Below are positions 1-64,000 of a stretch of 64,000 bases of DNA, in pieces; position 1 is the first letter of the stretch, and every line of letters starts with the position of its first letter. The stretch covers positions 26,474,001 to 26,538,000 of the forward strand of contig NC_135901.1 in NCBI RefSeq assembly GCF_964194155.1. Reading direction: 5' to 3'. A program made the position numbers and the translations under genes. Below the pieces are notes generated by a model that ran no database searches, was not told the DNA's origin, and was given only the letters and a program-made list of their open reading frames with translations. The stretch is from Cetorhinus maximus. Taxonomy: Eukaryota.

Positions 1-224
1 TCGGCGGTGACCGGGGGTCTGTCATCAGAAACCCCGCAGCTGCGGCTCCGCTTCATGAAAACGCGCAACCGATGGCTTCGTATTCGGAACTTGAAGCCCA
101 CATTACGTGTTTGTGAAACCTCCCTGTCCGTGCGCCCGCTCTAACCCTCGCCTGCCCGGGGATATTTCTCACCTCCGCGGATCCCACACCACCGCTTCCA
201 TTCGATTCTGGCACCTACACCACG

Positions 225-385
225 CATGCGCGGGGGGCTCCTCATTCACTCCGATTGGTTGGAGGACCGCCAGCTCTCTTTCGGTCCTCCAGCCCCTCCC
301 CCTCATTCACTCCGATTGGCTGGAGGACCAGCCGCACCCATTCGGTCCTCCAGCCCCGCCCCCTCCTCTCTTCCTATTGGTCTGG
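225..385 (+). promoter_or_regulatory. CpG-rich promoter of ZNF gene 1: NRF1-like GCATGCGC, two CTCATTCACTCCGATTGG (inverted CCAAT) units, GC box
   Basis: Motifs read directly. The same unit recurs upstream of other ZNF genes (21815, 34570, 45160-45362 inverted). Bases 1-110 match the reverse complement of ~45530-45625. Confidence 0.7.
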
Positions 386-729
386 AATAACAATCTGCAT
401 CTTCCGGTCTCTCTCCAGCCTCAGCCTGAACCAAAGGCCCAATTGGGAACAGGTGGTTATTCCTGTTTAATTAAAATTACTGATAGAGACATGAAAGATA
501 ATTTGTTGTTTTGAGCCAAGTCACTGGCTTAAGGACAGGAGGAGAGAGAATCTGGAGAGGAGAAAAGATTAAGTAGGAGACTGGACACTGAATCTGGGAC
601 AATGAGCAGAGAGGGAGAGGAGTGTGTGGGATGGAGATTTATAGATTTGGGGGAATGAAAGGGGAAAAATGTTCCATAGAAACTAGAATTGTCTGTTCTG
701 AATTTCAATGCTGTACTGACACATAAACT

Positions 730-964
730 AAAAACAGGAAATGCTGGAAAATGTCAGCAGGTCTGACAGCATCTGTGGAGAGAGAAACAGAGTCGACGAT
801 TCGAGCCCGTACGACTCTTCCTCAGAAGTAGCTCTGAAGAAGAGTCATACGTACTTGAGACGTCAACCGTTTTTCTCTCTCCGCAGAGGCTGTCAGACCT
901 GCTGAGTTTTTCCAGCATTTTCTGTTTTTATTTCAGATTTCCAGCATCCGCTGTATTTTGCTTA
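730..964. mobile_element. Palindromic Penelope-like short element with degenerate hammerhead motifs on both arms
   Basis: Arms ~730-826 and ~834-929 are reverse complements. Each carries CTGANGA-A-GAGTC..stem..GA(G)A/GAA(T)-CGTC. The element is absent from the paralogous intron at 60661-60702. Confidence 0.7.
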
Positions 965-1094
965 TAACTTCTGTAAACTGCTTTTACAGGGGGTTACAGA
1001 GGGACGAGTTCCAGGCGAGAAAAGTCACAGCAAACATCCCGTCCAAATCTGACACAGCCACTCAATTCATCAGGACCTGAATATCGTCGGCCTT

Positions 1095-1315
1095 CACACA
1101 GCGAGTGGTTCGGGTCTGGAATGCACTGCCTGGAAGTGTGGTGGAGCCAGGTTCAATTGAGGCATTCAAGAGGGCATTAGATGGTTATATAAATAGAAAC
1201 AATGCGCAGGGTTATGGGCAAAAGGCAGGAGAATGGCACTAAGTCATAATGCTCATCTGGAGAGCCAGTGCAGACACGATGGGCCGAATGGCCTTCTGCG
1301 TCATAACAATTCTGT
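1095..1315 (+). mobile_element. CR1 LINE 3' fragment inserted in the ZNF gene 1 leader
   Basis: RVVRVWNALPGSVVE..FKRALD coding end plus GATGGGCCGAATGGCCT tail. It splits the paralog-conserved ATCGGCCT|TTGAATGTGGAAGG. Confidence 0.8.
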
Positions 1316-1578
1316 TTGAATGTGGAAGGAGAAATATTTGCCTGTTCTGACTGTGGGAAAAGATTTCAAACATCAGTGTAACTGGAAAAGCACTGAGACA
1401 TTCACACACCCGAGTAGGACTGTTCCAGTGAACTGACTGTGGAAAGAGCTTTAACCAAGTACACAGTCTGAAAACACATCACATTGTTCACAGCGGGGAC
1501 AAACTATACACGTGTTCTGTGTGTGGACGAGGCATCAACTGATCATCCAACCTGGAGAAAGACAAGAACACCCACCCC

Positions 1579-2757
1579 ATGGAGAATCCGTGGGATTGTG
1601 GGGACCATGGGATGGGAGTCATTTCCCCGTTTGAGCTGGGAACTGATCAACTCAGTCAGACTGCGGAGAGACCATTCACCCAGTCCATGTGTGGGAATGG
1701 ACTTACTCAGTTATCTAGTGCATTGACAGACCAGCGAGTTCACACTGGGGAGAGGCCATTCACCTGCTCTGTGTGTGGGGAGGGATTCACTCAGTCATCC
1801 CACCTCACCGAACATCAACTTGTACATGGTGATCAGAAACCTTTTAAATGTTCTGACTGTAAGAAGAGCTTTAAAAGCAAGAAGTATCTGCGAGTACACC
1901 AGCGAGTTCACACTGGGGAGAGACTGTTCACCTGCTCTGACTGCGGGAAGGAATTCGTTCAGTCACACCACCTTCTGAGGCACCAGCGAGTTCACACAGG
2001 GGAGAGGCCGTTCACCTGTCCTGACTGCGGGAAGGGATTCATTCATTCACACAACCTTCTGACACACCAGCGAGTTCACACTGGGGAGAGGCCGTACACC
2101 TGCTCTGACTGTGGGAATGGATTCGCTCAGTTATCCCACCTTCTGACACACCAGCGAGTTCACGCTGGGGAGAGGCCATTTATCTGCTCCGAGTGTGGGA
2201 AGGGATTCACTCAGTCACACCACCTTCTGACACACCAGCGAGTTCATACTGGGGAGAAGCCATTTATCTGCTCCGAGTGTGGGAAGGGATTCACTCAGTC
2301 ATCCAACCTTCTGACTCACCAGCAAGTTCACACTGGGGAGAGGCCATTCACCTGCTTTGAGTGTGGTAAGGGATTCACTCTGTCATACCAGCTTCTGATG
2401 CACCAGCGAGTTCACGCTGGAGAGAGGCCGTTCACCTGCTCCGTGTGTGGGAAGGGATTCACACAGTCATCGAACCTGCTGATACACCAGCGAGTTCACA
2501 CTGGGGAGAGGCCATTCACCTGCTCCGTATGTGGGAAGAGATTCACTCAGTCATCCCACCTTCTGAAGCACCAGCAGGTCCATACTGGGGTGAGGCCATT
2601 CACCTGCTCCAAGTGTGGGAAGGGATTCACTCGGTTATCCCACCTGCTGAGACACCAGCTCGTTCACACTGGAGAGAGGCCATTCATCTGCTCTGTATGT
2701 GGGAAGGGGTTCACACAGTCATCCAACCTGCTGTTACACCAGCGAGTTCACAAATGA
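1579..2757 (+). CDS. C2H2 zinc-finger protein, 12 intact fingers plus 2 degenerate N-terminal fingers
   Basis: 392-aa ORF of CxxC-x12-HxxxH repeats with TGERPF linkers. Closest paralog is 43024-44334. Confidence 0.9.
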   Translation: MENPWDCGDHGMGVISPFELGTDQLSQTAERPFTQSMCGNGLTQLSSALTDQRVHTGERPFTCSVCGEGFTQSSHLTEHQLVHGDQKPFKCSDCKKSFKSKKYLRVHQRVHTGERLFTCSDCGKEFVQSHHLLRHQRVHTGERPFTCPDCGKGFIHSHNLLTHQRVHTGERPYTCSDCGNGFAQLSHLLTHQRVHAGERPFICSECGKGFTQSHHLLTHQRVHTGEKPFICSECGKGFTQSSNLLTHQQVHTGERPFTCFECGKGFTLSYQLLMHQRVHAGERPFTCSVCGKGFTQSSNLLIHQRVHTGERPFTCSVCGKRFTQSSHLLKHQQVHTGVRPFTCSKCGKGFTRLSHLLRHQLVHTGERPFICSVCGKGFTQSSNLLLHQRVHK

Positions 2758-2811
2758 CTGCCAGAGTTGGATTCTATTTGCGCTGGCGTTAGTCACATCC
2801 AGGACTGAACA

Positions 2812-3060
2812 TGTGGGTTAATCCTGAGGTGTGTAAGAAATGTGTCCCAGTCGCTCTCTTCCATGGTTCAGAACTCCTAGACACAGAACAGAAAGCTCCT
2901 TTACAACTGGGTTTAGAGTCAGGAAGAACAACGGTGAATGCTGGAAACGGGCTGTCAGATCAGATTGGTGTAAAACTGTGATCTGTTCCTGACTGAGAGT
3001 GAAACGGCAGGTTTAAGTTTCCAATCTGAAAATGACTGATTATTATGGTACGAGGATTTA
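2812..3060 (+). repeat. Conserved ~240-bp module downstream of ZNF genes
   Basis: Copies at ~40840-41090 (-), ~42980-43190 (-) and ~47940-48170 (+). Confidence 0.85.
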
Positions 3061-3099
3061 AAATGGTTGAGTGACATTCCTGAGTTGACTATTTTAAGG

Positions 3100-3638
3100 C
3101 AATAACAACAACAAGTTGCATTTCTACATGGAACATTTATAACCGCTCACTCTCACCTTCCATTGACTTCAATGTGATGGAAACTGATAGTTGGAACCTG
3201 TCAACATTTGAAAGATATTTACAAATGATTGGAGGGTTTCTGACAGTTGGGATCTTCCTCTGTTCTGCCCACTTGAGGTGTTCGATAACAGACTTTCTCC
3301 TGTGAATATCGAGCTGGAGTATTGGGCTGTGATGTGTTCCCTTGTTCATCTTGTTGACTCTAAATATTGAATCTTGTGGTTTCAGACACCAGATAATCAA
3401 GCTCACAACAACAATTTTTTTTTCTGACTTTATTTACAGCATTGCAATCATACAGACAGAGTAATTCCTTGTATGGTAATGGTCCTCAATTAAGTACTTG
3501 AATGATGAAACTTATATGTACTTCAGAGCCTGTATCACAGGAATGGTGTATTGGTCTGTAATCTTAATATAATTTTAATTCAATATTCCCTTCTTTTAAT
3601 ATTACGTTCACCACTTACCTGCTGAATTTGTTTGTCTA
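3100..3638 (+). repeat. Segment duplicated in inverted orientation at ~40262-40800
   Basis: Direct sequence match, also shown by near-identical shadow ORFs 3137-3406(-) and 40495-40758(+). Confidence 0.85.
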
Positions 3639-3639
3639 C

Positions 3640-3990
3640 TGTCAGGAAGATATAATAATTTTCATAATGTTATTGAAATTTATTATAAAGAAGAGTAATA
3701 GTGTGTGTGTGTGACTTAATTAAATTAAAGATAGCTGGTCTGAAGGCTTTGATGGAACAGAAGAAAGGCTAGGCTTGAATGTTAAGTAGGTCAATATAGG
3801 TGTAAAGAGAACATTTGCATTTTTAAATAAACCAGACCAGGTTGATTTCAAAGGACGGGTGAAATATTTCACCTCGGCAGAGGGAGTTAAGAAACAGTGT
3901 GTTTATTTTTCCCAACGATATCTGGTAAAATTGGTACTATGAGAGATTGTTAATATTAGAGAGGTAAAGCCCAAAGACTTTAGTGAAACA
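3640..3990 (+). mobile_element. Probable 5' LTR of a Gmr1-like Gypsy element
   Basis: Begins TGT where homology to the 40.3 kb paralog stops and ends ACA just before the PBS. Confidence 0.6.
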
Positions 3991-3994
3991 AAGT

Positions 3995-4013
3995 TGGGGG
4001 CTCGTTGCGGGAT
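3995..4013 (+). other. Primer-binding site, tRNA-Pro type
   Basis: TGGGGGCTCGTTGCGGGAT versus canonical tRNA-Pro PBS TGGGGGCTCGTCCGGGAT, 4 nt after the LTR end. Confidence 0.8.
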
Positions 4014-4139
4014 ATATTTGAAATTCCTTGATTGGTTTGCAGTTGATGAACTTTAAGGTTATGAGTACGAGAAGCACTTTGAATTCAGGAGTTGGTGTGA
4101 GGTTTTTTTTGATGTGCTGAGACTGCAGCACATCAGCAC

Positions 4140-4860
4140 AACTGCTTTGGCCGTTGCTCAGAGTTGTCTGGGAGCTGAAGTTGTAACTTTGGCTGGTTTA
4201 CAAAAGGTAACTAAAGTTAAGTTAATGGCGGAGAAGTTACAATTGGGATTACCTGCAGGGTCAAAGAAAGCAGACATAATTGAAGGTGTAGCACAGCATT
4301 TAAAGTTGGAAGTGATACCTGACACTAGTGAGTCACAGCTGGAGGCGTGATACTTTGGCTAGAAATGAAGAGGCTTGACCTTGAACAAAGCAAAGGGAAT
4401 GAAAAAAACTTGAGCTAGAGGCAGAAGAGAAAGAAAGGGCAGAGAAAGAAAAATAAAAGGAGAGAGAAAGGGCATTTCAAAGGGAGCAAGCAGAAAGGCA
4501 AGAGAAACAAAAGAAGCTGGAACTGGAATTCCGGGCAAGAGAGAAAGATCAAGAAAGAGAGGCAAGGGAGAGAGAGAAGGAACGAGAAAGCTGGAAGTTA
4601 AAAAAAAGGATCTCAGATTCTGAGGAAAGTTCTGATGATGAAAAAACTTTTCACCTGAAACCCAGTTTGAATTTGTACAAGCTCTTCCGAAGTTTCAGGA
4701 AAGAGATGTTGAAGCATTCTTCATTTCATTTGAGAAGATAGCTGAACAGATGAAATGGCAAAGGAGAACTGGACATTGCTGTTACAATCCAGGGTTGGTG
4801 GGTCGAGCACATGAGGTTTAAGCTTCACTGTCAGAAGAAATGTTGGTGAACTATGATGTG
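4140..4860 (+). mobile_element. Gmr1-like Gypsy gag, 5' part (degenerate)
   Basis: LPKFQERDVEAFFISFEKIAEQMKW..WTLLLQSRL capsid N-terminal motif after a charged coiled region. Interrupted by CR1 at 4861. Confidence 0.75.
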
Positions 4861-7800
4861 GCCCTTCGAGCCTGCTCCGCCATTCATTATGATCATGGCT
4901 GATCATCCAACTCAATAGCCTGCTCCTGCTTTCCCTCCATATCCCTTGATCCCCTTCGCCCCAAGAGCTATATCTAACTCCTTGAAAACATACAATGTTT
5001 TGGCCTCAACTACTTTCTGTGGTAGCGAATTCCACAGGCTCACCACTCTCTGGGTGAATAAATTTCTCCTCACCTCAGTCCTAAATGGTCTACCCCGTAT
5101 CCTCAGACTGTGACCCCTGGTTCTGGACTCCCCCACCATCAGGAACATCCTTCCTGCATCTACCCTGTCTAGTCCTGTTAGAATTTTATAGGTTTCTATG
5201 AGATCCCCCTCATTCTTCTGAACTCCAGCGAATATAATCCTAACAAACTCAATCTCACCTCATATGTCAGTCCCGCCATCCCAGGAATCAGTCGGGTAAA
5301 CCTTCTCTGCACTCCCTTGATAGCAAGAACATCTTTCCTCAGATAAGGAGACCAAAACTGCACATAATATTCCAGGTGTGGTCTCATCAAGGCCCTGTAT
5401 AATTGCAGCAAGACATCCCCGCTCCTGTACTGGAATCCTCTGGCTATGAAGGCCAACATACCATTTGCCTTCTTTACCGCCTGCTGCACATGCATGCTTA
5501 CCTTCAGCGACTGTTGTACGAGGACACCCAGGTCTCGTTGCACATTCCCCTCTCTCAGTTTATAGCCATTCAGATAATAAACTGCCTTCCTGTTTTTGCT
5601 ACCAAAGTGGATAACCTCACATTTATCCATATTATACTGCATCTGCCATGCATTTGCCCACTCACTCAGCTTGTCCACACTGAAGCATCTCTGTATCCTC
5701 CTCACAGCTCACCCTCCCGCCCAGCTTTGTGTCATCTGCAAATTTTGAGATATTACGTTTAGTTCCCTCATCTAAATCATTAATATATATTGTGAATAGC
5801 TGGGGTCCCAGCACCGATCCCTGCAGTACCCCACTAGTCACTGCCTGCCATTTGGAAAAAGACCTGTTTATTCCTCCTCTTTCTTTCCTGTCTGCCAACC
5901 AGTTTTCTATCCATCTCAATACACTACCCCCAATCCCATGCGATTTAATTTTACACGCAAATCTCATGTGGCACTTCTCGAAAACCTCTGAAAGTCCAAA
6001 TAAACCACATCCACTGGCTCTCCATCATCAACTCTACTAGTTTCATCCTTGAAAAATTCCAGTAGATTTGTCAAGCATTTTTTCCCTTTCGTAAATCCAT
6101 GCTGACTCTGTCCGATTCTGGCACTGTTTTCCAAGTGCTCAGCCATTAAATCGTTTATAATGGACTCTAGAATTTTCCCCACTACCAACGTCAGGCTAAC
6201 TGGTCTATAATTCCCTGCTTTCTCTCTACCTCCCTTTTTAAATAGTGGGGTTACATTAGCTACCCTCCAATCTGTGGGAACTGTTCCAGAGTCTATAGAA
6301 TCTCAGAAGCTGACCACTATTTCTAGGGCCACTTCCTTAAGTACTCTGGGATGTAGATTATCAGCCCTGGGGATCTATCAGCCTTCAATCCCGTCAATTT
6401 CTCCAACACCATTTCTCCACTAATACTGATTTCTTTCAGTTCCTCCCTCTCACTAAACCCTGTGTTCCCCACCATTTCTGGTATGTTATTTGTGTCCTCC
6501 TTTGGAAAGACAGAACCAAAGTATGTATTTAATTGGTCAGCCATTTCTTTATTCCCCATTATAAATTCCCCTGTTTCTGACTGTAAGGGGCCTACATTTG
6601 TCATCACCAATCTTTTCTCTTCACATACCTACAGAAACACTTACAGTCAGTTTTTATGTTCCCCGCAAGCTTACTCTCGTACTCCATTTTCCCCTTCTTA
6701 ATCAATCCCTTGGTCCTCCTTTGCTGAATCTTAAAGTGCTCCCAATCCTCAGGTCTGTTGTTTTTTCTGGCCAATTTGTATGCTTCTTCCTTGCATCTAA
6801 TACTACCTCTAATTTCCCTTGTAAGCCATGGTTTGGCCACCTTTCCTATTTTACTTTTGCACAGACAGGAATAAACAGTTGTTGCAGCTCACCCATGCGC
6901 TCTTTGAATGTTTGTCAGTGCCTATCCACTGTCATCCCTTTAAGTAATGTTTCCCAATCCATCATAGCCAACTCGCGCCTCATACCATCGTACTTTCCTT
7001 TATTAAGATTCAGGACCCTAGTCTCAGAATCAACTACGTCACTCTCCAACTTGATAAAGAATTCTATCATATTATGGTCGCTCATCCCCAAGGGGCCTCG
7101 CACAACTAGGTTGCCAATTATTCCTTTCTCATCACACAAATACCCAGTCTAGGATGGCCTGTTCTCTAGTTGGTTCCTCAATGTATTGGTCCAGAAAACC
7201 ATCCCGTATACACTCCAGGAATTCCTCCTTTACGGTATTGTTACTAATTTGATTTGCCCAATCTATATGCAGATTAAAGTCACCCATAATTACAGATGTT
7301 CCTTTATTGCATGTGTCTCTAATTTCCTGTTTAATGCCATTCCCAACATCGGTTTGGGGGTCTGTATAGAACCCCCACTAAAGTTTTTTGCCCCTTGGTG
7401 TTTCTCAGCTCTAACCATACAGATTCCACATCGTCAGAGCTAATATCTTTCCTCACTGTTGCGTTAATTTCCTCTTTAACCAGCAATGCAACTGCACTGC
7501 CTTTTCTGGGGAGGAGGGAATCCCCAACTGTCAAAGTACGCTCTTTCGTGCATGCACGCAAAAGAGCACACTGCTCCCTGAGGCAAAGTCTTGGAGTTTA
7601 GTGAAAGGTAAGTAAAGTCAAAAATTAGAGACATGTTAAAATTATTAACATGTCCCCCTCATGTGACAATGTCACACGAGATGGGACATGTTGATAACAA
7701 ACTCATAAAATTTATTAAATTATTACAAAACGGTAATGAAACTTCATCGTTCCAGTGGATGAAGTTTCATTAATAATCCACAGGCCGCTGGGGCTGCAGC

Positions 7801-9470
7801 CTGCCCGCCAGCCTTAAGGTTGGCCAGGCAGGGCATTTAACTATCTTAATGAGCCTGTCAATGGCCTCAATTGGCCATTGACAGGTCAGCCGGCAGACAG
7901 CTGATTTCCCTGTCCGCCCGTCTTTCTTAAGATTTAAATGGCCTGGGATGACGTCTGGGATTCCTCCCGACCTCATCCCGTGTCATTTACCCCTCGGCGA
8001 TCGGGCCCCGCCCCCAAATCGCTGAGGGGAAAATCCTGGCCAATATCTTTCTTCACTATTGCGTTAATTTCCTCTTTAACCAGCAATGCAATTCCACCGC
8101 CTATTCCTTTTTATCTGTCCTTCCTAAATACTGAAATACCCCTGGATGTTCAGTTCCCATCCCTGGTCACCCTGCAGCCATGTCTTCGTAATCCCGACTA
8201 TATCATACCTGTTTACATCTATTTGCGCAGTTAATTCATCCACTTTATTGCGAATGCTCTTCGCGTTAAGGCAGAAAGCCTTAAGGCTTGTCTTTTTAAC
8301 ATAACTTGTCCCGTTCCCACTATTTTTCACTGAGGGCCTGTTTGATCCTTGCCCTTGATTTCTCTGCCTATCACTTTTCTTATTCCCCTATCTGACTTTT
8401 GTCCTTGTCCTTGATTCCCCCTCCTCTGACTCCTTGCATAGGTTCCCATCCCCCTGCCATTTTAGTTTAAACCCTCCCCAACAACTTTAGCAAATATTCC
8501 CCCTAGGACATCAGTCCCGGTCCTGCCCCAGTGTAACCCGACCAGTTTGTACTAGTCCCACCTCCCCCAGAACCGGTTCCAATGTCCCAGGAATTTGAAA
8601 CCCTCCCTCTCACACCATCTCTTCAGCCACGTATTTATCTGATATATCCTGCTATTTCTACTCTGACCAGCATGTGACACTGGTAGTAATGCTGAGATCA
8701 CTACCTTTGAGGTCCTACTTTTCAACTTACTTTGTAACTCCCTATATTCTGCTTTTAAGACCTCATCCCTTTTTTTAACTATGTCGTTTGTACCAATGTG
8801 TACAATGAGCACTGGCTGTTCACCCTCCCCCTTCAGAATGCCCTGTAGCTGCTCTGGGACATCCTTGACCCTAGCACCAGGGAGGCAACACACCGTCCTG
8901 GAGTCTTGTTTGCAGCCACAGAAATGCCTATTCCCCTTATAATTGAATCCCCAATAATTATTGGATTCCCACACTTTTTACTCCTCCCCTGAGCAGCAGA
9001 GCCAACCGTGATGCAACAAATTTGGCTGTTGCTGCTTTCCCCTGAGAGGCCATTCCCCCCAACAGTATCCAAAGCGGTATATCTGTTTTGCAGGGGAATA
9101 GCCATAGGAGATTCCTGCACTGCCTGCCTAGTCCTCTTGCTCTGCCTGACGGTCACCCATTCCCTTCCTGCCTGTGGACTCTTAGCCTGCGATGTGACCA
9201 CCTCTCTATATGTGCTATCCACGATACTCTCTGCTTCGCAGATGCTCCACAGTGTCCCCAGCTACCGCTCCAGCTCCGAAACCTGGGCTTCCAGGAGCTG
9301 CTGCTGGAGACACTTCCCACACACATGCTGGCCCCGGGCACTGGACATGTTCCCGGCTTCCCACAAAGAGCAGGAGGAGCATACAATGGCATTGAGCTCT
9401 CATGCCATGACTTACCCCTTTAAATTAAATTAAACCCTTTGGAAGATACTTAATATCAAATAATGTCAAT
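4861..9470 (-). mobile_element. Near full-length degenerate CR1 (HER1-like) LINE
   Basis: Minus-strand ORF1 SGNH esterase (VHIGTNDI..VVISALLP), endonuclease (CLNAKSIRNK, SDHN), RT (QGSVLGPQLF, FADDTK) and 3' tail at 4861-4920. Confidence 0.92.
7507..8041. mobile_element. Hairpin-rich non-autonomous DNA-transposon-like fragment (possibly Harbinger) within CR1
   Basis: Non-CR1 insert ending GGAAAATCCTGGCC with four internal palindromes. Flanked by a ~64-bp duplicated CR1 stretch (7442-7506 / 8042-8106). Confidence 0.5.
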
Positions 9471-9494
9471 TACTCAATTATTGAGTCATATCAA

Positions 9495-12400
9495 TTATTT
9501 TGAGTGCATATGAGTAGGTTCCTGCAGCATACAGGCAGAAACTTAGGAATATGAGAAAACAGGCTGGGCAAACTTAGTTTGCAGTTCAAACAAAGTTTGA
9601 AAGAGTAAAACAAAGGAATTTTGACCAGTGGATACGGGCATTAAAGATAGAGATGACACATTCAGCACTTAGAGGGGTAATTCTTTTCGAAGAACTTAAA
9701 GATTCAATTCCTTCAGTAGTGGGAACTCATGTGGAGGAACAGAGGGTTTAAACAGTAAGACAAGCGGCTGAGTTGGCTGATGATTGTAAGTTATTTCAAA
9801 GAGCTAAACCTTTTTTGTCACCCTTTTAAATCAGAGAAGGATAGAAACTGGGAAGATGAAAGGAAGGTGGGTAGTCAGGGAAGAGGAGTAGGTGGGAATT
9901 CCCAGGAAGCATTCTCTCAGAATTAAAAGGACGATGCTGAGCGTGTGAGGTGACATTCGAAAATTCAGGTGTTTTCATTGTCATAAAGTTGGACATACGG
10001 AATCTGTGTTGGAAATTGAAGGGAAAATTTGTTGGAATTATAGGGATGCAGAAAAGTTCTGGAATAAAAGTACTGTGGTTCTGAGGTTCAGGCACAGGAA
10101 AAATCAATGGTCCATGTACAGGTAAAACAGGAAAAATCAGTGATAGGTAAAGAAGTGGAATGTGTTCACAATTTACCCAAGAGAATTCTGAGTAGCAGGT
10201 TGCAGAAATATTTAATGATTTTGTATGTGAAGGGAAAGTCTTTCCATGTGTACAGGGTGGAGTAGGTAAAGATGTTAAAATTTTAAGAGACAGCAGGGGC
10301 TAGTCAATCCTTAATGTTGTGGGATAGTGACATTTGTTGTTCAGAGGGAGTATTGCAGGAACAGGTGATAATAAGTGGGGTTCATGGAGATGCTGAACCT
10401 ATTCCATTGTGGAAGGTAAATTTAAAGAGTAAGTGGAAAATGGGTGAAGTGATTGTTGGAGTAATGGGAAAATTGCCCATTGCAGGGATCCAATTTATTT
10501 TGGGTAATGATATAGCTGAATTACAGATGTGGGTGATGCCTATGGTAGTTGAGCAGCCTATAGAAGTGTTTTCAACAGAAGTGCTGCAGAGAGAGCATCC
10601 TGGATTGTTTCCAGATTGTGTGATAAGGAGAACAGGAAGTTCGAGGGCAGAGAGAAGGTGTGGAAGTCCAGTTAGCTGGCACTGTGTTTGATAACGTTGT
10701 TCAGCAAGAAAGACAGGAAGACAATGCAGCTGAAGTGTTTAACTCAAGGCAGTTAGTGGAGATTCGCAAATAAAACATTTATATCAGACAGCTTTCTCAG
10801 AAACAGGGGCAAAATGTATACCAGGATGTTATTACCTTAAGATAATATTTTAATGAGAAAATGGAAGCCTTATCATGCTTCAGCAAAAGGAAGCTGGAGG
10901 AGGTGCATCAGATTGTAATGCCATTTGGATACAGAAATGAGATGCAGAGGATAGCTCATGAAATTCCAACAGGGGGAGATTTAGGAATTAGAAAGACACA
11001 GGCAAAGATACAGAAACGTTTTTTTGGGCCTGGATTGCATAGGGATGCAGTCAAATACTGTAGAACATGTCACACATGTCAGGTGATAGGGAAACCACAA
11101 GCAGTGATTAAGCCGGCACCTTTAATTCCCATTCCAGCATTTGAAGAACCTTTTACTAGGGTCATGACTGATTGTGTAGGACCCCTCCCTGAGACTAAAA
11201 GTGGAAATCAGTACTTACTGACAATAATGGATATGTCTACCAGGTTTCCTGAAGCAATACCTTTGAGAAATATTACAACAAAGAAAATTACGGAAGAGTT
11301 AACTAATTTTTTTTTTACAAGATATGCTTTACCTAAGGAAACACAATCAGAATCAGGGTTCAAATTTCATGTCACAGCTGTTTAAGGAAGTAATGAACAG
11401 TTTGGGGATAAACCAATTTAAGTCAACAGCTTATCATCCTGCGTCACAATGGGCTTTGGAAAGATGGTATCAAACTCTAAAAACTATGATGAGGGCATAT
11501 AGTCAGGATTATTCACAGAATTGGGATTGGGGAATTCCATTCTTGTTATTTGCTTTTAGGGATGCTCCTAATGCATCAACTGGGTTTTAGTCCTTTTGGA
11601 CTAGTTTATGGTCATGAGGTAAGAGGGCCACTGAAATTGATTCATGAGAAATTGGTGGGTCAAAATTCAGAAACTGCTCTCCTGGATTATGTATCAAACT
11701 TCAGAGACAGATTGGACAGAGCATGTGAGTTGGCTCGGGAACATTCAAAGATATCACAGCAAGTGATGAAAGTGAAGGCAGACAGGAAAGCTACAGCTCG
11801 TAGTTTTGTTGGTGGGGAGAAAGTGTTAGTTCTGTTACCAGTACTGGGTGTCTCGTTAAAGGCAAGGTTTAGTGGGCCTTACAGGATTGAAAAGAAACTG
11901 AGTGAAGTAAATTATTTAATAAATACTCCAGATAGAAGAAAGAAGTCGAGAATGTGCCATGTAAATGTGCTTAAACAGTACTTTGACAGAGAAGAGGACC
12001 AAAAGGAGGTGTTAGTGGTAGTAGATAATGAGAAAGAGGTAGAAATGCAGGACTCTGAAATTTATTTTCATCCAATCAAATTGGATAATGAGGGGGTAGT
12101 TGAAAATTTAAATGTAATGTTGAGTTACCTTCCAGACAAGTGTCAAAGTGATTTGGAGAAACTATTGCAGTCACACAAATTTATTTGTGGAAATAAGCTG
12201 GCAAGGACAAATTTAACTATACATGATGTATGTGTGGAAGTTTCATCTTTACTCAGGCAACATCATTATAGATTAAATATGGCAAAGTTATACCAAGTAC
12301 AGAAAGAAATTGAATTCATGCTTCAAAATGATATCATTGGGTCTAGTTGCAGTAACTGGAGTTCACCTATTATGCTAGTACTGAAACAAGATGGACCACA

Positions 12401-12747
12401 AACACTGTGTGAACTATAGAAAGTTGAATGCAGTAAAAAAGTGGATCCATATCCGAGACCATGGTTTGAAGATTGCATTGAGAAAGTGGGACAATCAAAA
12501 TTTATCACAAAGATTGACTGGCTAAAAGGATATTGGCAAGTACAGTTATCAAAGAGAGCAAAGGAGATATTGGCTTTTGTGATGCCAGATGGACTATATC
12601 AGTTTAAAATCGTGCCGTTTGGTATGAAAAATGCACCTGCAACATTTCAAAGTCTGACAAACAAAGTAATTACAGGTCAGCAATTGTGCGGTGTATATTG
12701 ATGACTTGATAGTTTTCAGTCAGACATGGGAGGAGCATTTACAACAG
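9495..12747 (+). mobile_element. Gmr1-like Gypsy gag-pol: SCAN-like capsid C-terminal domain, CCHC knuckle, protease, integrase, then RT
   Basis: VPAAYRQKLRN..FDQWI..VILFEEL..QAAELADD (9510-9785); CFHCHKVGH (~9970); ILRDS protease site (~10280); CHTC, DCVGPLP, AYHPASQ and GPY integrase motifs (10861-11990); RT GYWQV, PFGMKNAPATFQ and YIDD (~12695). Confidence 0.9.
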
Positions 12748-13330
12748 CAAATAGCACGTTCCATACACTGTTCGTAATGGCAAAGTGCGGACCATGCCCA
12801 ACAAGCATGTGCTTGTAAGATTCAAAACACAGGGTCCGACATGAGATTTGATTCCATTATTGGACAACATTTGTTAAATAATCTTCAGTGGGCTGAGAAT
12901 TACGCTGACAATTAATTTAAGATTGTCAGTTGGGTTCACAGTATGGCACATTTGCATGTACTGGAAGCTATGTATATTAATACACAGTTCTTTGCAGACA
13001 GAAAGAACATGTGCACACATTGTGCCTATTTCAGCTAAACAAAATAAGTGACAGCCTGTCGCTGGTTCAATCCCCAGCTGCCTGGTTGAAATTTCAAACA
13101 ATGGTTGGCAGTTAACTGTCAGCCACCATCAATTGGTGCATTCTCCAGGGCAATGCCTCCACCGATCAGACTCCACTTGCCAGCCGATCAGCACTGTCTT
13201 TTTGTACAGTATAAAGCTGTTGTTTTCCCTTACGTTGTATTCTTGCGAATTGTCCCGTTGGGTGCAGGATGAAAAGCTTTGACAAAATGTCTCTTTTTAT
13301 CAGCAATACTCAAGTTCTGTACGACCAAAT
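12748..13330 (+). mobile_element. Penelope-like element 3' fragment (endonuclease-side C-terminus plus terminal repeat)
   Basis: IIGQHLLNN..FKIVS..HLHVLEAMYI..LCRQKE. Decayed hammerhead-like TCCCGTTGGGTGCAGGATGAAAAGC at ~13253. 13089-13166 recurs inverted at 14195-14272. Confidence 0.65.
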
Positions 13331-13397
13331 GTAAAATAAGTTAGCCACTAATAAATATAATGTGTAGTTCAGGAGACCTATTGAACCAAGGGTGATA

Positions 13398-13610
13398 ACA
13401 GAAAATCCTTAAAATACTCAGCATATCTGGCAGCATCTGTGGATTGAGAAGGAATTAACATCTTTGCTCTGGTGCTCTGCAGTTCTGACAAAAGCTCACA
13501 GACCTGTACTGTAAACTGTGTTTCTCTCTCTCCGCGACACTATCAGATCTACTGAGTATTTCTATCATTTTCTGTTTTATTTCAGATATCCAGAATCTGC
13601 AGCATTTTGC
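13398..13610. mobile_element. Degenerate copy of the palindromic Penelope-like short element
   Basis: Similar to 730-964 (AAATACTCAGC..TCTGGCAGCATCTGTGGA ... TTTCAGATATCCAG). Confidence 0.65.
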
Positions 13611-13739
13611 AATTCTTTAATTCAAGATGTTGAGAATGTGGAACTCGTTACCAAAAGGATTTCAGATTCCCTTCTGATCCAGAAACTCATGGGTAAATCG
13701 CACTGTGAAAAGATTGTTCACCAGTTGAAAGTGCAAAGG

Positions 13740-14040
13740 AGTCCACTTGATCATCCCATTTAGTGACACAGCGACACAGTTACACCCGATGGAGACCATT
13801 TGGGTACCAAGGGATTTACTTAGTTTCCTCACTTGTTAACACTCCAACTATAATGTTCAAGGTGTTTAACCACAAATGGTGCATTCGTACTGGCAAGACA
13901 AAATTTAAATGTTCTGTGTGTGGGGTTGGGGTGCTGGGGGTTTGGAATCACATGTTCACCCCAGCTGCTGAAACTCCAGTGAGGTCACATCCAACTGTTG
14001 TGCTTTATTCTGCTGTTAATTACTCCCAGGACAAAAATAT
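13740..14040 (+). pseudogene. Highly decayed ZNF relic, duplicated at ~20916-21145
   Basis: KGFT*FPHLLT and IRTGKTKFKCSVCG remnants, plus a match to the ZNF tail (CTGTTAATTACTCCCAGGAC). Confidence 0.55.
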
Positions 14041-14327
14041 GATTGAGGGCCTCTGCACTTTGGTTGCAGCATCAGTTGATTTGATGGTTTTATATCTTGG
14101 CCATAATCGTAATTGGATCACAAAACATCAACTACCAGTCAACAATTTTACCTTTCAATGATGGGACTATTACCCAGTGTTCACGTATCTATTGATTGGT
14201 GGAGGCATTGCCATGGAGAATGCACCAATTGATGGTGACTGACAGTTAACTGCCAAACATTGTTTCAAATTTAACAATGGGGTGGGGCGGCAGCAGCCCC
14301 TTATGCAGGTGAAGTGGTGGATTGTGA

Positions 14328-14410
14328 ATGGAGCATGCTCAGTGCAGTCTCTTACTGAAGCATGCGCAGTACGGGTTCCGACCGGCGCATGCCCAGTATA
14401 TGGCTGCTGG
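14328..14410. promoter_or_regulatory. Orphan promoter-like patch with three NRF1-like GCATGC motifs
   Basis: GAGCATGCTCAG, GCATGCGCAG and GCGCATGCCCAG in a locally CpG-rich stretch. Confidence 0.4.
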
Positions 14411-15989
14411 TGCTGCAGGGAGGTGGAGAGAAGCGGCCGAGTGTAGAAGGGGAATGGAAGCGGCAGAGTGGGTGGAAAGGCTTCATATACACCCAGGCGA
14501 GAAGGCCTTAAAGTCTGGCTTTCGGCCTCTCCCCGTCACTGACCCACCCTCTTGCTGAAGCTTCTGCTCCCGGAGTCTCCTGATCCTGGGTTCTTGGTCC
14601 AGATCCAGATGTGAAGCTGGAGCTCCGGGATTTTGGAAATCCGAGTCTCCTCGCTGAACACTTGAAGCTTCGGTTAGAGTTATGTTCAATATTATAGGAG
14701 TATCCATACATACCTTTATCTATGTGTTTGTTTTTGTGCAATGAAGCATTTGTGTGTGAGCTTTAATGTGTTTTCTTCCCTGAATTGTCTTTTGTGTGTG
14801 TAGTTGAGCACTTTAGAGTCAAAAGCCCCATATTAGATTAAAGGAAAAGTTTATTTGAACATTCCAAAGTTTTGAGTATAAGGTTTGAGTTAAGATTTGT
14901 GGCAAAAATCGTAATTTGAAGGTAGTGTAAAGATAAAGCAGGGCTTGCCTTTGTTTGAGATGAACCAACCCTTGTACCATCCCCTTGCAGACTAGTGGGG
15001 AATAACCCTCATCATCAGCTTCCAAGCTGATTGGGATTAACACATACGAGTTAGTATTCTAAAATCCTGAGAAAAAAAAATTACTTGAAATTCAGAAAGA
15101 TTCTAGGAAAACCAAAAGACATAAACACAAGTTCTAGGTGGTTCCAATGGATAAAAAGGGATTTCTTATGAAGAGATGAATTAAATATTAAAGGAAATCT
15201 GCTTTCCAAAAGCACTGGAATTTGAATTTCAGACAATCTTGAAATGTAAAGTGCAGTGTAATTTAACAGGTTACTTTGAATAACGAGGATGATATCTAAG
15301 ATAAAGAATGTGTCGATAAACATACGGAAATTATAACTTGGATACAAATCATTACACCTGAAAAAGAAGTTGTCTTAATTTTGATAATGTAAATTACAGT
15401 TCTTACAAGGTTTAAAAAATTTGAGGTTTGTTTGTTGATAAAGTTCTCAAAAGTGAATTTTCATTTTAAAAGGCTTTTTGACAACAATTGGCACTAATTT
15501 AAATGCTGCGAGCTTTTGTATTTGTAAGCCTGTTCCCAAAATATGAAGCTAAACTCAAGACCTTGACAAAGTTTGGCAGAAATCCAATTTTTGGCCGAGT
15601 TAATGAATATGGGATAATTCTAAAAGAAAAGGGTCAGACACAGTTTAGTGGGTTACTTTTGAGACAATAAAATGATTTCTGTTTTTAAAACTGTTATGAG
15701 AATATTTTATTTATTTTAAAGTCTCTCCAGGCAACCTGAACAAGATAAGATGGTAGCTGTGGCATGTGTAAAATGGTATGAGGTAAGTAGGAGAATGAGT
15801 TAGGGAAAGAGCACATAATGTACAAACTGTTTTAAGAGAAATGAATTTGATAATCTGGCCATCAACTGAGGCATTGGAACTGCCTAAAGAGTAAGGGAAC
15901 ATTTTAAACAATCAAGACAATAGAGAAACTGACTTCAAGATAATCAAGGTGATCGTGGTCAGAAAAAAAACCTTGGAGGTAAAATTATT

Positions 15990-17223
15990 CAGTATCTGTA
16001 GTTGAGGCAATTGAAGGGCAAGGAGTGGGGGTGCCTACCCAGATGGATTCAGAACAGGGAACTCATTTCCCAGGGAGAGTCATTAAAGAAGTGTGTAATC
16101 TTATGGAGATTAAACAGAAATTCCGTATTCCTTACCACCCCCAGAGTCCAGGGATGGTGGAATGGATGAAGTGAACTTTAAAAAAAACATCAGTCAAGAG
16201 ACAGGGAACAGCCCAATATTCCAATGCGCCGTGGGCTACCCCAAGCAGGACCGCCGGGTTCACCCCATTTGAAATGATAACAGGAAGGGCCATGCGATTA
16301 CCTGAAGGCACTATAGTAGGAGGTGTCGGGCCACTGAAAGGAAAAATACAGGACAATGTAAGGGAATTAAGTAGGCAATTACATGAGTTGAGAGAGGAAG
16401 TTAGAGACTGACAGATGATTAAGGATATAGAAACAGGCAAATCCAATGAGCATCAACAGACCCCCCCAAGTGGGAAATAAGGTGATGGTCAGGGTGAGCT
16501 CGGAGCGAATAGGCACGGACCATACGAGGTAATTATGACAGGTGATACATGCGCACTTGTAGATATGAGAACGAGAGCCGATGTTAATGTCTCCACAGAT
16601 CTACGATCCTGGTCATGGGCGTATCAGTACTGGTAACAAGGTCGGGGATCATCACTGCTCTGCAGGAGGAACTTTGGTACAGCACGGACAGTGTCGAATG
16701 TGACATGCAATGGGGAATGATAAATGTAACAGTAGGAGAACAAGTGCTTTCAAATTGTAGTAAGGGTTTGCTTCAGATCAGGCGTGGGAGGTCCGCCACT
16801 ACCCAGCCACCTCCCACCTCTACTCTCACAGTCCGAGTAGAGATAATTGAAGACCCAAACCACACCGACTGACCCATCTTGTCCGACTATGCATCCAGGA
16901 CCGGCGAATGGTTTGAGACTAGTAAATCAGAAGTTTTGTATGATAATGTACACCATGAGCTGGTACCCGTAGTCTTGAATGTATCCGGTGTCGTCCTGCC
17001 CCAGTGGTGCTCAACGCATACCCAAGCACTCTATACGGCTCTGATGCGCCAATTGATGACTGACGCAGTTCAGTTCAATGGCGAGATGCGATCAGGCTTG
17101 GGAGGGAACCGTGTTAAGCGCAGCCTGATAAATGATGCCGCTACGATATTCAATATAGGGACATCATTGGTTAATCCAAAGTCTGGCTACCGTGCTCGAA
17201 AGTCATGCGGGGACTATCAATAA
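15990..17223 (+). mobile_element. Degenerate LTR retroelement: integrase fragment followed by env-like frame
   Basis: QMDSEQGTHF, IPYHPQSPGMVE and GFTPFEMITGRAM integrase motifs. ORFs 16615-16872 and 16879-17223 are in one frame with RVKR|SLINDAATIFNIGTSLVN. Confidence 0.65.
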
Positions 17224-17499
17224 ATTAATTGAAATAGGGAAAGATATTTCAGATGAAGCGAGCAGAAATGATGTATGCAGCACCTATGGACAAGAATCAT
17301 GACTTGACCGGTTGCCAGCTCAGGGGTTTAACATGTGTATGTAGAATGAATGTTGAATGTATAGTGAATACTAATATGCTAATAGGCATTGTATTAGTAA
17401 TACCTGTCATACCTATGTCAATGACATAACTCAGGCAAGACACCCTCAGTAACTGCTGGTACGGGACCCCAGCCATGGGGCCTGTTTGTACACCTACAA

Positions 17500-18312
17500 A
17501 TGGACTTTATACAAATGCCTAAATGTTTGGGATACAATTATGTTTTAGTTCTAGTATGTTTGTTCTCGCGATGGGTGGAGGCGTATCCCACCCGACGGAA
17601 TGATGCTGTTATTGTTGCAAAATTGCTGTTACATGAATACATACCCAGGTTTGGGATACCAGAGATTTTATCAAGTGATAATGGACCTCATTTTATCACT
17701 AAAGTCATAAAGGAACTGTTGAGGGCCTTACAATGCAACCACCACCTTTCCTGCCCATACCACTCCCAGTCTACAGGGGCGGTGGAAAGACAAAATGGTA
17801 TTCTGAAAAGCAAACTAGCTAAATTATGTGAAGAAACCGGTTTGAAATGGCCTGAAGCTCTACCCTTGGCGCTCATGACTATGCACTCTCACCCTAACCG
17901 TACCACCTCCCTCTCTCCTTATGAAGCTGTAATGGGACGTCCTATGCACCTCCCAGTGGCCCCACCTTTGTCTGCTAGGGAAATGGACATCCACGCTATG
18001 GATGAGGGAATGATTACATACTGTATAGCGCTCACTAATTCTCTCAAGGGCTTGTATATACAGGTAGTAGAAGCTCAGAAAAAGCCCACCATTGAAGATT
18101 TCCATCAATACCAGCCCAGGGACCTATTCCTGGTAAAGACCTCCAGGAGAAAGAACTGTTTGGAACCTCGATGGGAGGGGCCTTTGCAAGTCCTGCTCAC
18201 CACCCATGCGACCGTGAAGGTTGAAGGACGTCCCTTGTGGACCCACGCATCGCACGTCAAGCGGATGCTGACCTCGGACGGAAGAACTTTAACTGAGCCG
18301 TCAGAATGCTGA
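17500..18312 (+). CDS. Endogenous retrovirus integrase core and C-terminus (class I, epsilon/gamma-like)
   Basis: 270-aa open frame with DF..SDNGPHF..VERQNGILK catalytic triad and LEPRWEGPLQVLLTT..W.HASHVK C-terminus. Confidence 0.88.
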   Translation: MDFIQMPKCLGYNYVLVLVCLFSRWVEAYPTRRNDAVIVAKLLLHEYIPRFGIPEILSSDNGPHFITKVIKELLRALQCNHHLSCPYHSQSTGAVERQNGILKSKLAKLCEETGLKWPEALPLALMTMHSHPNRTTSLSPYEAVMGRPMHLPVAPPLSAREMDIHAMDEGMITYCIALTNSLKGLYIQVVEAQKKPTIEDFHQYQPRDLFLVKTSRRKNCLEPRWEGPLQVLLTTHATVKVEGRPLWTHASHVKRMLTSDGRTLTEPSEC

Positions 18313-18737
18313 CTCTGATTTGGATCCTGTCCTGCGTGGTCCTTGTGGGGGCATGGACTACCAATTCTGAGGTTCAACGAATGTAGGCCGTAGCCTAGCA
18401 AGTTAATCAGACTAAATGTTGGATTTGTACTCACTTTCCTGTTAACCTCTCCTCCTCCGAGATGCATTTTCTGGCTTTCCCCTCAGATTCCGCATGGTCT
18501 CTAGGTAATACAGGGGCCCTCATTCAGCAAACGCCCATTTGGAGACGGGAGCCCCCCTTTGTGGTTGTTAAGGGGGAGGCCTGGCTATGCGTCAGGAGGA
18601 ATTATACCAAGGGGAGCACTCGGGTGGGTGAGCTACCATTGGGTTCCTGTGCCTACCTTGCTTATTCAAGCCAGCTATCTATTCCCTCCCTCTCCTCAGG
18701 AATCAAGATTCGTCTGAGGATGAAGCCCGGAGGCTAG
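18306..18737 (+). pseudogene. ERV env 5' remnant
   Basis: Signal-peptide-like MLTLIWILSCVVLVGA overlapping the pol end, CWIC (CXXC) motif at ~18415-18430, two stops, no TM subunit seen. Confidence 0.7.
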
Positions 18738-18795
18738 GATACATAGAACCTGGCTAAGGGTGGTGGATTGTCCTTGCAGGACGAAAAGGGGGGAG

Positions 18796-19256
18796 TGTGG
18801 CGGACTAAAGACAACTATAGGGGGGCCCACTCAGTATTGAAAGGGTTAATGGAGCAATTGAATTAAATGCTTGAGCCTAAGAGAGAAACACTGCAACCTT
18901 GAAGAACAATAGCATCTTGTCTGACCACTATAGCAGGATGGGCCTTGAGACATTCCATGTGTCTCTCTCTTGGGCCGAATGTAATCAAAGTTGTGATAGT
19001 CAAATTATAAACAACTGCACTTGTGGTGTCGGAATGGAAATTTACTGGAACATGGATTGGTCAGTAAACTTATGCAAATAAGTGGATTGAGATGTACAAA
19101 ATTTACTGATTGGTTGTAAAATGCTTTTAAGTAAGTCTTTGTGTATTCTGCTTTGAGACGGTACAATAGCTCTCGCTGTATTGTTCTCCCTTGTGCACAA
19201 GTAATAAATGGGGTTTCTACGACAAAATTATGCCTCGGTGTGATTAATCTCCGACA
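18796..19256 (+). mobile_element. ERV 3' LTR preceded by a polypurine tract
   Basis: PPT GAAAAGGGGGGAG at 18783-18795, TG...CA ends, AATAAA at 19203. Gypsy RT sequence begins exactly at 19257. Confidence 0.8.
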
Positions 19257-20356
19257 GTTGCAGTAACTCCTGGAGTTCACCTATTATGCTAGTACTGAAA
19301 CAAGATGGACCACAAACACTGTGTGAACTATCGAAAGGTGAATGCAGTGACAAAAGTGGATCCATATCCTAGACCACGGTTTGAAGATTGCATTGAGAAA
19401 GTGGGACAATCAAAATTTATCACAAAGATTGACTAGCTAAAAGGATATTGGCAAGTACAGTGATCGGAGAGAGCAAAGGAGGTATTGGCTTTTGTGATGC
19501 CAGATGGACTATATCAGTTTAAAATCGTGCCGTTTGATATGAAAAATGCACCTGCAATATTTCAAAGTCTGACAAACAAAGTAATTACAGATCAGCAATT
19601 GTGTGGTGTATATTGATGACTTGATAGTTTTCAGTCAGACATGGGAGGAGCATTTACAACACCTGGAAGAATTATTTACTTGGTTACAAGAAGCTAATTT
19701 GGTGGTGAACATGGCTAAAAGTGAATTGGCAAAAGCAAAAGTTTTATATCTAGGCCATACCATTGGACATGGTAAGCGGGCTCCAGGCGATGGGAAAGTC
19801 AAGGCTATCTTGGATTTCCCCATGCCTACAACAAAACAACAAGTTTGGAGATTTCTGGGCATGCGTGAGTTGTATTGGAAATTTGAACCAAATTTTAGCC
19901 GTGTGGTTGCTCCATTGACTGAGCTATTAAAAAAGAACAAGACGTTTCAATGGACACAGGACTGTCAGAAAGCATTTGACAGTTTGAAAACTGTATTAAC
20001 TATGACACCAGTTTTAGCAGTAGCCAGTTACGCCAAACAATTGAAGTTGGCCATTGACGCAAGTGATATAGGCATTGGGGCAGTACATTTACAAGATTAC
20101 GACACTGGAATTGAAAAACTGATGGGGTTTTTTTTCACGGAAGTTGAATGTACAACCGAGAAGATATTCAACGATCGAAAAACAGACTTTGAGTTTGGTG
20201 TTAGCGGTGCAGCATTTTGAGATTTATGTTGCAAGCAATTCATCCGAAACAATTGTTTATACAGACCAAAATCCTTTAAAGTATCTGGACAAATTTCGAG
20301 ACAGAAGTGCAAGACTATTCAGATGGAGTTTATTACTGCAGCCATTTAATAAATAA
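19257..20356 (+). mobile_element. Second Gmr1-like Gypsy copy: RT and RNase H
   Basis: 19257-19660 is nearly identical to 12346-12747. Motifs YIDD, YLGH, LAIDASDIGIGAV, YSTIEK and LFRWSLLLQ. Confidence 0.9.
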
Positions 20357-20369
20357 ATTTAAATAAATT

Positions 20370-20680
20370 TAACAGGCTCCTGTTAAATACAGAGCATTAC
20401 AGGAGCGAACTAACAGCTTAGCAGAGTCTCATCATCCTGCAGGCTCCTGTTAAATACAGAGCAGTACAGGACCACACTGAAAGTTTAACAGAGTCTCATC
20501 ATCCTGCGGTTCCTGTTAAATTTGCTGTGAGGATTTAAATTTCTTTCAGGTTTGCAGGTGTGGTGTTTGATTCACATATCGAGGGTGAGAGAGATGGTGC
20601 AGGATACACACTAAGCCCAGTGCTGAAAGTGATTACCAGATCGGGTTTTGTGTTTAATGATACTGGGTACGTTACCAATA
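20370..20680 (-). repeat. Tandem ~63-bp units plus flank; inverted copy of ~39440-39720
   Basis: CAGGCTCCTGTTAAATACAGAGCA...CAGAGTCTCATCATCCTG repeated about 2.3 times. Confidence 0.75.
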
Positions 20681-21780
20681 TGTCCTGTAAGAAATTGGGG
20701 TCTTGGATAAACTGGTATTTTCTGCATAGTATCGAACTCTTATGAGATTAGCTCAACAGCATTGATTTGCTCTCTTCAGAAAGGCAATTGCTAAACAGGC
20801 AACAACTCTAAACATTCTCTGGAAACAGCAAGGTCACTTGGTTCAGGCTGCCATGTTGACATTACTAAGTTGCTGCTGTCAAGCCAAAAAGGCATCCTGC
20901 CTATCACACAAATCACCAAGGGATTTACTTAGTTTCCTCACTTGTTAACACTCCAACTATAATGTTCAAGGTGTTTAACCACAAATGGTGCATTCGTAAT
21001 GGCAAGACAAAATTTAAATGTTCTGTGTGTGGGGTTGGTGTGCTGGGGGTGTGGAATCACATGTTCACCCCAGCTGCTGAAACTCCAGTGAGGTCACATC
21101 CAACTGTTGGGCTTTATTCTGCTGTTAATTACTCCCAGGACAAAAATGTGATTGAGGGCCTCTGCACTTTGGTTGCTGTATCAATTGATTATCAATTGTT
21201 ATCAATCATCAGGCTTTATATCTTGGCCATAATCGTAATTGGATCACAAAACATCAACCACCAGTCAACAATTTTGCCTTTCAATGGTGGGACTATTACC
21301 CAGTGTTCACATATCTATTGATATCCCACCCTCTCGCTGAAGCTCCCGCTCCCGGAGTCTCCTGATCCTGGATTCCTGATGCAGATCCAGATGTGAAGCT
21401 GGAGCTCCGGGATTGTGGAAATCTGGGTCTCCACGCTGAACAAGTGTTGAGTTTGGGGTTGCTGTAATCCAAGTTTTTTTTTTAACGGTCCCACTCACCA
21501 TTTCCCTCTCCTGAACCTGCAATTGCTCTTCAAGATCCAGGGTTACTTGTTACAAGTTACAAGTCCCAGTTCCCCAATCCTGGCACTGAATTTCCTTTCT
21601 CACTACACTGTGTTATTCCTTCAAATCATCCCTGCTGTCTGTCCTGAATGAATCCATTTCACTAACAAATGTTTGCTCCACACCCACAGGGTTTCATCTG
21701 TTTAAAGCCACAAACAGAAAGGTCCAGTTTTCTCCTGGAGTTTGAGACAAATCAGCTTCCAAAATGACGCAGAGTTTCAG

Positions 21781-21945
21781 CCAATGAGGGAGATCCGGGC
21801 TCCGCCCCGCCCCCTCATTCACTCCGATTGGTTGGAGGAGCAGCCGCGCCCGCTCGGTCCTCCGGCCCCGCCCCCTCTTCCTATTGGACCAGAGGTGACG
21901 TCAATCGGGCGTGCATTGTGAGCCGGAGCATGCGCAGTGCGGGTG
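21781..21945. promoter_or_regulatory. ZNF promoter (CCAAT x3, GC boxes, CRE TGACGTCA, NRF1)
   Basis: Motifs read directly. 21615-21870 is duplicated at 34368-34650. YY1-like CCGCCATC at ~22094 and GGCCATCTT at ~22331. Confidence 0.7.
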
Positions 21946-23260
21946 ATGGCGGACAACTGAGTCGGTTGTGTGGAAATCTTCAGTCGGTAAATTGCTGCCG
22001 GGCGGGTCATGGGGGCGGGAGGCAGTGGGATGGGAGGCTTCGTAAACGCCAGTGCGGAGCTTCTCCCTCCCGGGAACAGGCCCAGGTTAACGGCCGCCAT
22101 CCTGGGTCAGCGAGTGGAGGATGGTTCACATCAGAGGATGGGGGAGGGGGGACAATAAATAAGAGGTTACACTTTGGGCCCAAATCAATGAGGAATCTGA
22201 TCTGTGGGAAGGAAGGAAACCCTGGGAGGTGGGCGGGGAGGATTCAGAAACACCCGCTGGAGGCCCCGAACCCCCAATAAGAACCTGCAGGTCCCGCGTT
22301 TGCAGCTCCGGGACATTTTGCTTTATGCGCGGCCATCTTGGTGACGCAACAGAGAGTGGGCGGGGCTTCAGGGTCCCAGTAACCAGGAGAGAAAATGATC
22401 GATTCATTGCTGGTAGACTCACTTTGCCCAGAGGGGCTTGAGAACTCCACCGAGCCAGAGTGGAGCGAAAGAGAAAACTGGGAGTTGAGGAAAGATATGG
22501 TGTGATGGGTTTGGCAGGCTGACCACCTCTCATGGAGAAAATTAAAGGACATCCTGCCACGGGAGCCCATATGGGTCGGTGGGGGGGGGATGTGTTGGGT
22601 GGGGTGCTGACAGAGCTGTTGGAACACAGAAACATTAGGGGACAGGGTTCTGCGCAATGGGAGGTGTCCAATTTAGGGAACAAACAGTGCCCAGCACCAT
22701 GCGGCCTAGGATATTTGACTCAAATGCAGGAAAATTCCATAAATTAAGGGATGGTTGTTCACTCTGGGGTTTGGATTCCAGCGTGGGGAGGAGGGAGAGC
22801 GTGCGCGATGAGGATTTACTATTTTGCAGGAGCAAGTGGGGAAAACAGGTTTCATAGAAACTAGAATTTTCTGCTCATAATTTCTATCCTGTATTTACAG
22901 TGATGAGTTTTGTGTACTCCTTTTCCAGGGTTTTTGAACGGGTGGATTTATAAACAGGAACTCAAACTGAACATCGCAGCGTGATCTGACAGAGTCACTT
23001 GATTCATCTTTGAATGTGGAAAGACGAATGATTGTTCTGTCTGTGGGAAAAGATTTCAAACATCAGTGTGACTGGAAAAGCACCGAGACACACACACCCG
23101 AGTGTTCCATTCAACTGACTGTGGAATGAGCTTTAACCAGTTACACAGCCTGAAAAAAAAATCACGCCATTCACAGTGAGGAGAAAACGGACACGTGTTC
23201 TGTGCGTGGATGAGCTTCAACTGATTGTCCAACCAGGAGAGAGATAAACACACCGGCATC

Positions 23261-23851
23261 ATGGAGAAACCGTGGAAATGTGAAGACTGTGGAAAAGGAT
23301 TCAATTCTTCATCCCGGTTGGAAATCCATCGACGCATCCACACTGGGGAGAGGCCGTTCATCTGTTCCGTGTGTGGGAAGGGATTCACTCGGTCATCTGG
23401 CCTTCGGTCACACCAGCGAGTTCACACTGAGAAGAAGCCATTCAGCTGCACAACCTGTGGAGAGAGGTTCAAATCTTCATCCATCCTCACTGAACACCAG
23501 CGAATTCACACAGGTGGGAGACCATTCACTTGCTTCGTGTGTGGAAAGGGATTCACTGAGGTATTCGCCCTCCAGTCACACCACCGAATGCACACGAAGG
23601 AGAATCCATTCAGCTGTACTTCCTGTGGAAAGAGCTTCAGGCAGTCAACCGACCTCCTTGAACACCAACGCACTCACACTGGGGCGAAGCCGTTCACCTG
23701 CTCCGTGTGCGGGAAGGGATTCTCTTGGTCTTCCCAACTGCTGACACATCAGCGAGTTCACACCGGGGACCGACCGTTCACCTGCTCCTTGTGTGGGGCG
23801 GGATTCACTCAGTCACAACACCTGTTGAGACACGAGCGGGTTCACAAGTGA
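23261..23851 (+). CDS. C2H2 zinc-finger protein, 7 fingers
   Basis: MEKPWKCEDCGK start (ATG 23261) as in paralogs. Putative acceptor CTCCTTTTCCAG at ~22928. Confidence 0.88.
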   Translation: MEKPWKCEDCGKGFNSSSRLEIHRRIHTGERPFICSVCGKGFTRSSGLRSHQRVHTEKKPFSCTTCGERFKSSSILTEHQRIHTGGRPFTCFVCGKGFTEVFALQSHHRMHTKENPFSCTSCGKSFRQSTDLLEHQRTHTGAKPFTCSVCGKGFSWSSQLLTHQRVHTGDRPFTCSLCGAGFTQSQHLLRHERVHK

Positions 23852-24279
23852 CTGCAGTGATTGGATTGTGCTGTAATTGCTGCTGTTAATCACACCCAGG
23901 ACTGATAATCTGACAATATTTGGGTTGTTTCTGCTGATGTTAACAACCCTATAACTGACTGCAGTTTAATATTCTGGAGATGTCACAATATCTCTTTTTA
24001 AAAGTGCCATCTACAATCTTTCTGCTTAATTCAAGAATTCTCACCAGGAATTAGTTTGCAATAAAATCAGGAACTTTTACTTGAGTCCTAAATTTATTGT
24101 TGACGCGAAATCTACAATTCTGCGTTTGAGAGATTCCACTGATTACCATCACCAATTAGAAAGTGCTGATTAATCCTTGCTAACAATTCTTACCGATTGC
24201 CACATTCTTCACAGCGACGCCTCCTTTTTGAAATTAAATTATAAAGGAACATGAAACAAAACAGTAAAATACTTTACAG

Positions 24280-25162
24280 GTACATCAATAAAAGCTTCAT
24301 CAATCAACATTGATATTGATGAAGTTTGGAAGTCGCTTAGTTCAATCATTTCTGACACAGCAGCAGCAACATTTGGTAAAGGTGGAACCCACAACAAAGA
24401 CTAGTTTGAGAACTAATCAGCAGAGATGACATCTGTCATTGAAGCAAAAAGCAAAGCCCACCTGATGCACAACATAAACCCAACAGTTAGAGCACTGCAT
24501 AACTTGAACGTAGCCAAGATGGTTGTGCAAAAGAGAGGGAGATGCAGTGTAAATAAACACTGGATCAGCCTACGGCAAGAAATCCAAACTGCCTGTGCTA
24601 TGTATGATGGGATCAAGAGGGTGCTTGGGGTTGACTCCCTGAAATTGGCAGATGGTGAAGTACTCACTGACAGAAGTCCTGTGAGTTGAACACTATTGTG
24701 AGCTGAACTCCCATGAGACAGAAACCTCCCAGACTCTGTTTGACTCTCTCCAGCAGCTTATTGTCATGGGTGAGTTGGATGCGAAACCCCTCATCAGTTG
24801 AACTCGAACAGTCCATTGATTTTTTAGGAAGCAGAAAGGCTCCTGGCTAGGATGGAATTCCAGCTGAACTGCTGAAGCATGGAAAGTCCCATCTACTGCC
24901 ACACCTTCATGATCTCAATTCCACAGGACATACATGATTCAAAAGACAACATATTATGCAAAAACAATTGTGGCAAAAGAGATTGCAACAACTACAGAGC
25001 CATCTCACTCCTCAGCATCACAGGGACGACCTTCATTAGGGTCATGCTTAAAAGACTTTATCTACTTGCAGACTGAGTGTGTCCAGAAGCACAGTGCGGT
25101 TTCTATGCTGGCAGATCTACAGTGAACATGATCTTCTCCATATGCCAGTTACAAGAGAAAGC
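24280..25162 (+). mobile_element. RTE-clade LINE fragment
   Basis: KAPG*DGIPAELLK, DCNNYRAISLLS and PEAQCGF.AGRSTVNMIFSICQLQEK motifs. Confidence 0.8.
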
Positions 25163-26685
25163 TCAACTGGTATTTAATCTAAAATGCTGCCAGCTTCTGT
25201 GCTGAGACAAGTGAAATGTTATAATTACTGTGTGAAAGTAAACCTTTAAGTATGAATTACAATTGACTTGTAGAATTGTCAAAGGTACCGAAAAATTGGA
25301 TTCCCCAAAGATCAGCTTTAGCCTTGAAGTTATGTTTCGGAGATCACAAGCTGTGGGAAGCTCCATCCTCTTTAACTTTTTGTGGCCTAAGGAGGTTGAA
25401 GTTTACCTGAGAAAGCTGATTTTGTTTGTTTTATTTTCCTTCAGTTTTATTACAGTCATTTGGAAAGGTGCCTGAAGGAGAATGAAAAAAAAAAAGTGAC
25501 ATTGGGCAAAGCTGAAAAAAAAACTTCAGAATTGGAAACGCAAAAGTTTAAGATGGTGTTTGGTTCGCCTTTGACCTGAAAGGAAAAGTTCCGTAAAGTC
25601 AACATAATTGTGCACAATTTGAGAATGTTTGCTCCAACCCCTTTGAAAACAAGCAGAGGAGTTAACCCTCTCCACTGACAACATGGTGACGGTTTGAACT
25701 AAAGACTTTGCCTTTTAGAGATTTGGTTTCATCCCAATTGTCATCTCTCAAGACAAAGTGCTTGAGGAGGAGAGATATGGGAGTTATCTCCAAACTGATT
25801 GCAAATACTTGTGTCTCTGCTCTACAAATAGCATATTATGTGAATATTGAATTGGACAGTAAAGTTTCTCCAGGGCTCCCGAATGAGATAGAATGGTAAT
25901 TAATGGGATGTCACAGCTAGAATAAAAGATTTTAAAAAATCACACCACCAAAAGGAATTGGAATAACACCCTGGGTATTGTTCAATAGAATAGATCAACC
26001 TGGTATCCATATCCATTCTAGTGAAAGTCAGGAACATGTAAATGAGACTCGTAAATTGATAGCTTTCTCTTGGAGATACTTGTATTCTTCCCTCTGAACT
26101 TTATTTAAAAGCCTGAATTTGATAGTCTGGCTATTACCTGAGGCATTGGAACTTGCAGGGGGAGTTAAGTCAAGATCTTCAGACAGAGGACCCCCGCCAA
26201 CTCCTCTCCTCTCCTCCACCACCCCCCCCCGCCCCCCAATCTTTTGGTAAGATTACCTGAAAGCCCAAGAGTGACTTGTGTCAGATGGTCCATGGGGCAT
26301 GGTACTGAGCTACTGCTGTGAGTGTGCAGATGTGATATGTTATGTGTGGTGTAATAAACATGCGGAAGTGCATAGTGCACCTGCACTGAAGACTGAGACC
26401 CCAGACATGCTCAGCTACTCAAACAGAACAACATGAAGTGATTCATGTGGTCAGTATGAGGCACCATTTTAAATCATCAACGAATTGAAACATACTCCAT
26501 AGAGAAACTGACCTTAAAACAATCCGGACAGAATTAAACACACAGGTATCTATCAGAGGGAGTAAAATTAAAGTGAAGAGGGATTTAGAAAATATCCACA
26601 AGGTGGATGGCAGTGAACAGAGAGCTGGAGAATCTTTAAAGCCCATGCATGAACTTTTGTTTGAACCATATGTATTTATGACATG

Positions 26686-28740
26686 CCAACGTGGTTTTGT
26701 GAAAGAGAAATCGTGTTTGACAAATTTGCTAGAGTTCTTTAAGGATATAACAAGCAGAGTTGTGAAAGGGGGACTGGTATACGTAGTGCATTTGGATTTC
26801 CAGAAGGCATTCAATAAGGTGCCACATAAAAGGTCATTGCACAAGATAAGAGCTCATGGTATTGGGGGTAATGTATTAGCATGGATTGAGGATTGGTTAA
26901 CACACAGATGACAGAGAATTGGGATTAATGGGTCTTTTTCAGATTGGAAAGATGTAACTAGTGGAGTGCCACAAGGATCAATCCTAGGGCTTCAATTATT
27001 TACAATCTATATTAATGACTTGGAGGCAGGAACAGAGTGTATTGTATCCAAATTTGCTGACGATACAAAAATAGGTGGGAGGGCATGTTGTGATGAGGAC
27101 ATAAGGAATCTCCACGGATTATAGACAGGTTGAGTGAGTGGGCAAAAACTTGGCAGATGGAGTTTAATGTAGGAAAGTGTGAGGTCATGCACTTGGTAGG
27201 AAAAATCCAAAGGCAGGCTATTATTTAAATGGGGAGAAACTCCAAAAAAGCGCAGCACAGAGGGATCTGGGTGAACTTGTGGATGAAACACAAAAAGTTA
27301 GCATGCAGGTGCAGCAAGTAATTAAGAAGGCAAATGGAATTTTGGCTTGTAATGCTAGGGGGTTGGAGTTTAAAAATAGGGAAGTCTTGTTACAACTATA
27401 CAGGGTGTTGGTGAGGCCGCACCTGGAGTACTGTGTACAGTTTTGGTCCCCGTATTTAAGAAAGGATGTATTGGCCTTGGTGGTGGTTCAAAAGAGATTC
27501 ACTAGACTGATTCCTGGGATGAGGGTTGACTTATCCAGAACGGCTAAACAGGTTAGGCCTTTATTCATGAGAGTTTAGAAGATTGAGGGAAGATCTTATT
27601 GCAATGTACAAGATTCTAAGGAGGCTTGACAGGGGAGATGTTGAGAAGATGTTTCCACTAATATTCAATGAACGGCATGACACTAGGAAGTTCTGAGGAA
27701 CAAAGGGACCTTGGCGTGTTTTGTCCATAGATCTCTGAAGGCGGAGGGGCATGTAAGTGAGGTGGTGAAAAAGGCATATGGGACACTTTCCTTTATCAAT
27801 CGAGGCATAGATTACAAAAGTAGGGAGGTCATGTTAGAGTTGTATAGAACCTTGGTGAGGCCACAGCTGGAGTACTGTGTGCAGTTCTGGTCACCACAAT
27901 ATAGGAAGGATGTGATTGCACTGGAGGGGGTGCAGGGGAGATTCACCAGGATGTTGCCTGGGATTAAACATTTAAGTTATGAAGAGAGGTTGGATGGACT
28001 TGGGTTGTTTTCATTGGAGCAGAGAAGACTGAGGGGTGACCTGATCGAGGTGTACAAGATTATGAGGGGCATGGACAGGGTGGATAGGGTTCAGCTGCTC
28101 CCCTTAGTTGAAGGGTCAGTCACGAGGGGACACAAGTTCAAGGTGAGGAGCAGGAGGTTCAGGGGGGAATGTGAGGAAAAACTTTTTTTACCCAGAGGGT
28201 GGTGAGGGTCTGGAATGCGCTGCCTGGGAGGGTGGTGGAGGCGGGTTGCCTCACATCCTTTAAAAAGTACCTGGATGAGCATTTGGCAGGTCATAACATT
28301 CAAGGCTATGGGCCAAGTGCTGGTAAATGGGATTTGGTAGGTAGGTCAGGTGTTTCTCACGTGTCGGTGCAGACTCGATGGGCCGAAGGGCCTCTTCTGC
28401 ACTATGTGACTCTGAGATAGTGGGGAATCTTGAACTAGGGGACATAGTTACAGAATAAGGGGACACTCATTTAAAACTGAGATGCGAAGGAATTTCTTCT
28501 CTGAGAGGATAGTGAATGCCTGGAATTCTCTACCCCAGAAAGTTGTGGAGGCTGGATCACTGAAAGTAGTTAAAGGTGAGGTAGATAGATTTTTAAAATA
28601 TTGTGGAGCTGAGGGCTATGAGAAGCTGGCATGAAAGAGGAAATTGAGGCCTGGGGCAGATCAGCCATGATCTTATTGAATGGCAGGGCAGGCTTGAGGG
28701 GCCAAATGGCCTACTCCTGCTCCTATTTCTTATGTTCTTA
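26686..28740 (+). mobile_element. CR1 LINE 3' half with a second CR1 subfamily copy nested at ~27661-28412
   Basis: RT motifs (SCLTNLLEFF, LDFQKAF, FADDTK). The host is split at TTTCCACTA|..|GTGGGG. Two distinct 3' tails. Confidence 0.88.
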
Positions 28741-28755
28741 ATAATTTAGAATTAA

Positions 28756-29111
28756 AAAAAAAATTCTTCATGGGATGTGGGCATTGCTGGCTAGGCCAGC
28801 ATTTATTGCCCATCCCTAATTGCCGCTGAGAACTGAGTGGCTTAATCGGCCATTTCAGAGTCAACCACATCGCTGTGGGTCTGGAGTCACATGTAGGCCA
28901 GACCAGATAAGGACTCAGATTTCCTTTCCTAAAGGGCATGAGTGAACCAGATGGATTTTTTTTTTTACAGCAATCATCATTGGACTTTTAATGCCAGATT
29001 TTTGATTGAATATATACTTCACCATCTGCCATGGTGGGATTCATACCCGGTGCTCAGAGCATTACCCTGGGTTTCTGGATTATGAGTCCAGTGACAATAC
29101 CACCACACCAC
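28756..29111 (-). mobile_element. tRNA-derived SINE with LINE-derived 3' tail
   Basis: Minus-strand A-box-like TGGTGTGGTGG and B-box-like GGTATGAATCCC. The tail GGGATGGGCAATAAATGCTGGCCTAGCCAGC is shared with the LINE at 49150-49200. Confidence 0.75.
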
Positions 29112-29644
29112 TGTAGGTGGGGAGGATGAATCAAATTCGATAGTTATCACATTTACTGGAAAAGGTTTTAATATTTATTCTTGGTGGCAGCTCCACGGTT
29201 TGGTTTGCTGATTCTGATCATTCTAGTAGCTTTAGTATGTTATCTATGGTATGTAATCAAGAAATTAGGAAAACAAGCTCGTAGCTTAGGAATAGCTGGG
29301 TTAGTCAGAAATCAGCTGTGAGGAATCAATAAGGATATTCTCTTCTCAAGGTGTGGCGATCTGTAAAAAAAAAGATCCAAAATTATAGGAATAGCTCCCT
29401 CCCTCCCTCTCTCTCGCTTATGAAGAAAGATTCCATAGCAGCTTTCCGGGTGACAAACACAGGACAGACCTGTTCTCTCTGCCAAGGACATGTCTTTAGC
29501 ACAGGCCCTGAAATGGAACATTTCTAACTCTGATATGATTCAACCTCATGACCCATACGCAAACCATTTGTCTGTGTAAAGGTTAAAACAGGCTCTCAAG
29601 CAGAAAAAAAAACACTTTGGACAAGACAGAGGTTCCAAGGTGAT

Positions 29645-29740
29645 CCACACTCTGGCTTCAATACCCTCACACTGGCTTCAACATCCACACTCTGACTTCA
29701 ACACCCACACTCTGGCTTCAATACCCATACTCTGGCTCAC
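29645..29740 (+). repeat. 20-bp minisatellite (CCACACTCTGGCTTCAAYAC) x~5
   Basis: Tandem units without spacers. Two further units at 29969-30003. Confidence 0.85.
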
Positions 29741-29760
29741 ACCAGTGAACCGCTCAGAGG

Positions 29761-29896
29761 ATAAAAGCAAAATACTGCGGATGCTGGAAATCTGAAACAA
29801 AAACAGAAAATGCTGGAAAAAAAACTCAGCAGGTCTGGCAGCATCTGTGCAGAGAGAAATAGAATTAATGTTTCGAGTCTGTATGACCCTTCTTCA
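29761..29896 (-). mobile_element. One arm of the hammerhead-bearing Penelope-like element
   Basis: Minus strand GTGAAGAAGGGTCATACAGACTCGAAACATT, with the core C3 position altered. Confidence 0.7.
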
Positions 29897-30510
29897 CAGG
29901 ACAGACTTGTTCTCTCTGCCCAGAGGGGACTGTTTCAGGGGAGACTGAATAAGAGATTTCAAAGTGATCCACGCTGGCTTCAACACCCACACTCTGGCTC
30001 ACATCAGTGAACTGTTCAGAGAAGACGACAGCCACAGAGACCAGCACTCACTCTCTGTCATTTGTTTATCCCCAGGGACAGGTAAACCATTCTCATTTGT
30101 CACAGATTGTATGTCTTTTTCTGTCCATTATGCATCATTTTTAAACAGTTGCTTCTTAATAAACCAACTGAAAATCACGTGTGAGCTCGTGCCCCTTTTT
30201 TGGGTAGCCTGTGACTCCTGGATCAAAAATCTTCCTGACCGCTGCATGCAGTTCCGGTCACCATATTATAAAAAAGATATTGAGGCTCAAGAGAGGGAGC
30301 AGAGAAGATTCACAATGATGATACCAGAAATGTGCAGGTTTATATATCAGGAAAGGATTGACAGACTGGATCTCTTGAGAAATGAAGGCTCAGGGGGGGA
30401 TTTGATAGAGGCCTTTAAAATTATGAAAGGGGTTGATAGAGAGGATACAGAGAGAATGTTTCCACTTGTGGGGAAGAGAATGACAAGAGACCATCAACTT
30501 AAGATAGTCA

Positions 30511-33500
30511 ATGGAAGGTAGAAAGAGAGATGAGGTCCTGCAAGCAGAATTTAGGGAGCTAGGAAGCAGATTAAAAAACAGGACCTCAAAGGTAGTGATC
30601 TCTGGATTACTCTCAGTGCCACGCGCTAGTGAATATAGAAGTAGGAGGTTAGTCCAGATGAATGCATGGCTGGAGAGGTGGTGCAGGAGCGAGGGCTTTA
30701 GATTTCTGGGACATTGGAACCGTTTCTGGGGGCGGCGGGACCTGTACAAGGCGGACAGGTTGCACCTGAACCGGAATGGGACCAACGTCCTTGCGGGGAG
30801 GTTTGCTAGTGCTGTTGGGGAGGGTTTAAACTAACTTGGCATGGGGGGTGGGATCCTGAGGAGGTTCAGCAGGGGGAGATGCACAGCCAAAATTAGAAGA
30901 GAGAGCAAGTGAGTCTGGAAGGTGTAAGATTATAGGCCAGTTAAGGCACAAGGGAGTTTGGCAAGGTTAGATGGCATTCATTTTAATGCAAGGAGTCTGA
31001 CGAATAAGGCAGATGAGTTGAGGGCACAAATTAACACTTGGAAGTATGATGTCATTGCTGTCACAGAGACATGTTTGAGAGAAAGGCAGGATTGGCAGCT
31101 CTATTCCAGGATATAGGGTCTTCAGGTGAGTCAGGGAAGGAGGTAAAAGGAGGAGGGGGTATCGCAATATTGATTAAGGAATCAATTACAGTAGTAAGGA
31201 GGGATGACATCTTAGAAGGTTCTTCAAATGAAGCCATATGGGTAGAACTGAAAAACAAGAAAGGAGCAATCATATTGCTGGGGGAGTGTACTATAGACCC
31301 CCAGAGAGAAATAGAAGAGCAGATATGTAGGCAAATTTCAGAGAAGTGTAAAAATAATAGGGTAGTAATAGTTGGGGATTTCAACTTCCCCAACATTAAC
31401 TGGGCTAGTCATAGTGTGATAGGTTTAGAGAGAATGGAATTCTTAAAATGCATCCAGGAGAGCTTTTTAAGCCAGTACTTAGAAAGTCCTACAAGAGAGG
31501 GGGCAGTCCTGGATTTAATTTTAGGGAATGAAGGCGGGCAAGTGGTAGAGGTATCAGTGGAGGAACATTTTTCAGATAGTGATCATAACTCCGTTAGATT
31601 CAAGGTTGTCATGGAAAAGGACCAGGACGGGTCAGAACTCAGAGTTCTAAATTGGGGGAAGGCCGATTTTAATAAGATTAGGTATGATTTGGCCAGAGTG
31701 GACTGGGAACAGCTACTTTTAGGTAAATCTGCATCAGAGCAGTGGGACTCATTCAGGAAGGAAATAAGAAGAGTACAGGGCCAACAGATTCCAGTAAGGA
31801 TAAAGGGCGTGACCAAGAAATCCAGGGTACCCTGGATGTTGAGGGAGGATTATACAGGATTGGATAAAGAGAAAAAGGGAGGCTTATGGCAGATGCTGAG
31901 GGCTCAAAACAGCGGAAGCCCGAGAGGAGTACAGAATGTGTAGGGGGGAACTTGGAAAGGAAATTGGGAGAGCAAAAAGGGGGCATGAAAAAAACATTGG
32001 CAGCTAAAATAAAGGAAAATCCAAAGTTATTTTTCAAGTACATTAAAGAGCAAGAAGATATCTAGGGAATGAGTAGGGCCCATTAAGGACCATAGTAGTA
32101 ATTTGTGTGTGGAGCCGGAAGACGTAGGTAGGGTTCTAAATGAATACTTTGTGTTGGTGTTCACAGTGAGAGGCACGGCATGGGTATGGAAATCAGAAGG
32201 ACTGTGATATAATGAAATTAGCATAGAAAGGGAGGAGGTTCTAGGTGGTCTGGCAGACTTAAAAGTAGATAAACCTCCATGCCTGGATGAAATGTATTGC
32301 AAGCTGTTGAGTGAGGCAAGGGAGGAGATAGCAGGGGCGCTGGCAATAATTTTCAATACCAATCTGGCCACAGGAGATGTGCCAGAGGACTAGAGGACAG
32401 CCAATGTGGTACCGTTATTCAAGACGGGAGGAAGGAATAAACCAGGAAACTACAGGCCAGTCAGTCTAACCTCAGTGGTGGGGAAACTATTGGAAGCAAT
32501 TCTGAGGGATAGAATTAATCTACACTTGGAGAGGCAGGGATTAATCAAGGACAGTCAGCATGGTTTTGTTAAGGAGAGGTGATGTCTGACCAATTTGATT
32601 GAATTTTTCAAAGAGGTGACCAGGTGTGTAGATGAGGGCAATGCATTTGATGCAGTCTGCTTGGACTTCAGCAAGGCTTTTGATAAGGTCTCGCATGGGT
32701 GACTGATAACGAAGGTAAGAGCCCATGGGATCCAAGGCAATTTGGAAAATTGGATCCAGAATTGGCTGAGTGGCAGGAAGCAGAGGGTGATGGTTGAAGG
32801 GTGCTTTTGTGACTGGATGCCTGTATCCAGTGGGGTTCCACAGGGATCGGTGTTGGGTTCCTTGCTGTTTGTGGTATATATAAACTATTTAGACTTGAAT
32901 GTAAGAGGGTTGATCAGTAAGTTCACGAATGACATGAAAATTGCTGGGATGGTAAATAGTGAGGAGGATAGCCTTAGATTACAGGAGGATATAGACGGGC
33001 TGATCAGATGAGCTAATCAGTGGCAAATGGAATTTAATCCGGATAAGTGTGAAGCGGTGTAATTGGGCAGGGCAAACAAGGCACGGGAATACGCGATAAA
33101 TGGTGGGACCCTGGGAAGTACTGAGGATTAGAAGGACCTTGGGGGTGTGCATGTCCACGGGTCCCTCAAGATAGCGGGACAGGTAGATAAGGTGGTTCAG
33201 AAGGCATATTGGATACCTGCCTTTATTGGCCGAGGCATAGAATATAAGAGCAGGGATGTTATGCTGGAACTGTATAAAACGCTGGTTGGGCTACAGCTAG
33301 AGTATTGCATGCCATTCTGGAATCTGCATTATAGGAAGGATATGATTGCATTAGAAAGAGTGCAGAGGAGATTTACCAGGATGTTGCCTGGGTTGGAAAG
33401 TTATGAGGAGAGATTGGATAGACTGAGGTTATTTTCCCTGGAGCAGAGGAGATTGAGGGGGTACATGATTGAGCTGTATAAAATTATGAGGGGCATAGAT

Positions 33501-33837
33501 AGGGTAGACAGGAAGGAACTTTTCCCTTTGGTGGAGGGATCAATAACTAGGGGGCATAGATTTAAGGTAAGGGACAGGAGGTTTAGAAGGGATGTGAGGA
33601 AGAATTTTTTCACTCAGAGGATGGTGGGAATCTGGAACTCACTGCCTGAAAGGGTGGTAGAGGCAGAAACCCTTGTAACATTTAAGAAGTATTTGGATGT
33701 GCACTTGTGATGCCATGGCATACAGGGCTATGGGCTGAGTACTGGAAAATGGGATTACAATAGTTAGATACTTGTTTGACCGGCACAGACTCGATGGGCT
33801 GAAGGGCCTTTTTCTGTGCTGTAGACCTCTATGACTC
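30511..33837 (+). mobile_element. CR1 LINE (ORF1 C-terminus plus degenerate ORF2) nested in an older CR1 (30240-30510, 33838-33970)
   Basis: SGNH motif LHLNRNGT, endonuclease GDFNFP and SDHN, RT PQGSVLG. The host resumes at CACCAAGAAATCCAACAGG. Confidence 0.9.
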
Positions 33838-34539
33838 ACCAAGAAATCCAACAGGGAATTCAGAAGAAACATCTTCACCCAGAGAGTGGTGAGAATGTGG
33901 AAATCACTACCACAGGGAATGGGTAAAATGAATAGTACAGATGTCTTTCAGGGGAAGCTTGATAAGCATTTGAGATTTTTACGGCTCACTCAGGATTTTC
34001 TTCTAAAAGACTTGAACCAATAAGACAACAGGAGATATTTTGATGGGTGTGAGAGTGTGTGTATGGGTGTCTGCGAGTGTGATTGCTGCTTTTCATTAGC
34101 TGCAATGCACCTTCCTCTATCTGACGAGCAGACGATGTTGTGCATCTTAGAATCCCATCAAGTGGTTTGAGTGTTGGTTCATTTATTGAAACCAGGGGCT
34201 TTCCCTGTTCTGAGGATGGCATTGACGTTGGTTGATATCCAAAGTTAACTAATTTATTGCAGAAACACCTTCAACTGGGAATCAGTGAATTAAGATGAAA
34301 GATCCGACAAGCGGTTCAGAACAGTGCACTGCAGGCGCAACATTTAGTTCAATCACTAAATTTTACATTCCTGAAATAATCCCTGCTGTCTGTCCTGAAT
34401 GAATCCATTTCATTAACAAATGTTGAAATGTTTGCTCCACACCCACAGGGTTTCATCTGTTTAAAGCCACAAACAGAAAGGTCGTTTTCTCCTGGAGTTT
34501 GAGACAAAACAACTTTCAAAATGATGCAGCGTTTTAGCC

Positions 34540-35016
34540 AATGAGGGAGATACGGGCTCAGCCCCGCCCCTCATTCACTCCGATTGGTTGGAGGACCATC
34601 CGCTGCCGCTGCTGGGTCCTCCAGTCCCGCCCCCTTTACCCCCATTGGTCCGACGCTAGTTGGAGCATGCGCAGTGCATATATGAACGGGTCGTGTGGCA
34701 GCTGGTGAGAAACCGCTAGAGGTAAAGTGTAGGCCCCAAACCTGCCCTCCCCACAATAACAAAAACAGAGACAGTCGTGTCAAATGTAAAGCGGGTGAGA
34801 AACGGCAGAGTGCGGAATAGTAATGGAGCCAAGCCTTCACACACCCCGGATGGAGGCCTGAAATCCCAGATAAGAAGCTGGTTGTCGCAAGAAAGAGCGA
34901 TTGTTCCTCGGTCACAGGCCCGAGTTAACGTCCGCCATTTTAATAGGGGCAACGATAACCAGGCGCATGTGCGGCCACCATCTTTATATGGTCAATATAC
35001 AGCAGGGCGCATGCGC
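34540..35016 (+). promoter_or_regulatory. ZNF promoter (CCAAT, GC box, NRF1 GCGCATGCGC, YY1 CCGCCATTTT)
   Basis: Paralogous to 21781-21945. Followed by the ZNF-type acceptor unit at 35055-35150. Confidence 0.65.
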
Positions 35017-35231
35017 GGTCATCCCTGTCCCTGTCGGCCGGAGGGAAAATGTGCATTTCTATCCGGGACTGACAGGGATGGATTTTGGAAACTCCTTTTA
35101 CAGGGGGTTAGAAGGGGAGGATTTACACACAGCAAACTCAAATCAAGAATGAGGTTCATCTCTTTTGATATAGGTTTTTAAAATTCTGAATGGGGTGGTA
35201 TATCCAATACTGGGAGCCTTCTTCAGTTCTA

Positions 35232-37030
35232 CATAACATAAAAACTAGGAGCAGGAGTAGGCAAATCAGCCCCTCGAGCCTGCCCCGCCATTCATTACGA
35301 TCATGGCTGATCGCATTTCAGCCACAACTCCAATTTCCCGACCTCTCCCCATAACCTTTCAACCCATTACTAATTAAAAATCTGTCTATCTCTTCCTTAA
35401 ATTTATTCAGCGTCTCAGCATCCATTGCACTCTGAGGTAGTGAATTCCACAGATTCACGAGCCTTTGAGAAAAGTAATTGCTCCTCTTCTCTGATTTAAA
35501 TTTCCTACCCCTTAGCCTAAAACAATGGCCTCTCATGCTAGAATGTCCCAGAACGGGAAACATCCGCTCCACGTCTACTTTGTCTATCCCCTTTAGCATC
35601 TTATATACCTCAATTAGATCTCCTTTCATCCTTCTAAACTCTAGCGAGTATAGGCCTAAACTGCTCAACCTCTCCTCATAAGACAAGCCCCGCATCTCTG
35701 GAATCAATCTAGTGAACCTCCTCTGAACCGCCTCCAGTGCAACTACATCCTTCCTAAAGAAAGGGGACCAAAACTGTGCACAGTACTCCAGGTGCGGTCT
35801 CACCAATGCCTTGTACAGTTGCAACAACACTTCCCTATTTTTATACTCTATTCCCTTAGCAATAAATGCCAAAATTCCATTTGCCTTCCTTATTACCTGC
35901 TGTACCTGCATACTAGCTTTCAGCGATTCATGCACGAGGACACCAAGATCCCTCTGCACTGAAGCATTCTGAAGTTTCTCTCCATTTAAAAAATAAGCCA
36001 CCTTTTTATTCTTCCGACCAAAATGGATAACTTCACACTTATCCACGTTAAACTCCATCTGCCAAATTTTGGCTCATTCACCTAACCTGTCCATATCCAT
36101 TTGTAAATTTCTTATTTCTTCATTGCAATTTACTTTCCCACCGATTTTGGTGTCATCTGCAAATTTAGCTATAGTACCTTCTATCCCTGAATCCAAGTCA
36201 TTAATATAGATTGTAAATAGTTGGGGCCCAAGGACCGAACCCTGTGGGACCCAACTAGTTACAGCTTGGTATCCAGAAAAAGACCCATTTATCCCCACTC
36301 TCTGCTTTCTGTTGGTTAGCCAATCCTTTATCCAAGCTAATATATTACCACAAACTCCATGTGATCTTATCTTGTGTTTTAATCTTTTATGCGGCACCTT
36401 ATCAAAGGCCTTCTGGAAGTCCAGTTATACTACATCTACAGGATCCCCATTATCCACTTTGCTTGTCACATCTTCAAAGAAATCTAGCAAATTAGTCAAA
36501 CATGATTAACTCTTCATAAAACCATGATGACTCTGCTGGATTGCTTTTTGACTTTCCAATTGCCCCATTACTACTTCCTTAATAATGGATTCCAACAATT
36601 TCCCAACCACAGACATTAAATTAACTGGTCTATAGTTTCCTACTTTCTGCCTCCCCCCCTTTTTGAATAAGGGTGTTATATTAGCATTTTTCCAATCCAC
36701 TGGAACCTTTCCAGAATCCAGGGAATTTTGGAATATTATAACCAATGCATCCATTATCTCCGTTGCCACTTCCTTTAAGACCCTGGGATGTAGGCCATCA
36801 GGTCCTGGGGACTTGTCAGCCTTTAATCCCAATAGTTTGCTCAGTACTTTTTCTTTAGTGATGGTGATTGTTCCAAGTTCCTCCTCCATATCCTCTGCAC
36901 TACCTATTACTATTGGGGTGGTACTAGTGTCCTCCACTGTGAAAACTGAGGCAAAATATTGATTACGCATCTCTGCCATTTCTGCGTTCCCCACTATTAA
37001 CTCCCCAGTCTCGTCTTCCAAGGGACCAAA
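35232..37030 (-). mobile_element. CR1 LINE 3' portion (RT), relatively young
   Basis: Long ORF pieces 36506-37030, 36074-36397 and 35318-36058 with RT motifs. Tail at 35232-35320. Confidence 0.92.
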
Positions 37031-37914
37031 GGCAGCTCTGACAGACAGCGTCACGATCTCCACCATGGGTAGGGCAAGGAGGCACGTCCCGAATCCATCC
37101 CAGCCGGAATGGGGCTTGAATCCTGTGCAGTTGGCACCAATCGGATCCACACCGGTCATCCAGCCAACCAGCCACCCATGGAATCCATGTTGCTGTGGCA
37201 ACAGACACTTCTACATGCGTGTTGTAACCTGGAGCTATGGATTGTGATGGGAGAGGCTCCAATTTCTTTCCATCTCATGTGGCTGACCAGAAATCTCTCC
37301 CATTGTTATTGTCTACCATTGGTGTATGTTGGCAGGATTTACAGGTTGACACTCAATTTTGTTTGGCTGAATAATAAATGCACCACCCTTGGATATCAAG
37401 TCCTGGGGTGGGAATTGAACCTGGAGCTTCAGGCTCAGAGGCAGGGACACTTCCACTGCACCACAACCTCTCGAAAACACCATAGAGACTAATAAATCCA
37501 ACAGGGAAATAGGAGATCTTTCTTTCCTCAGGCAGCAGTTAAAATGTGGAACTCACTACAACTGGAAGTGGTTGACACAAATAACTTAAGATGCTTTCAA
37601 AAGGAAACTAGATGAGAGCATGAGAGAAAAGAGATTCAAAAGATAAGCTGAAAGGCTGAGATGAGGTTGGCAGAACAGTAGGAGACTTGTGTGGATTGGA
37701 AACTCTCGCAGCAACTGATGGGCCAAATGGCCTGTTTGTTTACTGTATACTATATGTAATTCTTTGTAAACTTATCTTGCAGGGTGTTGGAAGAGGAGGA
37801 TTTGCAGTCAGGAGAAACAAGTCAAACCTCATGTCAAAATCTGAAAGTCACTCAATTCATCAGGATTTGAAGATTTGTACATCTGAAGGGATTTAATTGA
37901 CCGTCTCAGCTGGA

Positions 37915-39316
37915 AACTGGTGAGAGGCCTTTCACCTGCTCCTCCTGTGGGAAGGGATTGATACAGCTGGTAAACATGCTAACATGACAGTGCACTCACA
38001 ATAGCGAGAGACCCTCCACCTGCTCCGTGTGTGGGAAGAAATTCATGTGTTCATCCAACCTGCTGGCACACCAGCTCAATCACATTGATGAGGATCCTCT
38101 TCAATGCTCTGACTCTGGGAAAAGTTTTGAAATCTCTGAGGAACTGGTCCAACAGCAGCGAGTTCACACTGACGAGAGACCGTTCAGCTGCTCCCACTGC
38201 GGGAAGAGGTTCAGGCTGTCCTCCCGCCTCGCGGAGCACCAGCTCCTTCACACACACGAGAGGCCGTTCAGCTGCTCTCACTCTGGGGAGTCGTTCAGCA
38301 AGTCAGTGCATCTCACTGAGCACCAGCCAGTTCACACCAAGGACAGGCCGTTCAGCTGCTCCCAGTGTGGGAAGAGATTCACTCAGTCCTCCCATTACAC
38401 TGAGCACCAATTGGTTCACTCAGAAAAGAGACCTTTTAAATGTACTGAATGTGAGAAGACCTTTAAAAGAAGCATTAATCTGCTGAGACACCAGTGCATT
38501 CACACTGGGGAGAGGCCGTTCCCCTGCTCGGTGTGTGGGAAGAGATTCACTCATTCATTCCACCTTATGATACATAAGCGAGTTCACACTGGAGAGAGAC
38601 CATTCACCTGCTCCATGTGTGGGAAGGGATACAGTCGATCATCTGATCTTATGATACACTAGCGATTTCACATTGGGGAGAGACCGTTCAGCTGCTCCGA
38701 GTGTGGGAAGGGATTCACTCGTTCAACCCACCTTTCAATGCACAAGCGAATTCACACTGGGGACAGACCATTCCCTTGCTCTGTGTGTGGGAAGAGATTC
38801 ACTCAGTCATCCACCCTGCTCACACACAAGAGAGTTCACACCGGGGAGAGACCGTTCACCTGCTTCGTGTGTGGGAAGAGCTTCCCTCGTTTAGCCCACG
38901 TTTTGATACACGAGCGTGTTCACACCGGGGAGAGGCCGTACATTTGCTCCGTGTGCGGGAGGGGATTTACTTGTTTACACCATCTGCTGAGACACCAGCC
39001 TGTTCACACCGGGGAGAGGGCGTTCATGTGCTCTGTGTGTGAGAAATGTTTCACTGACTCGTCCAGCCTCCAGAGACATCAACGCATCCACACTGGGGAG
39101 AGGCCATTCACCTGCTCCGTGTGTGGGAAGAAATTTGCTCAGTCATTTGATCTGGTGAGACACGAGCGAGTTCACACCAGGAAGAGGCTGATCACCTGCT
39201 CCGTGTGTGAGAAGAGATTTACTTGCGCATCCAGCCTGCTGAAAAACCAGCAACTTCACACGTTACCAACAAAGTTGGATTGTGTTGTTGCTGCTGAGGA
39301 TCATGTCCAGGACTGA
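37915..39316 (+). pseudogene. C2H2 ZNF array of ~15 fingers interrupted by in-frame stops
   Basis: ORFs 38027-38662 and 38738-39316 share a frame, split by TAG at 38660 (H*RFH). An upstream TGA lies at ~37985. Confidence 0.75.
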
Positions 39317-41091
39317 ACCTTTTCTCCTTTCTAACTTTAGATTATTTCAGTTCTCAGACCTTCAGTTACCTTCATTGACATGTCCCAGCTCCCCGTACCT
39401 TCCAGAGTGTCTATCATAGCCTTGGGATGCAGGGAAGGTACCGGTAATGCACCCGGGATCACGAAACACAAAACCCAATCTATTAATCACTTTCAGGTAC
39501 TGGAATTAGTGTGTGTCCCACAGCATCTCTCTCACCTTCAAACATCACACCTGTAAACGAGGTTTAAATTTAAATCATAACAAACTTAACAGGAACCTGG
39601 AGGCTGATGAGACTCTGTTAAACTGTCAATGTGCTCCTGTGCTGCTCTGTATTTAACTGGAGCCTGCAGGCTGATGACTGTTAAACTGTCAGTGTGTTCC
39701 TGTACTGCTCTGTATTTTGCCTGTAATGGAAAATGCCTGAATCCTTTGTCCCAGTGGAACCTTTGCTGTTATGAAATGTGGGTGAATATTAATGAGCCCA
39801 CATCCTCGCTCATGTCTGCTGCAATTGTGTAGAAAGGGGATGTGTAAACAGCTGGTCTTTGTCTGGAGATGTGAACCAAGGAAACGGTATCTGTGTGTGA
39901 TAGTGACACCGCCTTGTGCTCACACTCAGAACGATGCACAGATACCCTGGTGGTTATGGTTTGAGCAGAGTCAGATCACGGGTGTAGTGAACAAGTTAAA
40001 TATAAATATCTCCAAATTAGCTGCAGCTTGTTAGATCAGAGCTGGGGAGAAGGGAGCTCTGAATCCATTGTATTATCTCTGTTCTCTGGATCGGGTAACT
40101 ACAATTTTTCAATATAACGGTGTTTTATTCAACAAATACATTCACAGCTCAAAGGCTGAATTGTAACTTACAACAAGAAAATTCATAAAATTTAATACAG
40201 AGACTAAATAATCAAGTTAAAAACATGGGAATATGTGACAATCTGTAATAACAAAATTCGGCAAACAAATGCAGCAGGTAACAGGGAAGCGGTGGACGAG
40301 ATATTAGAGGAAGGAATATTGAATTAAAATTATATTAAAATTACAGACCAATCCACCATTCCTATATTACAGGCTCTGAAGTATATAAAATGATGACATT
40401 TATAAGTACTTCATTGAGGACCGGAACCATGTAAGGAATTACTCTGTATGATTGCAGTGCTGTTAATAAAGTCAGGAAAAGACAATCTGTTGATGTGAGC
40501 TTGATTATCTGGTGTCTGAAACCACAAGATTCAACATTTAGAGTCAACAAGATGAACAAGGAAACACATCACAGCTCAATATTCCAGCTCGATATTCACA
40601 GGAGAAAGTCTGTTATCGAACACCTCGAGTGGACAGAACAGAGGAAGATCCCAACTGTAAGAAACCCTCCAATCATTTGTAAATATCTTTCAAATGTTGA
40701 CAGGTTCCAACTGTCAATTTCCGTTACATTGAAGTTAATGGAAGATGAGAGAGGTTAAAGGTTCCACGTAGAAATGCAACCTCTTGTTGTTATTGCCTTA
40801 CATTGGTAGACTCAGGAATGTCACACAAACATTTTAAGTCCTCGTACCATAATTACCACAATCATTTCCAGACTGGAAACATAAACCTGCCGGTTCACTT
40901 TCAGTCAGGAACGGATCTCTGATTTTTACACCAATCTCTGATTTGACAGCACGTTTCCAGCATTCACTATTGTCCTTCCTGACTCTAAACAGTTGTAAAG
41001 GAGCTTTCTGTTCGATGTCTAGGAGCTCTGAACCATGGAAGAGAGCAGCTGGGACACATTTCTTACACACCTCAAGATTAGCCCACAAGTT

Positions 41092-42080
41092 CAGTCCTGG
41101 ATGTGTTTAACAGCAATAAAACAATCCAACTCCTGCAGTCACTTGTGAACTCGCTGGTGTCTCTGCAGGGGGCTGACTGTATAAATCATCCCTTCAGATA
41201 CATGGAGTAGGTGTACAGTCACTCCCCAGTGTGTGTGTTGGTGTCTCTGCAGGTGTTGTGACCAAGTGAAATTCCTTCCCAATTCGGAGCAGATGAGTGT
41301 AGCTGCAGTGTAGCTGTTTATGTCTCATGAGATCAGTGCTATATTTAAATCTCTCTTGACAGTCAGACATTTACAAGTTCCATATCAAAGTGAATAAGCT
41401 GGTGTCTCAAGAGGTTGGACGAATTAGTGAATCCCTTGCCACTCCCAGAGCAGGTGAATGGCCTCTCCCGGCGCGAGTGCGCTGGTGTCTCAGTAGATTC
41501 TTTTTATTTTTAAATCGCTGCTCACATTCAAAACATTTGAAAGGTCTGTAATCAGTGTGTAAAAGGTGGGCTGACTGAATAAATCCCTTCCCACACTCGG
41601 AGAAGGTGAACACCTCTCTCCGACATGACTGTGTTGATCAATATCAAATTCAGATGGGTAATTGAATCCCTTCCCACAAATCCCATATTTCCACAGTTTC
41701 TCCGGGATGTGGGTGTCCTCGTGTCTCTTTAAGTTGGATAATAAGTTAAAGTATCATCTACACCAGAACACGTGTACGGTTTCTCCTCATATGAATGATG
41801 TGATTTTTTGTCAGGCTGTGTAACTGGTTAAAGCTCTTTCCACAGTCAGTTCACTGGGACACTCTCACTCGGGTGTGTATGCGTCTCAGTGCTTTTCAGG
41901 CGACAATGGTGCTTGAAATATGTTTGCAAAGAGAGAACAGACAAACGTCTCTCCTTCCATATTTAAAAGCCGATGATATTCAGGTCCTGATGAACCAAGT
42001 GATTCTGTAAGATCTCCATGTGATGTTTGATTTGAGTTCCCTGTCTTCCAATCCTCTCCTTCTAATATCCTGTGAAGGGA
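41092..42080 (-). pseudogene. Frameshifted ZNF pseudogene
   Basis: [40 protein letters not shown] fragments, with leader and tail homologous to intact paralogs. Confidence 0.8.
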
Positions 42081-42112
42081 GTTTACAAAAGTCTCAGATA
42101 ATCTCCTGCATC

Positions 42113-42348
42113 ATTGGAGACCAGGGACTCCCCCTTCATGTGTGGAACTGCACTAATGAGGCTCGGGAATGCCACAGCCTGAGTCACACGACCACCAGAC
42201 ATGACATTGAGCAAAGCATCGCAATGTTGAAGATTTGTTTCAGGTGTCTGGGTAGGTATGGAGGTGACCTTCAGTACTCGACAGCCAGGGGCTCCAGAAT
42301 AATAGTGATGTGCTGCATCCTGTACAACATTACACAGCAGAGAGGAGG
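42113..42348 (+). mobile_element. PIF/Harbinger transposase (HARBI1-like) fragment
   Basis: GDQGLPL..TRHDIEQSIAMLKICFRCL..GGDLQYS..IIVMCCILYN. Confidence 0.8.
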
Positions 42349-42659
42349 AGGAAGGGACAGACTCTTTCTATCCCCCAGTTTCATCACTCCCCATCTGACT
42401 GTGCTGTTCTCAGCTGCCGAGACCCCAAGCATTGGAGTTCCCTCCCTCAACCTCTCTCCTCCTTAAAATTTCCCTTTCAATCAAGCTTTTGATCATCTGT
42501 GAAGCACCTTTGGACGTTTTACTGTGTTAAAGGAACTACATAAATGCAACTTGTTGTTGTTATTGCCTTACAATGGTGGCCTCCGGAATGTCACACGAAT
42601 ATTTTAAATCTCCGTACCACAATTACCAGTCATTTTCAGACTGGAAACTTAAACCTGCC

Positions 42660-42977
42660 AGAAAAACAAAAAATGCTGGAAAAACTCAGCAGGTCTGGCA
42701 GGATCTGTGAAGAGAGAAACAGAGTTAACGTTTCGAGTCTGTATGACTCTTCTTCAGAGCTAAAGAGAAGTAGAAATGTGATGGGTTTTATAATGTTTAT
42801 GAGGGGATGAAGCAACATAGAAGATCAGGGATAGGCGGGACTAAGGAGAGACTGACAAAGATGTCATGGGATCAAGACAAATGTATGAGTGGTAATGGCA
42901 AGGGCTAAAGAATGTGCTGATAGTGGCATTTTCTGTGTTTATTTCAGATTTCCAGCATCCACAGGTATTTTGCTTTC
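42660..42977 (-). mobile_element. Penelope-like element end with inverted terminal piece
   Basis: Same family as 730-964. Flanked by diverged direct repeats AACTTAAACCTGCC / AACTTAATCCAGCT. Confidence 0.7.
42723..42761 (-). ncRNA. Minimal type I hammerhead ribozyme motif, core intact
   Basis: AGCU-CUGAAGA-A-GAGUC-AUACA-GACUC-GAAA-CGUU-AACU: perfect 5-bp stem II, palindromic ACGU stem III, GUU cleavage triplet, one stem I mismatch. Confidence 0.65.
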
Positions 42978-43023
42978 AACTTAATCCAGCTGTTTCACTT
43001 TCATTCAGGAACAGATCACAGTT

Positions 43024-44334
43024 TTACACCAATCTTTGATCTGACAGCACATTTCCAGCATTCACCATTGTTCTTCCTGACTCTAAACCCAGTAGTAAAG
43101 GAGCCTTCTGTTCCATGTCTAGGTGTTCTGAACCATGGGAGAGAGTGGCTGGGACACATTTCTTACACACCTCAGGATTAACCTGCAAGTTCACTTGGTT
43201 GTGATTAACAGCAGCAACAACAGAATCCAACTCCTGCAGTCGCTTGTGAACTCGCTGGTGTATCAGCAGGTTGGATGACTGCGTGAATCCCTTCCCACAC
43301 ACAAGGCAGATGAATGGCCTCTCTCCAGTGTGAACTCGCTGGTGTCTCAGCAGGTGTGATGACTGAGTGAATCCCTTCTCACATACGGAGCAAGTGAATG
43401 GCCTCACCCCTGTATGAACCTGCTGGTGCTTCAGAAGGTGGGATGACTGAGTGAATCTCTTCCCACATACGGAGCAGGTGAATGGCCTCTCCCCAGTGTG
43501 AACTCGCTGATGTACCAATAGGTCAGATGACTGAGTGAATCCCTTCGCGCACACTGGGCAGGTGAACGGCCTCTCCCCAGTGTGAACTCGCTGATGCATC
43601 AAAAGTTGGTATGACTGAGTGAATCCCTTCCCACACTCAGAGCAGGTGAAGGGCCTCTCCCCAGTGTGAACTTGCTTGTGTGTTAGAAGGTGAGACGACT
43701 GAGTGAATCCCTTCCCACATTCGGTGCAGATAAATGGCCTCTCCCCAGTGTGAACTCGCTGGTGTGTCAGTAAGTGGTATGACTGAGTGAATCCCTTCCC
43801 ACAGTCAGAGCAGGTGAACGGCCTCTCCCCTGTGTGAACTCGCTGGTGTGTGAGAAGGTCAGATGACTGAATGAATCCCTTCCCACACTCTGAGCAGGTG
43901 AACATTTTCTCCCCAGTGTGGAGTCGCTGGTGTATTCGCAGATACTTCTTGCTTTTAAAGCTCTTCTCACAGTCAGAACATTTAAAAGGTCTCTGATCAT
44001 CATGTACAAGTTGATGTTCAGTAAGATGGGATGACTGAGTGAATCCCTTCCCACACACAGAACAGGTGAATGGCCTCTCCTCAGTATGAACTTGCTCCTG
44101 CACCAGCTGGTCAGGTAAGTTAGCGAATTCCTTTCCAAACACAGAGCACCTGATTGGCCTCTCCCCAGTGTAAACTTGCTGGTCTGTCAACGCACTGGAT
44201 AACTGAGTAAATCCATATCCACGCATAGAGCACGTGAATGATCTCTCCCTAGTCTGACGACGTTGATCAGTTTCCAGCTCAAATGGGGAAATGAATCCCA
44301 TCCCACAGTCCCCACAATTACACGGACTCTCCAT
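43024..44334 (-). CDS. C2H2 zinc-finger protein, 10 intact plus 3 degenerate fingers, extended C-terminus
   Basis: 436-aa ORF, inverted paralog of 1579-2757. It reads through the usual stop (CGA) into the tail and 3' module. Confidence 0.88.
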   Translation of the reverse strand: MESPCNCGDCGMGFISPFELETDQRRQTRERSFTCSMRGYGFTQLSSALTDQQVYTGERPIRCSVFGKEFANLPDQLVQEQVHTEERPFTCSVCGKGFTQSSHLTEHQLVHDDQRPFKCSDCEKSFKSKKYLRIHQRLHTGEKMFTCSECGKGFIQSSDLLTHQRVHTGERPFTCSDCGKGFTQSYHLLTHQRVHTGERPFICTECGKGFTQSSHLLTHKQVHTGERPFTCSECGKGFTQSYQLLMHQRVHTGERPFTCPVCAKGFTQSSDLLVHQRVHTGERPFTCSVCGKRFTQSSHLLKHQQVHTGVRPFTCSVCEKGFTQSSHLLRHQRVHTGERPFICLVCGKGFTQSSNLLIHQRVHKRLQELDSVVAAVNHNQVNLQVNPEVCKKCVPATLSHGSEHLDMEQKAPLLLGLESGRTMVNAGNVLSDQRLV

Positions 44335-45099
44335 GGTGCCGGTGTCCTTGTCTCTCTCCAGGTTGGATGATCAGTTGAAGCCTCAACCACACACAGTACA
44401 CATGTACTGTTTCTCCCCGCTGTGAATGGTGTGATGCTTTTGTCAGTCTATGCAACTGGTTAAGGCTCTTTCAGTCAGTTCACTGGAACATTCTCACTTG
44501 GGTGTGGTGAATGTCTCGGTGCTCTTCCAGTCACACTGATGTTTGAAATCTTTTCCCACAGACAAACATTTCTCCTTCCACATTCAAAGGCCGATGATAT
44601 TTAGGTCCTGATGAATCGAGTGACTCTGTCAGATCGCGACATGGTGTTTGTTGTGGCTTTCTCGCCTGGAGCTCCTCCCCTTCTAACCCCCTGCAAAAGG
44701 AGTTTAAAGAAATTATTATTGTAAAGGCAGGAAGGAAATTCAGAACAGACAATTCTAGTTTCTATGGAACATTTTTCCTCTTTCATTCCCCCAAATCCAT
44801 AAATCTCTGTCCCACACACTCCTCTCCCTCTCTGCTCAATGTTCCAGATTCAGTGTCCAGTCTCCTAATTATTGTTTTCTCCTCTCCAGATTCTCTCTCC
44901 TCCTGTCCTTAAACTGATGACTCAGGCTGTGGATCAATTCCACTCCTTCACTCTAATTCCACCAAATACTTTGGGTCAAGACAGCAAATTATCTTTCATG
45001 TCTCTATCAGTAATTTTAAGTAAACAGGAATATCCACCATTGGGCCTTTGGTTCAGGTTGAGGCCGGAGAGGAGCCGGAAGGTGCAGCTTGTTATTCCA

Positions 45100-45670
45100 G
45101 ACCAATAGGAAGAGAGGGGGCGGGACTGGAGGACCGAACGAGAGCGGCTGGTCCTCCGACCAATCGGAGTGAATGAAAGGGCGGGGCGTGAGGACAGAGC
45201 GGGAGCGGCTGGTCTTCTAACCAATCGGAGTGAATGAGGGGCGGGAGGGCAGTGCGAGACCTGCTGACCCCCTAACCAATCGGAGTGAATGGGGGGGCGG
45301 GGCCGGAGGACAGAGCGAGAGCGACTGGTCCTCTAACAAATCGGAGTGAATGAGGGGCGGGGCACTATTATTGCTGCAGGAGCTCATGCGCAGGCGTGGT
45401 AGGGAAGCTGTGGTATGAGCATGCGTACTGTCAGTGCCAGAATCGGACGGCGGCGAGGTGGAATCTGCGAACGGTGAGAAATGGCCTGGGGTAGGAGAAG
45501 GATAGAGCCGGTAGATTCATAACTAATTTACGTGTGCTTTAAAAGTCGAAAAGAAAGCTGCCGGTTCCGCGTTTTCACCAAGTGCAGCTGCGCGGTTTCT
45601 GATGGCAGGCCCGGGGTAACGGCCGCCATCTTGATAGCAGGAAGATGCAGCAGGGCGCATGCGCTGTCGT
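45100..45670. promoter_or_regulatory. Bidirectional CpG-rich promoter between head-to-head ZNF genes
   Basis: Four tandem (C/A)CAATCGGAGTGAATG..GGGCGGG units, YY1 CCGCCATCTT at ~45624 and NRF1 GCGCATGCGC at ~45656. Confidence 0.75.
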
Positions 45671-46215
45671 CCTGTCCCTGTCAGCAGGAGGAGAGAATGT
45701 CGTGCATTTCTATCCTGGACTGACAGGGATGGAATTTGGAAACTCCTTTTACAGGGGTTTAGAAGGGGAAGGTTTACACATAGCAAACTCAAACCAAGAG
45801 AAATGTTTGTCTCTTCTCAATTCCTATCCTGCACTTAGAGCTTTAACTTTTGCAAACTCCTTTCACAGGATAGTAGAAGAGGGTTTGCAACAGGAATTTA
45901 AAAACAAATATCACATCAAGAAGTGACAGAGTCGTTGTGGACCTGAATATCATCAATCTTTGAATGTGGAAGGTGAAATGCTCATCTCTTCTGTCTCTGG
46001 AAAAGTATTTCAAACATCATTATAACTGAAAAAGCACCGAGACGTACGTGCAAACGCCCAAGTGAGAATGTTCTAGTGCACCTGTGCAAAGAACTTTAAA
46101 CAGTTACACAGTCTGCCAAAAACATATCACCATTCACAGCAGGAAGAAACTGTAAATGTGTGGACAAAGCTTCAACTGATAATCCATTCTTGAGAGACAC
46201 ATTGACACTGGCACC

Positions 46216-47109
46216 ATGGAGAAACCATGGAAATGTGGAGACTGTGGGAAGGTATTTAATTACCCATCCAAGCTGGAGATTCATCATCGCATTCACACTG
46301 GTGAAAGGCCGTTCACTTGCTTCGTGTGTGGGAAGAGATTTACTCAGTCCTCGCACTTTCTGGCGCACCAGCAAGTTCACACTGATCAGCGACCTTTTCA
46401 ATGTTCTGACTGTGAGAAAAGATTTAAAAGCAGAAATGATCTGCTGTCACACCAGCGCACTCACACTGGGGAGAGGCCATTCACCTGCTCTGAGTGTGGG
46501 AAGGGATTCACTCAGTTATCCCATCTTCTGACACACCAACTTGTTCACACCGATAAAAGACCTTTTAAATGTTCTGACTGTGAGAAGACTTTTAAAAGCA
46601 AAAGTGATCTGCTGACACACCAACGCATTCATTCTGGGGAGAGACCGTTCACCTGCTCTGAGTGTGGGAAAGGCTTCATTAATTCATCTGATCTTCTGAC
46701 ACACCAGCGTGTTCACACTGGGGAAAAGCCATTTGTATGTTCAGTTTGTGCGAAGAGATTCACTCAGTCATCCACCCTGCTGATACATCAGAGAGTTCAT
46801 ACAGGGGAGAGGCCGTACACCTGCCCAGTCTGTGGGAATGGATTCACTCAGTCATCCCACCTTCTGAAACACCAGCGAGTTCACACTGGGGAGAGGCCTT
46901 TCAAATGCTGCGTGTGTGGACAGGGATTCACTCAGTCATCCCATCTTCTGAGGCACCAGCGAGTTCACACTGGGGAGAGACCATTCATCTGCTCTGTGTG
47001 TGGGGAGGAATTCACTCAGTCATCCACCCTGCTGAGACACCAACGAGTTCACAACCGACTGAAGGGGTCAGATTCTGCTGTTATTGCTGCTAATCACATC
47101 CAGGACTGA
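46216..47109 (+). CDS. C2H2 zinc-finger protein, 10 fingers plus tail peptide
   Basis: 297-aa [15 protein letters not shown]...[12 protein letters not shown]. Confidence 0.9.
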
Positions 47110-47184
47110 ACCATGTACATTCTGGCATTTGGGGTTTATTTCTTATGTTTATGCCCCTATAACTGGCCATTTTAAAAATATTTG

Positions 47185-47692
47185 CTCATGGGATGCAGGC
47201 ATTACTGGCTGGGCCAGCGTTTCTTGTCCACCCCTAATTGCCCTTAAGAAGGACGGTGATCAGCTGCCATCTTGAACTGCTGCAGTCCAGGTGGCATAGT
47301 TACACCCACAGTGCTGTTAGAAAGGGAGTTCCAGGAGTTTCACCCAGCGAAAGTGAAAGAACAGCGATATATTACCAATTCAGGATGGTGAGTGACTTGG
47401 AGAGGAATTTCCAGGTGGTGGTGGTGTTCCCATCTATCTGCTGTCCTTGTCCTTCTAGATGGTAGTGGTCAAAGGCTGTCTAAGGAGGCTCCATGAGTTC
47501 CTGCAGTGCATCTTGTAGACGGTACACACTGCTGCCACTGTGCATCAGTGGTGGAGGGAGTGAACGTCTGTGGAAGGGGTGCCAATCAAGCCAGCTGCTT
47601 TGTCCCGGACGGGGTCCAGCTTCCTGAGTGTTGTGGGAGCTGCACTCATCCAGGCAAGTGGGGAGAGTATCCCATCACACTCCTGACTTGTG
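47185..47692 (-). mobile_element. LINE 3' end (CR1-group family distinct from HER1)
   Basis: Reverse complement of the family at 48871-49218. Confidence 0.75.
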
Positions 47693-48870
47693 CTGGAGTT
47701 TAATATTCTGGATAAATGTCAAATAATTCAGCTTTGTTTTAAACACGTGGTTGTAGATTTTTGTCTTTCCCACTTGTGTGTTTAACATCACCCGACTGCA
47801 GCTCAAAGTACAATCTGTGGGGAGGATTGTACGGCAGGAACAGAACTTCAGCCTCGACACAGTCTGTCAGGGCAACACTGAGAGGGACAAGCAGCACTTT
47901 GGTGTCAGTGAAGAGAGATGCGAAAGACCAAAGTCCCCATGCGGGTGAATTCTGAGGTGTGTAAGAAATGTGTCACAGCCGCGATCTTCCATGGTTCAGA
48001 GCTCCTAGACACGGAACAGAAGGCTCCTTTACAACTGGGTTTAGAGTCAGGAAGAACAACAGTTAATGCTGGAAACATGCCGTCAAATCAGAGATTGGTG
48101 TAAAACTGTGATCTGTTCCTGACTGAAAGTGAAACGGCAGGTTTAAGTTTCCAGTCTGAAAATGACTGGTTACTAAACTCCGAATATTGAACATGTTTAT
48201 GTGACAGTCTTGAGTATCACTTTAAGACAGATGTTACCTAATTTCAAATAAAGCCAATGAAAATAAATTGGTTAAAGTCTCCATTATAATAGCAGACGGA
48301 GAAGTTCACAGGACCCTGTTAACTGCTGGGACAATTATATAACAGAAACCTTATCTCCAGATAAAGACATGTTTACTGAGAGTTGATGCTGGATTTGAAC
48401 AGAATGGGCTGATCCCAAAATTGTTTTCGTGAAGAGTTGGGTTAACATTGAGTTAAATCCGGTGTCTCTGCCTATTGGTTCATTCTTGACAGAATCAGCA
48501 GGTGGTATCCAATCAGGTCTTTTGTCCTCTTATTTATCCAGTCCGCTGAAAGCTCCTTTATTGTCCAATTCATGACATCAGAGCGGGCAGCAGTGAACGG
48601 AACAGGAAACAGGACAGGAGTTAAACACAATGTTGTCCCTTCAGTTTCAGTCTGGGAGGTGGGTGGAGTGAAGGGAAATAGTTCCTATTGTGCTTGTAGA
48701 AGTGCCAGTCATTAAAAGGGCTGTTCATTATCATCAGAGCTACCCACAGTGAATCACTGTGTGCAATTGAAATGACTAAAGTCTGCTGCCGAGACTTGGT
48801 GATGCTTTTAATTTGACTTAAACATTCCTGCTTAACAGTCAGGGGCTAAGGTTAGCATTATTGCAGGATG

Positions 48871-49218
48871 CACTGCAGGAACTCACCAAGCCTGCTTAAG
48901 CAGCACCTTCCAAACCAATGACCGCTACCATCTGGAAAGACAAGGGTAGCAGACACATGGGAACACCACCGCCTGGAAGTTCCCCTCCAAGTCACTCACC
49001 ATCCTGACTTGGAAATATATCGGCTGTTCCTTCACTGTCACTGCATCAGAATCCTGGAACTCCCTCTCTAACAGCACTGTGGGTGTACCTACACCACAGG
49101 GACTGCAGCGGTTTAAGAAGGCAGCTCACCACCACCTGCTCAAGGGAAATCAGGGATGGGCAATGAATGCTGGCCTAGCCAGCAACGCCTATATCCCATG
49201 AATGATTAAAAAAAAAAA
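48871..49218 (+). mobile_element. LINE 3' end (CR1-group), A-rich tail
   Basis: SWNSL...LQRFKKAAHHHLL coding end. Tail shared with the SINE at 28756. Confidence 0.75.
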
Positions 49219-49395
49219 TCGCAGCATTATGTAGAGATATCAATGGCAGTCTGAGATCAGCTGGTTTGAGGAGAGCCCAAATAACCTTTTCCCTGTGGAA
49301 TGGATGGTGCCTGTGGAACTATAGCTCATGAAGGAGTCAACCTGCTTTGGAGAACAGAGGCTGGGGTGGGGATTGTCTGCTCGGAATGTACGGGA

Positions 49396-49699
49396 GGTAT
49401 TTTACAGGAACCATCAGGTTTTGACTCTCAGTGCCTCGCTGCACATTAATACACTCCGGCATCGGCACCGCAATGCTGTCTGAGCAAGAATGCTATAACT
49501 CCTTGTTGGGTCAATGAGGGGTTTGAATCGTCGTTCTGTAGTATTTCCACTGAACGCCGATATGAGAAATTTCTGTTCAGTGGTTTCTGTACCAGTGGAT
49601 ACTCTTCGAGATTATGGTGACCGCATTTCCCTGGATTTCGATCGACTGTGCCTCCTGTGATTGGTGGAACAAAGCCTCTTCATTGCATATCACAGGCTC
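49396..49699 (-). pseudogene. Antigen-receptor V gene segment pseudogene (TCR alpha/delta-like) with RSS
   Basis: Minus strand: acceptor TGCAG, FHQSQEAQSIEIQGNAVTI, IHWYR, FLISAFSGNTTERRF..YSIL, ADAGVY*CAAR, then CACTGAG-22 nt-TAAAATACC. Confidence 0.65.
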
Positions 49700-49799
49700 C
49701 TGCACTCGGTTGATCAGGAATATTAAAGGAGAATTGGTTTAATGGGGGTTATTGGGATGTACAATCAAGGACATTATTTACATGGTAAATATCTTTCAT

Positions 49800-51109
49800 A
49801 CGGATTAGGAGCAGGAGTGAGGCCACTCGGCCCCTTGAGCCTGCTCCGCCATTCGATGAGATCATGGCTGACCTGATTGTAACCTCAACTCCACATTCCC
49901 GCCTACCCCCGATAACCTTTCACCCCCTTACTTATCAAGAATCTATCTAGCTCTGCCTTAAAAATATTCAAAGACTCTGCTTCCACCGCCTTTTGAGAAA
50001 GAGAGTTCCAAAGAGTCACCGTCCTCTGAGAAAAAAAAAATTCTCCTCATCTCTGTCTTAAATGGGTGACCCCCTTATTTCAAAACTGTGACCCCCTAGT
50101 TCTAGATTCTCCCACAAGAGGAAACATCCTCTCCACGTCCGCCCCATCAAGACCCCTCAGGGATCTTATATGTTTCAAGCAAGTCACCTCTCACTCTTCT
50201 AAACTCCAGCAGATACAAGCCTAACCTGTCCAACCTTTCCTCATAAGACAACCCGTCCACTCCAGGTATTATCTAGTAAGTCTTACGAACATAAGGAGCA
50301 GGAGTAGGCCATTCAGCCACTCAAGTCTGCTCTGCTATTTAATAAGATTGTGGCTGATTATGATTTGCATCCTACCTGCTCCCGATAACCTTTCACCCCC
50401 TTGCTTACTAAGAATCTATCCCGCTCTGCCTTAAAAATATACAAAGACTCTGCTTCCACCGCCTTTTGAGGAAGAGATTTCTCTGAGCTTCTTCCAACAT
50501 ATTTACATTTCTCTTTAAATAAGGAGACCAGTACTGTACACAATATTCCAAATGTGGTCTCACCAATGCCCTGTATAACTGAAGCATAACCTCCCTCCTT
50601 TTGTATTCAATTCACAATAAATAACATTCTATTAGCTTTCCTAATTACTTGTTGAACCTGCATGCTCGCCTTTTGTGATTCATGCACGAGGACACCCAGA
50701 TCCCTCTGCACCTCAAAGCTCTGCAACCTCTCACCATTTAGATAATATGCTTCTTTATTATTCTTCCTGCCAAAATATACAACCTCACATTTTACTACAT
50801 GATAATCTATTTGCCAGATCTTTGCCCACTCACCTAACCTATCTATATCCTTTTGTAGCCTCCTTATGTCCTCTTCACAATTTACTTTCCAACCTACCTT
50901 TGTGTCATCAGCAAATTTAGCAACCACACCATCAGCCCCCTTATCAAAATCATTAATATAGATTGTAAATAGCTGAGGGCCCAGCACTGATCCCTGTGGA
51001 ACTCCACTCGTCACATCTTGCCAATCTGAAAATGACCCATTTATACTTACTCTCTGTTCCCTGTTAGCTAACCAATCCTCTACCCATGCTTATGTGTTAC
51101 CCCCTGCAC
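49800..51109 (-). mobile_element. CR1 LINE fragments (two 3' ends plus RT), continuing at 56226-56380
   Basis: GVPQGSVLGPQLF and FADDTK. Tails at ~49800 and ~50288. Confidence 0.85.
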
Positions 51110-54100
51110 CAGTGATCGTCACTATTTTTCAAGCAAGGGCCACTTCAACAAAAAACCTGCAACATGAGAGCCACATCGACAACTTTACTAAATTATCATT
51201 GCTTACTACTCCTTCATGATGTAATGTTACAGAGCGATGCATGTAACTAAAACAAAATCATATAATGTACTTAAAAATAAATGCACATGTATTTATTTAA
51301 AGTTGTGGTTACTTTCCTGAAAATCACAACTTTAACTCAAATGGCTTTAAGTGGATAATTGGTTCCCATTGGAATCAAGGGTAAAACTGTAGTTAGGTTC
51401 TGTGGGAACTTTCTTATCAGAAAAAAAAATATTGGAACATTATTGTGTTTGTGACAGTGTGCTTGCACATGAACAGGGGAGAGACCTCATCTTGAGTGAG
51501 ACACAGCTAGAGTGAGTGTGGGTATTGGCAATTTGGTGCACAGTGGGAATTCAGTGCAGAGGGGAAGAGGTGCTCTTTGCATTTTTTCTTTGCTATCCAA
51601 CTTCTTAAATCTTCAGAGAGTGGTCTTGCCCTGCTGCAGCAGTAGAGGCTACAAGGGAAAGGAATGACTGGTAAGTAGTGGGTAAAGTTGGGTAAGTATT
51701 TACTACTTTTATCGCTTATAGTTTAAGGTCTTTTTGTGGTTTATAGTTTTGTCTATTCTGTAGTAATGAGGATCAGGAAAGAAGGGCCCTAGAGTAATTG
51801 ATTTAAAAGATTTAATTTGAAGGGATAAGTCATGGCAGGAGAGCTCAAAGCTGTGGTGTGCTCCATGTGGGAAGCTGAGAACATTTCCAGTGCCCGGGAC
51901 CAGCATGTTTGCAGGCTCCTGAAAGCTCAGGTTTTAGAGCTGGAACGGCAGCTGGGGACACTGGAGCATCCGCAAGTCTGAGAGCTTCATGGATAGCACG
52001 TTTAGAAAGGTGGTCACACCACAGCTGAAGGCACTTGAGGAAGGAAAGGAATGGATGACCACCAGGCAGTCCAAGAGAAACAGGCAGATAGTTCAGGAAT
52101 CCCGCTCGCAAATCAGTATTCCATTTTGGAGGCTGATGAGGACGCTGGTTCCTCCAGGGAATGCAGACAGAGCCAAGCTTCTGGCACCACAAGCAGCCTG
52201 TCTGTAAAGGAGGGGAGGAAGAGCAATAGTAATAAGAGATTCTATGGTCAGGGGAACAGATAGGCACTTCTGTGGCCATCAACGTGACTCCAGGGTCTGG
52301 GATGTCACTGAATGGCTGCAGGGAATCCTGAAGGGGGAAGGTGATAAGGCAGATGTCATGGTACATGTTGGTACCAATGACATAGGTAGAAAGAGGGATG
52401 AGGTCTTGCATCAAGAATTCAGGGAGTTAGGCAGTAGACTAAAAAGCAAGACCTTTCGGGTTGTAATCTCTGGATTACTCCCAGTGCCGCGTGCTAGCGA
52501 GCTCAGAAATAGGAGAATAGCGCAGATGAATATGTGGATCAAGAGTTGGTGCAGGAGGGAGGGTTTTAGATTCCTGGATCAATGTGACCGTTTCTGGAGA
52601 AGGTGGGACCTGTACAAGCAGGACGGTCTACATCTGAACCATAGAGGGACTAACATCCTTGCGGGCGGGTTTGCTAGTGCTGTTGGGAGGAATTTAAACT
52701 AATTCGGCAGGGGGAGGGGACACAGAATGTTAGCAGAATAGGGACACATCATATTACAGTAAAACAATCAAGTCAGAGGGAGTACCGCTGCATTAAGTTT
52801 CAAGGGAGTGAGGCAAGGCTGGATGGCCTCTACTTTAATGCCAGGAGTATTACAGGTAAAACGGATGAGTTAAGGGTGAGGATTGACACATGGAATTGTG
52901 ATATAGTAGCCATCACTGAGACATGGTCGAGGGGAGGGGCAGGATTGGCAGCTCAACATTCCGGGATATAGAATCTTCAGGCGAGACTGGGGAGGGGGTA
53001 AAAGAGGAGGAGGTGTTGCATTATTAGTTAAGGAGTCAATTACTGCAGTAAGGAGAGATGATATCTTGGAGGGGGCATCGAATGAAGCTTTGTGGATCGA
53101 GCTTAGGAACAAAAAAGGGGCAGCCACGTTGTTAGATGTTTATTATAGACCCCCAGATAGTAAGCGGGAAATTGAGGAGCAAATATGCACAATTTGTGGA
53201 GGTGTGTAAAAAGAATAACAATAGGGTAATTATATTAGGTGATTTCAACTTTCCCAACATTAATTGGGATAGACATAGTATTAAGGGCTTGGATGGAGTG
53301 GATTTCTTGAAATGTGTACAGGAGAACTTTTTAAGTCAATATGTAGAGGGTCCAACAAGGGACGGCGCATTGCTGGACCTAATTCTGGGGAATGAAGCCA
53401 AACAAGTGGCTGAGGTGGTGGTGGGGGAGCATTTTAGTGATAGCGACCACAACATGGTACAATTTAAGCTTGTTATGGACAAAGAAATAGACAAGTTGCT
53501 AAAATATGTTTTGGATTGGGGGAGAGTGGATTTTAGTAAAATAAGGCAGGATCTGGCCAAGGTAGACTGGGGACAGCTACTTGTGGGGAAATCTACAGAG
53601 GAACAGTGGGGGGTATTCAAAAAGGAAATGGGGTGGGTACAGGCTCAACATGTTCCCTCTGGGGTGATAGGAAGGAGTAATAAGCCCAGAGAACTGTGGA
53701 TGACCAGAGATATTCAGGATACGATGAGAAGGAAAAGAGAGGATTTTAGCCAGGGGAAGCAAATCAGCAGAAGCATTAGGACAGAAGTACAGAAAGTGCA
53801 GGATGGAGCTTAAAAAAGCAATTAGTAGAGCAAAGAGGGGATATGAGAAAGCTCTGGCTCGTAAAAGTAGGGAAAATCCCAAGATATTCTCTAAGTATAT
53901 CAATGGGAAGAGGATAACCAGGGAAAGAGTAGGGCCCATTAGGGACCAAGGGAGCAATCTATGGGTGGAGCCAGAGGACATCACTAGAGTGTTGAACAAA
54001 TACTTCACATCCATCTTCACCCATGAGGATGAAGGTATCAAACTTGGGGAGAGAGACTGCGAGGTTCTTGAGCAAATTGATATAGGGAGTGACAAGGTAC

Positions 54101-56225
54101 TGGAGGTGTTGGCAGGCTTAAAAGTGGACAAATCTCCAGGTCCAGATGATTTGTGTCCCAGACTGCTGAGGGAGGCAAGGGAGGAGATCGCAGGGGCTCT
54201 GACCCAAATTTTTAATTCCTCTCTGGCCATGGGGGCGGTGCCAGAGAACTGGAGAACAGCTAATGTGGTTCCGCTATTTAAGAAGGGTTGTAGAGATAAG
54301 CCAGGGAACTACAGGCCAGTGAGTCTCACGTAAGTGGTAGGGAAACTATTGGAGAAAATTCTGAAGGAGAGAATCTATCTCCACTTGGAGAGGCAAGGTT
54401 TGATCAGGGATAGTCAGCATAGCTTTGTCAGAGGGAGGTCATGCCTAACAAATTTGATTGTATTTTTTGAGGAGGTGACCAGGTGTGTAGATGAGGGTAG
54501 TGCAGTTGATGTAGTTTATATGGATTTCAGCAAAACCTTTGACAAGGTCCCACATGGGAGACTTTTGAAGGCAAATGCACATGGGATCCCGGGTAATTTG
54601 ATAAGGTGGATTCAAAATTGGCTTAGTTGTAGGAGACAGAGGGTGATGACAGAAGGATGCTTTAGTGACTGGAAGCCAGTGTCCAGTGGCTTACCACAGG
54701 GATCTGTGCTGTGCCCCCTACTATTCGTCATTTATATAAACGACATAGATGTCTATGGGGAGTGGGGGGGCGTGGGGTAGGATTAGTAAGTTTGCGGATG
54801 ACACAAAGATTGGCCGGGTGGTTAACAGTGAGGTTGAGTGTCTTGGGCTACAGGAAGATATAGACGGGATGGTCAAATGGGCAGATAAGTGGCAGATGGA
54901 ATTTCACCCTGAAAAGTGTGAGGTGATACACTTTGAAAGGAGTATTTTGACAAGGCAGTATTCAATGAATGGCATGACACTAGGAAGTTCTGAGAACAAA
55001 GGGACCTTGGCATGTGTGTCCATAGATCTCTGAAGGCTGAGGGGCATGTTAGTGGGGTGGTGAAAAAGGCATATGGGACACTTGCCTTTATCAATCGAGG
55101 CATAGATTACAAAAGTAGGGAGATCATGTTGGAGTTGTATAGAACCTTGGTGAGGCTACAGCTGGAGTACTGTGTGCAGTTCTGGTCGCCACATTATAGG
55201 AAGGATGTGATTGCACTGGAGGGGGTGCAGAGGAGATTCACCAGGATGTTGCCTGGGATAAAACATTTAAGTTATGAAGAGAGGTTGGATAGACTTGGGT
55301 TGTTTTCGTTGGAGCAGAGAAGACTGAGGGGCGACCTGATTGAGGTGTACAAGATTATGAGGGGCTTGGACAGGGAGCAGCTGTTCCTGTTAATTGAAGG
55401 GTCAGTCACGGGGGGACAAGTTCAAGGTGAGGGGCAGGAGGTTTAGGGGGGACATGAGGAAAATCTTTTTTACCCAGAGGGTGGTGACAATCTGGAATGC
55501 ACTGCCTGGGAGGATGGTGGAGGTGGGTTGTCTCACATCCTTTAAAAAGTACCTGGGTGAGCACTTGGCAGGTCATAATATTCAAGGCTATGGGCCAAGT
55601 TCTGGTAAATGGGATTAGGTAGGTAGGTCAGGTGTTTCTCACTTGTCGGTGCAGACTCGATGGGCCAAAGGGCCTCTTCTGCACTGTGTGATTCTGTGAT
55701 TATACCCTCTAAGTTGCAATATTCCACATTGCTAAATTCTTACATTGATAAATGAAGTCACTTTTATATTTTTAAACTTATTTTAGTTTGAACAAAAAAT
55801 GTAACTTTTTACTGAAGTTACCTCCTGCCTGCCACCAACCCTGCTTCCTGAGCCTCCTGGTCGCTGCAAATCATCCTCCTCCCTAACCCTTAGTATTGTG
55901 GTCTCTCCCCCTCCCCAACATTCGAGTGTGGCCTCTTCCCCCTCTCTGACCCACCCTCTTGCAGAAACCCCCCACTTCCTGACTCACCCTCTCACTGCTT
56001 CCCTCTCCTGGAATTCCATTCCTGTTCAAGATCCCGCTGCAACTTGGAGGTCAGGGAGCGGCGAGAGGCTGAGCCAAAGTGGCGCCAGGCCAGTCACGTG
56101 GGAAACGACTTTAAAACAAATCTTGTGACGCTCGACGAGATTACAGGAAAGGCAGAGTCGAGGAGCTGCAATTAGTGAGGACGGGAGCTGCCGCTGGCTC
56201 GTGGGTGTTGCAATGAAGAACAATG
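51110..56225. mobile_element. Putative non-autonomous hAT element, split by a CR1
   Basis: Imperfect TIRs CAGTGATCGTCA / TGAAGAACAATG (9/12). 8-bp flanks CCCTGCAC / TCCTACAC (6/8). The host CR1 is continuous across it. Confidence 0.5.
51480..55700 (+). mobile_element. Near full-length degenerate CR1 LINE
   Basis: ORF1 from MAGELKAVVCS (51831) to SGNH (VHVGTNDIG, LHLNHRGT), ORF2 endonuclease and RT, 3' tail. Confidence 0.92.
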
Positions 56226-56409
56226 TCCTACACCTTGAGCTCTTATTGTTTGTAGAATCCTTTGATGTGGCACCTTGTCAAATGCCGACTGGAAATCTAT
56301 GCACGTCACATCTAAAGGTTTCCCTAGATCCACATTGCTTGTTACTTCCTCAAAGAACTCCAATAAATTAGCCAAACATAATTGACTCCTTAAACTCCAA
56401 AGAGATAAA

Positions 56410-56780
56410 TTTTAAGGAGTATCTTACAGGGGGAAAGCAAGGTAGGGAGGCAGAGAGGTTTCGGAAGGGAATTCCAGAGCCAAGGACCCAAGTAGCTGAA
56501 GACAATGGTGGAATCATTAAAACCAGGGATGCTCCAGAATGAGAGGAGCACAGATATTCTAGAGGGTTGTAGAGACGGAGAATATTACAGAGATGGGGAG
56601 GGGGTGAGATCATGGAGAGATTGCAAAAGAATGGGCCAGATTTTAACTCAAAATCCCGTTCACTTGCACGGAGGTAAAATCGGGCTCAAGGGTGAGAATT
56701 TTAAAATTAAGGCATTGCTTGAACACAGGGTGTGATAGGTGAATGGGACTTAGCGCGAGTTGGGGTGTGGGTAGCAGAGT
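56410..56780 (-). mobile_element. Probable L2 LINE fragment
   Basis: Minus-strand LWNSLP region. L2-type tails also at 42497-42562 (+) and ~3100-3140 (-). Confidence 0.5.
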
Positions 56781-57369
56781 TTCTGCACATATAAATTAGG
56801 AGCAGGAGTAGGCCACTTGACCCCTTGCATGTGATTATATCTGACCTGATTGTAACTTCAATTCCACATTTCCGCCCATCCCCAATAACCCTTACTTATC
56901 AAGAATCTATCTAGCTCTGCCTTAAAAATATTCAAGGACTGAATTGGAAAAACCAAGTCCAGTTCTGTACGTTTCTCAACACACTGCTTCTGTCTTGCTT
57001 TTGTATTTGATGGCCTCACATTCAGGTTCTAGGAACTAGAAATGTATCAAATGCTCAAACAGAGGTAAGGAAATAACCCAGAAAGAAATATCCAAGGAAA
57101 AGGAGGGCCACGGCAAATTGGGTCACTTCAAATCTGGTTTTGAAAATCCTCTCATCCCAGGAGCTCACTGAGCTGAGGAGCCACCGCTGGAATGTGCAAA
57201 TTTGGACAGCCTTAAACTTGTCTCCCGCAAGAAAAACCTTATGTGTTTGAAATCCCATCACTGTTTTTTCTATCAAACCCTGCATGTGTTCAGAGACCCT
57301 CAGCCCGAGAATCGTGGGGTTTTGTGGAGACCTCATACTCCGAAATCCTTGGGTGCCCCTCTGTGGACA

Positions 57370-57760
57370 AAGTCAGTGCATTGAAGCTGTGGAGTGGGTG
57401 AGATGAGCTGTTCTCCCCTCACTGCAAACGGTGTGATGTTTTGCCAGATTGTATAAATGGTTGAAGGTATTTCCACAGTCAGTGCACTGAAACACTATCC
57501 CTTGGGTGCACATTCCCTTGGCTGCTTTTCAATTCACACTGATGTTTGAAATATTTGCACTCATATGGAAGAGGCAAACATGTCCCTTTCTGGAGTCAAA
57601 GACTGATAATATTTAGATCCGATGAATTGAATGACAGTCAGATCTTGACATGCTAATTGTTTTGAGTTTAATGTCCAAAAATCCTCCCTCTTAATACTTA
57701 TAAAGGGAGTTAACAAAAGTCACTAAGTTGCAACAGAAACCCAGAACTGACAATTCTAGG
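57370..57760 (-). pseudogene. Truncated ZNF relic (acceptor and leader only)
   Basis: Reverse-complement homology to the shared leader (TTTCAAACATCAGTGTGA, GACTGTGGAAA). No finger array follows. Confidence 0.6.
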
Positions 57761-58089
57761 TGTCACAGACATCCTTCTCCCTCTCAAACTATAAATCCTT
57801 GTCTCCCGCACACTCCCTCCATCCTATTGTTTGTAAACCCAATTCATCCTACTATCCCTCCTCGTGCTTCTTCCCCATTTCGCCTTCTCTAACAGGTTCA
57901 GTTTGACACTCACCTATTGTCCTCCCCAATATGTCACCCAGGTGTCTAAACCTTTGTGCCTGAATTGAACAAACTGCTTTGCTAAGGGGGCGTCACAATC
58001 AATCCCACATTAACTTTGTGTTAGGGCGTTGTCACTGCGCCCCCACCCCAACTTTTCATCCTACTCCCAGAAGTTTGCTGACTGGTGAA

Positions 58090-58310
58090 TAATGGCGGTC
58101 TCAGCCCCCACAATCCCCCGCGCTGGGGAAACCTCTCTATCCGCCCCGTGGGCGGGCGGTCTGAGACTGCGCATGTCCAAGGGAAAAGGGGGTGGGGGCT
58201 CGCGCATGTGCGGAGGAAGGCCCGCCCTCCTTTATCTTCATGTTGAGGTGTTGACCAATGGGAAAAGTTGGAGGACCGGAAGGATCCTCGTCCTCCAGCC
58301 AATCAGAGCA
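58090..58310. promoter_or_regulatory. Promoter of the ZNF gene at 61052 (YY1, NRF1-like, two CCAAT)
   Basis: AATGGCGG, TGCGCATG, CGCGCATG, CCAAT at ~58255 and ~58299. Candidate donor GTGAGT at 58376. Confidence 0.6.
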
Positions 58311-58679
58311 CGGGCTTTGCGCGAATGCAGCTTGAGCTTCCCAGAGGCTGAAGCTTCCTTCTGGGTTCAACATCTGTGAGTAAAGCACTTTCTTTTCTTC
58401 CCCTTTCCATTTCTTTTCTAATTCTAGGTTTAAATTGTTGATTTGCAGGAACTGAAGGGAAAGGAAGTGAATCCAGGGAAGGTGCAGACTCTGGAAAGGT
58501 TGGCCCAGGTCTCTCTCTGTGTCTTAAAAACATGAGCACTCGCTGCCAAAATAAAGTTCCTCCTCATATACCACCTGTATCTCAGTTCAAGTAATACAGT
58601 GGTGTATCTTACACTTTCAGTCCATTATTATGTACACATGTATATATTTAGACTTGATGATTTTCAGTGCTGCAAAGAT

Positions 58680-60455
58680 TAGTGGTAGGCCAGAAGATTG
58701 GAAAAACCTTAGAGAACCAGCAAGGCATAACAAACTAAAAAAATGAAGAGAGAGAAATTTAAATATGACTGAAAATCAGCAAAAAATATAAAAACAAACA
58801 TTAAAGGCTTCTAGAAGTATATAAAAAGGGAAAGAGTAGTGAAAGTGAGCATTGTTCACTTAGAGGATGAAACCGGGAAATTAATAATGGGAAAGAAGGA
58901 AATGGCAGAGATTTTGAACAAGTATTTTGTGTCTGTCTTCACAGTAGAAGACACAAAAACATCCCAAGAATAGTGGAGAAGCAGGGGCAAGAGGGAATTG
59001 AATTATCACAATCTCTAGAGCAGAAGTACAAGGAAAACTGACGGGACTAAAGGCTGACACGTTCCCGGGACCTGATGGCCTGCTTCCTCGAGTCTTAAGG
59101 GAAGTGTCTGCAGAGATAATGGGTGCATTGTTTGTCAGCTTTGAAAGTGCCCTCAATTCTTGAAAGGTCCCAGCGGACTGGAAAATCACAGTTGTAATAC
59201 CTCTATTCAATAAAGGTGGGAGACGGAAAGCAGGAAACTAAAGGCCAGCCAGTCTAGCATCTGTGATTTGGGAACCAATAGATGTCACATATTTGGATTT
59301 CCAAAAGGCATTCAATAAGGGGCCACATAAAAGGTTACTGCACAAGATAAGGCTCATGGTCTTGGGTTAATATATTAGCACGGATAGAGGATTGGTTAAC
59401 TAACAGGAAATAGGGAGTCGGGGTCAATGAGCCACTTTCAGGTTAGCAAAGTGTCACCCGTGGAGTCCTGTAGGTTCAGTACTGGGGCCTCAACTATTTA
59501 CAATGCATATTAATGACTTGGATGAAGGAACTGACTGTATTATTGCTAGTGATACGAAAATAGGTTGGAAAGCAAGTTTTGAGGAGGATACAAAGAGTCT
59601 GCAAAGAGATATCGATAGGTTAAGTGAGCGGACAAAAAAGTGGCAGATTGCGTATAATATGGGAAAATGTGAGCTTGTCCACTTTGGCAGGAAGAACAGA
59701 AAAACAGTATATTATTTAAATGGAGAGAGACTGCAGAATGCTGCAGTACAGAGGGATCTGGGTGTCCTTGTACAGGAATTACAATATGTTAGCATGCAGG
59801 TGCAGCAAGTGATTAAGAAGGCAAATGGAGTGTTGGCCTTTATTGCAAGGAGGTTGGAGTGTAAAAGTAGGGAAGTCTTACTGCAGCTGTACAGGAATTG
59901 GTGACACCACATCTGGAATACTTTGAACAGTTTTGGTCTCCTTATATAAGGAGGGATACACTTGCACTGGAAGCAGTTCACAGAAGGTTTTCTAGGCTGC
60001 TTCCAGGGATGAAGGGGTTGTCTTATAAGGAAAGGTTGAGCAGGTTAAGCTGATATAGAGGTGATCTTATTGAAAGCTACAGGATTCTGAGGGGGTTTGA
60101 CAAGGTGGATACAGGGAGGATGTTTCCTCTCGTGGGGGATTCTATAACTAAGCGGAACAGTTTAAAAATAAGGGGTCTCCCATTTAAGACAGAGATAAGG
60201 AGGAATCTGTTCTCTCCAAGGATGTTTAGCCTTTGAAATTCTCTTCCACAGAGAGCAGTGGAGACTGGGTCATTGAATGTATTCAAGGCTGAGTTAGACA
60301 GATTTTTGATTGACAAGGGAGTCGAAGATTAGGGGAGACAGGTGGAAAATATGAGTTAAGGCCGCAATCAGTTCAGCCTTGATCTTATTGAATGGAAGAG
60401 CAGGCTCGATGAGCCGAATGGCCTACTCCTGCTCTCATTTCTTATGATCTCATGA
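58680..60455 (+). mobile_element. Degenerate CR1 LINE, probably intronic
   Basis: PGPDGL, LDFQKAF, INDLDEG motifs and 3' tail. Confidence 0.88.
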
Positions 60456-61051
60456 TCTCTGTGTCAAGGACAGGAAGCAGTGAGTGTTGATCTGACGATC
60501 AGCATCAATTGGCACCTTCAGGAGAATTGGGAGGGTTTATATTAGGTACAGCAGAGTGAGAACGGAGGGAGACTGTGTGGGAAGGGGGTTGACAGCTTCT
60601 GGGGAATGAGAGAGGAAAAAATGTTCCATGGAAAGTAGAACTGCCTGTTCTGAATTTCTGTCCTGGACTGACAGTGATGACTTTTGTAAACTCCTTTTAC
60701 AGGCTATCAGAAGGGGAGGATTTGCAGACAGAAATCTGTATCTAAACATCACGTCAAGATCTGACAGAGTCACTTGATTCATCAGGACCTGAATATCATT
60801 GGCCTTTGAATCTGGAAGGAGAAATGTTTGTCTGTTCTGTCTGCTTCAAAACATTTTAAACAACAGTGTGATGAGAAAAGTACTGAGACACACACACCCA
60901 AGTGCACTGACTTGAAAGAGCTTTAACTAGTTACACATCCTGAAAGAAACATTGCACCATTAACAGTGGGGAGAAACTGTACACATGTCCAGTGTGTGGA
61001 TGAGGCTTCAACTGATCATCGAACCTGGAGAGACGCAAGGACACCGGCACC

Positions 61052-61810
61052 ATGCAGAAACCATGGAAATGTGGAGACTGTGGGAAGGAATCTCGTTCCC
61101 CATCTGAGCTGGAAATTCATCGACGTAGTCACACCGGGGAGAGGCCGTTCACCTGCTCTGAGTGTGGGAAAGGATTCACTCATTTAAACAGCCTGCAGAC
61201 ACACCAGCGAGTTCACACTGGGGAGAGGCCGTTCACCTGCTCCGTGTGTGGGGTGGGATTCACTCGCACCCGGAACCTGCTGTTGCACCAGCGACTTCAC
61301 ACTGGAGAGAGGCCATTCACCTGCTCTGAGTGTGGGAAAGGATTCATTCGGTTATGCAGCCTGCAGACACACCAGCGAGTTCACACCGGGGAGAGACCAT
61401 TCCCCTGCTCTGACTGTGGCAAGAGATTCACTCAGTTATCCCATCTGTTGATACACCAGCGAGTTCATACTGGGGAGAGGCCGTTCACCTGCTCTGTCTG
61501 TGGGAAAGGATTTGCTCACACCTGGAACTTGCTGAGACACCAGCGAGTTCACACTGGAGAGAGGCCGTTCACCTGCTCTGAGTGTGGGAAAGGATTCGGT
61601 TGGTTGTGCAGCCTGCAGACACACCAGCGAGTTCACACCGGGGAGAGGCCATTCACCTGCAATGAGTGTGGGAAGGGGTTCACCCAGTCATCCAACCTGC
61701 TGACACACCAACGAGTTCACAGTGCGGAGAGACCATTCATCTGCCCAGTGTGTAAGAAGGGATTCATTCAGTTATCCCATCTGCAAAAACACCAGCGAAT
61801 TCACAAGTGA
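61052..61810 (+). CDS. C2H2 zinc-finger protein, 9 fingers
   Basis: 252-aa [15 protein letters not shown]. Putative acceptor CTCCTTTTACAG at 60702. Confidence 0.9.
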
Positions 61811-62149
61811 TAAAAGGGATTGGATTCTGCTGTTATTGCTGCTGTTTGTCACATCCAGGACTGAACCATGTTCATTCTGACAATTGATGAAGTGGGAGGG
61901 TTTCTTTCTGCTGAACTGGCCGGTTTCACGACTTTGCTTCCAGTGGAATGTCGTCCTTTGAGCCTTGTTGCGAAAATCCAGTTGATATTTCACATGGACC
62001 ACAGAATGAAAGGGTGTTTGGAAGGTGAAAGATATCTAGTTTGCATTTCTGTTTGGAAACGCACCCCCCCCCCCACCCGCCGCAAAAGCATGCCCCACTG
62101 TTATAGAAATGGGCTGTGATGGTTAGAAGTTTCTTTTGTTTTGTTTATC

Positions 62150-64000
62150 TGGTGTTTCTCACGGAAGGAAACTACAAAGGTATGAGGGGCAAATTGGCTG
62201 TGGTAGATTGAGAAACTGCATTAAAAGGTATGATGGCAGACAGACAATGGCTGGGCATTTAAGGAATTAATACAAGGAACAAAAACCCAACAGGAAAGTT
62301 GATGCAACAGTGGTTAATAAGAGAAGTTAAAGATTGCATTAGATCAAAGGAAGCGGCTTATAAAGTGGCCAAAAAAGTAGTAGGCCTGAGGATTGGGAGA
62401 TATTTAGAATTCAGCAAAGGAGGACCAAGAAACTGATAAATAAAGAAAAGATAGAATATGAGAACGCACTGGTGGGAAACTTAAAAAAATGACCGTACAA
62501 GCTTCTGCAGATACGTGCAAAGGAAAAGATTAACAAAGACAAATATGGGTCCATTGCCGATGGAGACAGGGGAATTTAAATGGGGAATGAGGAAATGGCA
62601 GAGAAACTAAACAAATGTGTGGGTGTCCTCATGGAGGGAAAATGCAGAAATTGCCCCAAAGATACTAGAGAACCAAGGGACTAGTGAGCATAGGAACTGA
62701 AAGAGATTAGTGTTAATAAACAAGCACCAGAGAAATTAATGGGACTGAAAGTTGATAAATCCCCGGGATCCGATGATCTACATCCCAGAGTGTTGAAGGA
62801 GGTGGCTGTAGAGGTGGTGCATGCATTGGTGGTCACCTTTCAAAATTCTATAGTTTCTGGAAAACTCCTGCAGATTAGAAGGTGGCAAATATAACTCCAC
62901 TATTTACGAAAGGGGGGAGAAAAGTGGGGGGAACTACAGATCTGTTAGTCCGACATCAGTAGTAGGGGAAATACTGGAATCTATTATAAAGGATGCGATA
63001 GCTGGTTGCTTAAAAAATAATGATCTGATTGGGCAGAATCAACATGGATTCATGGATGGAAATCATGTTGAAACCTGTTGGAGTTTTTTGAGGATGTAAC
63101 GAGCAGAACAGATAAAGGGGGACCAGTGGATTGGAGCTTTTGGATATTCAGAAGGCTTTCGATAAGGTCCCACACAAGAGGTTAGTAAGCAGAATTAGAG
63201 CACATGGGATTGGGGGAACTTTAATGGCATGGATTGAGAATTGGTTAACGGACAGAAAACAGGGAGTAAGAATAAATAGGTCTCAGGTCGCCAGGCTGTG
63301 ACTAGTGGGGTACCGTAAGGATCAGTGATTGGGCCCCAGCTGTTCACAATCTACATCAATGATTTGGATGTGGGAATCAATTGTAATACTTCTAAGTTTG
63401 CTGATGACACTAGTGGGAATGTGAGTTGTAAGGAGGATTCAAAGAGGCTTTCAAGGGGTTTCAGACAAGTTGCGTAAGTGGGCAAGAACATGGCAGATGG
63501 ATTATAACGTGAAAACGTGAAGTTATCCAAAGGGACCTGGGTGTCATTGTTCATGAGTTACTGAAAACTAACAGACAGTTGCAGCAAGCAATTAGGAAGG
63601 CAAATGGTGGCCTTCATTGCAAGAGGATTTGAGTAGGGGAGTAAAGAGGTATTGCTGTGTTTGTATAGAACCTTGGTGAGACCACACCTGGAGCACTGTG
63701 TCCAGTTTTGGTCTCCTTACCTAAGGAAGGTTATACTTGCCATAGAGAGAGGGCAACAGAGGTTCATCAGATCGATTCCTGAGATGGCAGGATTGACCTG
63801 TGAGGAGGGATTGAGGAGACTGGGCCTATATTCTTTAAAGTTTAGAAGAATGAGAGTTGGTCTCATTGAAATTTACAAAATTCTTACAGGGCTCGACATG
63901 GTAGAGGCAGGAAGGATGTTTCCCCTGGCTGGGGGTGTCTAGAACCAGGGGCCACAGTCTCAGAATCAGGGGAAGGCCATTTAGGACTCAGATGAGGAGG
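62150..64000 (+). mobile_element. Degenerate CR1 LINE running off the window
   Basis: DKSPGSDDLHPRVLKE, FADDT and LVRPHLEHCVQFWSP. Confidence 0.9.

Follow-up and report, generated by a model that had tools for sequence, protein, structure and literature searches.

A V-gene fragment within zinc-finger DNA

The window, by which we mean the whole 64,000-nucleotide stretch analysed here, corresponds to C24:26,474,001–26,538,000. Between positions 1543 and 61810 it holds six C2H2 zinc-finger arrays of 7–12 fingers each, amid LINE-like and LTR-retrotransposon-like fragments. Embedded in this DNA is a 1.44-kb island derived from an array of TCR V genes (48366–49801; positions without a contig name are those of the window), which contains a decayed V exon of TCR α/δ type, hereafter the relic, and also includes promoter DNA from the V gene that followed it in the array.

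On the promoter side the island is bounded by a high-copy LINE-like repeat (49802–51089, minus strand; repeat depth 19–56), which has a reverse-transcriptase-like open reading frame at 50607–51089 and which we take to be of CR1 type. Reading onwards along the minus strand, the island comprises a V-gene promoter and 5′ UTR with the stump of a start codon (49679–49801; ATG at 49683–49681), which is 76–85% identical to DNA upstream of the leader in V-array paralogs; the V exon itself (49434–49678), identified by alignment, tblastn and tree; a degenerate recombination signal (RSS) with a 23-nt spacer (49395–49433); and the 3′ flank of the V gene (49220–49394), which is partly common to V-array copies (BLAST homology to family loci from 49275 or 49282 to 49394). 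A high-copy repeat of very high depth (48880–49219; 30–40 hits per position in the local background) is inserted beyond this flank. The last piece, 48366–48749 on the minus strand, is by homology the promoter and 5′ UTR of a second V gene, which came next in the ancestral array; it breaks off two bases past the ATG of that gene (48370–48368). At C24:17.88 Mb and C24:13.857 Mb, DNA that shares 80–81% identity with this piece lies immediately before a V leader and exon. At the break, the V-array fragment meets zinc-finger-gene 3′-flank DNA in a sharp joint (47689–48365; 80% identity to DNA 3′ of the zinc-finger array at C24:19.446 Mb), with about 2 nt at 48366 common to both sides. The nearest C2H2 zinc-finger open reading frame (46183–47109, plus strand, ten fingers) converges on the relic.

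The framework pieces of a V segment noticed in the sequence-only reading are indeed present in order on the minus strand, spread over three frames. The Trp codon is at 49594–49592, and the second Cys codon (49445–49443) is kept, immediately preceded by a stop (49448–49446). That reading had the first Cys region deleted; in an alignment with 15 paralogs, the first-Cys codon (49630–49628) is instead substituted, and a separate 15-nt deletion lies upstream of it in FR1. The frame is further shifted by an 8-nt deletion in FR2 near 49574 and by two 1-nt deletions in FR3. In the same alignment, about 105 nt that would include the leader exon, the intron and the true acceptor are deleted at 49679/49678, and the ends of this deletion do not coincide with splice sites. 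Because leader and intron are gone, the ‘splice acceptor’ earlier proposed at 49699 is promoter DNA: it aligns with the promoter and 5′ UTR upstream of the leader ATG in the paralogs, which have promoter, leader and intron, whereas the window copy keeps the promoter only.

Two contigs, which probably come from the source sample, span the deletion junction and show no differences. Contigs from four sequencing runs likewise span 49623–49826 without differences, which does not amount to independent support since three of the four runs are one sample, maybe the source; 49238–49611 is not covered. We rejected a functional V segment on account of the deleted leader, the substituted first Cys, the frameshifts, the stop and the poor RSS (1.2 bits; see below). 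We also rejected an origin as a retrocopy, because the promoter and the DNA beyond the RSS are kept and the leader deletion ignores splice sites.

Searching the window with V paralogs by tblastn gave a match at the relic with E values down to 5.9e-13. The Pfam V-set profile gave a divided answer: it matched two of the three near-intact paralogs tested (E 1.6e-10 and 5.2e-9) and none of the three frame fragments of the relic itself. As judged by these sequence comparisons, the V identity of the relic is beyond chance, and its earlier description as a pseudogene of a rearranging V segment can be kept and narrowed to the TCR α/δ type.

Recombination signal and V family

The RSS had been placed directly after the V end, as a heptamer-like CACTGAG followed by a 22-nt spacer. 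The letters are there, with CACTGAG at 49433–49427 and TAAAATACC at 49404–49396 after 22 nt, but the homologous spacer is 23 nt long. Because the paralogs and the intact sister family have a 23-nt spacer, we set the register by them, with the spacer at 49426–49404 and the nonamer at 49403–49395. The mismatch rule implied by the first placement is satisfied by 21 of the 2,318 CAC sites in the window. Scored with a matrix built from 22 intact RSSs (leave-one-out), the relic RSS reaches 1.2 bits, compared with 16.5–26.0 for the intact ones, and 267 of 9,782 CAC sites in the surrounding 264 kb score equally well or better. Taken alone, the relic RSS is at chance level, and by sequence it counts as the RSS of this V exon only through its position and homology.

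A genome-wide DNA search with the relic returned 61 matches, which are pieces and not copies, on C24 and eight other contigs. In a tree of 26 V sequences, the relic falls inside a family of six (support 98/97) and outside the VH clade (98/98). The sister group of this family (99/95) is an intact V family that has a leader and, after the exon, a CACAGTG heptamer, a 23-nt spacer and a nonamer. TCR β and γ sequences are absent from the tree, and support for its deep branches is weak. TCR α chains are the commonest single-V entries in the top 60 PDB matches, multi-domain antibody constructs being ranked by summed score. We found no close public relative among the best 150 of 330 representative-protein matches, which share 25–37% identity over the domain, and a homologue search with a near-intact paralog among longer proteins yielded none in 12 candidates. 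Given no close relative among those best 150, the α/δ label rests on the tree, the neighbourhood and the PDB matches rather than on a rearranged transcript. An intact V segment from the same contig has shark proteins as its closest matches (56–77%), which, together with the IgM-type clusters and a germline-joined light chain in this genome, points to a shark as the source. According to Ott et al. 2018 (PMC5931798), the same V segments serve α and δ in five of seven families, so α and δ need not be told apart for the relic.

By our reading, all 21 family loci examined are broken (from 30 of at least 149 matches), by a frameshift after the acceptor, a deletion in FR1 or a stop at the first Cys. 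One family copy lies inside a dense TCR V array at C24:23.88 Mb, where 40 kb contain 14 V-like hits. The TCR V family, with at least 27 copies, appears to be dead genome-wide; it comprises three subgroups with common lesions, yet is still being duplicated.

Receptor genes of other kinds were seen elsewhere in the genome. Germline-joined VJ light-chain genes occur at C12:74.02–74.06 Mb, as known for shark Ig λ. Two single-exon VJ-type domains without an RSS lie on another contig (one at C14:114,634,430–114,641,866) and possibly belong to a non-rearranging or germline-joined receptor gene.

Chromosomal setting

The sole TCR δ/α J–C core of the genome lies on the same contig as the relic. Its constant exons were located with a shark TCR protein and reading frames; among 44 candidates in the genome, none matched Pfam DUF1968 (TCR α constant). 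Within C24:14.03–14.33 Mb and all on the minus strand, the core comprises a single Cδ (C24:14.233 Mb, matched with shark TCR protein), 17 δ-side J segments with 12-RSS (C24:14.238–14.282 Mb), at least 100 α-side J segments (C24:14.056–14.151 Mb) and Cα (C24:14.05 Mb). Two VH-like segments at C24:14.271 and 14.291 Mb sit among the δ-side J segments, within an apparent 20-kb duplication; they are TAILV-like, a name taken from PMC12227049.

The relic is located 12.3 Mb 5′ of Cδ. Since V arrays and core share its contig, the relic is not an orphan from another chromosome. The suggestion that the cluster borders an antigen-receptor locus holds at the megabase scale, the nearest V array found being 2.5 Mb away (with 24.0–26.37 Mb read only in part), but not locally, as no other V or J was detected within 264 kb around the relic. 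Those 264 kb contain 31 zinc-finger arrays; there are none in the 300-kb J–C core and none in 90 kb sampled from V arrays. Many more C1-set exons occur past the window, at C24:33–60 Mb. The window therefore probably lies inside rather than beside the complex, with Ig heavy-chain clusters continuing on its far side.

A strict pattern of V end plus 23-RSS gave 56 matches in the genome (reversed control, 0), 45 of them on C24 between 1.05 and 23.97 Mb and 11 on other contigs. After five VH-like matches were dropped, 40 remained on C24, with 31 located 3′ of Cα (16 minus, 15 plus) and 9 located 5′ of Jδ. A VH-type pattern gave 57 matches, 42 of them on C24 from 0.28 to 19.8 Mb. Over about 24 Mb of this contig, TCR V segments are mixed with IgM-type VH genes and with arrays of zinc fingers.

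Sixteen of the 40 canonical V-RSSs lie 3′ of Cα in the orientation of the J–C core, for which standard geometry would place the V–J join on an excised circle. Either they were carried along by duplications, or the assembly shows them in the wrong orientation.

This layout resembles the elasmobranch antigen-receptor complex (AgRC). Flajnik et al. 2025 (PMC12227049) describe V exons of TCR α/δ type between IgH clusters; on a chromosome of the great white shark, their Table S1 places such V genes, two of them labelled pseudo and in either orientation, between 8.6 and 17.1 Mb, and TCR α at 8.2–8.35 Mb. As in that complex, V exons on C24 are scattered among IgH clusters. By contrast, the V segments of C24 flank one J–C core on either side and cover about 23 Mb, with zinc-finger arrays between them, compared with about 9 Mb for the great white shark V genes in that table, and the relic stands apart from every V array, within zinc-finger DNA. 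The term ‘zinc finger’ has no occurrence in the text and supplements of PMC12227049, and a limited literature search found no published account of zinc-finger arrays interleaved with the shark antigen-receptor complex.

The relic also resembles the IG/TR V orphons of IMGT, which PMC7555362 describes as V genes displaced outside the main locus that cannot contribute to a receptor chain. It has likewise been displaced from a V cluster by DNA duplication and is unable to contribute to a receptor chain. It differs from orphons, as defined there, in remaining on the contig of the locus, at the outer edge of a region without a defined border, and in having five close copies within the V-bearing region or on VH-carrying contigs.

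Duplication, alternative explanations and meaning

The block that carries the relic is present in six copies, all broken, and all six have the joint between V-array and zinc-finger DNA. The proposal that a V segment was carried along with a duplicating zinc-finger cassette is supported: the copies lie within zinc-finger arrays, and some 26 kb, at 39.5–66 kb in window coordinates, are collinear with C24:4.92–4.94 Mb apart from insertions. Identity between the window copy and the remaining five is 91%, and among those five it is 97.2–99.9%. Four of the five are accompanied by a C1-set exon at a distance of 52 kb and, about 15 kb beyond that, by a VH, an IgM identity being assigned by inference.

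The V exon differs from the other copies at 27–31 of 245 sites (11–13%), compared with 9.0–9.7% in the flanks. Its divergence is no slower than that of the flanks and hence points to no constraint; selection on the exon was rejected on this ground, and selection on the RSS because its conservation is not significant (p = 0.57). The second promoter, 48366–48749, is less diverged, with 22–26 differences in about 383 sites (5.7–6.8%) compared with the same 9.0–9.7%, at p values of 0.012–0.12 from five non-independent comparisons picked post hoc, which is a weak hint of constraint.

We conclude, with a probability of roughly 0.88, that the relic is a broken V segment of TCR α/δ type with a decayed 23-spacer RSS, on a 1.44-kb piece of V array that was likely moved by DNA rearrangement into zinc-finger-cluster DNA and later duplicated together with it; we predict that the relic has no function. 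That the fragment went from V array to zinc-finger DNA, and not the reverse, is inferred, as is the order of events. The V family would first have decayed inside the TCR V arrays. A fragment running from the promoter of the relic V to the start codon of the next V would then have become attached to DNA on the 3′ side of a zinc-finger gene, and the roughly 2 nt shared at the joint suggest that this happened by end joining. Segmental duplication would subsequently have spread the fragment, the window copy splitting off first and the other five later, four of the latter in a unit that also carried an IgM-type cluster.

Other explanations concern whether the relic still recombines and whether part of it has found a new use. 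It could be a distal V of the TCR α/δ locus that still recombines, joining by a 12-Mb deletion. This would fit with relic and J–C core sharing the minus strand of C24 and the V lying upstream of the core, with the CAC of the heptamer being kept and with an RSS that differs from those of close copies at only 1–2 of 39 positions. That conservation is the same non-significant one noted above, however, and the RSS scores far under all 22 intact signals, which makes continued recombination very improbable; even if joined, the relic would yield no protein, for want of a leader and because of its frameshifts and stop. Slightly less improbable, and still only a slim chance, is that the coding part is dead and the captured promoter (48749–48366) has been co-opted to drive lymphocyte transcription antisense into the neighbouring zinc-finger gene. 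This promoter has the lowest 384-bp divergence of the 3.4-kb alignment (0.057), is cut exactly at its ATG and carries Ets- and CRE-like motifs at 48608 and 48580. The lower divergence, however, is significant in only three of the five non-independent comparisons, and in two of five without CpG sites; recent copies are no less diverged there (8–15 of 389 compared with 57–64 of about 2,270); and the adjacent zinc-finger pair is absent from the copy at C24:4.94 Mb.

The remaining two alternatives concern what kind of V domain this is. The supporting Vδ of NAR-TCR is a leaderless TCR-type V with a true splice acceptor and a 23-RSS, downstream of a NAR V–D–J, and the relic, as it stands in the window, is likewise a leaderless TCR-type V with a 23-RSS after it. 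Supporting Vδ segments are mentioned in PMC12227049, and both NAR-TCR cassettes and VH genes belong to the shark complex in its Table S1, so that the relic might be such a Vδ or else belong to the Ig VH type. An accidental deletion removed its leader, however, its paralogs having promoter, leader and intron; it has no true acceptor and no NAR V–D–J before it; no NAR-type or other V lies upstream within 114 kb; and the tree places it outside the VH clade. The paralog alignment largely refutes this reading, to which we give hardly any weight. An exon of a non-rearranging Ig-superfamily gene with a chance RSS look-alike would agree with the chance-level score of the signal alone, yet the exon ends a few codons past the second Cys with no J-like G strand, and at this position the paralogs and the sister family have a heptamer and a nonamer separated by a 23-nt spacer. 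The family loci already contradict this explanation, which we consider extremely unlikely as well.

A V-array fragment carried into zinc-finger DNA thus remains the preferred account, under which the relic is an ordinary V pseudogene of a known antigen-receptor complex and likely harmless debris. Scattered TCR V pseudogenes among IgM clusters have already been published for other sharks (PMC12227049). The size of the locus is the only striking point of the relic’s setting. Mammalian antigen-receptor loci extend up to about 3 Mb. For the human VH region, a size of 957 kb is given (PMC2212390). A wider interpretation, which we offer tentatively and hold to be possible rather than probable, is that the relic marks the outermost footprint of a TCR α/δ locus whose working V repertoire would lie to either side of a single J–C core and take up at least 23 Mb, interleaved with more than 40 IgM-type clusters and with zinc-finger arrays. 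RAG would then join segments 10–13 Mb apart, by inversion for V segments 3′ of Cα, and zinc-finger-rich segmental duplications would be expanding and scrambling the repertoire. This interpretation depends on repertoire data and on the assembled order of a region full of duplications.

In itself, the relic is of little weight, being one more V pseudogene. It is a record of DNA exchanged between arrays of TCR V genes and arrays of zinc fingers, and from its six copies one can date the duplications that reshape the antigen-receptor chromosome of a shark. The wider map of C24 is weightier than the relic: if V segments 10–13 Mb from the J–C core are indeed used, V(D)J recombination in sharks would work over distances well beyond the roughly 1–3 Mb of mammalian loci.
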